A stretch of 63,896 bases of DNA, the filler included, from Rhabdomonas costata (lineage: Eukaryota): assembly GCA_019059605.1 (NCBI GenBank). It is 53 parts of 53 records of this genome, joined end to end, with 100 filler letters (N's around TTAATTAATTAA, not from the genome) between each part and the next. Parts side by side here need not be neighbours in the genome. Positions count along the whole stretch, not along the records: positions 38,649 to 39,754 come from JAHMHO010028249.1; positions 39,855 to 40,961 come from JAHMHO010028250.1; 51 more parts are not named here. The stretch is one strand, 5' to 3'. Below are positions 1 through 63,896 of this stretch, in pieces. Below the pieces are notes generated by a model. That model ran no database searches. It was not told where the DNA came from and was given only the letters and a program-made list of their open reading frames with translations. Position numbers and translations under genes: made by a program. Numbering within the stretch: position 1 is the stretch's first letter; each line of letters begins with the position of its first letter.

Positions 1-4
1 GGGG

Positions 5-104
5 GGTTGGAAAGACACCAGAGGTATACTATAAAGATTGCTTACATTCTGCCTTCCTAGAATGTAAGCAATCTTTATAGTATACCTCTGGTGTCTTTCC
101 AACC
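5..104. repeat. Terminal fold-back inverted repeat (46-bp arms, 8-nt loop), probable amplification chimera
   Basis: 5-50 is the exact reverse complement of 59-104, at a contig end. Confidence 0.85.
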
Positions 105-129
105 ACCTTACTTGCCTTGGCGACGGCTT

Positions 130-970
130 ATGGTTCTTATGCAAATAGCTACGTGCAGAGGTATCCGTGTGAACTCTGACATATGAACACAGCAAGTAAT
201 GCCTCCATGTGTGAAGCACCATTAGCTTCTTAAGTCTGAAACCACTAATACGGGATGCTTCGCAAGTCTGGATTTAAGCATCTGAAACTCCATTTCTTCA
301 GCTTCATTCCACATCCAATCCTTCTTCCTCTTCATTAAATTTGTCAGTTTGGATGTCACTGTGGTGTAATCTTCCACGAATTTCTGGTTTAAACCACACA
401 GTCCGAGGAAACTCTTCACATCTGTAGGGTCCAGCCACTTGTGCACTCCCATTAACTTCCTCGGCTGTGGCCTGATCCCATTTCTCCCCAAACTAAATCC
501 ATAATGCTCCATCTGCGGTTGGGATAGCATGCACTTCTCTGGATTATCACACAGCTTCACTTGGTCTTATCTCTGGTACAACACACTCTAAATGAGCTTC
601 CAACGTATCCGCGTGGAATAAAATGTCATCCGCATACGCCACTATAGTCTCCATCAAGTCCTTTAAAATGAAATACGTTGTTCTTTGGAACGTGTACGTG
701 GCATTGCACTATCCAGACGTAGTAACTCTGAAATTAAATGAGACATAATTTGTCTCAAATGCCTTCCTCAACACATTCTATGGAAAAATGCGTATCTCAT
801 GGAATCCAGCATGCAAAACCAGCTTTGAGAACAACTTCCACTTCCGATCATGATCAGTTATACTGTCAATTTGTGGTAAATGGTACGCGTCTGTGATTGT
901 AATTGCATTCAACTGTATGTAATCAACACAAAGCCGCAACTTATTGTATTCATTTGGAACAAACAGCACC
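130..970 (-). mobile_element. Decayed Ty3/Gypsy LTR-retrotransposon pol fragment (RT and RT-RNase H connection)
   Basis: Minus-strand motifs LRLCVDYIQLNAIT, FSKLVLHAGFHEIRI, YADDI (~622-636), KSFLGLCG, LTNLMKRKKDWMWNEAEEMEFQMLK; stops and frameshifts. Confidence 0.92.
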
Positions 971-1101
971 ACTGCGCGAGGTAGCTGGCTCTGTAAAACT
1001 AACTCTTCAGTTGCTTCCGCAATGGTGCTGTTTGTTCCAAATGAATACAATAAGTTGCGGCTTTGTGTTGATTACATACAGTTGAATGCAATTACAATCA
1101 C
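892..1101. repeat. Terminal fold-back inverted repeat (~79-bp arms)
   Basis: ~892-971 is inverted at ~1023-1101, duplicating the RT motif on the opposite strand at the contig end. Confidence 0.85.
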
Positions 1102-1108
1102 AAACACC

Positions 1109-1208
1109 NNNNNNNNNNNNNNNNNNNNNNNNNNNNNNNNNNNNNNNNNNNNTTAATTAATTAANNNNNNNNNNNNNNNNNNNNNNNNNNNNNNNNNNNN
1201 NNNNNNNN
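1109..1208. other. Artificial contig spacer N44-TTAATTAATTAA-N44 (first of about 52, recurring every ~1208 nt)
   Basis: Identical 100-nt spacer throughout; TTAATTAATTAA gives stops in all six frames; ORFs ending in X...LIN run into it. Confidence 0.99.
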
Positions 1209-1402
1209 GGTGGTTGGGTACGGTGGTGGTAGAAGGGCACACCAGATGCAGGTTCGACTGACCCATAATGGCACTTGTATCCTGTATCCTTTGAGGTTGA
1301 CACAATCATATCCTTAAAGGGAAATGAAAATCGACCTCTCCCCTTCCGTGCTTTCAGACCCCCTCCCCTCCCAGGCACACACACACACACACACACACAC
1401 AC

Positions 1403-2089
1403 CCTCTGGGCCTGCTCCTTCTCTTCGTCCTGCTTGATCTTTTGCAGGAGGTCGTTGAGGACCTGCATGTCCTCAGCCTTCTGCTGCCGCTGCCGCTCCG
1501 CTGAGAAGTCGCACGAGCAAAACAAACAAACCATGGTCACCACACTCACGCCAAACCTTGAGCTGATTTATCTCGTTTCTCGCATTTGGGAGTTCACAGC
1601 GAAACAGCAGGGCAAGCCAGCGCAAACAGGGTGTCCATGCTTCAGGCAAAAAAACAATAAATTACTCACGGGCTCAAAGGTTGGCGGGTGAACAAATGGA
1701 TACGATACAAAACAGGAGGGGGGGGGACGGGATAGAAGTCATTGGGACACAACGAATTTTAAAAAATCCATAACCAAATATTGAGAGCTCGGCTTATCTC
1801 TGACTGTCGAAAAAGTCATTGTGGTGGACACCACCCGCCACTCCACCACAATGACTTCTCCATTTCCGTGGCATTCGTGGTGATTACAGGGCACGTGCCC
1901 AGACCCACAACACTCATCCTCAAACAGAGAATTATTGAATGACTACAACAAATGAGAAAATGGCTGACCCTTTTCTTGACGGATGGTCTCGTTGAACTGC
2001 TTGGTGCGCACCCCCATGGCCACCCTCTCCGCCCTCAGCTGGCGCTCCTTCTGCAGCTCCACCTGCTTTGCCAGCTCAATTTGTTCCTT
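1403..2089 (-). CDS. Two exons (2089-1969, 1500-1403) of a coiled-coil protein, joined by GT-AG intron 1968-1501
   Basis: Splicing gives a continuous frame KEQIELAKQVELQKE...IRQEK-A-ERQRQQKAEDMQVLNDLLQKIKQDEEKEQAQR; phases match. Confidence 0.75.
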
Positions 2090-2094
2090 CTGAA

Positions 2095-2130
<36 letters not shown>

Positions 2131-2417
2131 GAAGTGCCCGGTCGTCACGACGAGACGAAAAAGGCCGATGTAGGAAGGAAAGTACTGGAGCTAGGAGAGA
2201 TGATCAGACGGCAGAACTCCTCAATTTTCACGGAACCACCTCACACCAGTAGAAGTATAGGAAAAACTCATGTGAAACTCACGTGCACCGGACAGCCATG
2301 AGTGGCTCACCCACACCNNNNNNNNNNNNNNNNNNNNNNNNNNNNNNNNNNNNNNNNNNNNTTAATTAATTAANNNNNNNNNNNNNNNNNNNNNNNNNNN
2401 NNNNNNNNNNNNNNNNN

Positions 2418-3165
2418 TGTTGTGGTGCGGGTCATCGGTGACCTGATGCGAGGTTTGGCCCCTGGGCCAACCGGCCTGAGGGCTGATCACTTGCTGCAGC
2501 TGGCAGCTTTCCAGCGGGGGAAGAACAAAGCTGCGCTCGCTGCTGCTTTGGCGTCCTTAATTAAGATGGCTCTCGCAGGGCAGATACCCGCTGATCTTGG
2601 GCGCTGGCTGTGTGCCGGGTGAGGCGTTCCGCTTCGAAAAAAGGATGGGGGTGTACACCCCCTTGTGGTGGGAGAAATTTTGCGTGCAACCATTTCTCGC
2701 TATGTTATGTTACGCTCTGAAGTTGCCGCTGCCCAGTCATTACCTGCAGGGCTTCTCTCCAGGACGGAACGGCATGCAGGCAGGCATATTTGCAGCGCGA
2801 CTGTGGGCTCAGCGAGTCATGTCGAATAAGCATCTGGTCATGGTTAAGCTGGATGTTCGCAATGCCTACAACAGTATCTCCCGTCACTACTACTGCGAGA
2901 TAGCCGACACAATTGACCCCGAACTTTCACAATGGGCACGATGGTGCATGGCCACTCCGGCGCTGCTCAGCTGCAATGGTGAGTTGGTCCTCTGTCGCAC
3001 CGGCGTGCAGCAGGGCGAGCCTCTGTCGCCGATACTCTTTTGTGCAGGCTTGGCACCGACTGTAATGGCATTGCCGAAGGGCATCCTGAGGTTGCGCAGC
3101 AATGGTACTTGGATGGCGGGCTTCTCTGTGGTGAGGTTGCCCGCGTGGCTAAGAGCCTGCCCGAT
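2418..3165 (+). mobile_element. Decayed non-LTR retrotransposon RT, CRE/SLACS/CZAR-like clade
   Basis: APGPTGLRADHL, PLRKKDGGVHPLVVGEILR, KLDVRNAYNSISR, GVQQGEPLSPILF, WYLDGG (YLDD box mutated); in-frame TGA and frameshifts. Confidence 0.88.
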
Positions 3166-3396
3166 GACGACTGCAGTCGTTGTGGTGGACAATGCCACAA
3201 CTTCAGCAACTTGGGATGAGACGCCCGAACAAACCCTTCGAGGATCCAACCACACCTCCTCCTTCCTTTCTGTCTTTCTCCCCGTTTCGAGCATGAAGGC
3301 CAGGATGATGCAATTCTCCATGTAACGTTCCTGCCTCAGCCACTTTGATACATTATTATTTCTTGCAACCGATCAGGAGCAAATTGATTACTTTCA

Positions 3397-3519
3397 GGGT
3401 AGAACTGTACAAAGCCTGTTTCTCTGTCATCCGGTCTGTTTGTCAACTTCCTTCCCACGGTTCGCCGTTGTTGCTGCTGACCGGATGACAGAGAAACAGG
3501 CTTTGTACAGTTCTACCCC
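3397..3519. repeat. Terminal fold-back inverted repeat (~41-bp arms)
   Basis: gggtagaactgtacaaagcc... is reverse complemented at the contig end. Confidence 0.8.
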
Positions 3520-3633
3520 AAAAAANNNNNNNNNNNNNNNNNNNNNNNNNNNNNNNNNNNNNNNNNNNNTTAATTAATTAANNNNNNNNNNNNNNNNNNN
3601 NNNNNNNNNNNNNNNNNNNNNNNNNTGTGGGTT

Positions 3634-3738
3634 TGCAGACCTACCGCGGGATTATGCACGGGGTGCTGTTTGTTGCTCCCACGAAGCTCTTGGGAGCAAC
3701 AAACAGCACCCCGTGCATAATCCCGCGGTAGGTCTGCA
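3634..3738. repeat. Terminal fold-back inverted repeat (~48-bp arms)
   Basis: tgcagacctaccgcggg...gctccca and its reverse complement at the contig start. Confidence 0.8.
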
Positions 3739-3808
3739 CACACACATCCACACACAAGAACGCAAACGCTTCAAGCATTACGGCTTGCGTGGCCCGATGT
3801 CATTGCAC

Positions 3809-4397
3809 CTTGTGCTCACGTTCGCTTCAGGTTGGGTGTTCACGAGGTGAACCACTGCTGTGAGCTCTACCTAAAGAAAACATTCTTATGCCAGTGGGGA
3901 AACCATATTTCGCTGTGTCTTGGCCAAGTTGTTCACTCAGCACCCCGCCACGCACGGCATTCCTCCACTGAACCCCCCAATGTCGCAAAGTCGCAAAGCA
4001 GTTTCATACACCTGCTCTCGGACAAGGACAAGCTTGAAGGAAGGAAGGGATGAAGGAAGGAAGGGATGAAGGAAGGAAGGGAAAGGGGGCTGCTGCACAA
4101 GCAGCGCCTGTGGGCGCGCGTGGGCGCCCACCTCGGGGTTGAAGGGGTACCACCAGATATTGCGCGGGATGTGGGCGGACGGAAGCATGTCCCAGTTCAC
4201 GACCTTCGCGTTGCACATCTCCCGCAGCCCAAGCACGCCGTGCTGGAGGAGGAATACCCACCATCAACACCCCCATTGGCACCCTTTTTGCAATCCAGAC
4301 ATTGAAGTCAATTTGGCGGCTGTGCTCCTGCGGCTGTTGACCGGGACTCTGCCGCAGCCGTGGCCCTTGCCGAGTCCATCCTTTACCACGCACACAC
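3809..4397 (-). CDS. Three exons (4397-4283, 4242-4132, 3870-3809) of an uncharacterised protein; includes a 40-nt GT-AG intron
   Basis: Removing gtgcca...cctccag (4282-4243) joins ...IDFNVWIAKR to HGVLGLREMCNAKVVNWDMLPSAHIPRNIWWYPFNPE in frame; polypyrimidine-AG acceptors. Confidence 0.6.
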
Positions 4398-4971
4398 CTA
4401 GAATCACAGGACGATAACCAAAACACAAAGATCCATAAGCACAGCACAAAAAGCGGCGAATGGAAATGCGTAGCACTCCGACGGTGCTCACCTCTCCCTG
4501 CACCGCTCCGGTCTACATCTCTCATGTAACCTCACCAGCTCAACAACCGGTTCCTGAAAAGAGATAAATTACTAAGTTTCAGCTGTGCGGACAAACTTTT
4601 ACAATGCAGGGAAAGACGGAGGCGACACATAGAACGGCAGGGTGCGACAGTTACAGCGCGACAGCTCACTGTTCACGTGCATCCCGCGCGTCCCCTGAAG
4701 GACGACGCAGGGCAGGGCGGCAGCCACACCCCCNNNNNNNNNNNNNNNNNNNNNNNNNNNNNNNNNNNNNNNNNNNNTTAATTAATTAANNNNNNNNNNN
4801 NNNNNNNNNNNNNNNNNNNNNNNNNNNNNNNNNGGTTTTTGGTCCGCTTGGAAAAAGAAGAGCTTTTCCCAACAGAAGCACCGCTCTTGTTCAACGCTGT
4901 GATGCACGCACCATTCCTATGGTATCTCATTAAAAGAGAACAAAGCTAAGGCAATTGGCCCCGAGGCCCAC

Positions 4972-5219
4972 CTCTCCAGGCCATGTGCCGGCGGATCTGG
5001 TGGTGTCGTCCCGTGTGCAGCTGCAGCCCCACCCTGGACACGTCCGCCACAGGTTCGGCTCCCTCGAAACAGCTGCGCCGAAGCGGGATGAGGGTGGTCT
5101 TGGCAGGCAGCGGAGTGCGATGCGATTGCCCTGGCCTGCGGTGCCACACGGGCTGGGTGATCTCCTCGGGAGCCACAACATTCCCGAACAGCAGGGCAAT
5201 GTACAGCTTGTCATCAACG
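4972..5219 (-). CDS. Internal exon, RluA/RPUSD-family RNA pseudouridine synthase
   Basis: KLYIALLFG...AKTTL...SRVGLQLHTGRHHQIRRHMAWRG matches RluA KxYxA and TGRxHQIRxH motifs; flanked by ctgcag and GT. Confidence 0.85.
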
Positions 5220-6980
5220 CTGCAGCGGTGCGAGGCAGATATGGAAAATCAGCCTCGAGGGTGACAGTTGGAGATAAACGAGGACCCGAACATGAAAGAG
5301 TAGTGTTTTATTCCAGAGCTGTGTTTTTGGGATAGCGGCAAACAGAGACGAACACGAAGCAGTCCGAGTACCACAAATGAAACAGCTGGGAAGGAGACCG
5401 AGGTACCTTCTTTCATTGTGAGGTCGAGCCGTAGCGTACGCTCGAAAATGGAAAGGGTAGGGGGCTCCAAAGAATGACGCAATTGTGTCGAAGGTGGAAG
5501 GCGGGCACGGTATGAGAGAAGGGGATGTTCGGCCGATGTGGTAAGCCTCGCTCATTCGCCTCAATCGAAGGTCATGCCTTGATGGGGAATCACAGTGGTT
5601 TACAGAAGAGAGCAAGGGTGTATCATGTCGCAGTGGTCCAAGATGTCAAGTGCGTGAAGCACAAGAACGAGGCAAAAAGAAAAGAGTGAGATAGGAAGTA
5701 GGAAAAGAACTGGGAGACGACTGGTGGGGTAACTGAAATGTATATGTGTGCTGGTTGTTGCTGGTGACAGCTGTGGACTGTTGGGCGCACGCGCAATTGG
5801 CCACGAAGCCTCGCGAGAGGTAGGTTGAGGTGGTTGCGGTTCTAGCCCTTCGCATTCTTCCCAGCAAGAAGAAATGCCCCACACCAGATCCCAAGGGACC
5901 CCAAGCTCCCTGCACCCCCCAACCCCAAACACACCCACCACNNNNNNNNNNNNNNNNNNNNNNNNNNNNNNNNNNNNNNNNNNNNTTAATTAATTAANNN
6001 NNNNNNNNNNNNNNNNNNNNNNNNNNNNNNNNNNNNNNNNNGAGCACGCCGAAACCTTTCCTGGCTCATTACAAAACGGCAGTCAGAAATGGGATTTCAA
6101 CGGCAAAACAAAAACTCGAATGAAATCTGCCGCACACACACGCTCACACACCAAGACCTGGAAGGCAGACCAACAACCGAACCAAACCGAACCACCAGAA
6201 CCGCGCCGCCTCTCGGTATCTTCTCTGGGTCTAATTCGCAAACATCCCCCATATTTTTGTACAAGAAAATTCGAAAAGTTACGAATAAGTTTTGAAACAC
6301 CAAAAACTCAAACCGGAGCTGTTTTGACCTCAGAGAAACAGGTTTGCTGCCAAGGTTGGGAGGCGGCATTCACTTGAAGTGAAGCAAGCAACAAAATCAC
6401 AGACAGAAGCAGAAACAGAAACAGAAAGTCCTTTCGGGTGACCCGCCGGCTCAGGCCTTATCGGCTACGCCATACGGCATACGGAAGGTGCCGAGACCTG
6501 CAGGTAGGCAAAAGGTCTCCAAAACATCTGGGTACCTAGCAATTGAACTTCGCCACATTTGCTGGCTCTGTGCACGTGTTCGGATGCGCTGAAAATTCCG
6601 GAGCGTTTCGGGAAGTACGCAAAATACGCAGAAATGCAAAGAGAAGAATGAGAAAGAAATAACGAAATGTGGTGATCCCTACGATACATCCTCTCTTCCC
6701 AACCTGCGTATGCCAGCTACAGCGCTTGGGGCTCCAGTTTTTAGCATTCGTCGGACAACAGTCGACGTACTTCAGGCACCCAATCCTCGTTTTCAGCAGA
6801 TGGAGAGCGCCGATTTAAGACACTTCGTGGGGTCATTTTCAGTGTGAGTACCCCAAACACGACCTCACGAGTGTGCGAAAACTCCAGCAGAGACAGAGGC
6901 CATATGACCCGAAAATGGAGCAATGCGATTCCATGGATGCTGCACTGGAATTGTTTTGCTATTCTGCTGTTGCTGCATAG

Positions 6981-7078
6981 GACTCCACCCATCTTTGGGA
7001 GCACATGCCCAAGGATATGGCCAACGCCCTGGAGGTGCACAACGATGTGATGCGGGCGGCGATCCGGCAGTTCCGGGG
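6981..7078 (+). CDS. Exon of class III (receptor-type) adenylate/guanylate cyclase, truncated by a fold-back
   Basis: After a catag acceptor: DSTHLWEHMPKDMANALEVHNDVMRAAIRQFRG, typical of the helix after the TDI motif; ~6969-7028 is then inverted at ~7077-7135. Confidence 0.85.
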
Positions 7079-7551
7079 CGTTGGCCATATCCTTGGGCAT
7101 GTGCTCCCAAAGATGGGTGGAGTCCTATGCAGCAACACCAAAACANNNNNNNNNNNNNNNNNNNNNNNNNNNNNNNNNNNNNNNNNNNNTTAATTAATTA
7201 ANNNNNNNNNNNNNNNNNNNNNNNNNNNNNNNNNNNNNNNNNNNNGGGTGGTTGGCCTTGTTGCGGGCCAGATGGGAGAGGGACCACAGGCAGCAGGCGC
7301 CGGATCCCTGGGGTTGGCCCTCGAGCGGCAGCTGGACCTCGCAGTGAGCGGCTTCCGGTAGGGAAGCCGCACGCCCGGGGACAGCCATGCTCGCGTAGCA
7401 ACGCAACACGGGAGGAAGAGGGAGGGTAGTACTCAGGGTGTAAAGGAACCCAAAAGCAGAAGCAGAAGCAGAAGAGAGAGATATAATCGGGAAAGAGAGA
7501 GGAATCCACAAAAACGCGGGACATGGACCAATTCAGCGAAAGGCCGTGGTG

Positions 7552-8263
7552 TTAAATAACGTGAAGGAGAGATGCCAGGGCTTGGGAGAGTTGAGTGGGT
7601 GTTCCCATCATGTTGCCGTCATCATGGAACCACACCACCCACCGTGCAAAAAATGAGCAGTTTTTACCACAGGGATGGTTCCCGCAGAAAAGAGTCCTGG
7701 CAACAGCTGGTCCACTTGCTGCACACCTTGACAAGAAGAGATCACCCGGAACACGTGAGTAACACCAATCGGCCCAAGGGGCCAAAGCAGGTGCGTGTTT
7801 GCGGATATCATGGAGGAACACGTCCAGCCGAAGGGAGTTGAAAGCATTGGAGAAGTCGAGTTGTACCTAACACAGACTTCACGAGTTGTTCGAACTCCAC
7901 TCACGCACTGCGTGCACAATCAGCTCACACGCCATGGGTATACCCACACCCACTTGCCTCGTATGGAAGTCAGAAATGGTGTCTGGTCTGTCAGTAAAGC
8001 CTTTACCAGCAGCAGCCGCAGGGTATCGCCCACTGCAATGGGACGGATCCTGCCTTCCACAACCCGATCAGGCGCGCTCATGCGAAAAAGGGAGCGAGGC
8101 ATGCAGGAATCCTACCGTTAGAGAAAGCATTGACCACACGGGTAAGAGCGCGCAGGAGGGCTTGCTGCACTTGCGAGGGACCGAAAGTCAGCAACTCGCG
8201 CAGGTAGGTTTGGCGGAACCCTGAATGGCCCGCAGGAGTGGAGTGCAAAGGAGAGGGCCGCAT
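7552..8263 (-). mobile_element. Second decayed CRE-clade non-LTR retrotransposon RT
   Basis: PAGHSGFRQTYLRELL, RIRPIAVGDTLRLL, LAPWADWCYS, GVQQVDQL, WFHDDGNM; several frameshifts. Confidence 0.85.
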
Positions 8264-9402
8264 CAGATACGGCGGACTCCTCCAGGCACACCAGGTTGTT
8301 CTCGGGTGAGAGGCCTGGAGGAACCTCTGTGGCAGGGGATGCAGAGCCTGCAGNNNNNNNNNNNNNNNNNNNNNNNNNNNNNNNNNNNNNNNNNNNNTTA
8401 ATTAATTAANNNNNNNNNNNNNNNNNNNNNNNNNNNNNNNNNNNNNNNNNNNNCTGTGAAAGGCCAAAGGGCACACTCACACCCCCTGAAGTGCGCGTGT
8501 TAGTTAGAAGGGGCGAAGCCAAAGCACACCACAGGCATCAGGCAGTCGAAAGCACACCATCCACGCGGAAGGGCAGCCCAGGAAGTTTGCCAAGAGGTTT
8601 GGGTTTTGGAGTCAAAGCTTGCACGCCCTCGCACACTCGTAGCCCCACCACCCCAGCCGGAAGAGAAAGCATGTCACACTCCAACTATGCTGCGGGAACT
8701 CTTACGTGGCTCCTACCTCTTTGGGTGGTCGTGCCTCTGGATCCCACTCGAGATGGACTGTATCCCGACCTTGCTTGCACAAGGTTGGCGCTGCCTCGGC
8801 TTACCTAGGTGTCTTGGCACCTAGAACGGGGCGGAGGTCTCTTCCGTTCGTCCGGGGGTCGCTCTGGTACTCTCTGCGGGCGTCGCCTTTCTGAAACGGG
8901 GGCGGGGGTGCCAACCACTTTTCGATTTACCAAGCCGCTTCGGCGTAAATCTGGCGACCTCTGGGGGCACAACTCTGCAGACCAGGGGGGGTCACTTGTG
9001 GCTCGTGAGGGCTGCTTTAGGCACAGGGGGGGTCTCTTGGCCGGGCCTTGGTGCCCACACCTTCTGGGCTGTGGAGGGGTTTCGCTGGGCGGGTCTCGCC
9101 GCTTATGCCTTTCCCCAATCTCCCACCCAAAGAAAGGCTGTGGAAGGGGCACGGGACCGCACACACACACCCTGTCCTGTGTTCACCGCACTAACGCCAC
9201 ACCCTTTTCCACCCCTCTCCCTCTGCTGGTGCCTCGGGTCTCCGCGGCTCTCGCCTGCGGTTCCGCTGTGGTTCTGCTGCACCTCCTCTGTAAAAACACA
9301 ATTAAAGGCGAAACGCAACACAAATTCAAACAAAAAGCGACCTGTTAGGTTTAATTCAGCATTAAGGGCCCACGCAATGTACAAAAACCTAATCAAGGAC
9401 CT

Positions 9403-9562
9403 CTCTCTGTAATTCTCGTAGTTCTTAGCGTTCAAGGGCACCAGGGTAGTCAGAACGAAATCCCGAAATCCGCCTGACCTGTGAAAACTCGGAAGAAAGG
9501 TGAGAATGCAACTTTCTTCTTCCGGAACCCTGGAACACACCCTGTGGATTTCTAATGCGGTC
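9403..9562 (-). repeat. Dispersed 160-bp repeat, copy A (copy B at 47115-47274), apparently coding
   Basis: Ungapped match with 15 substitutions; both encode TALEIHRVCSRVPEEES..FTFLPSF..FVLTTLVPLNAKNYENYRE-like peptide. Confidence 0.9.
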
Positions 9563-11074
9563 GNNNNNNNNNNNNNNNNNNNNNNNNNNNNNNNNNNNNN
9601 NNNNNNNTTAATTAATTAANNNNNNNNNNNNNNNNNNNNNNNNNNNNNNNNNNNNNNNNNNNNGGGTTGTGTGGGGTCGTCCTGAAGAGGAACAGGAGAA
9701 TATGAAGATCATCACAGAGTGGACAAACTTAATCCATCATTAATATTTTGTTCTACCAATCGCTTGTTTAGGCAACAGAAATGATGGGGATAGTGGGCGA
9801 CGCTGAAAGGACAGTGGGAAGACACCAACGGAAAATCAGCCAGAGAACTGTATGGCAAGAGAGACATTCTTCGAATTCAGGAACAAACCAAACCAAAAAC
9901 TACATTAATCTAAAAAAAACCGACAATGGCGGGGGGGGGGGTGCAGCCCCGTCTCTCTTCACTGGAGACTGGGAAGACCCCCCTTTGCCACCCCGGGCCA
10001 AAATGCTATCTCAAGTTTATCAATAGAAACTTGACAGCAACATAAAAAAAACTCAAAGCAGAAGGGAGGGCAAAAAATCGGACAAAAAACAAAACAAACC
10101 ACAGACTAACCGGTTTTGCGTCTTCGCTAAAGTTGCTCTCCTCCCAATGAAGATAGTCCAACGGCGGCAGCGTGAGAACGTGTAACACAACTTGCAGGTC
10201 CTGAGGAAACAAGTCTGACTTCTGAAGAACGAACGCTTTCGCGGGCAGCCGCCCATTGCGTCTCAGTGCCTGCTGCCTTGCTTGCTGTTCATCGACAGAA
10301 GACCCCAAGCAGCCTCGCTGAGCACACCACTGATGCGCAGTAGCTAGGATCAGGTCCACGCCCAAGCTCACAATATCATGGGGATTGCTGCTTTCCACAA
10401 ATCCATACTGTTTGAGCAGCTGCGCATTGGAGAGTGGACCATAGCTGTTGTAAATCTCCTCCCCTGAAGAACATAGAATGAGCTACTGTGGCACACGTTT
10501 CAGCATGAAAACGAGCACCCCCCTCCCCACACCAGTGAAAGGAGAAAAATCGCAACACCTTTTTCAATGTCCGCGTGGACAAGAAAAGAACCCTCGTCAA
10601 AACTTAGCCGAACTCCTTGTTTCGAAGAGCTGTGATTGAAGAGATCTGCGACGGGGACCAAAAACGGCCTGAAAAGAAAGATGAAATAAACTGCAACACT
10701 GAGTTCGAAATTAGGAGGTTCACTCATTTTATTCGGTTTCACACCCGCCCTGGACGTCGCAGTCCACGAAGNNNNNNNNNNNNNNNNNNNNNNNNNNNNN
10801 NNNNNNNNNNNNNNNTTAATTAATTAANNNNNNNNNNNNNNNNNNNNNNNNNNNNNNNNNNNNNNNNNNNNTGTGTTGTGTGTTTGGTGGGGGGGGGGGA
10901 GAGAGAGAAAAGGAAGAGCGGAGTGAGCAAAGGTGTATAAACAGGAGACAATGCAAACAGGAGACAATTGATGGCTTCAGAAAATATAAGCGCGATCATA
11001 TTAGTCCAGCAACACGAACAGTCGAGAACTGAAGCATGGCAGTGCGTACACGTGCAGGTTGGGTCCTACCTTAC

Positions 11075-11326
11075 AGTGGGGCGAAACATCAGCTCAAAGC
11101 TAATTGTTGATAGATGTCTGCTGGCTGCCAAGTCGAAAAAGAACCCCAGCCTGTCCACAGTCGCGTTGTAGGTAAGGATAGAGGTATCTCCCGCTCCCTT
11201 CAGCACCCCATAGCCCTTCAGGCGACGAGACTCCACATGCAGCAGGTCCTCAGACGGCTGTATTAGCTCCATAAATGCACTCTTGGTGCTGCGCATGTTG
11301 GAGAGGCGAAGCTCCATGGTCACCGA
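11075..11326 (-). CDS. Probable internal exon, unknown protein
   Basis: 252-nt open segment (SVTMELRLSNMRSTK...FELMFRPT) between a cccttcag acceptor and a GTAAGG donor. Confidence 0.45.
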
Positions 11327-13004
11327 CTGAAGGGCAGAGCATCAAAAACACGGAATGAAAACGACATTTTGGTGGCCCCATAAGAGTGAGGTTAAAGGAC
11401 CCCTAGCAGTCAGTCTTTGCGAAAATGACTTTGAAACACCTTCAAACGCTATGAACCGAAAAGGACACGGACTTGAAAAAACCCCAAAGACAGTGCACCT
11501 GCACCGAGCTTGCCCGAGATTGTTGATGTTGTTGATGCCCGTGTTTCCCGTCCGCCAAGACACCATCCACAGCGCAACGGCCGGGCCAGAGTCTGACACC
11601 CTCGCTGTGGCCCTTCTCAAGGTCTTCTGTCGAGGTGCCCGTACTGTAGCTCCGCCGAGGGGACCTGGGGGACTTTGCGGATCGAACAGCCTCATGAGTA
11701 TCGTCAAACACGGTGGACATTGCAAGGCGTCAAAAAGGCTAAGAGAATCAATCAAAAATGCTTGAAAAACAATATCAAAGATCCAGGGCAAAGCCCAAGC
11801 AGGCTCCCGGCAGGTCTTTTGTACTACAGTGGGCCTCCCTGCACTCTGCTTTTTTTTTTGCAATTACCACAACCCTCGGGTGGTACTCGCATGCGTGTCT
11901 AATACACTGTTTCGCTTTTCTTTCAACCGGACACAGTGAAGAAAATACCTATCTTTCATTTCGGTTCCACCCAACCACCNNNNNNNNNNNNNNNNNNNNN
12001 NNNNNNNNNNNNNNNNNNNNNNNTTAATTAATTAANNNNNNNNNNNNNNNNNNNNNNNNNNNNNNNNNNNNNNNNNNNNTTGTTTTTTTAAAGTAAATGA
12101 ATCTCCGTTGTGCTTCAGATTTCAGAGACATTTCTTCTCTATGCGAATTATACCCGCAAGAAACCAAGTTAAGCGGTCTTGTTGGTGTTCATTGCAGCAG
12201 ACTGTGTCCATATTCTGATTTAAACCTCTTTTACAAGTGGCATTTCAATTTTTTTTGTGCCAAGTTTTGGGTTGCAGTGGTTTCTGATGGGAGGGGAACT
12301 TGTTTTAGGTGTGCAATAAACCAGTCCCGGATTAGATTCGCGAGTTCACCAAATAAAGTCCCTCGCGTTGTATGCTCCGACAGCATCGTCACCACAAACG
12401 GAGAACCTTTCAAGAGATGACATTGCATAGAGAAGTCTTCTTGCGCATTTATCAAAGCATCCCAGCGGGACCATGACAAGCTGTGGAGCCAGAACAAGCT
12501 TATGGTGACAAAGATCCTGGACTCTCTTGTGATCCGAAACCAGCAGATGGAATGCGCAACACCCACTCGCGCTCCACGGTGATTCGAGGTGAAGCCGCTT
12601 TTTTCTTATCTTTTTATGCAATCTGCTGTAAATTGGCCAGCCAAGAAAGGCCTTTTGGGGAGTTCGCTCTGATCGAAAATTCGTATACCTGAATATACCT
12701 ATAAAATTAACATATACCTGAATCGCGGCCACTTTCCCTTCTTTCTTCTTCATATTCGTGAAATCCTCACACGAGCCACTTAAGCTACAGATCCTTTTCG
12801 AGAAATGAATAAGAACAACTGCTCTTGGATTGTGAATTTGTGTTGCAGGGGACGTGATGGTGATATTCGCTATGAAAAGAGCCGCCTTGCCATTTCCGTG
12901 AACTTCTTTGCAGGGGCAGAACAATGTCTGTATTCTAGTTCTAGTTTGTAGCATGCACGGCCATCTTAAGAGACGCCATCTGTCTGCCCGGTGTAGGTTT
13001 TGCT

Positions 13005-13182
13005 TTGTTAATCACAGTGTCCAGCACGTTTCACAGTGTGTTATCCTGGTGACGTGTTTTGATTTGTCTTGCGGTGAAGTGGACGCTGATGATCAGGAGT
13101 TCGTCGAGTGTGCGGATGACAAATCAAAACACGTCACCAGGATAACACACTGTGAAACGTGCTGAACACTGCGATTAACAAA
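13005..13182. repeat. Terminal fold-back inverted repeat
   Basis: cagcacgtttcacagtgtgttatcctggtgacgtgttttgatttgtc is inverted near the contig end. Confidence 0.75.
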
Positions 13183-13287
13183 CCACANNNNNNNNNNNNN
13201 NNNNNNNNNNNNNNNNNNNNNNNNNNNNNNNTTAATTAATTAANNNNNNNNNNNNNNNNNNNNNNNNNNNNNNNNNNNNNNNNNNNN

Positions 13288-13974
13288 CTGGTATTATTTC
13301 CCAGGCTTCCGTGCCCTCAGTCCCTTTCTCCTCCGCTTCTTCCTCATTGGTTTCACTTCCCTGCTTTCTTTCCGTTCATTCCACTCCACCGGCTCTCCTT
13401 GAAGCGTGGAAATCGATTCTGAGCTACTTTATCAATCTGACTCCAGTGCCTGACAACTCCTAACCTTATTAATAGGTTGGGTGGGGTGTTTCTACTAAGC
13501 CATTTTTCGCCTGAGGTGTTTTCATTAGCTTTGTATCCATTGCTATGTTCCTTGTGTGTGCAGGGAAAGGGCCACCAAGGAAGATCATGAAGGACATGAA
13601 GGAAAGGTAAAAGGATATAAGGGATATACGGAAAAGTAACATTAAGTGCAGACACCGGCCTTTTGGACTCCTTAAACTTCGGAACAGATGGCTTGAGCTC
13701 CAAACAAAACGTGGCGCTGTTGCGCAGCTGAAAGCAAAGGTAACGTCAGTGAAGCAGTCGGAGGTTGGGTTGGCTGATAATTGGAAGGAATGGGGTTTGG
13801 GTTTGCATCTAAACGTTTCCCGTTTCTGGTCCTGTTGAACAGGACCAGAAACATAGCGTATCGAGTCTTTTCCTGGCTGGTATTATTTCCCAGGCTTCCG
13901 TGCCCTCAGTCCCTTTCTCCTCCGCTTCTTCCTCATTGGTTTCACTTCCCTGCTTTCTTTCCGTTCATTCCACT
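13288..13974. repeat. 98-bp direct repeat, copies at 13288-13385 and 13877-13974
   Basis: Identical pyrimidine-rich ctggtattatttcccagg...ttcattccact, starts 589 nt apart. Confidence 0.9.
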
Positions 13975-14018
13975 GCACTTTCACATGCCCCTGGTGGTTG
14001 ATCTTTTGGGGCTCACAG

Positions 14019-14124
14019 GTGACCCCAACGCGGCCGGCTTGGTCAACGCCGCCGTCCGCCTCGTCAAGGAGGAGCTCTGTGTCGACCTCTCCGGATGCAA
14101 TTTCACGAAGTTCATGGACCTCAC
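14019..14124 (+). CDS. Exon resembling the DBC1 domain of CCAR1/CCAR2-family proteins
   Basis: GDPNAAGLVNAAVRLVKEELCVDLSGCNFTKFMDLT resembles the DP..LI.TA.R..K....DLS.C..W..F.EI.Y pattern; cacag acceptor, GT donor. Confidence 0.6.
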
Positions 14125-15791
14125 GTACGCAGCCATCCCCGCATACCCCACCCCATTATTACTCTTTGTGAGTAGTCCTCACACACACACACGCGCGCAC
14201 GCACGCACGTACGCACGCATGCACACACACACGGAGCATTTGCATTCGTTTCAACTTCCCCTCACATCTCCGATACCACACAAATTCCCGACGTCATGGG
14301 TATATGCGCGCTATAGAGTGTCATCGACAAACCTAAAGTGTTTAAAAAATGCCTGGAGGTTCGCGATGGGTGCATCACCAAGCATGACCACACCANNNNN
14401 NNNNNNNNNNNNNNNNNNNNNNNNNNNNNNNNNNNNNNNTTAATTAATTAANNNNNNNNNNNNNNNNNNNNNNNNNNNNNNNNNNNNNNNNNNNNGCTAC
14501 AGTGCACTTTTCTTTTTACGTTTTTTGGGAAACAAATTTTTTTTTGCGGTTTTTTAAAACAATAAATAACGATTTCTTATGTCGAATTTTACGTTTGTAT
14601 ACGTTTGCGTTGCCGACGTTGGAAAATCTTGTTAGTCAAAAACAAGGCCAATAAAACCAAGAGGAATAAAAAACAAATTTGATACAGCAAAAACCGTCCG
14701 TCACATAAACGTAAAAAATGACCAACCCTTTCGCAAAGGTTCCACGTCAGTCATTTTTATTGTCAGGCCTTCAGGTGCATTCCCAGACCATCGTTTCTCT
14801 TCCTCGTCCAACTCATTCTACTCTCCTTCTCATCCAACCGAATGTCTGCGCGGGGGAGATGCATGAAAACTGGGGCAATTGGTATTCTTGGCTGTGTGCA
14901 TACGTTGTGGATGCATCCCTCAAGCTTTCCGCTGCACTGGGACCAAGAAGCGGTGCATAATCAAATCTAAAGTGTCGGCAAAGGGTGCCGCTGCCCAAAA
15001 GCGGGTCGAGTGTCGCGTTTCAGGACGTTTATGCATGATCTTGTCACGATTTTTGCGTGACGTGTTCGTCTCTAGCCTGTGTGTGCCACGTGTGTGCACG
15101 TTCACTACTTTCTCAGTGCTGTGCCACTGGAGGGATGGAGGGGCTGGAGGGGCGACCCACCGTTCGCTATGAGGTTAGCTGGGTTTCTCAGTGGCTCTGC
15201 GGAAAGAGATGGTGGCTGTGCGGGACAACCTATGAGTATCACCACCCAATGGGAATGTTTGTTCTTTCCCATAATGGTCTGGCGATTGGCTAAGAAACAT
15301 CGAATACTCAAATGGCCATATTCACCTTGGCAACGGCTTTGCGGATCGGTTCTCAATGGACGGCGTTTTTTTCATATGGAAACGCAGGAAACATGCACGA
15401 TGCTTTCTGGATGGCAGTAAGTGGCAGTAAATTTACAAACCCCAACCGAAAGGCGCGGTTCGATTTCAACATGAACCGGCCGCTTCGCTGCTTTTTGATT
15501 GCGTGGTTACTTCTTTTCAGGGCTTCCTTCAACGTTTTGAACTCCAAGAAGCTGGCGGCATCACTTAGCTTGAGTATAAAACGTTGAAGGAAGCCCAAAA
15601 AACNNNNNNNNNNNNNNNNNNNNNNNNNNNNNNNNNNNNNNNNNNNNTTAATTAATTAANNNNNNNNNNNNNNNNNNNNNNNNNNNNNNNNNNNNNNNNN
15701 NNNGGTTTTTGGGCAAAGTAGCCATAGTGAGCCTCCATCCAAAAGCACTTATAACGTGCACACGACCCCATCTCTCGCATTCCTTCTCCAG

Positions 15792-16149
15792 GCACGGTGA
15801 CTTTGAGCAGCGGCAGCACATCGCCAACAGGGCCACTCCCTTCCTGATGCAGCACGGCGCGATGGACGACGTGGTGCCGCTGGCATGGGGTCGCGCCAGC
15901 TTCGAAGCCCTGACGGACCGCTTCCAGCGCAAGGGAGAGTTTCAGGCCTATGAGGGCCTGGGGCATGGCCTGGACACAACTCACCAGTGGCCCGACTTTG
16001 CGGAGTGGCTGGGGAGGGTCCTTCAGCTCCCCGTCGAGGGTTGCATGCCCGTGGCCGTCACTCCAGCCCCGCCGCCGGTCGTCTCGCCGGCGCCGGCGGC
16101 GGGGCCATCGTCCTCACCACCATCTTCCTCTCAGCCCCCATCCAAGTGA
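15792..16149 (+). CDS. Last exon of acyl-protein thioesterase / phospholipase-carboxylesterase (LYPLA/APT1-like)
   Basis: TPFLMQHGAMDDVVP (catalytic Asp) and YEGLGHG (catalytic His), Pro/Ser tail, stop at 16149; ttctccag acceptor. Confidence 0.88.
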
Positions 16150-19100
16150 GGGGGACTTTTTCGGAGCGTCCCGTCTCAAGCGGAACTGTAGTCGCACGCC
16201 TGTTAGCTGTGCCCCTTTCCGTGTGGATTTTTCCACTCTTTTGAAGAGCGACAAGCAGTACGTCATTTCACTGTTACCAATAACGGGTGTTTTTCTATTA
16301 CTGTTCGGTGGTGGTTCGAGCATTTCGGAACCCCAAAAGGCCTCGACATTGCCCCACGGCGGTTTCACGAGCGTCTTTCGAGCCGCCAGATTGCTCCATG
16401 GTGGTCTTATAGACCCAGAATGGTGGTTGCGCGTTTAGTCGTTTATCATGTATCGTGGTATATGGTGTGGTGGTTCGGGCGCATTTATTGATTGTAGTTG
16501 CGGTCGAGAAACCCTCCGCTGCGTAGGGCAAGAAGAGATTCAAAATTCAAAATAAAAGGGAGCGGCGCACTTGTCCAATCAGAGTGAATGAGCTAGTCCA
16601 GCTTCACGGGAGGCATTTTGCGCAGTAGAATAATGCGCAGGGCTGCTCTGCCGTTGCCGCTAAGAACTTGGCCCCACGGCACAGCACACACATATCCCAA
16701 GCGTTCTTCGGCTTCAATCTCAAAAGGTTGTCACTGTCACTTCCTTTATTTAACAGTTCTCTTCTTTCGCAATTCTGCTCCCTTTGTGTTTGTCCATATA
16801 TCCCCAACACANNNNNNNNNNNNNNNNNNNNNNNNNNNNNNNNNNNNNNNNNNNNTTAATTAATTAANNNNNNNNNNNNNNNNNNNNNNNNNNNNNNNNN
16901 NNNNNNNNNNNGTGGGGGTGGCATGTGCGTTCTGATGCAAGTTGCCGTCTTGCGTGCGGTCTTTGGAGGGTCCGCTGCGCCGGACGAACCGTTGCTGACC
17001 GTTGCGAAGCGTTGCTGACCTGCCCCGGAACCGTTTAGGCCCGCCCTCGTATTATAATTTGGCACCCCCACAACAAAATGCAGAAGAAACCTTGCGTCGG
17101 CGCTGCGGCTATAAAAGCGTGAAGGCTGCTGTCCAGTCCGTGGCTTTACTGCCAACAAGCGCCTGAACCACACCATCGTTCATCACAGCGGGTTTGCAAA
17201 CGTAATCCATCCATCTCTGCATTCAATTATTTCATCTCTAATCCGCGTTGGACCTGGAATTCTGCAGTCAGATAACTTCAGACAACGTCAGGTTACTCCT
17301 GCAGATTGGAATGGCGGTAGAATCGCGGTGAATAAAACTTGAAACATGGCACCAAAGTCGTGCGACAGGTCGCGGCTCATAGAGAAGGCAGCACCCGTCT
17401 ACGGTGTGTCCACATCAAGACAGACGCAGCCATGGAGGGACTTACGCCGAAGCAACAAAAGAAACAGCACGGCTGACAAACATCTGGCCAATGAGGGCGT
17501 CGCAACATACAGTGCTCTGAAGGATAAATAACAGCTGCCGTGTCCTACCCACCTTCCTCCCTACCAGAGCCTTTTTCTTTTTCGTGCGAATGAAAAAAGA
17601 CAAACTCATTACATTGGACACTGGGTTCTGTGTGTGTGAGCCCTCCAGCCGATCTGAGAAAGACTTTTTGGGATGTTCCACGTGTCGAATGTAGAGCAGC
17701 CGCAACAGCAACTGTTGCTTCCAGTTCTTGCCAAAGGCTGCAGTCCCAGCTCGCTGGAAAAGCACATCCTCAGGTTGTTCGGGTGAATCTGCTTTTCGGA
17801 CACACACACCCCTTTCTTTGGGCCAATTCTCAGGCGTGGCTTGTCCATATCGTCGTAGCTTGCCTTTTTCAGATATTTGACTGTATTTTTTGTAATTACA
17901 CGACTGCTACAAACCACACAAATTAGCGCACAAAGGGGTGCCCGGACTTCCCACCAAAAAAGACACTCTACCCGGGCAGCAAAACGTCCGGGCAAGAAGG
18001 GGGGCTTCTCTGCACCCANNNNNNNNNNNNNNNNNNNNNNNNNNNNNNNNNNNNNNNNNNNNTTAATTAATTAANNNNNNNNNNNNNNNNNNNNNNNNNN
18101 NNNNNNNNNNNNNNNNNNGCCCAACCACCCAGAGTGCTACTTCGTGAGACTCGCTCCCGAGAGCTGAAACTGATGCAAACTGCTGAGAATTTCCGGCTCC
18201 TGATGGAGGAGGAAGAACTCACCAGGAAACAAGTATTCATTGGGTGGGCTGATTAGGGAAATCGGATCCTCTCACAAAGCATAACCGATATTCATCTCGT
18301 AATACGTGCAGCGCTGTTGTGTGACGATGAGTACCACGCGCGAAACGAAATTTTCGCTAACTTCGAGAGGGAGAACATAGCCGTTGTTGGACAAGCCATG
18401 ACCAACTCGAACTTTACCAATTTTATCCACCTCCTTGACCACCGAAAGTGTGACGTTCGGCCCAGTTGAACGGGTGTACCGCCCGCCCGCTGAGTTTCTT
18501 ACAGCAGCCACCCGAGACTATGCTTGTCCCAATGAAGATGCAACAGTGGTACAACTTGGTCAACCGTGGGATTGTATTCCTAGTGATCCCCGTTACCGTT
18601 CAGTCCACTTGAGGGCACGTTGCACTGAAGGGACTTACAAGTGGGATTGTGCTAGTATGACTTACAATTTTAATGAGTGGTATGCGGCAACGGCTGCTCA
18701 CTGTTGCACCCAACTAAATGAAATCTACGGACAAGTCGCGGTACGTGAGGAATGTCTCCGTAGGGGTGTACAGGTACCTTCCATGGACGTACCCCAGCGA
18801 CATGAAGTTGGTCATACAGTACTTGCCAGACAACTGGCTAACTCAACCTTACAGGGCAATCGTTTCGCAGCGGCGTGGCTGGCCGATATTGGTTCCCAAT
18901 TACTTCCTTCAGGTGGTTACAGTTCCACCCTCTGGAGAGCGGCCACTTCACTTCACTCATTATGCTACCATCTTTCGTGAAGCGTGCGCCTCATGGGGTG
19001 ATCCGCTACATCAAGATCCACATCTTGAACTTGGGTTCCCCTACAGGTGTGCTGACCCGCGTTGCTTATGTAACAATCCGGGTGTCGAACCCGTTGAATC

Positions 19101-19330
19101 AAGGGAGATCTAGGAGATAGCCTGCGAGCCGCGACCTAAAGACACTGTGCCACCAACGCAGGAGAAGAAGCACCTTTTTTGCAAGGCAACCCCAGCAGGT
19201 GCAGCTTCAAAACCACCCCCACCCACNNNNNNNNNNNNNNNNNNNNNNNNNNNNNNNNNNNNNNNNNNNNTTAATTAATTAANNNNNNNNNNNNNNNNNN
19301 NNNNNNNNNNNNNNNNNNNNNNNNNNGGGT

Positions 19331-19546
19331 TTTTGTTCATATCCTTGAGCAATGAAATTATTTCCATATTTCATTTGTAATTTACTACACAATGATGTTG
19401 AACTTATGTAAAATGGTACACAAAATAAATTAGATGAACAGACTACATTATTTTGTGTACCATTTTACATAAGTTCAACATCATTGTGTAGTAAATTACA
19501 AATGAAATATGGAAATAATTTCATTGCTCAAGGATATGAACAAAAA
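19331..19546. repeat. Terminal fold-back inverted repeat (~95-bp arms) truncating the viral-like ORF
   Basis: ~19331-19427 is the reverse complement of ~19449-19546. Confidence 0.85.
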
Positions 19547-20311
19547 TTACCAATTCGATTTCGTGCAGAATTTCCTGCAGAATTTTTTAAAAATGATGCA
19601 GCAATATTAGATTTAACATCTAAAATAAAGATATGTGGATATGTATATCATCATTTATGGCATAACAATAAAACATCATTTACAAATGGAGATTTAACAA
19701 GTTTATTTAATAATATTATTAAATTAGTATTACCAATGAATAAAATAACGTCATTAGTATTTACATTATTTGGAGAAAACAGTGGTCATCATTGTAATGA
19801 AATATCAGTTATTTTAATGACTAATTTTACATATTTATTAAATGAATTACAAAATACACATATAAAGAAAATATCAATCATATCACCAAAAACGAAATAC
19901 ATATCAAATACAATAGAGATGTTACAACATTTAATATATTTACAAAATAATAAACATACAACATGTAGTATTTGTTTATCAAATGTAGGAACATGTTTTT
20001 TTACAAAATGCGGTCATGCATCATTTTGTGAAAAATGTATAACATACAATACATTTAAAATTGATAGTGAATTTGTTTGTTATTATTGTAAGACAATGAG
20101 TTATGTAGAGAAATTACCATATACAACAATACATTTATGTGAACATAAAGAAAGAAAAATGTATGTTAATGTACCGTGCATGTGTAATGTAATATTAGCA
20201 TGTGAGACATGTATAGATAAAAAAGAATATGGAACTGATTTTTATTGTGTTAATTGTCAAATATGTAAAGAAGAAGTAGTGACAGTAAAACAACTTTTTT
20301 ATGTAAATTAA
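19430..20311 (+). CDS. 5'-truncated intronless AT-rich ORF: macro-domain-like region plus C3HC4 RING and second degenerate RING; giant-virus-like
   Basis: CSICLSNVGTCFFTKCGHASFCEKC...CYYC RING; VPCMC...ACETC...CQICKEEV second RING-like unit; ITSLVFTLFGENSG and HIKKISII resemble macro-domain C-terminal strands; third codon positions almost all A/T. Confidence 0.8.
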   Translation, partial: LDEQTTLFCVPFYISSTSLCSKLQMKYGNNFIAQGYEQKLPIRFRAEFPAEFFKNDAAILDLTSKIKICGYVYHHLWHNNKTSFTNGDLTSLFNNIIKLVLPMNKITSLVFTLFGENSGHHCNEISVILMTNFTYLLNELQNTHIKKISIISPKTKYISNTIEMLQHLIYLQNNKHTTCSICLSNVGTCFFTKCGHASFCEKCITYNTFKIDSEFVCYYCKTMSYVEKLPYTTIHLCEHKERKMYVNVPCMCNVILACETCIDKKEYGTDFYCVNCQICKEEVVTVKQLFYVN

Positions 20312-20348
20312 ATTTTTTTATCATTATGATTTAATAATAAAAAAAATT
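20311..20348 (+). terminator. Imperfect AT-rich hairpin right after the stop codon (Mimiviridae hairpin-rule-like 3' end signal)
   Basis: aatttttttatcatta / tgatt / taataataaaaaaaatt can pair with one mismatch and one bulge. Confidence 0.5.
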
Positions 20349-20350
20349 GA
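20343..20350 (+). promoter_or_regulatory. AAAATTGA, Mimiviridae-type early promoter motif for the next gene
   Basis: Exact AAAATTGA in the intergenic region 32 nt after the stop. Confidence 0.6.
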
Positions 20351-20768
20351 AAAATAAAAATACTGCACAATATACATACAACAACATAAGTAGATTCCTT
20401 TGGAACCAAAAAGCTCTTTTTGTCCAACCACCCCNNNNNNNNNNNNNNNNNNNNNNNNNNNNNNNNNNNNNNNNNNNNTTAATTAATTAANNNNNNNNNN
20501 NNNNNNNNNNNNNNNNNNNNNNNNNNNNNNNNNNGGAGGGGAGAAGAAGCCGAAGCTAACTAACGGCTGGTGACAGCTATACCGACGCTGCTCCAGCACC
20601 TACCCATGGTGTCCGTGATGGCGCAGCCAACCTGCCCACACCGCTGCAGCTGGTAGCCCACAGCCCACCGCACGGAGCCTCGATCCTTCACTTGACCCGC
20701 ATCGGCATCGATGCCTTTGTGTGGCAACGCGAACCTGCCAAAATGCCCTCCTCTCTTCCTCCGCTCAG

Positions 20769-21091
20769 TTCAACTTGCGACTCCAAATGTATCTGTTGAT
20801 GAACCAGCAGTCCCGGCTGGGCGCAGTGCGGCAGGAGAAGCTCGAGGTGGACTCCCGCCTGAAGGCCACCAACCGCATCCTTGTGATTGCGCTGTGTGTG
20901 GGGGTGGCTGGGGTGGCTGCGATTGCGGTGGGGTGCGCGCTGCTTCTCTCGCGACCACTGGCGGAGCTGGCGAAGGGCATGGACAGGCTGGCGGTGCTCG
21001 ACCTGCACCGGCGTCCATCGCAGCGGAGCAGCATGCTTTCGCGAGTGGCGGAGGTCTCGCGGTGCCAGCGGTCGTTCGAAGCCCTTGGACG
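20769..21091 (+). CDS. Exon with transmembrane helix plus HAMP domain, typical of euglenozoan receptor adenylate cyclases
   Basis: ILVIALCVGVAGVAAIAVGCALLL TM followed by SRPLAELAKGMDRLAVLDL...SRVAEVSRCQRSFEAL; ctcag acceptor, GTACG donor. Confidence 0.75.
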
Positions 21092-21742
21092 GTACGATCC
21101 GATTGGATGGGATGAGGTGAGGTGAGGTGAGATAAGATAAACACGTGACATGGCTTGACATACGAAGTCAGTTAATTGGAAAGCGGGGGGCGCTGGAGGT
21201 CTGAGTTGATTCTGCGGAGGATGTTTGGGTTCATAAGTGGTGCTGGATGCTGGTGGGCTATTTAGGTCCGACGTGTTGGTGTGAGGGGTGTCAATCGGTT
21301 TCACATCATTTGGATGGTGACTCCGCTGTCATCGAATCAAGTGCACCAGCACCATTGGCACACTCCACACCAACTACCATGAGACAACACGAAACCTCGG
21401 CAACGACCACAGCCAACACAGATATCATATCAAACCAACCGCTAGTCCTACAGAAGTCGCAACACCGCACGCCAAGTCCAACTTGAATCACACCGATAGC
21501 GGCACTTCACCAACAAGCGAAAAATCACGCACAGCCACTGTAGTTTCCACACGCATACACACAGACACTTCGAGCGAAGTCAAACCAAGCACCACCAGCA
21601 CCATCGAAGCGTAGCACGCGGACACCATTTGTACAAACCCACNNNNNNNNNNNNNNNNNNNNNNNNNNNNNNNNNNNNNNNNNNNNTTAATTAATTAANN
21701 NNNNNNNNNNNNNNNNNNNNNNNNNNNNNNNNNNNNNNNNNN

Positions 21743-22850
21743 TGCCTTTTGGGTTGTTTAATGCCACAGAAACGTTCCAGAGAACCATGGACTTCGTTCT
21801 TGATGATCTGCGAGAGACTACATGTGCGTACGTGGACGACATTCTCGTCCATACGGAGACCTTTGAATCACATGTGGAAGCGTTGCTGGTGTTGTACCAG
21901 AGGTTGGATAAAGTGAAGCTTTTTGAAAATCCAGAGAAGTTTATGTTTGCACAGCCAGAAGTCGAGTATTGTGGATTTATTGTGGGGAGAAATGGGATTA
22001 GACCCCAGCCGAGGAAGTTAATGGCCGTGTATATATATGAAGTGAAGAGGTTTCTTGCTTTGTGTGGGTTTTACCAGAGATTTGTGGAAGATTACGCCAC
22101 ATTGGCAGCCCCACTGACGGACATAATGAAGAAGAAGAAGGAGTGGGTTTGAAGTGAAGCGAAGGAGACGGCGTTTCAGAGGTTGAAAGCCAGACTGTTG
22201 AAATCTCCAGTTTTTGTCGTGCCAGATTTTAAGAAGCCAATGGTGCTTCACACGGAAGCTTAAGAGGTGTGGATTGGAGCCGCGCTTTCACAACAACGGG
22301 AAGTTTGAAAAATGCATTTGATGGAGTGTCGTTCGAGAAAAACCACCCCGTTCATGAGAAGGATATGCTAGAGTTGGTAGACACGTTGGAAGAAGGCATT
22401 AATTGCTGGGTTCAGATGTCATAGTTCACGCGGACAACTCGGCGTTAAGCTATTTACAGAAGAACCATAGCCTTTGCCAAGGCAAGTGCGGTGGTTGGAG
22501 AGATTACAGAGGTATACTTTGCAGATCGCCCACATTACTGGAAGGCAAAATGTCGCTGCGGATACCATATCTAGGCACCCAGTGGACGAGGAAAATCTGT
22601 GGTTTGCAGAGAAGAAGTGTTTGTTGAGTTTGGCAACGTTGAGGTTCTATAGACCGCTCTGTGCACCTTTAGTGGTGGCAGCAGCAGGTGATCCAGAGGA
22701 TTGGTGGGCCGACTACTGGCTTGACCCAGTAGTGTGGAAGAGGTATTTCAACTTGACCACTGCATAGTTGTTGGACCCTACAAAATGGCACCATGGTAGA
22801 CTTTGGGAGCTGGGGAAGATTGTTGTACCTTTTCAGAGGGAGTTAGAGGT
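21743..22850 (+). mobile_element. Decayed Ty3/Gypsy pol (RT-RNase H), same family as 130-970
   Basis: PFGLFNATETFQR, YVDDILV, GRNGIRPQPRKLM (shared with contig 1), GAALSQ, VHADNSALSYL, RQVRWLE, GRQNVAADTISR; internal stops. Confidence 0.93.
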
Positions 22851-25800
22851 NNNNNNNNNNNNNNNNNNNNNNNNNNNNNNNNNNNNNNNNNNNNTTAATT
22901 AATTAANNNNNNNNNNNNNNNNNNNNNNNNNNNNNNNNNNNNNNNNNNNNCGGGGGAGGGGGAGGGTAGAGCCTTTGTTTTCAGCTTTGCCATGGTGACG
23001 ACCTCGGCCTTGGCCTCTTTGTTCGTCCGCGCACAGAGCTGCTCTAAAACCTCCAAAACCTCGTCTGCACCACAACACAACACCTCAACAAGCGGTAACG
23101 TGAGGGAAAAGCACTGAAGACGTTCAGAGAAGGGCAGACCCCCCTCCAAAAGAAGCACAGCCATGATAAATGATGCAGACGGATGAATTTAAAAATTTAT
23201 CTATCAGTTGTCATCGATCCAATTTGCCCGCAGGACTTCCTTCCAAAATTGCACCCCTCGTTCGTTTGCTCAGTTCCTTTTAGTTCATATTTGGTTCATG
23301 TTGTGGGAGAGGAAGAGGCACAGTGTTCATGTCCAAACCATCAGCTTTCTGCTCGTCGGAGCCAGCCTTCGCCTTCACCGCGTCACAAAGCTTGAAGAAC
23401 GCACTGGCCAACGACCCATAATTGGGCCACAGCAGCCGATCCTGCGACTTCTGACCCTGCAGCTGGGCCTGGATCTCTGCCACAACCTGCTTCATTTGAG
23501 CCTCGATGGAGCCAGACATCACAATATATCCAGGATGAAAAACTCGCCTGAAACCGCAACACTCAGCATGCAAAACTCGATAAGATTGGGTTATTCTGTG
23601 CATCATCGTCTTTGGTATCATCCCTATCATGCCGACGTTCTCTTTGCAGTGAAAGAGCGTAAAAAGGTCAACAATACGGCCGAAAGGCAGGCTTGGGTTA
23701 GGATTAGGGTCTTTGGTATGTAGTACAGCAGGCCTCCCAGGTAACTCCCTCCCTCCCTGCAGGCACCATCTTTCAGGAAGTCCGTGCCAACAATTCAAAA
23801 TCAAGGAAGAGCAAGGTACGAGAATGCGCTTGGTTGTATTCCTATAAATTACGCGCGTTATTGGGGTAGGAATCCTCCTTCTACCAGAAGTGGGATACGA
23901 TGGAAGATCAAGCAATTTTCATCGACCCTCTCACCTCGTCCCATCGGAGTATACTCCAATCTCCGCCTCCAACTCACTTCCGAAGGCATCACAAGGCACT
24001 AAAAAGGCACCAGTACAGTGAATCTCAAACGTTGCAGTGAAAAGCAAAACAAAACAACNNNNNNNNNNNNNNNNNNNNNNNNNNNNNNNNNNNNNNNNNN
24101 NNTTAATTAATTAANNNNNNNNNNNNNNNNNNNNNNNNNNNNNNNNNNNNNNNNNNNNTGTTGTGCGTTTTGGGCTTGGAGTGGCCATTGCCGGGGGTAT
24201 GATTCATAACAAGCTGGAGCGGCTAAATGACAAAATGGTCCGGGGGAGAAAAGCTTTGCCAAAGGAAACCAAAAACGTGAAGAAAAGCACGAAACGGAAA
24301 GTGGTGTTGTGCAGGGAAAAGAAAGTAGCGATGGTTAAGGGGATTTGTGACGGCCAAACCTGCTTCCTGGCCACACTGCAGGCCTTGAACCGCACCGCGG
24401 GCGTGAACCGGGGACAATGGCCGCCGAAAGAATGACTGCGTTTCCTTCTTGCTTTTCCGGGTTTAGGTCTATTTCCCCTCATTTTTGTTCCCTCTTTGCC
24501 GCTGCTTTTGCCGAACGGCCCCGTAAAGATGAAAATGAAAGGCAATCTGACAAGCAAAAAGAGCACCCGGGGGTTTACCAATCCCGCGAAACCGAAAAAA
24601 AAGCCCAATGGACAGCCAAGGTGTTTCAAAGAGCCCAAGGCGGTCCAAGGCGGCAGGGACGAAGAGACGTAAACGGGGGTATTAAAAGGGAAAAAAACGC
24701 ATTGCGCACCAACAAAAACAAAATAACGAAGGGGTACGTGCAAAAGCTTTTGGTTGGGCGGTAAACCAAAAAAAAAGGGGAGGGGTAAAAGGAAGCGGCG
24801 TTACATTGAGGCCCGGGGCCCTTGCGGCCACATCGGCGTGTCTGAGTTCATGTTTGAAATGATCAGTTTGCGATTATGCATTCATCCACTCTTTCCCTTC
24901 CCCATCCCTCAACCTTCACCGCGGGCAACATGCAATCGTATACCGCCAAACATTTCGAAACCCGAGCCAAATGGGACCGCAGTGTTCGAGGGGGTCCGCA
25001 GCAGCAGGCAATTAGGGCGTTCTTGCGCGCGAAGGATGCGAGGATGCAATTGAGAACCCCCAAAAGAGACGGAAGGGCGGCGCGATTGGCGGGATGGGGC
25101 GGTGACAAGCTGAACTGCCGCAATGGCTGCCATGTCTTCTATCATCCTTGCGTTCACCAAATCTAAATGTGGTGGTGCTCTGCCATGGGGGTGAAATCAC
25201 GCGGATCGGTCGGCAAGCTAGCTGGCATAACCAAATCAACAGCCACCCCCAGCTCGGCAGCTCGGGNNNNNNNNNNNNNNNNNNNNNNNNNNNNNNNNNN
25301 NNNNNNNNNNTTAATTAATTAANNNNNNNNNNNNNNNNNNNNNNNNNNNNNNNNNNNNNNNNNNNNGGGTGTTGGTTCGGTTTGCAGGCCTGCGAAGGTC
25401 CAAAAGTGCCGGCCTTTGAGAATGTTGAAAGGCCCACACCATTTCCAGGTGACTCCTGAAGTTTGACGGTTGCTACAGATCTGGAGACCAGAACATTAGG
25501 CTTCATCGGTACTGCTGGAAGACCCACCCAGACCGCAAACAGTGAAGGCCCCTGGCCCGCCGTTCCCTTAGTGGGTGGTTATGGTTGAGGCTGGGTCTGC
25601 TTAGCATATCTATCTCTGTGAAATTTCCTGTAGGGCTCTCTATGCTGGCCAAGAGAGGAATTCATGTTCGTTGGCCCATCGACAGCGCGCTAATTGTGTC
25701 AACTGCCGGGTTTTTGTGTTTTAACTCGTGTTTATTTGTTTGCGCGTTGTTTCGTTGTGGTTGAATGGACGGTTCATGCCGAGAGACTCGTTTCCACTCG

Positions 25801-25940
25801 TGCAACATCCGAATTAATACGCGGAGTAGGTGTGGATGGGAAAAGCCAGGCGATGATTTCAAGGCACAGTTGAGGGGGCGATGTGGAGAAGGAGGGTTTT
25901 CAGCAGTGAGCACCTTTGCCATGACAGGTGTGCATTTCAG

Positions 25941-26474
25941 TTCCTGTTCACTCCCAACGCGGGCACGCTGGCCAAGATGAAGCCGTTCCTGCCCGCGCTC
26001 TCCGACCGCTCCGCGCTGCGAATCGGGATCCAAGTTCGGGTCGGCGACTCCGTGTTCACGGCGGGCGACCACGGCTTCCACGCCTCGGCCTTCGCCCACT
26101 TCTTCCACTGTGCCGCGGAGATCGAGCGGTCCCGCCTCCGCCCTTGGCACACCCGGGTGGTGTGGTACCTCGCCTCGGACTCCCTCTCCATCCGCCGCGA
26201 GGCCCGGAGGCTATACGGCGAGAAGGTCGTCACCGACACCACCTCCCCGGCGGTGCACGTGGACTGCGCCTCGCACAACGCCTCGACCTGCAACCCGGGG
26301 TCGGTGAGGGAGGCCTACCAGGGCGCTGTGGCAGATATTCTGCTGCTGTCCATGGCAGAGTACCATGTCCTGACGGATACCGGGGGATTTGGGCAGATGG
26401 GGGCCTGGCTGAGTGGGGAGGCAGACCACCCCCACACATACCTCCTGCCCCACGACCTCCCGCCCACCACGTCC
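25941..26474 (+). CDS. Exon of a fucosyltransferase-like glycosyltransferase (NodZ/FUT8/GT37-type motifs)
   Basis: Motif I IGIQVRVGD, motif II WYLASDS, motif III AVADILLLSMAEYHVLTDTGGFGQMGAWLS; tttcag acceptor. Confidence 0.75.
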
Positions 26475-26978
26475 NNNNNNNNNNNNNNNNNNNNNNNNNN
26501 NNNNNNNNNNNNNNNNNNTTAATTAATTAANNNNNNNNNNNNNNNNNNNNNNNNNNNNNNNNNNNNNNNNNNNNGTGGGGTGGGGGACTGCATTCAATTC
26601 GGGTATGAGTCACGGACAGTGAGCTGAAAGTCACAAGCAACGAGCAAGCGCCCAAACCGGTGGTGCGGGGCTCACGGTGGCCGCACGGGCCAGGACACCA
26701 GTAATCCCGCCGAAGGGGTAGCGGGTTGGCGGCAGCGGATCTGCGGAGGAACTCTTTTCAGGGGCCCCGGCCAGCCGATGCAGCAGGGACCGCGCCATCA
26801 CCACGGCGAGGCCCAGCACGCACACCAGAAGTAGCACCCCGTGACGGTAGCACAGCGCCACCGCAAGAGCCAGGCACATCTGGGGCACTCCAAAGCCTAC
26901 CCGACGAGAAGGCACACAAAGCGACAGACACTCCGTGGGCCCTCCCACCGGGCGCGGGGGTTGGGTGATGGGGGTTCA

Positions 26979-27070
26979 TAGTTTCGCGCATTCCTGCCCA
27001 GATCGCGGTGCGTTGTGCACGCAGTAGTTTCGCGCATTCCTGCCCAGATCGCGGTGAGTTGCGCACGCAG
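26979..27070. repeat. 46-bp tandem duplication (2 copies, 2 mismatches)
   Basis: tagtttcgcgcattcctgcccagatcgcggtg[c/a]gttg[t/c]gcacgcag at 26979 and 27025. Confidence 0.9.
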
Positions 27071-28990
27071 TGCCAGTGCAAGCTCGAGAAGTACCTGCTG
27101 AACTTTCCCTTTGGGCTCTCCTTCCGCCCCCCCTCTCCCCGCTCGTAGATCCACGCACTCCTCGTCCTCAAATGCTTTTCTTTATGCCAAGCCACTATGG
27201 GTACGTCCGGACTCTCAAGAACTGACATACGCACTGCGCATCAAGAGAAAAAAAAGCAAATGCAAAAAGATCGCTCACATACTTTTTCAGAAAGAAAGGG
27301 CGAGAGACCTTTGCCGAGAACACCGCTGAAGAGCTGACCAAGGCTGTGCAGGGCGGCGTCCAGCCGGGCCAGCTCCCCCCACTCCGGAGAGACGCACCCC
27401 AGACCCCGACCGGTGTACGGCGAGGGGTGCAGGGTGACCCAGTCCAGCAGCAGCTCATCCAAAGAGGTCGCCACGGCCACTATCTGCCCATTCTTTGCCT
27501 GCGGTTATGCGAGTGCACGTAAATTCGCCATGTGTCGTTCTGAGAGGTCTTCCAGCCTCCACTGCCGAACCATTTGCCCACAGTTTTCATCATTTTCTCT
27601 ACCTCTTCTCGTGCTCTGTCGCAGCATAGCCTTCATAGCCTTTGTGGGCAGCAGCCTTCACCACCACCACCCAAACACACCAANNNNNNNNNNNNNNNNN
27701 NNNNNNNNNNNNNNNNNNNNNNNNNNNTTAATTAATTAANNNNNNNNNNNNNNNNNNNNNNNNNNNNNNNNNNNNNNNNNNNNTGATCCATTGTATTGAT
27801 CCATCGCTAACAACTTTAAATGTGGTTCATGGCTAAAAAAGTTCAGGAACACCTCAGCTCGGCCTCGGAAGGGGGAACAGCGATGGGTTGCATCCACCAC
27901 CCGGGCTTCGGGGAGGTCCGAGGGGCGACAATGGGGACCCCAGCGGAAAGCCGCCGGGAGACGTGCCTCATCTTTTCTCTTATATAGCTCTGGGATAATG
28001 CTGAAAAGCGGAGAGACAGTAAAACGTTGCTTTTTCAAACGCGCCGCTGAACAGCGAGGGGCACGGAAAACGCTCAGCTCAGTTGCCGTGGGTCCCAAGG
28101 TACAAACGCAAAAAGAAAAAAAATCGTTATTAAGCGATTCGATCACGACCCGAGCCCAGCCAACTTGTATTTGAATGCCACTACGTGACCCAGTGGACGA
28201 GGGTCGGCGTTGGTTCGGGATGCCAGCAAAGCCCTTTCAAGGGCGAGTGACGCTTCCTTTGGAGCTCAACACATGGGCCAAACCGGTTCAAGCGAATGAC
28301 AGCAAAGTGACTATCCACACTGTACTGACGAAAAGCTCGAAACCTAAAGGATATACTTCACTCACTACTTCACAGTTCCTTTACTTGCTGTCATGACATG
28401 TTGCCGTAACAGCTGTTTATTCTAGCTCAACTTTTGTTTGCATTAATTTTCTGCGCCGTGTACAATACACTGGTATTTTGGACCAGGAACAAAAGCAGTT
28501 GTGATTTAGTTGCAGGACCACCATTTCGAGTCAATCCGAGATTGATAACCCACCAACTGCTCCCTTTTTCAAAGCACATCACATGTCACAAGCGCATTGA
28601 AAAAAGCAGGTTCAGTTTCGTCCTGGGGACGGAACAAAAGGCTTCTGCCGTACACAAACTTACATTTCTGTGAGAACGGTGGAGTGTACTGTGCGCAGAC
28701 GCCCACGAGAAAAGACGCGCCAAATTACTCTTGGTATGAAACATGGAAGGAAAAAAGAAAGGGAAGGACAAAGCTGGCGATTCTCCATACCCGTATCCCC
28801 AGAACACGCTCAAAACTTCCATTTCGAGCACACCACAGTGCGGGGCACCGCATTACAGACGCAGGTGATCTGCCGCGTTGCCACCACCCCNNNNNNNNNN
28901 NNNNNNNNNNNNNNNNNNNNNNNNNNNNNNNNNNTTAATTAATTAANNNNNNNNNNNNNNNNNNNNNNNNNNNNNNNNNNNNNNNNNNNN

Positions 28991-29117
28991 AAGCTTTTCA
29001 GGGGGTTAGGAAGGCGACACACGTGTCCCCTGGGATTCCAATAGAAGCTTTTCAGGGGGTTAGGAAGGCGACACACGTGTCCCCTGGGATTCCAATAGAA
29101 GCTTTTCAGGGGGTTAG
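28991..29117 (+). repeat. 54-bp minisatellite (2.3 copies, truncated by contig start)
   Basis: Unit aagcttttcagggggttaggaaggcgacacacgtgtcccctgggattccaatag starting at 28991, 29045, 29099. Confidence 0.95.
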
Positions 29118-30429
29118 TATGGGTCGTTGGTTAGACGTGGACGTTAGACGTGCGTTAGACGTATAGCTGTCTAACGCCGCCCCCCCCCCCAACTGTGCAT
29201 GAACCCCTTTGGCTGCGTTCTTGATTGCATTAGGGGATTCGCAACCTGCCAGCCAAGACGCAATGGATTAATTGATTGCCTTGAACCATCTTCCCACTGG
29301 CTCCGCCATCGCACTGCAAAAATCCCTTTCCCTGGCAGGAGGGCGCATGTGAACTGAAGAGCCTCTTTCAGCTCATTAACGCGTGGGCGTGGATGACGTA
29401 ATAATTCTGCGTAATGTTCTCTGCAGAAATTTGTGCGAGGCGCCGTGAAAAAGCCGCGCCAGGAGATTTTGTGGTTTACAATGTATCCAATTACCGGAGG
29501 AGCCGGTGTATTCCAATGGTTCTTTTTGGATGAACAGTTGCAACGATTGGCGTTGGTTGACCTTCGTTCCTCCAGATGCTCAGTACCCACCACATTCATT
29601 CGTTTCAGAGCTTCTCGCACTACCTCAGCGCCGCCGCCACGGCTGCGGGTCCCACTGTGCAGGGCCTGGCCGGGGCAGCCAGGGAACTGGCGAATGGGGC
29701 AGCGGTACACTGCTCCTCTGCCCGCTTTTGTGCTTGGTCGTTATCATATAGCGAGCGAGCTTCCGCGTTTAATTATCCACACTGGCGCCAACCGATATTT
29801 GTTATATTCATTGGTTAACTGCGAGCCACCGCTCTTTACAATCCTCTGAGAAGCTTGCGCTGGTGGTGGGCGAGGTGGTGGGAGTATATATACATCCACC
29901 CCCTGGGCGCGGGGGTGGATGTAGCACAGGGTGTGAACGTGACAACGAAGCCCGAACCCTATCCAGTGCATGCCTGCCTTTCATTGGCATCTCACTCTCC
30001 TCTGTTTGTACCCTTTTTGATGGCCATTGTGTGCATGACGAATGTACTGTCGAATCGAACCGACCTTCGGGATGGAATAGGATGTCTCCGCACCCCACNN
30101 NNNNNNNNNNNNNNNNNNNNNNNNNNNNNNNNNNNNNNNNNNTTAATTAATTAANNNNNNNNNNNNNNNNNNNNNNNNNNNNNNNNNNNNNNNNNNNNTT
30201 TTGGTGTTCATTTGAAATGTCTCTACGCTCACGCATGGGTTGAACAATGCAGGTTCTCCGCAAGGAATTCAAAATATTTGAAGGCGAACGCTCTCCCCCC
30301 ACGATGAAACCTGTGCATGTTTTCACTGTGCAAAATCTTTCCCCAGGAAGCTTCGGATGCATTGGATGTATTGCAGGCTCCAAGTGCTCTATTCTTGCCC
30401 ATTTTTTCTCCACAATTCTCTTCCCAAAG

Positions 30430-30645
30430 GTGAATGTCGGGGACACGGTCACCCGTGGGCCGGACTGGAAGGAGTTTAGGAAGGAAGAGGACGGCGGCGC
30501 CGGTGAGAAGGGCAAGGTTACCAAGCTGACCGAGGGGACCAGTAAGGGTGGGGTCTTTGTGAAGTGGGACGCGACTGGGGAGACCTTGCCGCACCGCTGC
30601 GGGTACGACGGCTGTCTCGAGATTCTAGTGGTGGATGCTGCCGAG
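30430..30645 (+). CDS. Exon encoding a MIB/HERC2 domain
   Basis: VGDTVTRGPDWK...EDGGAGEKGKV...VFVKWDATG...RCGYDGCLEILVV; AG acceptor and GTAC donor. Confidence 0.88.
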
Positions 30646-31405
30646 GTACTTGCCTCCCATGTGAGGCCTGTGTCCCACTATGTGCAAAGGAACGGTATCG
30701 GTAATCTAGCACAGACGCCTTCGCTGACAATAGTAGGAAAACTTTGCGTCTCTTGCGAAACAGTTATGAATGGTGCGCCCAAAACTCAACCCTTGATGGG
30801 TTCTCGTTGCTACACTTCTACATTTACGTTTTGCTTTTGGCCACACCACGCGTGATGCTTTCGCTGCTGTTTCGGCCAGGTTTCGGCCAGGGCCGTGGTG
30901 CTCATACCAGCAGTTTGTTTCTCTGCCGCATTCCTGCTGTGGTCCTATGTTGAAGGAATTATCACCTCACTTCAGTTCAAAACATCTTGTGTTTGATGAT
31001 TTCTCTCATTGTTATTTATCTTTGTTGCTTCCACCGGCCGGCCGTGGACTTGACCAGGTCACCCGTTCTTTGTCCGCGCTCTCTGTCTCTCGTGCCATTG
31101 TCGGGGTCTGTCAGTGCCATAAACAGCCGCACCCCCTCCCCCAACTCAACTCGTAGCACCCTTTGTACGGTCAGCCAACCTTGGGCGGGTGGTGGCCATT
31201 CCAGAGTACTGGCCTGTCTTCTCCGTGCTTGGTACCTCCAACCGCGATGTCGTACATACCTCAGCTGCATCACAAAACTTTCCACCAACAGTTCCTGCCG
31301 GCGTTNNNNNNNNNNNNNNNNNNNNNNNNNNNNNNNNNNNNNNNNNNNNTTAATTAATTAANNNNNNNNNNNNNNNNNNNNNNNNNNNNNNNNNNNNNNN
31401 NNNNN

Positions 31406-32513
31406 CACTCGAAGAAACGGTCCTCGACACACTTCTGCTCTGTGTGGCCGACACCGTCGTGCTGCGGGAATGCGTGAAGGACTCCGTCCTCGTCACACTC
31501 GCTGTGAGTGAGCTCAGGCTTGCCGAGAGCGAAGGTGAGGGCGTGCCAGAGCAGGTCAACGTTCTGCTTGCTGTCCAGCTCGAGCTTCGGGAGACAGTGC
31601 CGGAGTTGGACTCCGAGCTGCTCCCACTGCATGTCCTGGTCTGCGTGTGCGACCAACTCGCCGATGCGGAGCCCGATGGGGAAGCTGTTGTACTGCCACT
31701 TCTGCTCCTCGTCACGGAAACGGAGAACGTCAGGGAGGACGTTGGGCTCGTGCTGCACGAATGAGTGCCTGTCGGCGAGGTTGACGGTGAGGAGGACGCG
31801 GTGAAGCTTCTCGAGAAGGTCCGGCTCTGCGACACTGTTCCCGATGGAGTTGATGTGGCTGATCCACTGCTCGTCATCGTGGGGCTCTGCGTGACACTCC
31901 ATGAGGACACCGAAGGGCTTGCGGTATTAGACTCCGAGTTCGAAGCAGATGCCGTCCGGGATGGCGACTGGGTCGGCGAAGTACTGATCGAACCAGACCT
32001 TGAGACGCTGCTGGTGGAACTCATGCTCAGGCTGTGCGTGAGCGAAAGCGAGCTCGTGACAGACCCCGAAGAACTGCAACTCACGGTAGAGCTGCCACTC
32101 TCACTTGCCGTTGCAGAGTCGCTCCTGCTGCTTGAGAAACTCGCCGTCGAAGTCACCGTGGGCGTCGCAGTGGCACTGCCAGAAGTGGATGTCGTCACAC
32201 TCATCGAGGACTTCGTTGGCGTGCTGGAAATCGACACACTCAGGCTTTCACTCCCACTACGGGACTTCGTCCCGCTCATCGTCAACGATGCAGTCCCGCT
32301 CGGCGAGCAGCTCGCGGTCCGCGACCTCGTCCTGGACGTCGTCACGCTATCAGAACCACTCCCGCTCCGTGAAGGCGAGAGGGTGCCACTCGAAGAAACG
32401 GTCCTCGACACACTTCTGCTCTGTGTGGCCGACACCGTCGTGCTGCGGGAATGCGTGAAGGACTCCGTCCTCGTCACACTCGCTGTGAGTGAGCTGAGGC
32501 TTGCCGAGAGCGA
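31406..32513 (-). CDS. Internal part of a large Ser/Thr-rich repetitive (mucin-like surface) protein with a 981-nt (327-aa) tandem unit
   Basis: Open across the contig; alternating S/T pattern; 31406-31532 recurs at 32387-32513 with one substitution. Confidence 0.8.
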
Positions 32514-32877
32514 NNNNNNNNNNNNNNNNNNNNNNNNNNNNNNNNNNNNNNNNNNNNTTAATTAATTAANNNNNNNNNNNNNNNNNNNNNNNNNNNNNNN
32601 NNNNNNNNNNNNNGAACAGAAAACATCAAAAATTGTATTTATTTTAACTTGCACAAGGTTAGGTAGCTTATGCTGCACCCTCGAGATGACTGTCTCAGTG
32701 TACGGGGGGTAAGGGACCTCTGCCAGTGTCCCCTAGATGAACCGTAGGGCTCCGGTCGACCTACGGTTCATCTGCAGTGAACTCACAGGCCTGAAGGGAC
32801 CGATTTCACCCATGTCCTGTTCCCACACATGCACACCGTCTCAACTATGGCTTGCTCAATGTGTGGCTGGTTTGCAG

Positions 32878-33030
32878 GAGCAGCAAGCCGCCGCGGAGAA
32901 GGCGGAGGCGGAGAGGAGGGAGGCACTATCTGTCGAGCGACATGCTCGGTGGGAGCGTGGGATGCGGGGCGTGCAGGAGGCGGAGTCCCGCTGGGAGGCC
33001 TGGGTCCAGCGCAAGGTGCAGGGCTGGCAG
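32878..33030 (+). CDS. Probable exon, coiled-coil protein
   Basis: EQQAAAEKAEAERREALSVERHARWERG...KVQGWQ between ttgcag and GT; GC-rich island. Confidence 0.55.
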
Positions 33031-33822
33031 GTCCCGCTCCGCTCACGCACGCTCGAAGCGAAAGGAAAGCGACATTGAAGGGTTCTTTCGAATTTGCGTT
33101 ATGTTTGCGCACCTGCATCTCGCGGTACTTGGAAAGCAAAAGTGAGACTGAGAACCCATAGAACCCATTTCATCTCTGGCCACGACCGAGCCAATAAAAA
33201 TCGCCACATACACCTGCTGAACTTCATTAACGTTTTGGAGCGTTGCCAAGTAAACAGGAAACTCGTAATATACTAAACTCTGAGTTTTGAGCATGTAGCT
33301 TACCTTCATTCAGCATCAGTATAGAGAGGCTCGGGTTTCGCCCCGAGTCATGTGGTTTCGTATGTTGGGCAGACGATGGTCGTATACCGGCAATTACATC
33401 CATTAGCTTCATTTATGGTGGTTTTTCACATCGGATTTATGCATTGCTCTGAAGAGGCTGTGCCCGTTCTCAAATACCTACTTTTGGGGTAAATGGGATG
33501 CTGTGAGTTCAAAAGATACTTCTCTTGATTACTTGTTCGGGTTTTTCGTGGTCGACAGCTCCAACAAGCACAAAAACAAATTCGAGCTCCAACCTTGGGT
33601 GCAGTGCTGGTCGCTCCAAATGAGAGTATTTATTCGTTTGATTGGTCCGTAAATGCCCACACCGATGATATTCGCCTTTCTTTTTTCACCTTTGTGAGGT
33701 GAACGATTTCCAAAATGCGANNNNNNNNNNNNNNNNNNNNNNNNNNNNNNNNNNNNNNNNNNNNTTAATTAATTAANNNNNNNNNNNNNNNNNNNNNNNN
33801 NNNNNNNNNNNNNNNNNNNNCA

Positions 33823-34927
33823 AGACCTTCGGCATCATCAACATTAATCTATTTAAATGATGGTGTATTGGATAGCACAAGATCATCCATAATATTACCT
33901 GCAACAACAGCATATCGATATCTAATTATTTATATATGGAATTTAGCAGCAGATACGGCTTCATATTCATTAGGAAGTGGATATACTGGTTTCTTTGTTA
34001 GAATATTTGATAATTGGATTTATGAAAATCGTTACATAGTTGGTACTGATTTTACAGTAACAACTGATTCAAATTCTGGTTATCCGTTAGTTACATACCA
34101 GAAAAGTATTGGTAATATATTATACAATCAATTGAATTTATTATTGTATGAAGCATACAGACGATTATATCCTGTTATTCGAGATCAAAATAATGTTATT
34201 ATTACTGATGGAACAAATGCAATAACTTTAACAAGTACAGCATGCGGTTATAAAATTACACAATTACAAGATGTTGTAACTACTGATTTAGCCACTGGTC
34301 ATGTACTTGTATACACACTAGGAAATGTCGAAACTGGTGGTTATAAATGGCGAAACCGAGCATTATTAACATCAGATATACCAGATTTGGATACTTTTAT
34401 AAATTCCAAAGCTCAAGCAAACGGTCTAGCATCATTAGATTCGAACGGAAAATTAAATAGTTCTCAAATCCCTAGTTTATCATTAACGAATGTTTCTTCA
34501 GTTCAAACAATAGTGCAGCGAAATGCATTAACTGCAGATATGGGCGATGTTTGCATTGTAACAAATGATAGTACAAGTACAAATAACGGATCTTATATCT
34601 ATAACGGCACAGGATGGTCAACATTATCATTATATGTTACTCCCATTCATTTATCGTCATTAACTGATGTTTCGCTAGGTACATTAGCAAATAATCAAGC
34701 TCTTGTATACAATACAGCAAGTTCAAAATGGATTAATGTAACGTTAACAAGTTCGTATTTATCAGATTTTAATATATCAAGCCCAGCTAATAATAATGTC
34801 CTTGTATATAATTCTGCGACTTCAAAATGGTTAAATTCAACTGTACCAGTATATATTTCAACATTATTAGATTGTTCAATCAGTGGAGCATCTGATGGCC
34901 AATTATTAAAATACAGTTCTTCATTAT
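33823..34927 (+). CDS. Intronless AT-rich ORF open across the whole contig; virion fibre/structural protein-like
   Basis: KAQANGLASLDSNGKLNSSQIP motif, GDVCIV...YIYNGTGW, and four repeats of L..L.DV.......NQ.LVYN...SKW.N; S/T/N-rich. Confidence 0.75.
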
Positions 34928-37900
34928 NNNNNNNNNNNNNNNNNNNNNNNNNNNNNNNNNNNNNNNNNNNNTTAATTAATTAANNNNNNNNNNNNNNNNN
35001 NNNNNNNNNNNNNNNNNNNNNNNNNNNGTGGGTGTTGTAGCTCCCGAAAGGAGTCGAGAGAAACTGCCTAACTTAGTAGTAGATCGCTTAGTTTGTATAG
35101 TAGTGCTAGATTGTCTTGTTTTTTTCTTTTTCTATACTTTGACAAGGTACTGTAACGTCGGTTTCCAGACCTTCATTTTGTTCACCACCAGGTTGCGCGT
35201 TAGCACCATACATCAATCCACCCAACTTGAAACTACTACCTCATTACCACTGTACTCACCACACCCAAGCACTAACATCATGCGAGCAAACCTTTTACAT
35301 CGGGCATTTGACACCGAGCTACATAGCGTCACTGAGACAGTTCCATACCAGATCAATATTCAACCAGTCACGGTTGCACTATCTAGCCAAGCGTTTGTCC
35401 AAGATTTTACACTGATGACTTGTCAGCTTCGGAACGTGCCACAAAAACTTGTTTCATGCATTAACTTAGCATCCTAAGTAATCTCAGCGGACACTACTCA
35501 CTCAAGGAGTAGATAGAAGTGGACTGATCTGCGCTCTTGAAAATATTTAAACCCTGATATACAGTCATTTGAACAAATGCCGCAGGTTGTTACGGGACTT
35601 TTAAAAGGTATAAAACGTTTCTAGGTGAGGAATCTATCTGGGTAACATTGGAAGCATACCTACCGTGGAGTGCACTGAACCTTGATGGTTGATATCCACA
35701 TCACGCTGTACGCTCAGTAATAGGCATGCGGGTCTAAAAAATGTCGACTAAAACATAAATGATCCTATATTGACGACTACGCCCGTACGTGTTGTTCCAC
35801 ACAGCTGTTATTGCCACTGAATGTCAAGAAAATGGACAATTTCCACATCACGTTTGGCTTGTGTATAGCGCTTGTAGCGCAATTATTGCTCCTTGAGAGA
35901 TTACTGGAATGTGGTGATTTGCGAATGCTGGCGGACACGTGCGCAACGCCTGGAGATCCCACATGAATACAAAAAATCTTAGTACACATAGTAACGAGTC
36001 TTAGGAGTCAACAAGAGACAAATTAGTCACCAACCGACGGAAAATCCAGCCACAATTGAACAAACTAAGCCCCAGGTGTTACCAAATTTGTCCCGCGGTC
36101 ACCTAAAACATTACCAGGACTTAACCCACCAACANNNNNNNNNNNNNNNNNNNNNNNNNNNNNNNNNNNNNNNNNNNNTTAATTAATTAANNNNNNNNNN
36201 NNNNNNNNNNNNNNNNNNNNNNNNNNNNNNNNNNAGAGTGTCTATCAGATGTTGATGCTATTTGGATCAAAAACAAAAAATACCCTTCACGTGGTCGCCA
36301 ATTCGCCAATTTTTGATACAGCGATGGACCGGATTATTAAATAAAAAAGACCCAAGACAGAATGACGCAGATGGATGATGTGGAATATTGTTCAGTTAAG
36401 CTATGGTCTACCCACTTACCTCGAGGGGGGAGGGGACAAAACTTCTGGAGACGGTGGCATGTGTTTTAAAAAGCGCCGTGCTGAATGAGAAGATCGAACT
36501 CTGAAACAAATCCGCGGGCATACCTCGTGCATCTGCCCATAGTTCATAGTTCATCGACATGACCAAACACCAAAACGGGCAGGAGTAATATATGCGGAGC
36601 GTCTTCAATTGTTTTCTGCTAGAATTGCTTCCAGTGACCTGCTTCAGCCAAGCGCATAACTGAATGAAGCGTGGCCACTGATAGGTGGGTGCCTGCAGTC
36701 GAATTTCGCCAATGCAGCGCGTTGTTATTATCCCAATCATTAGCACCCGCAGATACACACGTACAGCGAGAGAGTGGTGCAGAAAGCCTGCCTGCGCCGT
36801 GAACAGCCCCTGGGCAGGTAGGGATTGCATCCCGTGCCAAAACTTTCAGGCGAAATTAAGCGCACATCCAATCTCCCAGCCAGAAAACTGCAGAAAGCGA
36901 AAGAAGAAAGCCTCAGCCAAGCGGCGTAAAAGCTGCGCATGCAAAGGGAAAGGGGGTAAAGGGCATCGAAATACTCCGTGCAATGAACTGCTATGGGACG
37001 CATACAGAACATGAAAAGCGGCATCTTTGCTTCATGCTAGCGAAAGCCATGAAAAGCAGAGAGAGAGAGACAATGGATTGCGGTCAGTGTCAGGATTAAT
37101 GGTATCCTATGCCACCCAACTGTAGCTTGCCGCAGGAAGGGAGCACTCAGGCTGTGCGTCCCAGGTTGGGTCCCCTTTGCTTATGTTCACCTTTTTGCTC
37201 TGCTCCGCTTTTCACTTTCCCCCCTTCACTTCAAAAAGGAGAGCACTTCCACACTTCCACGCGTCTATTCAATGCCATCATCCGGATTATAAGTCCGCCC
37301 TTTTGGGAAGGGTTGAGATAGTAAAATTCGGAAAGCCAAAANNNNNNNNNNNNNNNNNNNNNNNNNNNNNNNNNNNNNNNNNNNNTTAATTAATTAANNN
37401 NNNNNNNNNNNNNNNNNNNNNNNNNNNNNNNNNNNNNNNNNCGAACCAATGCTGTGGGGAGGAAGGACTGTGGAGCGTGACTTTTCCGACCGTCGAGTGG
37501 AGCAACCCAGGAGGCGCTTATTATATGCCTAGTAACACCCCGAAATCGAGAACTTAGTCAGTAACGTTTCGAACTGAAGTCTTTTTAGCCTGTATTTATG
37601 CCGCTGGGCTTTGGTGGGATATGCAATGCCTTTATGAATGCGTAAGGTGCAAACTCTCGAAACTCTCGATTTACGGTGTAGCCTGCTATAGAATACTGGC
37701 ACACTCTTTGGATTTGGAGTCCCCCGCAACGGTAAACCAGCAACAAAGCCAATCAAAACGTTAGCCACGTTAGCTGTGAAGTTAGCTGCTCCCCACCTAC
37801 CAAGAAAATAGGAGCAGTGCCGAGTGCGGAAGCACCACGTACAGTTCGTACAAAGCGGTTAAAAAATCTTCTGGGAGGCAACTCAATCGCCCTCACTGCC

Positions 37901-37985
37901 ACCGTCACTGCTATGGTTGCGGCGTGCAAACACCAAGGCGGTGCTGAAGTGATGTTTGATTTGTTGCCGATGCGATGCCACGGAC

Positions 37986-38136
37986 CATTTCCTGCACCCC
38001 TGGGAAGGTCTCATGCATGAACTCGAACAGTTTAATGACGACCGTCTTCAGGAACTTCCAGTGGGCCTTCAGGAACCGGGGGTACTGCCCCACCACGTAC
38101 ATGATATTGCTGGCGATGACGGCCTTGTTTTCCTTC
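37986..38136 (-). CDS. XPO1: Internal exon of exportin-1 (CRM1)
   Basis: [50 protein letters not shown], the highly conserved CRM1 segment; AG/GT boundaries. Confidence 0.97.
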
Positions 38137-38679
38137 CTTCGGGAGAACGTCAGGTGTGCGCGTATGTGTCTGTGGGTATGCTTGGGCGGCCAGGTGTCTG
38201 GACTTTGAAGAAAAGAATAGCCATTCAGCTCGAGACAGCGGCTGGCGATGGCTGCAGCGGAACGAAGTATCTATGAATGCCATTTCACTGTAAATTCACT
38301 GTAAATTCTGAAACGCAACCCCGGCTCATCTGGTTAATGACACCAACTCGCAAGAGTAGCTGTTCAAAGGGATGATGAAAACTAGTAGCATCGTACGATA
38401 ATCGCGAGAGGCTTGACAACACGAACGATCGCTGAAAGCAAACGCGAGGATGCTTCGAACAATCGCACAGAAGGTCGAACAATAAAAAGCAGTGAACAAC
38501 ACACCCTCTCATCATCTCACACAACCCCAAAAGGTCCTTGACAACACCNNNNNNNNNNNNNNNNNNNNNNNNNNNNNNNNNNNNNNNNNNNNTTAATTAA
38601 TTAANNNNNNNNNNNNNNNNNNNNNNNNNNNNNNNNNNNNNNNNNNNNGTGGGAAGTGCCTCCATTAGCGTAGGGGGGG

Positions 38680-39742
38680 GCCACCCAGGGGATTGCCGCG
38701 GAGGTCGAGACTAAGCTCAGTAAGGCGGCAGAGTCTAGAAACGCAAGCGACGATCGGCATGGTCTCGTCGCCAAGGTCGTTGAACCCCAGGTCAAGTTTC
38801 AGGGAGGTTAGGGTGGGGATCTGAGAGGTCAGGCGGACAACATGAGAGGGGAAGAAAGGTGAAAAGACAGAAAGGAGAGATGACTCTTCGGTGAAATATT
38901 CCACTGGTAAGTGGAAAAAAGGCAGTGGTCTAGTTTCAGTTATATTTACCATCTAATAACCAAGAAGACCGTTTGCTCGAAAGGAGAGACGAGAATGAGA
39001 CCTCCTGGTCGATCCCTATCCATGTGCGACACCGAAGGAAACCGGACGAATCACTCTACTTCTATACCTTATCTCCACGTTGTTTTCCATGAGATTTTAA
39101 CTCCTCTGGCCACCCACTCATCAGCATCCTGAACACTTGTCTGCAGGTAACATGCCTCCAACACACTCTGCCCCACAATGCTGTGAGATATTTTAGCAGT
39201 ATATCATTCAGAGTTCTGAACACGACCTGAGTAAGCGTCCGGAAGAATCCCAAGGAGGCTCCGCTGAGCTGGTTCGCCTGCAGGCTTAGAGCGAGGCTCT
39301 GCAGACTTGAGAATCCTGCCATCACAGACAGCTCCTCCAGCGCCTCCACAGGGCCCAGGTCACAGTCATTCAGGCTGAGCTCCAGGGTAGTCAACCCAGT
39401 CAGCGAGCCCAGCAGAGAGAGGTCTGGCACACTAGTGCGGTGGTGGTCCAGGGTAATGCTCAGGCAGCGCAGAGAAGGCGGGCACACCGGGAGCCATGAG
39501 AACAGCCTGGGAATGGAGAAGCCCAGCAGGTGGCTTACTGCAAATCTTGCGGAGTATACCTCCCGGCCACAGAGCATCAGCAGAGTCTCGTCCGGGGGAA
39601 CGGAGGTGCAGCTCAGGTGCCTCCAGTGCACGGAGGCGCGCCACAACTGGCACACCAGACACATCTGTCGGGTCAGCGCGAAGCTGTGAATCAGCTGCAG
39701 AAGCTCAGGGGGTAGGGTGGTAATTGAGGGGGGCTTCGCCAT
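38680..39742 (-). CDS. F-box + leucine-rich-repeat protein (exons ~39742-39227 and ~38820-38680)
   Basis: ITTLPPELLQLIHSF...MCLVCQLWR F-box; LRRs LTTLELSLNDCDLG, LQSLALSLQANQLS, LTSLKLDLGFNDLG, LTELSLDLRGNPL. Confidence 0.85.
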
Positions 39743-40367
39743 CCTCCCCACAAANNNNNNNNNNNNNNNNNNNNNNNNNNNNNNNNNNNNNNNNNNNNTT
39801 AATTAATTAANNNNNNNNNNNNNNNNNNNNNNNNNNNNNNNNNNNNNNNNNNNNGGATTCAGGACCAGCCTAAAGTACATTCTGAGAATTCATATCAGAA
39901 GAGAACTGAAAGCGGGAGCTTGGTTGATCCCATGCCTGTCTCTCTTAACAGATGCCACTAGCAAAAGAAATGCTTTTTCTTGCGGTTCTTTTGCATTTTA
40001 GGTAGCATTGCTTCTGTGGGGTCAGTTTCTGTCTGCGAAAATTAAAAGGCGCTCTTTTGGGTCTGATTTGCAAATTTCAGGTGCACTCTTTGACAACTAA
40101 TTTGCAAAATACAGTTGAAACTAGCCCCCCCACCCCGAAACGGATTTATGTGGTACGTATGATAGCACTTTGTTGCTGTCTTTCTCTCTAATCAAACAGG
40201 TTATTTTGATCAGTTGTGTGTTGTGTTCAGCTGTACAATCTCAACTATGCACTGTGCAGCAATTTTGCAACATATGGCGGGTCGCATAAACGTCAAACAG
40301 CTATGGGCGAGCCCAACGTGTGGAGAAATCATGAGGAGCATAGCTGCAAGAGGCACAAGGGTCATAC

Positions 40368-40569
40368 CTGTGGGGTGGATGCAGTAACGAGTCACCCCAA
40401 CCACGGCGTCATCCAAACCAAGATCGGCAAGAAGTTCGGTGAGGCTGGGCACCAAGCTGATCACGCGCTTAGGGGCTGCCGCCAAAGTTAGAGCGCGTCC
40501 CCGCGCGTCGACCATGGATAGCGGAAACCCTTGCCCCGCGCTCATTCGTAAAGCGACAAAGCGTCTCAT
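40368..40569 (-). CDS. First exon of a BtuF/TroA-like (cobalamin or Fe-siderophore) substrate-binding protein
   Basis: DARGRALTLAAAPKRVISLVPSLTELLADLGLDDAVVGVTRYCIHP is the canonical N-terminus of bacterial helical-backbone metal receptors; similarity stops at CAG|GTATGA. Confidence 0.85.
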
Positions 40570-41061
40570 AAAGACAAAGGGTAACAACCTACGACAAAAT
40601 AATTAAACAAACAGTGCACAGCCCCGATGCATCATAGGTATCTGTCACGGGTGAACGCGCAGAGGAGAGTAAATAGGGTGACCTCAAAACGTAGTCTGGT
40701 TAATGCAATGGTGACGAGTATGATGATAAGGGCAAAAAACCGCAGAACAATACAGTACCAAAGGCTCGAGTACCAAACAAAGGCAGCAAGGCAAATCGCA
40801 GGGGTTGCAAAGAGCATTAAACACGCAAAGCATCATGTGCGCCTATTGAGTTCCAAGTGAGTGACCTCCACACTGAACCCCTTCTCCTCGAGGGCGCGCC
40901 GAGCGGCCTCCACGACAGCAACGCTGCGGTGGTGACCCCCCATACAGTTGACACACACACANNNNNNNNNNNNNNNNNNNNNNNNNNNNNNNNNNNNNNN
41001 NNNNNTTAATTAATTAANNNNNNNNNNNNNNNNNNNNNNNNNNNNNNNNNNNNNNNNNNNN

Positions 41062-41198
41062 TGTGGTGTGTACGCGCTGCGGACGCTCTTCTGGAAGGCT
41101 ACGACCGCAGCACAAATCTCAATGTTGACCTGTTTGTGGTCAACGAGCTGCAGCTCTCAGCCAACTTCGTCTTTCCCCGCTCTGGCGTGCACGAGAAG
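41062..41198 (+). CDS. Probable exon, unknown protein
   Basis: VRAADALLEGYDRSTNLNVDLFVVNELQLSANFVFPRSGVHEK ending at AAG|GTGCAC; GC-rich third positions. Confidence 0.4.
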
Positions 41199-42661
41199 GT
41201 GCACCCGGAAAAAGCCATGCACTTGACTTCGTGTGTCAAAAACGGTGCAGTGAAGGATCTTGTAAATCACCTGGGCAGCTTCCTCCAGGATAGTTTCTGT
41301 AATGTTGCCAGACAACAAAGGGGTTCACAGTCAACAAAGGAGTTCACAGTACCAAGGGTTTCCAATGTAGACATTTAATCGCTTTAATTTAAACTTCCAA
41401 CTCCAAACAATCCAAACAATGACAACAACTTCCCACCCACCAAGGATTCTGACGTTTGAGCAGGCAACCTAGTTTTGTGAAATGCCTCGAACTAAGGTAG
41501 AAATTAGTTTACATGTGCAAGCAACATTTTATATGTACCCCAAAAAAATATTGTTGCCTGTCAAAGTATTAACAGTCAATTTCACGAATTTTTGATTTGT
41601 TTGTGGTATGTATCTATCGATAAGGTAAGTAAAATTAAAAAAAGGGTGTCGCACAGAGATCATTTTTTGGGGCAACTGGGCAGCCTAATAATCCTTGATG
41701 CAAGCAAAACTCTTTTCATCTCTTCGTCTTTTCGTTAACACACAAATTGCTCCACACATGTTTGCCTCGAGTGGGGGACATTTTTTCTTTTATGGTGGTG
41801 GGTCCTTGTCCAGTCGCTGTTCGTCTCCCTCAAGACCGCACCCAAGGGGACAAAAAGCAATGGGAGTCAGCAAAAACAAAACTTTGGCATAACAACATTG
41901 TTCCATCCGCGAATCAGGCACTATAATTTACAAGGCGGAGAGATCGAAGTTATTCTGAAAAATTTATTAGAGGTGATTGGAATTCGACTCACACCAGGAC
42001 AGCTATCGACGCGGTACTGTATTGTGGACTCTGATGGATTCGGGAAGGCGCCAGGGTGCTTGTACCGCAGTAAGGTTTGACGACAACTAGCGCGCGCAAA
42101 GCGTGGAACCCGCAATCCTGGACAGGTTCGCACGACTTCTGTACCAAACCCCGAGGCAGGCGGAGTGTNNNNNNNNNNNNNNNNNNNNNNNNNNNNNNNN
42201 NNNNNNNNNNNNTTAATTAATTAANNNNNNNNNNNNNNNNNNNNNNNNNNNNNNNNNNNNNNNNNNNNGGGTTTGTTGGACACACGACACAAACGTCATC
42301 CATCCTGCCGCACATCATTGGGGTTACGGTGGAAATTTTTAGAAGTCATGTTCGGCCCACGCCCGATTTTAGAGCCTGTTAGCAAGATGGTGGCGTTTCG
42401 GTCTTCGCGGGGTTGCTCTCGCAATGAACATTTTTGGGCCCTACTTTCTTCATCATCCAAGTGGTGACGTGCTTCCTCTTTCGACTGGATCCAGTCTTGT
42501 TGCTGGACTGCAGCTTGATGAGAAATGACATAATCATCATAATTATAATCGGCGGGAACCCCTCGCCAGCGCCCTTCACTCATTCGGTCCGTGCCGGGAG
42601 CCACTTTTTCGTTTGAGCTTTGTGTTTTCTTCACTCGTGCATTGCCCTCCCTTCTTCGAAG

Positions 42662-42949
42662 GGAAAGTTAGCGCCCCCCGGGAGGACGGGTCCCACCTCC
42701 TGCCCAACGGCTCCGTGCTAAACCCCGACAACTCGGTCTTGTTCCCTGACGGGGCCTTGTTGAAGGTGGACGGCAGCGTGACCCTCCCGGATGGCTCCGT
42801 GATTACCAAGGAGGGCGGCCTGGCTAGCCCGCCGCGCTACAGCACCCACACTGGCGTCGCCGGGGTCAACCCCGCCCGCACCACCCTTGACTCTGCCCTG
42901 GTCGCGCTCTCGCAGTCCCTCCCTGACGGCACCATTAGGCTTCCCAACG
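42662..42949 (+). CDS. Exon(s) with tandem (L/F)PDG-type beta-hairpin repeats
   Basis: LLPNGSVLNPDNSVLFPDGALLKVDGSVTLPDGSVI...LPDGTIRLPNG, 7-residue periodicity. Confidence 0.6.
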
Positions 42950-45900
42950 GTCTGGCCTCCCTCACTTTCTCTCTCTCCCCCAATTTTTCACTATCCCCTC
43001 ACCTTAGCCAACGCAACTATTCACCTCGCACATCCCATCTCAGAGCCCATAGAACCCGACCCATCCTCTGATTTCCGATTCTGATTTCTGATTTCCACAG
43101 ATGCAAAAAAAAAAAGACGAAGAGCGGCGAGATAGTTGAAGATGATAGCTCTTTGCCATTCAATAAGGACGCCCCATGCACACCATCGTGTCGTGTGGAG
43201 AAGCGGGAAGATTGAGTAGAAAGACCAGTTGCCCCTTTCAGGGCCTCCGAAGTCGGTCACCAGACAGCCCGAGGTCAGCACGCCTGCGGTCTCGGATATG
43301 TTGAAAAACTGTAACGAAACCAGGCCAAGCAAAGAGCCTAGATGCGTCGATCACGCAGAACTCGACACTCCCTTTNNNNNNNNNNNNNNNNNNNNNNNNN
43401 NNNNNNNNNNNNNNNNNNNTTAATTAATTAANNNNNNNNNNNNNNNNNNNNNNNNNNNNNNNNNNNNNNNNNNNNTAAGGCGGCTGTGCGCGGGGGATAA
43501 CTGAAAAAGAGCAGTCACTAAAGCAACAAAGAAGCAGTGTTTAGCGCTGGCAGCCAAGGTGCCCATCAGATGAAAACGACCGACGAGAAACTCACACTAC
43601 AGTCTCATCAGCCTTGTCTTTGCTTCACACTAAAAAGTCGGCTGTGCAGAGGAGCAAGAAATTAATTCGGTATTAAAATGAGAGCATGGAGTTACGAAAT
43701 GGGAAGGTCTCGAAGGTACTGGGGAAGGAAATGCTGTGTATATTCAGGCACAGCGCTCCCATTTCCACAGGGATATAGGTATGCCAAGTCACCTTTGTAA
43801 TGTTGCCCCACTTTCACAAGAAACTGATTTATAAATGAGATTAAGCAGCCGCTTCCGAACTGACTCCGAGGGTGACAAATATTGGCCACACATTTGGCTA
43901 AGAAGCACAACCAAATAAGTCCCAGTTCAATTCAGTACAAAGACTTTCGTAAGAGCGTTTGCACAGTGAAAGTCGGGTTTGCGTTTCTGTTCCATTACGG
44001 TGCACATGCCAGAAGCCGGTCGCCAGATACAAACATGAACCTTGCACGCTGCGTGAGAAATCCTCTGGGGATTTCCCCGGTGCTCCTGATTCCCTCGGCT
44101 ACACAACGTTTGCGAAACGAAGCCTCCATCGCAAACACGCAAACACTCCATGCACACACGTCCAAATCACAAAAGCTTTCTGCGCTTTCTGCGCATTGCA
44201 GACTGCAGAGAAGGATGAAGCCTGCTTTTATCATCAGACTCCCCGAGCAGCACGTGGAAAGGCCTTCGTCCAGGTGAAGGTGGGCGGCTGAGCCTGTTGG
44301 GCCACTTTCCTTAAGCCCGAATGACCCCGCACTTTCTGGTCAAACAAAATACCTGCCCGTCTGATTATGCCATATGTTCTGAATCCATAATTCATAGCAG
44401 ACTACTCCAGCCTCGAAAGCCAAGTCATTTCTTTGTTCGACTGATCCGAGCACCCAAGTCCTTGGGCTGGGCCAACACAGGAATCCCGAGCACCTCAGAG
44501 AAGGATTGCAGAACAGCCCAGATGTAGACCCCGAAGGCCCCTACACAGGCCGTGGGGTACCCCCCCCAGACACACCCAACACNNNNNNNNNNNNNNNNNN
44601 NNNNNNNNNNNNNNNNNNNNNNNNNNTTAATTAATTAANNNNNNNNNNNNNNNNNNNNNNNNNNNNNNNNNNNNNNNNNNNNCCTCGCGAGAAGTTTACG
44701 GAGAACTTCGCCCGCAGGATCGGCGTGCTGGCCAGCAGCCTACTCACTGGTCATAACGGGCACCCATGCCCCCCACCGCACCGCCTCCAATACGCCACCC
44801 CGCCTTTTATCGTCTTCCTCTTCATGTAAAGAAGCACCGCGCCACTTTTCACGCGTGGCTTCTGGTCGTCTTTCACTGTGATAGAGTTGAGATGGGGAAG
44901 CACCGCGGTTTTTGACCCCAGGGTTTGCCAATCTAAGCGGCCCTTGTTTTTTCTTGCCCTTGTTTTTTTCGTCCTCCACGCGAATGGTGAATGTCTCGCC
45001 AGCGGTGCGCGCGGACAGGTGGGGAGAGGGAGAAATCGGCAGACTACTTGGAAAGGATGACGCTGACACGACACTAGGAATGCTAGTTTCTTTCAGCACA
45101 CCGCAGCCTGCCTCTCAAAGCACCAGCACACAGCACACGGAATCACCCTACTATTGGACCTTCGTTGTCAAATCGATGATATGTGATGATGACGCAGTGA
45201 AGGGTCCGACCTGCAGAGCTCTGGCTGCTGAGGTTAAGGAGGAAAAGGGCATTCTTTTGCAATTCTGCAGGATTGTATCCGACTGAAGGTCACATTGACG
45301 AGGCCCACCAGAAGTTGTTCGGAGGGCTTGGTCTTGAGCAGGTCCTCACCCTATCCTCCCGCGTTTCCCTTCTCTTTGTATTCAGCAGCGCACTACCTTC
45401 CCTCTGTGTCGAATGACGGCGTTGGGATGATCCCATATGGAGTTGGATCGATATTTGAAGGATCAGTGACCCACTCCGGCAAGCCTCTCCTCTCTCGGTT
45501 CGGCTTTAGGATTCCAACAAAAAATTTCGCGACGAAGCAGGAAGCGCACGTGTCTCCTGGGATTTCGTGCAATACCACCTTAATCTCGACAAAATCTCCT
45601 CCGAAAAGCCGCGGCAGCCGTGTGTCGCCACCGAACCGTGCATCGCAACCCAGCCCCCTTTGGAGCCGTGCCCACAGCCGATTATCTGGCTCGAAACTAT
45701 GGAACCTCAGCCGAGCCCCCTCGCTGTCTCAAATGTATCACCTATCAGACACAAAAAAAACACACTACGACCGCCACCACCAACCCCCNNNNNNNNNNNN
45801 NNNNNNNNNNNNNNNNNNNNNNNNNNNNNNNNTTAATTAATTAANNNNNNNNNNNNNNNNNNNNNNNNNNNNNNNNNNNNNNNNNNNNGTTGGGGGGGTG

Positions 45901-46147
45901 CTGACGCGTGTGTTCGGTGAAGGTGGAGGTTATGGACAAAGGGCAAAGCCAGTAAAGGGTCTCTTCAGGAACGTAGAGAGGTTGGGAGCCAGGGGAGGAA
46001 AGAGGTGGCTCCATGGAAACCTGGCTGAATGCCAGCGGTTTCGGTGTGCCACAGGTCCTCACTCCTCACTCCCATCTACTCCCGGCTTCCGGTGTGCGCT
46101 CGTGATGGGGAAGGCGGTGGTGACAGTCTGTGGTGTGGAGGTGTCAG

Positions 46148-46192
46148 TGAGTGAGTGAGTGAGTGAGTGAGTGAGTGAGTGAGTGAGTGAGT
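46148..46192. repeat. (GTGA)n microsatellite
   Basis: About 11 perfect units. Confidence 0.95.
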
Positions 46193-46220
46193 GCGTGTGC
46201 AGCCCCCTCGCGAATCCCAT

Positions 46221-46766
46221 TCACTCCTCTCTGGTCATCGGCTGCGTGGACTGCGAGCCTGGTGGGTGCGAGAAGCCCTGCCCTGAGGTGGGCTCCTCGT
46301 CCATGGTCTCGTCGTCGCCCTTCTCGAGGAAGCTTAGGAAGCTCTCCACCTCTTTTTGGGCCTGTGTGCCGCCACGGAGAGATCTTGGCAGGGGAGACCA
46401 CCACATGGAAAAGCTGACGTGTCTACGACGTCATCTACAGCGCTGTCCACAAACTGCCACCCTACCGCTCGCCGCCCAACAATGCTTCCCTGAAATTGGA
46501 ACTAATTAGCGGAACCCTAACTCCTACCCAAACTGGACGAATCCGGCAATTTTTTACAACATTGGGAATCCAAAAGTATACCGGAGGTCCATGAAAAGGA
46601 GCAAGCTCCGTTAAAAGACGAAATTTACGAGGCGAAAACTGGGATGACTCTTTCCATACCCCCTCCCTTCCCCACTCCGATGAGTCGTAGCCACGCCACA
46701 GCCAGTAGGTGTCCTCCGTGACAATCTCTAGCTCGTAGAACACTTGGAAGAAGTTGCACAGCACCC
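46221..46766 (-). CDS. C-terminal W2 domain (eIF4G/eIF5/eIF2B-epsilon/BZW type); exons ~46766-46660 and ~46361-46221
   Basis: LCNFFQVFYELEIVTEDTYWLW (AA-box 1) spliced to AQKEVESFLSFLEKGDDE (AA-box 2). Confidence 0.75.
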
Positions 46767-47114
46767 CTGCCGGCAGAAGCAGACCACGTCGAAAATGGCA
46801 CCCCCATCATCCACTGATGCACCCATTTCCACCGATGTCGGGTAAAAGCTTCAAAAAAGTCACTGTCCATGAAAGGTCAGTGAACCCCTCAAGAAGGTTT
46901 CACACAACTTTCGGATCCCTGAAAACGCATCTACCACAGAATTCATGTCCTGGTGCTACCTCTGACTCACCCAGCGACGTGTACAACCCAACAAACNNNN
47001 NNNNNNNNNNNNNNNNNNNNNNNNNNNNNNNNNNNNNNNNTTAATTAATTAANNNNNNNNNNNNNNNNNNNNNNNNNNNNNNNNNNNNNNNNNNNNCGCG
47101 CAATTTTTATGGAA

Positions 47115-47274
47115 CTCTCTGTAATTCTCGTAGTTCTTGGCGTTCAGGGGCACCAGGGTAGTCAGGACGAATTCTTGAAATCTGCATGACCTGTAAAAAC
47201 TCGGGAGAAAGGTGAAGATGAAACTTTCTTCCTCAGGAACCCTGGAACACACCCTGTGGATTTCTAATGCGGTC
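47115..47274 (-). repeat. Dispersed 160-bp repeat, copy B (copy A at 9403-9562)
   Basis: Ungapped, about 91% identical to copy A. Confidence 0.9.
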
Positions 47275-49512
47275 CGGTCGTGTGCTGGATACCTCCTTCC
47301 ACGTGACTTTCCTCCATTGGCCTGGCTCTCTGCCTCGCTCGGGGTCTTCCACACTGTCTCCATGCTGGCCTTCCCTCTCTCCCCTGGCCCTGCTCTGCTC
47401 CCTTTCTCGCCCAGCTGGTGATATATAGCCTGACCCATGGCCTGTCCAGGAGCTGTATCACGAGGGGATGAGCTTCAACTTCTGTCTCAGCTGACCCTTG
47501 ACAAAAGACATCGGGATTCTGCAGACGGTCCGTTGGGGACATGGTGGGTGTAACTGGGGACATCAACCATCTTACTCTTACATGATTGTCACTTCGCTCT
47601 CATGATGGTCCCCTTCCTTCGCCATGTCCCATCATGTTCGCTCCGTACGGGCGTAGCCACACGTAACATCCCTCATATTGGGTTCATGTTAGCATCGAAG
47701 CATGGATGACGACGAAGGAGTGGAGCCATGCGCAGAAGGATCCCCTCACATCTCTAGCGGTATTCCTACGCATAGAAAATGTAGGCGTAAGGGTACTGGT
47801 GGTTTTCTCTCTTCACCATCACCCCTCATGTCACCTTACTGGACCCACCCATGCACCTTCCTCTCACATCTTAGCGTAAGGGTGGATGTTAGCGATGGGT
47901 TAGCCACTGTACCCATGCATCAAGGTGCGGAAGACAGCATCGGCAACATCCCTACATCGGGGTTCCTCTTGCTGACGTTGTGTGTACGGTGGTGACTCAG
48001 CTTGACATCGCAGTTCTCACCCTGCGGGGCCTTGTCACTTCATCCCTTACACCCTTCCTACCATCATCGGTGGGTGCAGTGCATCCGTACGGTGGTTGTT
48101 CTACGCGTATGTCTTACCTTCCGACTCCTAACGGTAGAGGTGTGTACCATTAGCGTGTGGTGTGGAGTGCATACAACAGTAGCCTTAGCCCACTTCGTAC
48201 GGTNNNNNNNNNNNNNNNNNNNNNNNNNNNNNNNNNNNNNNNNNNNNTTAATTAATTAANNNNNNNNNNNNNNNNNNNNNNNNNNNNNNNNNNNNNNNNN
48301 NNNTTGTTTTGTTTTTTCAACGGGGATGGTCCCTTTTGAATCGAGTTTTGTCAAATGTGTTTTGTTTTCTGTGTTTTATCGTTGTGTTGTATTTGCCTGA
48401 TTTGTGCCCCGTTCCCCGTTTGGCGCCCCTTTCGGCAATGCTGCGCTTTTCTTGCAAGAACCTTTCTGTGGACAGCAACTGCGAATGTGCGAATGGGCGC
48501 AAAAAAAACGCTTTACCACACAAAAAAATACAAACCCAGCCACCCACTCCCATTCCGGTTTCCCGGACAGGGTTCCAGGAACTTCCAGGCCAACCGATTT
48601 CCCCCTTTGTTTATCAGTTTTCCTGCCATGCCTCCGCCCTTTCATCTTGCATCGCGCTTCAGATCGCATAATTTCTATATTTTAAAGTTTCCGAACAGCC
48701 CCAATTGAACACATCTGGACACAACAGATGCCCTATTTATGTCTTGGGATATAATAAGAATAAATGCCAAAGGATAAACAGGACGGACATGCCAACAAAG
48801 CATTTAGGTTCACAAAAAGATGGTTCTTGAAAAGTTCTTGGAAACAAAACGGCCGGATAAAGACCGGCATAAATTGCCACAAGAAGATGAGCGAAAATTT
48901 CCCTGGGAGCGTTGCCTGGGGGCGGTTGGAATTAATTGGAATGGCATGGCCGGCACAATGCTGAGAAAAAGGTGCTCTGTCGCGCCTGATGCGCATCAAA
49001 ACTTGGGCGCGGGGCCTTGAAGTTCTGTAGGCAAAAGCCAGAAAACAAATGCCAATGGACTTGTTGTACTGGAACGGCGCAAGCATCAAGAATGGCCGGC
49101 AGTGGTTGTCAGTAATACCACACGTCCCCATTGGACGGTTGTGGGGCACCTTAAGTGCCCAATGCTGCAGAAGGTTTCTGCCCTCTTCCAAGGCTTTGCT
49201 GTGGCCCGAGGTAAGCTTCACCTCTTCAAATCGCATTTCAAGAAACGCCATGACCCGCCGCTCCCATGAGGAGTGGAAAAGGTTCAGGACCAACCTCGTG
49301 GGTCTGGCGTGGGATGACCCCTGCATTCGGGCCATCGGCACATTGAGGTTGACCTACGCCGTGCTGCACGAAGAAATTCTGAGCGGGGTGCGCCTCAAGC
49401 GCTTCGCAGTNNNNNNNNNNNNNNNNNNNNNNNNNNNNNNNNNNNNNNNNNNNNTTAATTAATTAANNNNNNNNNNNNNNNNNNNNNNNNNNNNNNNNNN
49501 NNNNNNNNNNTG

Positions 49513-49635
49513 GTTGTTCTCGGTTGCTCTCTCTCCCCCCCCCCTCCCAACCACTACTACAAGGGTGGATGGCTCTGAAGCGTCAACCTTGTAGTAGTGG
49601 TTGGGAGGGGGGGGGGGAGAGAGCAACCGAGAACA
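49513..49635. repeat. Terminal fold-back inverted repeat
   Basis: gttctcggttgctctctc...ccactactacaagg and its reverse complement at the contig start. Confidence 0.8.
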
Positions 49636-49926
49636 AACAAACAAAAGGAGGGGAACGAAACTACAATGAAGGCCACTTCATCCCTGCACACAACACACCT
49701 CCAAAGCGTTGAGCTGGATGTCACTTCCCTTCCGTTCCACCAGCATCGATACGAACACATAATAATGTGTGCGCAGGTTCACTTCACGGAGGTTCAGTCG
49801 GAGAAAAGGTTGCTCCGCCCAAGTCGTGCTGCTCGTGCGACCCGCATACAGAGAATGCACAGGAACGCACATAAAATACCGACACGGCCGGGAGCTTCTG
49901 CACCCACACAACAACTGAGTGCATAC

Positions 49927-50520
49927 CAGATAAAGAAGAGCATCAAAGTCTTTCAGGTACTTCTCCCAGGAGCTGACAAAGGTGCCTCCCACCTCTTTGG
50001 CCTATGAACAGGGCGACGGCAAAGCTGCGACAGAAAGAAACGCCGCAGAGAGAAACCGAATGATCAGCGGTTGCACTGCAACCCGGCTTACCTGTATGCG
50101 GGTGTCCTCATAATCCCACTTGTCGATTTCCATGCCGTACGTTGGAGCCACCTCCACGCAGCAGCCCGTGAGGAGAGCTCCTATGCAGTAATTTCTGCAA
50201 AAAAAGCATTCGAGAGGGGAGCGGAAAGGAAGGAACCACAAAACTCAGCACCCGACCAACTTCGAGATAATACAAGATTCACTCAAAAAGCCCGTCACGC
50301 ACGAGAAAGTCAGCAACCGATTCTCATAGAGCTACACCCCTCCTCCTGAAGGGAATGCAAGAAAACCAGGACCTGTCGGGGTCCAAAATAAGTATTAATA
50401 TGGCACCAAGGAACGCCTTGCTCCCCTCCAACAGTTGCTTTGACCACCAAAGACAAAGAGTGCGGGCAGGCACATGCCTCAGCTGCTTCACCAGTGTGGA
50501 CTTTCCACAGCGGTGCAACC
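49927..50520 (-). CDS. ARF-like small GTPase, most like ARL16 (exons include 50180-50092 and 50001-49927)
   Basis: CGKSTLVKQL P-loop, APTYG switch I, KEVGG (E in place of the WD of WDxGG, as in ARL16), WEKYLKDFDALLYL; GT-AG introns. Confidence 0.75.
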
Positions 50521-50736
50521 TCCCATTCAAACAAAAGCCCTTGCCCGAGTCAGCCACGCAATCCGTTAGGGACCGCTATTGACATCTCGAGTCACTGGCC
50601 CAGCGCCAATTATCCNNNNNNNNNNNNNNNNNNNNNNNNNNNNNNNNNNNNNNNNNNNNTTAATTAATTAANNNNNNNNNNNNNNNNNNNNNNNNNNNNN
50701 NNNNNNNNNNNNNNNTTGTTGTTTTTTTGTTGGCAG

Positions 50737-51012
50737 GTGTTGCTGGTGCGTCACCCAGCCATGCTCGAGTTGGCCGCTCGCTTCATGCTGCTGCTCCCGG
50801 AGACTCTCCCAGGCGACGGAGGTGACCCCAGCTGTCATGTCACTCCTCAGAAGCTGTGCTTTGATACGCAGGGCACCCAGCCCTGTGCCTTCCCGTCCCA
50901 GGAACGTTCTCTTTCCCTCAGCCAAGGCCCCGCGCTGAGCCCCTCCAAGGTGCAGCTGTTTGTGCTGGCCTCGCAGCTGCTGTACTTCGCCCTGGTCAGA
51001 GTGGGCAACAAG
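50737..51012 (+). CDS. Probable exon(s), helical protein of unknown function
   Basis: VLLVRHPAMLELAARFMLLLP and KVQLFVLASQLLYFALVRVGNK ending at a strong AAG|GTGAG donor. Confidence 0.4.
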
Positions 51013-51609
51013 GTGAGCGTCAGAAATATTCCCTTAGGATTTCTGCATTTCTCAGCGACAAAGCAACTAACCTCCCCTTTTTTTTTGCCTTTTTTTTCTT
51101 TGTTGGGCCCGTCACTTTGTTGCCCCCCCCCCCGGGCCTTTTGCTTTTTTTGTCACCAGAACTGTGCCGGGGAGCAGAGTGAGAGAGCTGCTCCGACCGA
51201 GGACACACTGGGAACGTACCGCACCAACAAGGAGTCTCTATATATTGAGAGGGAAGGAGTGAGCCAACAGAGCTAACAAGAGCTAACAGAAAAAGAGCAA
51301 GCAGAATAAACAACGGAGGGGTTTCGTCAAGAGAAAAAGCCACTCCCAGACTAGGGTAAGAGTCTAACCACTGGAGGGAAGGAGGACACAGCTTCCTGTT
51401 TTTTCCTGCTTTTAAGAGGGCACACTAGGCGGCCTAAGGCTGCTTCATATCGAGCAGGAGGTGGCCTTCCGAACTGAGGCCTCAAGCTGTTATATCCGTG
51501 ACATAAAAGCTGGCACTCTGCATCAACGAAGGTGGGTCATGCACAGTTGGGGGGGGGGGGCGTTAGACGTCACACCGTTAGACGTCTAACATCCGTGTAA
51601 ACCACGCTC

Positions 51610-51818
51610 CTTCTGTTGGAATCCCAGGGAACAGGTGTGTCGCCTTCCTAACCCCCTGCAAAGCTTCTGTTGGAATCCCAGGGGACATGTGTGTCGCCTT
51701 CGTAACCCCCTGCAAAGCTTCTGTTGGAATCCCAGGGGACATGTGTGTCGCCTTCGTAACCCCCTGCAAAGCTTCTATTGGAATCCCAGGGGACATGTGT
51801 GTCGCCTTCGTAACCCCC
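51610..51818 (-). repeat. 54-bp minisatellite, same family as 28991-29117 (about 3.9 copies, opposite orientation)
   Basis: Units start at 51610, 51664, 51718, 51772; reverse complement differs from the 28991 unit at only a few positions. Confidence 0.95.
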
Positions 51819-52792
51819 ACACNNNNNNNNNNNNNNNNNNNNNNNNNNNNNNNNNNNNNNNNNNNNTTAATTAATTAANNNNNNNNNNNNNNNNNNNNNN
51901 NNNNNNNNNNNNNNNNNNNNNNTTTTTGGAATAGGCCTGCGAACTGAGCCTAAGCTTTTGGCCCAGCCTGCAAAGCATACATTAGGGTAGAGCCCAGTAG
52001 TACTTCAGTACCCGAGTAGGCCGGAAATGTATGCGATTACAGCCACCCAAGCGGCCATTTTGGGTGTTTCTGAACCCTTAAACACGGGTAGAATATTTCC
52101 TGTGCCACTCCTGCTTTTCCTTGGGCTTGGGTTTTGATAAGAGAAAGAACTGCAGGCTGGCGCATCGTCTGCCCACCTGCGCGGCCGTGTGCCAGCAATG
52201 ATTTTTTTTTTGGAATTGTCGTTGCTTGGCTTGCGCGGCGGTAGTGGGCGTTTTGGGTTGGGAGATTTCGGTTGGTAAACTGCGTCAACTATCATTTGCT
52301 TTTTTTTTTGAAAGTGAGGGTTTGGTATCCTGCACATTTGACATAACACAAGTCAAGGGAGGTAGTACAGGTCACCTTTCTTTCTTACACCAACTCCACA
52401 GAATTGTTTTTACGCATCCGACAAGCACAACCTCCGCATCGACGCACCGCTGGCGGAAAAAAACGAACGGTGTAGTGCACACGAAAGGCATGCCAAAGAA
52501 AACTGGTAAGGAAGGAAGGAAGGAAGGGGTCTCACTTGCTCATCGCGCGATGTTGCAGGCACGCCCACAGCACAAGAACGACGAGGGCCAGGGCCAGCAC
52601 TGCAGCCACCGCAGCGACCGCGGCCAAGGCCCCCCGGCAGACGCCCCCTCCCCCCGAGGAAGGGGGCGAGAACCGCAGCGTGGTACAAACCGTGGGCATC
52701 CCCTCGGTTCGAATCTTCAGCTCCCGGAAATCCTATGAACGGAAAATATGCGTGTAGGCGCACAGTGCGCTGGCTTTTGCCTTATTGGCTGT

Positions 52793-53025
52793 TGGTGGGA
52801 CTTTATTTTAGTGTAACAGAGTTCCCTTGATGAGCATTCTTGATTTGCACGTCAAACCTCGGGCTGACTAAGGACTAACCTGTGGTTAGGATATGGGCGG
52901 AGAGTGGGAGAGCATTAGTTTAGGGGCGATGGCCAACGATGCGGCGGCCGGAAACCTGAGGTTTGACGTGCAAATCAAGAATGCTCATCAAGGGAACTCT
53001 GTTACACTAAAATAAAGTCCCACCA
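52793..53025. repeat. Terminal fold-back inverted repeat (~68-bp arms)
   Basis: ggtgggactttatttt...cacgtcaaacctc is inverted at the contig end. Confidence 0.8.
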
Positions 53026-54338
53026 CCACNNNNNNNNNNNNNNNNNNNNNNNNNNNNNNNNNNNNNNNNNNNNTTAATTAATTAANNNNNNNNNNNNNNN
53101 NNNNNNNNNNNNNNNNNNNNNNNNNNNNNGTTTTGGGGGGCGGTGGTGATGGGATTCGATGGACAAATCACTGATATCGATGATGCATCCCTTGACCCGC
53201 AGGGTGCGGTATAATCCCGTCTTGTACAGAAGTGTTGGGCAAGTGTTCTGTACTGCTTCTCTTTCCCTGTCCTCAGGTGCTGTGGGCCTCTGAAGACAAG
53301 GAAGGCCTTGACGAGCTGGAGGTCCCTCGCGGGTCGCTTGTGATTGTGACCCCGACGTTCAGCCACACGCTGGCTGCTGAGATTGACCGGAGGCGACGGC
53401 TACGAGACGCTGCTGCAACAAGCTCTGGAGAGGCATCCCACAGTCTTATGATTCCTTCTGTTTTTTTTTTTTGATTTTTTGTCAGATTCATTTCTGCCTG
53501 CAACTGTTTTGTGGGTTTGTATGTTTCATTAAAAAATCTTCAGAAAATCGTCTTGATTGCGTGACTTTGATATGCGGTGCTGAAGGGGAACTTCCAAAAA
53601 CAACTATTTCTGGCGTCAAGTGCAGTTCTTGGATTAGGGCACTCCGCGCTTATCGGAACACGGTACTTTATTGGGCGTACTTTTGAACTCGGTGGCGGCC
53701 GGGTGGGGGTGGGCAGTGAAGTGCGGGGTCTTCCAGCAGCAGTATCCAATGTTGTAAATGTTTTTAGGGCTGTGGAAGTGGCTGCTCCTCTGGGGAGCGC
53801 AAACCCAAGGAGGCGCTCTTCGCCGAAGAGGCGCTGCTGTTTGTGTTGCTTCAGCTTTGCACCGCCCTGGCCTACCTCTCTCAATTCAGCGCTGGTGCTG
53901 GCGTCCAGCTGGCCACGCTGACACCGCACACTGTCTTCCTGCAACAGGTGGATTGCCCTGGAATGCAGAAGAACAAGAAATTCTCCAACAAACGCCATTA
54001 AGATAATTCTTATCGGAAAGACGTGTCATATTATCATATCATTTCAGCATCGTATTCGCATAGCACGTTACACCTCAAACTCAGAACACGTGCTTTTAGC
54101 CTTAGTAATATGAAATCGTCTAAAACGTATCGTATGTGCATACCTACCAGCACAGCGGCTTTTCATAGCGTTCCCAGGAATTGGAAACTTACCCATTCCC
54201 AGGGTTTTTGTGGTATTGTTTTCTCATCCCCACCCCCNNNNNNNNNNNNNNNNNNNNNNNNNNNNNNNNNNNNNNNNNNNNTTAATTAATTAANNNNNNN
54301 NNNNNNNNNNNNNNNNNNNNNNNNNNNNNNNNNNNNNG

Positions 54339-54437
54339 GTGGTGGGGGAGGCTGTGGGGCAGGCCGTGGCGCTGCAGAAGGTGGCGTGCAAGGCCCTTGG
54401 GGTGTCCGTGCTTGTCACCGAAGCCGTCGCCAAGCAG
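54339..54437 (+). CDS. Exon of a degenerate class III nucleotide cyclase domain
   Basis: VVGEAVGQAVALQKVACKALGVSVLVTEAVAKQ aligns to GD.VN.A.RL.......ILISE; ends at CAG|GT. Confidence 0.6.
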
Positions 54438-57400
54438 GTTTTGTGGATTTCCTCTCCTCTTGCGATTCAAGGCATGTCGCAGGGGGTACCTGTGCTTTTT
54501 TTCCGCCTTGCTGTAGCAATCATTTTCAGACGTCAAAATTTAGCATGACCACTGCACCATCCGTTGCAGAACGTTTGTCCCCAAGCTAACATGTTCGGAT
54601 AGTTTAGCTGCAACCGCACGCGAACGATGTTGTAATGTGTGAACGTTATTGGAATTGTAAACGATGTGCTCTGGTTAATTGCGGGTTTCTCATCGTTTCC
54701 CACCCTTGGTAGGGTTAACTGCCAGAGTTGCTCGCAGGGCCTGTGCTCTCTTTCCCCACGTGCTAGGTCGACTGTCAGATTCAGTGTCTCCCCGCGGCGG
54801 TACTGCGGTACCCGACTTCTGGGGTGCTGCCCGTCTACCACCCCACACGAGAGTTCCCCAGCACTGTGGGAAACCAGGTTTGCCCCCGCCACATTCCCCC
54901 AAAGGGCCAGTAGTAAGGTAGGGCATCTAAAGTTTCCCCCTCCTTATAAAATGATGAGTGATAAGTGGCGCAAAACAACGGGCTGGCGTTTGTTTTTGGG
55001 GATTTTATTCTACGAGCAACTTCGCTCATCAAAAAGTTTTGAGTAATTGGTAGGGACGAAGCTGGCGAACGCCTGATGACATGTGTGATTTTATTCTACG
55101 AGCAACTTCGCCCGTTTGGGTTCTCGCGTGAGTCGTAGATGCAAAAAATGCATTGGTCTCGTGGATCCCTGGCAGAATTTCCCCATTCTCATCATTGTTT
55201 TGCTCTTAAAAGCAGAGCTGGACTGTGGGTAGGCGTTTGTTTAGGGGGGATTGTCTTCGTTGGGCAACTTGTCTCTCAAAACGCCTTCAATAATTGGTCA
55301 TGACGAAGCTTCGGGCACGCGATGCGATTTGGACAGTTTGACCGGGAACTTTGATGGTTTCTCGTTATTCTTGCTACGCTGCAGCAGTTTGCTCAACATT
55401 TATTACTCACAGTACTGAACTGATTTAAATGGACCAACACCCACNNNNNNNNNNNNNNNNNNNNNNNNNNNNNNNNNNNNNNNNNNNNTTAATTAATTAA
55501 NNNNNNNNNNNNNNNNNNNNNNNNNNNNNNNNNNNNNNNNNNNNGGGTTGGGGGCATTTAGGGTAGTGTAAGGCGGCACCTTATTGGTGTTCCTGCCCTA
55601 ATTATGATGGTGTGTGTGGTGTACAAATTGCTGGGAAACGAGTGGGCGAGTTACGTACGGCTGCAATAGTTTGGACCTGTGGCGACTCACAGACTCACAG
55701 TGGACCAAGAATATGGTCAGTGACTCTGGTGATTCTGCCCTCAAAATCAATAGCAGAAGCGGCGGTTGAGGAGTGGCTGCGCTGGGTGGAACGAATTCAC
55801 TGTGTGACTGAAGTCGAGTTTGAACTCAGGTTACAGGCCACACAGTGCTATTTGGGTTGCCCACAAGGCCATGTCGTCAATGTATGGCCAACTGAAAAGA
55901 ACGCATTTTCATTTTCAAGGTGTCCGTTTTACAGGTTAGAGGGGAGTGACCAGAAAAATTCAGGTCGGGTGAGGTGGCATTTCGGCAGAGATTCAGACAT
56001 TCAGATTCAGATTTGTGCATGAACTGCCACATTGTTATTCAATTTCTCAGGACAAATGCCCTTCTCCGCCAGCTTTGGGGGGACTAGCATTTTTAAGGCC
56101 TCATTCGCTTTTGTCCTTCATTTGCCTTCACGAAATGTCAAAGTGTCAAGTCTGTTATTAAGTCACCAGGTTGCCTGGGAGTGTTCGGGAGTGCCTAGTT
56201 GTAAAAATCCCACTCTTCCACATAAAACTACCAGTCCTTGGCTTGCTACAAAGACGATTTCCAAAAACAAACCCGTATTAGTCCCCAAGACAGTAACCCG
56301 AAAGGGGTCTTGGATAAAGCGCTTGATACCTCGAAAGCAACAAGGGCTCGTAAGCCCCTTTTCTCCTTGAGATTCAAGCCAGTTCGTACACCTTCAGCAA
56401 CCCACCCTCAATCCACTCCCCTTGGGTAAAGCACACACACATGCACGACATCTTCGAACAAATGCCTCCTCTTCAAACTCGGCCCGAGCCCTGCTTCCAC
56501 CACCGGTCCTCACCGGGCCCGGGCCGGCTGACTGGGGATAGAACTCCACCTCGGGCCCCTCCCTGGAGGCCCCCCGGTTTCGTTGGCTAAGATGAAACTC
56601 ATCCCCCTCCTCGCGCTCGCGTTGTGGCACCGAGTTGGAGTACCACCCAACNNNNNNNNNNNNNNNNNNNNNNNNNNNNNNNNNNNNNNNNNNNNTTAAT
56701 TAATTAANNNNNNNNNNNNNNNNNNNNNNNNNNNNNNNNNNNNNNNNNNNNGGTATCCTCCAAGATATTGGTGACACACACACACACACACACACGTGCA
56801 TACCCCATTCAGCAGCAGGCTTGGTCGCATCTTTGGCCTTCTGCGAGAGGGAGTGCTTCTCTAAGCAACCACAAAATACGCAGAAAAAAGCGGTTGTTTC
56901 AGCATTGGAAAAACTCAAAAGCTCACAGACAGGTGAGTGAACGTACCGTCCATTTCGCGCGCTTTCCGCTGAAGATCCTTAATCAATTGCTCGCCTGAGC
57001 AAACACACGCAGATATCCCATGTTTCCCTCCCAACAAATTAGGTACGACGAGAAGGACGGTACGGAAAACCTCCAACCGGCTGCACTTTGATTGGCATGT
57101 ATTCTGCCCAATACAAAAAAACACCCACCAAAACACAAGCTTTGGCTTGCAGAGGCAACCGCAAGTCCAAATGGAAAAGAAGTTGGCGGCAACTTACCTC
57201 TTGCCAAACGTGGGTTTAAGCTACCCATCTGTGTGACGCGTTGTTCATTTGTTGACTTGTTTGTTTGTGTGCGTGTGATCACGATGAAGTGGTGTGATGA
57301 CAGTAATGACTGACATGCGGGTAGAATGTTGAATGTGACAAAGAGTGGAGAGGACAGCAGGGAACAAGTCAACACACCCCATGCAGCAACTGGAACGGCA

Positions 57401-57964
57401 ACCTCGGCGGCCCTCTGAGAAATCTGGTGCTTCTCTATAGAAAACCCACCGCAAAGAATAAGAGCACAAGACAATGCCGGAAATAAAGTAAAAGGGTGTC
57501 CTAGCCAAGTTTTGCTCCGCATCCACAGACGTCCCCAGGAACAGAAGCACACCATCGAATTCCTTGGCTTGCCGACGAAGGTCCCCAATCATCTCAACGC
57601 CTGTGTGGAGGGCCACCAACCACCGCACAGCACCTTCCCTTCAACAAAGAACAGTGACCAGGAACCATTCTCACACCCAGGTGCACCCCAGTCTTGCACG
57701 TTGGTTCTTGGCCCACCCATAAAGAACCCAGAAGTTGCTGAAATTGTTTTTCATTGCTGAAAACCAGTACGAGAAGAAAGAAAACGGTCACCACCACAAA
57801 TAAAGCCAGTCTTCTGACCCTCCCCACCCGAATGACGAAAGAACGATAAACCCAACACNNNNNNNNNNNNNNNNNNNNNNNNNNNNNNNNNNNNNNNNNN
57901 NNTTAATTAATTAANNNNNNNNNNNNNNNNNNNNNNNNNNNNNNNNNNNNNNNNNNNNGGTTGT

Positions 57965-58140
57965 GGGGGGGACGACTCAACCTGAAGTTCCTCGGGAGTG
58001 CTGGGGACGGCCAGCACGGAGAAGGCCCCGGTGTCCACCGGGGTCCGCTGCTGTCCCTGAATGGTGTACACCACGGCCTGAGGCAGCTCCAGGAACAGAT
58101 GGGCCTCCCGCCCGTCCCCTCCGGTCTCCATTCTCCCGTC
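57965..58140 (-). CDS. Probable exon, weakly spartin/senescence-protein N-region-like
   Basis: AHLFLELPQAVVYTIQGQQRTPVDTGAFSVLAV; GC-rich; family assignment tentative. Confidence 0.35.
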
Positions 58141-59170
58141 AACTTCCAAAGGATTCAGTAAAAAAAAAGGCAAGGACACGCAACAAGACAGAAATAAGCA
58201 ACCTGGCACCAAATACAGAGCAAAGTATACGCGTGGTCCAGATGACACCTCGCTCCTGGAAACAGCAAGACTGCAGGTACTGTGTTGCTCGGGAATGGGC
58301 CCAGTGCTGGGATATCCGCGAAGACTCTGTGGTAGCACCAAATCTCATACGATTGACAGCAGTTCACGTGCACGGGCACCCAATTCTCTTCCCGACTTCT
58401 CTTCAACACAGGAGCTCATAAAAATTTGAGATTTAAAGGCAGATTAGGCCGCGTCTCTTTCCTGCGCGCGCGCTCCAATCTCCCAGCACCTCGTGGCACC
58501 TCGTGTGTCCCTTCTAACCGCCACCATCACCTTACCACCGTACCCTTTCCAAGCCCAGAAAATAGTTAGATACGGCATAGTGCGAAGTATCTCTGAACCA
58601 AAGGCCGCCACTTTTTTCGAGTGCTTCCGCGTTTGTGACTATTTTTGAAGCGAGATATAGAATTGTGATTGCGCCGGCTTTTGAAGAAGCGAACGTGAAG
58701 TTCAGGCCTGAACTCAACCATCTGCTGTGGTGCAGTTCTGAGTTTACGGTGTAACGTTGTTTAGTTTTTTTTGGTTTCTCTCTGTTGTGCACCGCTTCAG
58801 GGTGCCGCCCCGCACCCACTTCGCTGATGCGCCGAAACATCCCGCCACTGTGCTGTCATGTGGTGCCCTGGAATGTGAGGGAAAACTTAAATTTGATGGT
58901 AACTCATCACGACGCCGCATCAGGCACCCACACACTATGTGCACAAGACATGGCGTTGGTGCCTCCAGCAGGCTTTCAAAATTCTCACCCGCTGCCTGGC
59001 CGCAACACACACACATTCACTTTATCTACCCTGCAGCTCGCGGGGTAAAAATAAAAGGAAGGGTANNNNNNNNNNNNNNNNNNNNNNNNNNNNNNNNNNN
59101 NNNNNNNNNTTAATTAATTAANNNNNNNNNNNNNNNNNNNNNNNNNNNNNNNNNNNNNNNNNNNNGTTTG

Positions 59171-59384
59171 TGTGTGACTTCTTTATCTTTAAGCAGAAAA
59201 GGTTTTTTGTAGATCTGTGAGTGTCTCATTCCGCTCCTGGAGAATGTCCTGCTCGCTCGCCATGCACCACCGCCGTAGCAACCAGAAGAAGGGACCAAAC
59301 AGAGACGCTCCCAAACAAGAGCGGAATGAGACACTCACAGATCTACAAAAAACCTTTTCTGCTTAAAGATAAAGAAGTCACACA
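59171..59384. repeat. Terminal fold-back inverted repeat (~66-bp arms)
   Basis: tgtgtgacttctttatc...cattccgctc is inverted at ~59319-59384. Confidence 0.8.
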
Positions 59385-60381
59385 GAAAAACAATGAGCCG
59401 CTGGAGCGTCGCCGATGTGCATCCCTACCGAGATGAATGTATGAATACGGAGGAAGTATGGGACGGTTGCCGCGCAAAGCCGTGGCCTGGAAAGCACCGC
59501 AATGCTGCAAACTTCATCCGCGGATCCGGGAGAGTGCGCACACAAGATTCTATAAAAGAGGGGTGCAAAGATGGTCTGCAACCTTGACTTTTGCTGCGGT
59601 ACACAGAAGGCCAATTCCATATTGTAGTCGCTGCTTGCATCCAGTGGAAGCCGCAACAAGCAGCAAGTTAGAATGCACTGCAGGTATTTTCGCGCTTTTC
59701 GTATTTTGCCAAAAATATCATTCGGATTATTTTCGTAATTCTTTCTCACACTTCTCGTGTTTTTGTCATTACCTCATTCACTATTCAGGCGAGCGGAGTC
59801 CGCCCCCCCCCCTCCCGAAGCGCGTCGTTTTTGGATGTAGGCGTGAGGCCAAGGAAATGGAGAGGAACGTATCACTATGTCACCCCAAAAGTTGGTTAGG
59901 ATAAAGAGGACAAGGGAAATCTACCACTGGCACCCACTGAGCTGTTTCATTCCAGGAACCCCGTCATTCTTAAAAGTGCGTTGGGTGCTGAAACGAAAGT
60001 AATAGAAAGTTACACACAAAACTGATTCTGCAAAGGAGGTTCTATGAAGTGCGCAAGGTTTGAATTCTTGAGCAGCCTTAATTCTGTATTGCCAGCAGCC
60101 CGGCAGTGATGGGCGTGCTGGAATTCGCGTGCACATCGACAGTGACCATCATACTCTGGTTCGCGCTGTGATCTTATAGTTGCAAACAACACAGAGCAAT
60201 AATCCAAATGGGGTTAACCCGTTGTAATCCGTCGAATAGGAGGAGGGCGGTTGCTGTTTTTAACAACCCCACNNNNNNNNNNNNNNNNNNNNNNNNNNNN
60301 NNNNNNNNNNNNNNNNTTAATTAATTAANNNNNNNNNNNNNNNNNNNNNNNNNNNNNNNNNNNNNNNNNNNNGGTGGTGGG

Positions 60382-61479
60382 TTGGAAGGGGTCATCCAGG
60401 CGAAGGTGGTGGCGAAGAATCCGAGGAGCCTGAACGAGGCCATGGAAAAGGCCTGGGAGTATTTCAGCAAGCCGAGACCACCTCCACAGGTAATTGTTGC
60501 TGTACCAGATGGTGCAGTTCAGAGAAGCATAGCGACTGGTGGCAGGGCAATGAATTTAGACGCCATACGATACGGGTACACCATGTTTTCGTGGAGTACG
60601 GCATTCCTGACGTCGGGAGAGAGGAGTGCAGCCTGTGCCACATCAACACCTTTAAAAGGGTTGTCAGATGTGAGCATGGTGCGGAGGAATTCAAATGTTT
60701 TTGAGATGTCGGCGTCTCCGACACTAGCCGCAACAGTGCCAGCTAGTTCAGTGATGTTTTCCACCCCACCACTTCATCAGTTCAACGTGGCGCGCACCAC
60801 ATCTCCAGTAAGAAGGCCGATTCAAGCCAGAGGAATGTCGGTGTTTCGAGGTCGTGGTTACATGGGAAGAGGACGATGTTATTACCGATCACCTTCACCA
60901 TCCCTAAGTGGAAGGACCAGAATTCCCTCGTTCCCAAGGAGAGAAGATTCCACGACTCGACCGTCAAGCCCAACTTCACAGGGGACTAAGAGTAGTCATC
61001 CGTTGCCATTTGCAAGGTCACGTTGGTCCCCTCCAGAGTCTGTTTGTATTGCGGAAGTTCAATCATTTTTACAGAAACTTAGAGTTGTCTGAGGCAGACG
61101 TGGTCCAGATCAGTGTGCCTAAGTGGCCTGGAGAGAATCAAAAGAGTGTGGATCAGTCAAACTAGTGGGGGCAGGAGACAGGGCCACTCCAGCACCACCC
61201 AAGAGGCCCGCTTCACCCACAGTGATGACACCAAGTGTTTCAAACACCGTTCCGCTAAGAGTCTTGAAGAGAGCCAGTGAACAGCTTGAGTCGAGCTCTT
61301 CAGTAAAAGCCCTGAAATCCCATCTCGATCAGAGTGACGCCAGAGACATCTGCAGAGGGAGCCAAAGGTGTTTCGTACTTGCGCTCAGAGGAAAAGCCAA
61401 ATGTCATTCTGGCCGAGGAAGATAAGAGGTTGATTAAGGGTGCAGAAGTTCGAGTCAGAGTCCCTTCGACAGAAAGCGC
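60382..61479 (+). mobile_element. Gag-like fragment of an LTR retrotransposon
   Basis: IQAKVVAKNPRSLNEAMEKAWEY (capsid C-terminal helix pattern) and AMNLDAI (PMDLD-like motif), then S/P/R-rich linker; intronless. Confidence 0.6.
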
Positions 61480-61588
61480 NNNNNNNNNNNNNNNNNNNNN
61501 NNNNNNNNNNNNNNNNNNNNNNNTTAATTAATTAANNNNNNNNNNNNNNNNNNNNNNNNNNNNNNNNNNNNNNNNNNNNTGTGTTGGG

Positions 61589-61640
61589 TGTGCGTGTGCG
61601 TGTGCGTGTGCGTGTGCGTGTGCGTGTGTATGTGTGTGTG
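61589..61640. repeat. (GTGCGT)n / (GT)n microsatellite
   Basis: Direct reading. Confidence 0.9.
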
Positions 61641-62894
61641 TTGGGAGCAAAGATTATTCATGACGGCTGTGATCTGATGGCGCACGCGTTGTTGTCCACG
61701 GAGGGGGGTTACCTTCGGAGCAATCGGTGCCATGGGGTACCGGCTCACCGCCGAGCGGTTCAGATGCGGTCAGTTCCCTTCGGCCCCACAGTTGCGCGTG
61801 TGCATGGGAGGCACACGAAGTAGCAGGCATAAAAAGGCAACGGCAACTTTTCACCTCGCTGTGTGACACCTTGTTCTTTAATTGTAGCGGCTGCCAATTT
61901 TGCTTTTTAAGTGATGCTGAGCAGCGTAACAGCATCTTCGGATGACCCATAAGACCTTTCAAGTCGAAGCAAATGAAGCCGAACGGGAAACCACGGAGGA
62001 TCATCACAAAGTCATCGAGGACTGCTGAAATGGGGTAGGTTTGCACGGGGGCCGTTGAAGACCCCTGAATGAGCGAAAGTGTGATCTCCCAAACCTCCGA
62101 TTCTTTCACCTTCCTCCTTTTTTCTCCATTTGGTTGTGCACAAGACGTTGCCCCAAGGAATTCGAATTTGTGAATTTCGCTGACACTACCCACGGGCGCC
62201 CGGTAAAATGCGCATGACTTCAAAAAGCAAAGGGAACAACCAGGCTTGGAATTCGAGAAATAAATACACAACGTTACGCCCCCATAAGCACACGACATTC
62301 GACGACCTACCCCCTGTTACCCCCACCCATGCGTAGCGATCGAAACGCAAAACTGAGTAGCGATCGTTACTCACCGAAAAAAGTGAAAGCTGCGATCGCT
62401 GCACATCAAGGCACCTAGGATCAACGGCCGAGAAGCGAAGCGCCGCGGCCTAAGACATCCTTTTCATCAATTGTGGTCCCAGGGGACACGCGCATTGACT
62501 CTAACCCCCTGCTAAGTCTTGCATTGGTGTTCCAGGAGACGCTGCTTCGAAAAAGGGAATAAAGGAGGGACGGCCGTCTATTGAACGTTAGTTAACGACC
62601 CCCCCCTCCGCATCAGCCTGTAGGCTTGATGCAATTCTCGAACAGGGAGCGATACGCATGTTTTGTGCACGCAGACTACATCGACGNNNNNNNNNNNNNN
62701 NNNNNNNNNNNNNNNNNNNNNNNNNNNNNNTTAATTAATTAANNNNNNNNNNNNNNNNNNNNNNNNNNNNNNNNNNNNNNNNNNNNTGTGGGGGGTATGA
62801 AAAACCAGGTTTTTTTTACAGCCCTGACCCCCACCAACAACAGCCTTTCGAATCTTCGCGTATTTCCCTCTCAGTTCTAACGCCACACACACAC

Positions 62895-62990
62895 AACACA
62901 AACACAAACACAAACACAAACACAAACACAAACACAAACACAAACACAAACACAAACACAAACACAAACACAAACACAAACACAAACACA
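62895..62990. repeat. (CAAACA)n microsatellite
   Basis: About 15 hexamer units. Confidence 0.95.
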
Positions 62991-63195
62991 CTCACTCACA
63001 CACATTATCTGCATTTTATCATATGACCGCTGTGCACGGATGTTGAGATGGTGGTTTTATGGTATGTCATGTGTGTGTCTTCCTTTTGCCTTCTTCTTCT
63101 TCTTCTTTGCGTTTTCGTTGTGTTTCTTTTCTTCTTCTTCTTCTTCTTCTTTTTGCCTTTTTCGCCGCAGTCACCAATCTCATGTATTTGTGCAG

Positions 63196-63823
63196 AGACC
63201 AGCTTGAACGTGCTGGGCAAGCGGGGGGCCATTCCCACCCTTCTGACGGTGGTGCAGAAGTACACCTCTGCGGGGAGGCCCCTCGCCGTGGCCCCTGTAC
63301 TGAAGTTTGCCCTGAAGAACCTGCACAACCTCTGCCGCATCCGTATCTCTGCTGCTTCCCGCGAGAAATTCATGAGATTTGATGGTGGAAAATTGCCGAG
63401 TTATTTATACAAAAGTACCGACACGGATACAATGGGCGTCCGTATGGAATCAGATTTAAGCTGTCACCCGCACATCGGTATGTGGAACCAACATGTTGTT
63501 CACATGGTTTGCAAATTGAGACATTTACTTTTGGAATTCGGGCACCCCCCCCCAGCATTCCTTTACCCCTATTAGAAATTAGATTTTCTGCGTGTCGTAT
63601 TTGGGGACGTTTTCTTTTGGGTCTTTTGATTTTGACCAAGGCGTCCTGGTGTTGTCCCTGAGGGGCCCCAAAATCCCGGCGGTGATTCCATCCTGCTGCA
63701 TACTGTGTTCGAAGTGTCGTTCTTTTTGCTTTCCCTGCAGCAAAGTATGTCGCCGCCGCCATCCGGGAGGCTGGGGTGCCCACCATGGTGCAGCTGCTGC
63801 GCACCCACAAGGAGACGATTGAG
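63196..63823 (+). CDS. Armadillo-repeat protein, exons 63196-63342 and 63741-63823
   Basis: LGKRGAIPTLLTVV...ALKNLHNLCRI-P-KYVAAAIREAGVPTMVQLLRTH; phase-1 GT-AG intron joins correctly. Confidence 0.75.
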
Positions 63824-63896
63824 GTGCAGAAGCTCGCCCTGGATGTTCTGAAGGTTCTTTCCGAAACACCGTCACTATCTCACCCACCTACTCACG

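Follow-up and report, generated by a model that had tools for sequence, protein, structure and literature searches.

The window, i.e., the whole 63,896-nucleotide stretch of DNA analysed here, consists of 53 unrelated contigs of 1104-1110 bp each, joined by 52 identical linkers. The gene described in this study lies on the minus strand of a single 1107-bp contig (39855-40961), which is tied to unrelated contigs by artificial N...TTAATTAATTAA...N linkers at 39755-39854 and 40962-41061. The coding part of exon 1 occupies positions 40368-40569 (minus strand); it starts with an ATG at 40569-40567 and covers codons 1-67 together with base 1 of codon 68 (Gly). The exon product opens with a basic N-terminal extension (residues 1 to ~14), after which come the first beta-hairpin and the beginning of the N-lobe of a protein of the Peripla_BP_2/TroA-like type. 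A first-pass annotation had placed a binding-protein gene at 40210-40620. Its segment 40368-40569 was retained here as coding on the minus strand, and positions 40210-40367 proved to be noncoding read-through into an intron within the stop-to-stop open reading frame (ORF) 40210-40602 (minus strand), which contains ...MRRFVALRMSAGQGFPLSMVDARGRALTLAAAPKRVISLVPSLTELLADLGLDDAVVGVTRYCIHPTG....

The binding-protein N-terminus recognised in that annotation was confirmed on the minus strand by searches of protein and structure collections. A tblastn search of the window with RCo050945, a transcript-derived Rhabdomonas costata protein of 277 aa in EukProt that carries PF01497, revealed that 68 of the 68 exon 1 residues are identical to its residues 1-68, with divergence beginning at residue 69 (GWN vs GMT in the read-through). 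The RCo proteins derive from Trinity/TransDecoder assemblies of polyA-selected RNA. The 69-aa piece matched 45 proteins at E≤1e-3 in a large protein collection, 43 of them with PF01497 in the precomputed column; the top match was RCo050945 (E 5.2e-35, 99% over 69 aa) and the top bacterial match had 73% identity (E 7e-15). Solved class-III binding proteins were matched as well (4hn9, E 1.4e-4; 4mlz, E 3.7e-3). The window ORF alone returned 0 Pfam families at E≤1 because just ~33 domain residues are encoded there; Pfam recognition requires the full transcript-derived protein, beyond the window ORF.

Exon boundary, upstream region and neighbouring ORF

The likeness to RCo050945 and to all of its bacterial relatives ends at the 5' splice site ACAG/GTATGA, as the first-pass annotation had stated: by tblastn the exon ends at 40368 and the GT lies at 40366-40367 (minus strand), and the read-through lacks the invariant Trp69. 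The intron is in phase 1, following the first base of codon 68, and its 5' part (39855-40367, minus strand; at least 513 nt) runs past the contig end. Within this part, the GC content is 0.44, each frame contains 7-10 stops, and the read-through ORF had no Pfam match. The GC content steps from 0.60 in the exon (GC3 0.63) to 0.44-0.45 in the upstream spacer and the intron. That the gene contains an intron is also indicated by the transcript protein, which runs on to 277 aa, whereas the genomic reading frame is lost right at a GT donor of consensus type; 29 of 29 complete introns from six R. costata genes were reported as GT/AG (PMC8219788). The putative donor is located precisely at the end of homology, as would be expected of a GT intron beginning at 40367.

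Neither exon 2 nor any further piece of RCo050945 was detected in the 53 contigs of the window (tblastn, word size 2, E≤10). Only exon 1 is thus seen and the following 513 nt are without another coding piece, as would be expected if the contig were a dead or partial duplicate carrying exon 1 alone, with the expressed gene elsewhere in the genome. We consider such a duplicate very unlikely, however, given the 68/68 identity to an expressed protein and the intact ATG and donor, and an intron longer than 513 nt suffices as an explanation.

Upstream of the exon, ...aattattttgtcgtag has its last base at 40589, with 19 nt separating it from the ATG at 40569-40567. The putative 5' UTR of 19 nt (40570-40588, minus strand) is delimited by the nearest AG upstream of the ATG and contains no other AG. 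A T-rich spacer (40589-40832, minus strand) extends from the stop codon of an upstream ORF to this candidate acceptor AG (40590-40589), which is preceded by ...tttgtttaattattttgtcgtag. The intergenic positions 40590-40832 have a T fraction of 0.39 vs 0.24 in the exon and a GC content of 0.45, in agreement with the T-rich tract and the AG about 20 nt before the ATG that had been noted previously, and the spacer had no Pfam match on either strand. The trans-splicing proposed from these features is matched by the published Supplementary Table S8, in which the RCo050945 transcript is marked 'Splice leader present: Y' (PMC8219788), a flag that depends on a 10-nt partial leader (PMC8219788). The 3' end of the spliced leader reads …CATTTTTTCG; with up to one mismatch, the 10-nt partial leader matched the window at 9 places, 0 of them within 39855-40961. 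The AG at 40590-40589, which follows the T-rich tract, would most likely be the site of spliced-leader addition.

A neighbouring ORF that is not part of the gene occupies 40833-40961 (minus strand); it shares the strand of the gene and ends 264 bp ahead of its ATG. It consists of the last 42 codons and the TGA of an ORF that terminates in a RapZ C-terminal domain, cut by the contig end, and was assigned through PF22740 (36.9 bits; gathering score 27), NF003828 (E 3.1e-6) and 16 representative matches with 41-61% identity, PF22740 being present in 14 of the 15 scanned. A bacterial rapZ-troA synteny, which would point to a block transfer or to a bacterial contig, was considered and set aside: the 42-aa RapZ-like piece had 0 matches at E≤1 in 80 bacterial loci (0/80), a search of limited sensitivity with so short a query. 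EukProt contained no counterpart of this ORF at E≤0.01, and 'RapZ' and four of its synonyms are absent from six supplements of PMC8219788. A literature search on 'C1orf53' gave nothing relevant among the matches listed, as judged from titles and abstract starts. Seven other ORFs of the contig, scanned on both strands, matched 0 families above threshold, and when the contig was compared with the whole window for repeated copies, the self-match alone was returned. Because the contig of the gene is just 1.1 kb long, the earlier argument that no permease or ATPase genes flank it is void.

Bacterial relatives and nuclear status

RCo050945 belongs to the TroA-like family by NF038402 (162.7 bits; cutoff 30) and PF01497 (60.8 bits; cutoff 27.5). 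Among the best 120 of 7918 matches, RCo050945 itself was the sole entry from the eukaryote set (EukProt), and the others were bacterial or metagenomic with at most 61% identity; distant eukaryotic relatives may lie beyond these best 120. The nearest Atlas clusters were 100% Bacteria. The closest bacterial sequence had 61% identity among 5.8 billion clusters and 59% in 185,579 species genomes. A quick tree of 78 rows placed RCo050945 inside a 60-row bacterial clade (SH-aLRT 100) on an end branch of 0.58 substitutions per site; its placement within that clade is not fixed by the tree, so no donor can be named. The phylogeny and the check for bacterial near-identity suggested with the first-pass annotation therefore gave a protein nested among bacteria with no bacterium closer than 61%, in accordance with the horizontal acquisition proposed there.

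The family signature is well preserved in the euglenid protein, which retains 65 of the 69 columns that do not vary across 24 bacterial rows. In 120 close relatives, 72 columns are at least 95% conserved, and the euglenid protein retains 70 of these. Its Rhodothermota/Bacteroidota relatives, annotated as 'helical backbone metal receptor' proteins (e.g., P0002, P0047 and P0048 from Rhodocaloribacter sp.), are collinear over the full length with 59-61% identity and the same C-terminal end, and share the motifs TR[FY]C.HP..W, GGTK, EEN, SSEPYPF and FSWYGSR. Like RCo050945 they are without a signal peptide, whereas the euglenid gene differs from them in its intron, its reported spliced leader and ~14 extra basic N-terminal residues. 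The relatives carry differing automatic source names ('iron ABC transporter', 'helical backbone metal receptor', 'cobalamin-binding protein') among the best 120 of 7918 matches.

An N-terminal hydrophobic run of at least 7 residues was found in 0 of 120 close relatives, and 108 of the 120 have no more than 30 residues before the RIVSL motif. The longest hydrophobic run ahead of RIVSL in RCo050945 is 4 residues; the outgroup P0035 has a true signal peptide. The basic N-terminus described earlier as unlike a bacterial signal peptide is thus real as an extension, but the absence of a signal peptide is inherited from the bacterial family and is not a eukaryotic adaptation.

Genomic neighbourhoods of the relatives gave no consistent functional clue in the 20 bacterial loci examined. 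FecCD or ABC ATPase genes occurred within three genes in 0 of 20 annotated loci, and FecCD or ABC_tran in 0 of 120 neighbouring ORFs. A PALP+CBS (cystathionine-beta-synthase-like) gene lay within three genes upstream in 10 of the 20 loci, all from Bacteroidota, while no locus from Rhodothermota, Cytophagales or Saprospirales had one; this confinement led us to read it as lineage synteny and to reject it as a functional link. Domain fusions were not observed in five longer relatives, each of which carries PF01497 alone. One apparent fusion, the long ORF of L015, was dismissed as a high-GC start-codon artefact adjoining a Mur-ligase-like gene by its resemblance to L002. The lack of both a signal peptide and transporter genes suggests that the bacterial version is a soluble cytoplasmic ligand binder rather than a transport receptor.

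Prokaryote-affiliated R. costata proteins were described as possible contaminants and bacteria were reported in the DNA and RNA preparations (PMC8219788), and a BtuB transcript and contig from E. coli appear in Table S5 of the same study (PMC8219788). RCo050945 might accordingly come from an unsampled bacterium of the culture and the contig be a chimera of bacterial and euglenid DNA joined at 40367. The presence of bacteria in both kinds of published data, the amplification of the DNA before sequencing, and a second prokaryote-type ORF, the RapZ C-terminal domain 264 bp upstream on the same strand, are compatible with such an artefact. However, the break falls at a consensus AG|GTATGA donor, and the transcript is flagged as bearing a spliced leader (PMC8219788), for which the contig has no coding copy. 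No purine run resembling a Shine-Dalgarno sequence occurs in the 19 nt preceding the ATG, and the 243-nt T-rich spacer, without ORF matches, is unlike dense bacterial DNA. Additionally, the N-terminal extension is absent from bacterial relatives, and no bacterium came closer than 61% among the 5.8 billion clusters or 59% in the 185,579 species genomes. Such a chimera is, in our view, highly improbable.

We consider it very likely that this is a real nuclear gene transferred horizontally from bacteria, and there is good support for its horizontal transfer into the nucleus, where it bears an intron and a basic extension at the N-terminus. The reading of the locus as a whole, i.e., the first coding exon of a nuclear euglenid gene of bacterial origin with RCo050945 as its product, appears probable. 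Under this interpretation, exon 40368-40569 (minus strand) would belong to an osmotrophic euglenid, R. costata or a very close relative, that took up the gene from a bacterium of the Rhodothermota/Bacteroidota kind. The donor family would be one of small (~265 aa) proteins with a BtuF/haem-receptor fold and neither signal peptide nor neighbouring transporter genes. In the euglenid, the gene would have gained ~14 basic residues, at least one phase-1 GT intron that follows base 40368, and an upstream region rich in T that includes the AG at 40590-40589. As nearly all of the positions conserved in the family are kept, the function is most likely the same as in the donor.

Fold kinship and candidate ligands

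An AF2 model of RCo050945 (pLDDT 95.6, pTM 0.91; average pLDDT 58 for residues 1-10) showed, together with Foldseek, the two Rossmann-like lobes joined by a single rigid helix, as in BtuF. The top Foldseek matches were BtuF (5ysc, E 1.4e-18; 1n2z, target-normalised TM 0.84), followed by the haem binders BhuT, ShuT and PhuT. Across the E. coli and Vibrio cholerae BtuF structures (1n2z, 5ysc), the target-normalised TM scores were 0.79-0.88 at 21-25% sequence identity. The haem binders BhuT, ShuT, PhuT and HmuT (5giz, 2r7a, 2r79, 3md9) came close to BtuF in fold match (E 5e-17 to 1e-15) with 16-23% identity; these are secreted transport receptors. In profile searches, BtuF (E ~1e-17) was the closest functionally characterised relative, the closer 4m7o being just a 'possible' iron-binding protein.

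The earlier designation of the gene as BtuF-like was upheld for the fold, but identity with BtuF itself was rejected. RCo050945 scored 74.8 bits and the bacterial P0002 74.5 bits against the BtuF equivalog NF002894, well under the cutoff of 234. BtuF is secreted to the periplasm with a signal peptide, whereas neither RCo050945 nor any of the 120 relatives (0/120) has a hydrophobic run of at least 7 residues; BtuF partners BtuCD-type permease and ATPase proteins, whose genes are usually close by, and no such partner was found near the bacterial relatives (20 loci). BtuF Trp66 is not conserved: in a profile alignment to the W66L variant 5m3b, the position taken to be Trp66, on the basis of the entry title and the wild-type sequence, aligns with the family-invariant Thr79 of GGTK. 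BtuF Pro31, Ala32 and Tyr50, presumably B12 contacts, align with P41, S42 and Y62.

Concerning the ligand, the protein would hold a small molecule in the cleft between the two lobes, and by fold kinship this would most likely be of the tetrapyrrole type or another metal chelate, a class to which we give about an even chance. An invariant Cys63/His65 pair lies in the loop aligning with BtuF residues 51-53 at the cleft, and these residues could be axial ligands. Cobalamin specifically is an unlikely ligand, and no finding of this study favours B12 over haem or another chelate.

The proposal that the protein binds cobalamin as part of a eukaryotic mitochondrial B12 route, e.g., for delivery to adenosyltransferase and methylmalonyl-CoA mutase, was nevertheless considered. 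BtuF is the closest characterised relative by profile and the best Foldseek match, and its Pro31/Ala32/Tyr50 positions pair with P41/S42/Y62. The predicted R. costata mitochondrial proteome includes methylmalonyl-CoA mutase, two MMAB-type adenosyltransferases and an MMAA homologue, and with these enzymes present cobalamin must reach the mitochondrion of R. costata. Algal CBA1, which takes part in B12 handling and is predicted to have a BtuF-like fold (PMC10828217), shows that this fold serves B12 uptake in eukaryotes (PMC10828217). CBA1 is described as having 'little sequence similarity' to BtuF; it carries a signal peptide, is located in the ER and is larger (model residues 21-490) (PMC10828217). 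Set against that description, RCo050945 differs in its plainly bacterial sequence, its 277 aa and its mitochondrial-type N-terminus.

The NF002894 score of 74.8 bits vs 234 and the pairing of Trp66 with an invariant Thr speak against this B12 role, as do the nearly equal fit of the haem binders and the inconsistent automatic names of the relatives (iron, metal, cobalamin). The proposed B12 link also found no echo among the bacterial relatives: cobalamin riboswitches were detected in 0 of 22 loci, where just 4 tRNAs were found, and cobalamin, BtuB or BtuCD-type (ABC-transporter) neighbours in 0 of 20. The Euglena B12 physiology invoked in the first-pass annotation is mere analogy here, the source being a Rhabdomonas-type osmotrophic euglenid. 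We found no paper joining Euglena, a cobalamin-binding protein and mitochondria, and a search for periplasmic binding proteins or PF01497 with HGT and euglenids gave nothing relevant among the matches listed (titles and abstract starts). The terms 'periplasm', 'substrate-binding' and 'cobalamin' are absent from the main texts of PMC8219788 and PMC7403612. Altogether, the mitochondrial B12 role is doubtful.

Predicted location and significance

The ~14 extra basic residues MRRFVALRMSAGQG at the N-terminus of RCo050945, absent from the bacterial relatives, include three Arg and 0 acidic residues and have low model confidence. Such features are typical of short euglenozoan presequences, and the extension most likely acts as a short mitochondrial presequence. 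The mitochondrial targeting suggested by the first-pass annotation agrees with published predictions, as Table S8 gives RCo050945 a TargetP score of 0.957 and a MitoFates score of 0.621, with 'first hit prokaryote' marked Y (PMC8219788). These scores, like the spliced-leader flag, are values taken from that table.

RCo050945 entered Table S8 via its OrthoMCL 'orthologue' E. gracilis EG_transcript_25510 (PMC8219788), a K02016 entry for which the data from purified mitochondria give a CP/MT value of 0. EG_transcript_25510 shares an OrthoMCL group and, by annotation, the Pfam-level family with RCo050945 and with RCo003946 and RCo019362, the other two R. costata K02016 proteins, which have eukaryotic best hits. 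By eye, however, it reads QDICKVCS for EEN, SPCGYD for SSEPYPF and FNRPGPR for FSWYGSR, which assigns it to another subfamily of Peripla_BP_2, and it is the shared counterpart of three R. costata proteins. We therefore did not accept EG_transcript_25510 as proof of a mitochondrial location; it probably forms with RCo003946 and RCo019362 a separate, older eukaryotic lineage.

These observations bear on whether the product of a real nuclear gene may instead be cytosolic, as in the donor bacteria, the extension having arisen merely because translation now begins at a new start codon. In bacteria the family is cytoplasmic, the sole experimental mitochondrial link runs via the non-equivalent E. gracilis protein, and MitoFates gives just 0.621; on the other hand, TargetP gives 0.957, and an extension with three Arg, 0 acidic residues and low model confidence resembles a presequence. 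We judge a cytosolic product to be the less probable outcome, though one to be taken seriously, and lean toward a mitochondrial protein.

RCo050945 is not new as an entry, since a public set and a published supplementary table both include it already; in the latter it is catalogued but not discussed (PMC8219788). What the present analysis adds is that the nuclear status of a bacterial-looking gene in a contaminated, fragmented protist assembly could be read from one exon-intron boundary and an existing transcript. Euglenids have many genes gained by horizontal transfer, and with the entry already published the value of the finding is modest. It nevertheless adds a well-documented example of a eukaryote that has put a soluble binding protein from bacteria to new use, probably in the mitochondrion, and draws notice to a widespread bacterial family with a receptor fold and neither signal peptide nor transporter. 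If the ligand were cobalamin, the finding would bear on B12 handling inside mitochondria. As a more speculative reading, and a long shot, the captured cytoplasmic, transporter-independent binder, since equipped with an intron, a spliced leader and a short presequence, may now act as a mitochondrial-matrix carrier of cobalamin or another tetrapyrrole for adenosyltransferase and methylmalonyl-CoA mutase in the wax-ester pathway. Were this true, it would represent an organellar cofactor-trafficking step without counterpart in animals or fungi, and would show what a large orphan family of bacterial proteins does.

The exon, its contig and its transcript

The piece of the window carrying the binding-protein exon is a contig of 1107 bp (39855-40961). 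Because the window consists of 53 such pieces of 1104-1110 bp, split by 52 identical linkers (an N run, TTAATTAATTAA and an N run; e.g., 39755-39854 and 40962-41061), it represents joined contigs and not one genome stretch, and neighbour arguments beyond 39855-40961 are void. This includes the claim of the first-pass annotation that no permease or ATPase genes flank the gene. On the adjacent contig, a long open frame (39062-39754, minus strand, 246 aa, partly read through the linker) combines an F-box-like start with leucine-rich-repeat-like text and is an unrelated eukaryote-type gene fragment.

The exon lies in a minus-strand stop-to-stop ORF (40602-40210, ATG at 40569-40567) that reads MRRFVALRMSAGQGFPLSMVDARGRALTLAAAPKRVISLVPSLTELLADLGLDDAVVGVTRYCIHPTG, with unrelated sequence after it. 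The 69-residue piece matched solved class-III binding proteins (4hn9, E 1.4e-4) and gave 45 protein matches at E<=1e-3 in a large protein collection, the top one being the EukProt protein RCo050945 (277 aa; 99% over 69 aa, E 5.2e-35) and the top bacterial one having an E value of 7e-15. By tblastn against the whole window, residues 1-68 of RCo050945 were recovered without mismatch, with divergence at residue 69, where the family's invariant Trp is replaced by Met in the genomic read-through; the rest of the protein was not found anywhere in the window. Exon 1 ends at 40368 (minus strand), at the break ACAG/GTATGA, and the GT donor occupies 40367-40366 (minus strand, intron phase 1). The earlier description of a binding-protein N-terminus whose similarity ends exactly at a donor was therefore accurate, while of the interval then reported from 40210, binding-protein coding sequence extends only to 40368 and 40210-40367 (minus strand) is intron read-through, not exon. 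The T-rich tract described shortly before the ATG is also present: ...tttgtttaattattttgtcgtag ends at 40589, 19 nt upstream, and direct reading of the sequence found no other AG between 40589 and the ATG. The exon has a GC content of 0.60; that of the 243-nt spacer (0.45) and of the 513 nt past the donor (0.44) is lower.

The RCo prefix denotes transcript-derived Rhabdomonas costata proteins, obtained, according to PMC8219788, with Trinity and TransDecoder from three polyA-selected libraries. RCo050945 is already on record, without comment, as row 911 of Table S8 (supplementary file 6, predicted mitochondrial proteome; PMC8219788), with the KEGG entry K02016 (iron complex transport system substrate-binding protein), a Bacteroidetes bacterium as top NCBI hit (E 9.6e-75), and Y for both 'Splice leader present' and 'First hit prokaryote'. 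It is unmentioned in the main texts of that paper and of the Euglena gracilis mitochondrial proteome study (PMC7403612). The leader flag denotes that at least the 10-nt partial leader stands at a transcript end (PMC8219788); allowing <=1 mismatch, this motif is absent from contig 39855-40961, its 9 matches in the window all lying elsewhere. By that flag, RCo050945 would be a spliced-leader-bearing transcript such as was sought among euglenozoan data. GT/AG borders are given for 29/29 complete introns mapped in six R. costata genes (PMC8219788). A nuclear gene with an intron would look just like this: its mRNA is full-length with a spliced leader, and its genomic sequence runs out of frame at a GT donor. 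R. costata, or a species very near to it, is the most probable source of the window. The contig could instead be a dead partial copy, an assumption that is not needed.

Contamination combined with a chimeric junction is an unlikely source of the sequence. Bacteria were present in the R. costata material by the paper's own account, and its Table S5 has E. coli BtuB, both as transcript and as contig, under the 'nonconventional intron' candidates, which places bacterial sequence in both data sets (PMC8219788). Against this reading stand the consensus donor at the junction, the spliced leader listed for the transcript, the N-terminal extension, the T-rich, ORF-free flanks and the distance to any bacterial relative: a near-identical bacterial copy was looked for, and the closest matches were 61% identical among the best 120 of 7918 and 59% in 185,579 species genomes.

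Bacterial relatives and the donor family

The sole eukaryote-set entry among the best 120 of 7918 matches was RCo050945 itself; the others, all <=61% identical, were bacterial or metagenomic, with source names, where given, from Rhodothermales, Rhodothermaceae, Rubricoccaceae, Bacteroidota, Sphingobacteriales and Myxococcota. The best 80 loci in the species genomes were 43-59% identical and mainly from Bacteroidota and Rhodothermota, and the closest Atlas clusters were 100% Bacteria. The proposed bacterial origin was upheld by phylogeny, in a tree of 78 rows hand-picked from 160 proteins and 80 loci (RCo050945, 35 collection proteins, 24 named loci and 18 more distant outgroup rows; IQ-TREE quick search, LG+C20, SH-aLRT supports only). 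RCo050945 fell within a 60-row clade with an SH-aLRT of 100, on an end branch of 0.58; the tree gives it no firm position among the rows of that clade, and the donor lineage is nameable only to clade level. The protein has stayed under family constraints, since it matches 65 of the 69 columns that do not vary among 24 bacterial rows and, of the 72 columns conserved to >=95% across 120 close relatives, 70, with V/I and F/Y as the only changes.

Among these 120 relatives, 108 have <=30 residues ahead of the RIVSL motif and none has a hydrophobic run >=7 there, unlike outgroup protein P0035 with its classic signal peptide. The missing signal peptide of RCo050945 is therefore inherited, and of the earlier reading of a short, basic N-terminus that is not a bacterial signal peptide, what stands as a euglenid novelty is an extension of about 14 residues before the first strand, MRRFVALRMSAGQG, with three Arg and no acidic residue. 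The donor family is not a family of transport receptors: a Pfam scan of three ORFs on each side of 20 bacterial loci found FecCD, ABC_tran, TonB-receptor or cobalamin-pathway domains in 0/120 ORFs, 22 loci of roughly 12.7 kb apiece held no cobalamin riboswitch by Rfam at gathering thresholds, and no additional domain was found in longer relatives.

A PALP+CBS gene (cystathionine-beta-synthase-like) lies <=three genes upstream of the binding-protein gene in 10/20 loci, all Bacteroidota (L009, L010, L012, L013, L017, L021, L023, L025, L037 and L076; about 2150-6030 in each). In L076 the stop of one overlaps the start of the other, in L010 16 nt separate them, and they possibly form an operon; within the 20 loci the arrangement is confined to some Bacteroidota lineages and absent from Rhodothermota, Cytophagales and Saprospirales.

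The R. costata contig also holds the last 42 codons and stop of a RapZ C-terminal-domain ORF (40833-40961, minus strand, cut by the contig start; PF22740, 36.9 bits, gathering score 27), on the same strand as the binding-protein gene and 264 bp upstream of its ATG. It has a CX5R-like NCMGGHHRS motif and a GC content of 0.61, similar to exon 1. Its relatives are 41-61% identical, and 14/15 of those scanned carry PF22740, often as the sole domain of an 80-165-aa protein. With this short 42-aa query, no such ORF was found adjoining the binding-protein gene in 80 bacterial loci, nor was a matching EukProt protein found. The ORF may be a second acquired gene of prokaryote type.

Fold, location and ligand

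RCo050945 passed the cutoffs of NF038402 (TroA_like, 'helical backbone metal receptor'; 162.7 bits against 30) and PF01497 (60.8 against 27.5). On the equivalog NF002894 for BtuF, the bacterial vitamin B12 receptor, it reached only 74.8 against a cutoff of 234. A profile of RCo050945 and 24 relatives retrieved 4m7o, a possible iron-binding protein, first (E 7e-29), with BtuF entries next (about 1e-17). The AlphaFold model, built from 146 sequences (pLDDT 95.6, pTM 0.91), is of low confidence only at residues 1-10 (pLDDT 58). Foldseek placed BtuF on top (5ysc, E 1.4e-18; 1n2z, target-normalised TM 0.84), with the haem binders BhuT, PhuT, ShuT and HmuT close behind, so that by this model haem binders would fit about as well as BtuF. 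Of the BtuF positions that we take to be ligand contacts, the profile alignment sets Pro31, Ala32 and Tyr50 against P41, S42 and Y62, but opposite Trp66 it has Thr79, which is invariant, from the GGTK motif. The label BtuF is accordingly not retained.

A mitochondrial location is predicted by the targeting scores in Table S8 (TargetP 0.957, MitoFates 0.621; PMC8219788). The protein owes its place in that table to an E. gracilis mitochondrial-proteome entry taken as its 'orthologue', EG_transcript_25510 (PMC8219788), which appears in the purified-mitochondria list (PMC7403612) and, compared by eye from that paper's supplement, departs from the family signature motifs. Three R. costata proteins map to this transcript, two with eukaryotic top hits ('C1orf53 homolog' and a fungal protein; PMC8219788), which makes the OrthoMCL group family-level; EG_transcript_25510 is a weak experimental prop for mitochondrial RCo050945. 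Together with RCo003946 and RCo019362 (Table S8 rows 865 and 868) it forms another Peripla_BP_2-type lineage in euglenids, which suggests a receptor-fold protein of older, eukaryotic descent.

Older biochemical reports describe cobalamin-binding proteins in Euglena organelles; the literature searched here held none of them. The organelle's need for cobalamin is real, as the predicted mitochondrial proteome of R. costata includes methylmalonyl-CoA mutase, two MMAB-type adenosyltransferases and an MMAA homologue (PMC8219788), and algal CBA1 is an example of a BtuF-like fold able to serve B12 uptake in eukaryotes (PMC10828217). For RCo050945, the cobalamin tests (equivalog score, Trp66, riboswitches, neighbourhoods) were all neutral or negative, so the B12 handling route suggested at first finds no backing here, and cobalamin is a rather improbable ligand. 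An invariant pair, Cys63/His65, sits at the cleft loop and would be compatible with a metal or a metallo-tetrapyrrole as well. Of the original proposal, the part that has a gene acquired horizontally, interrupted by an intron and coding for a binding protein that is probably mitochondrial is well supported.
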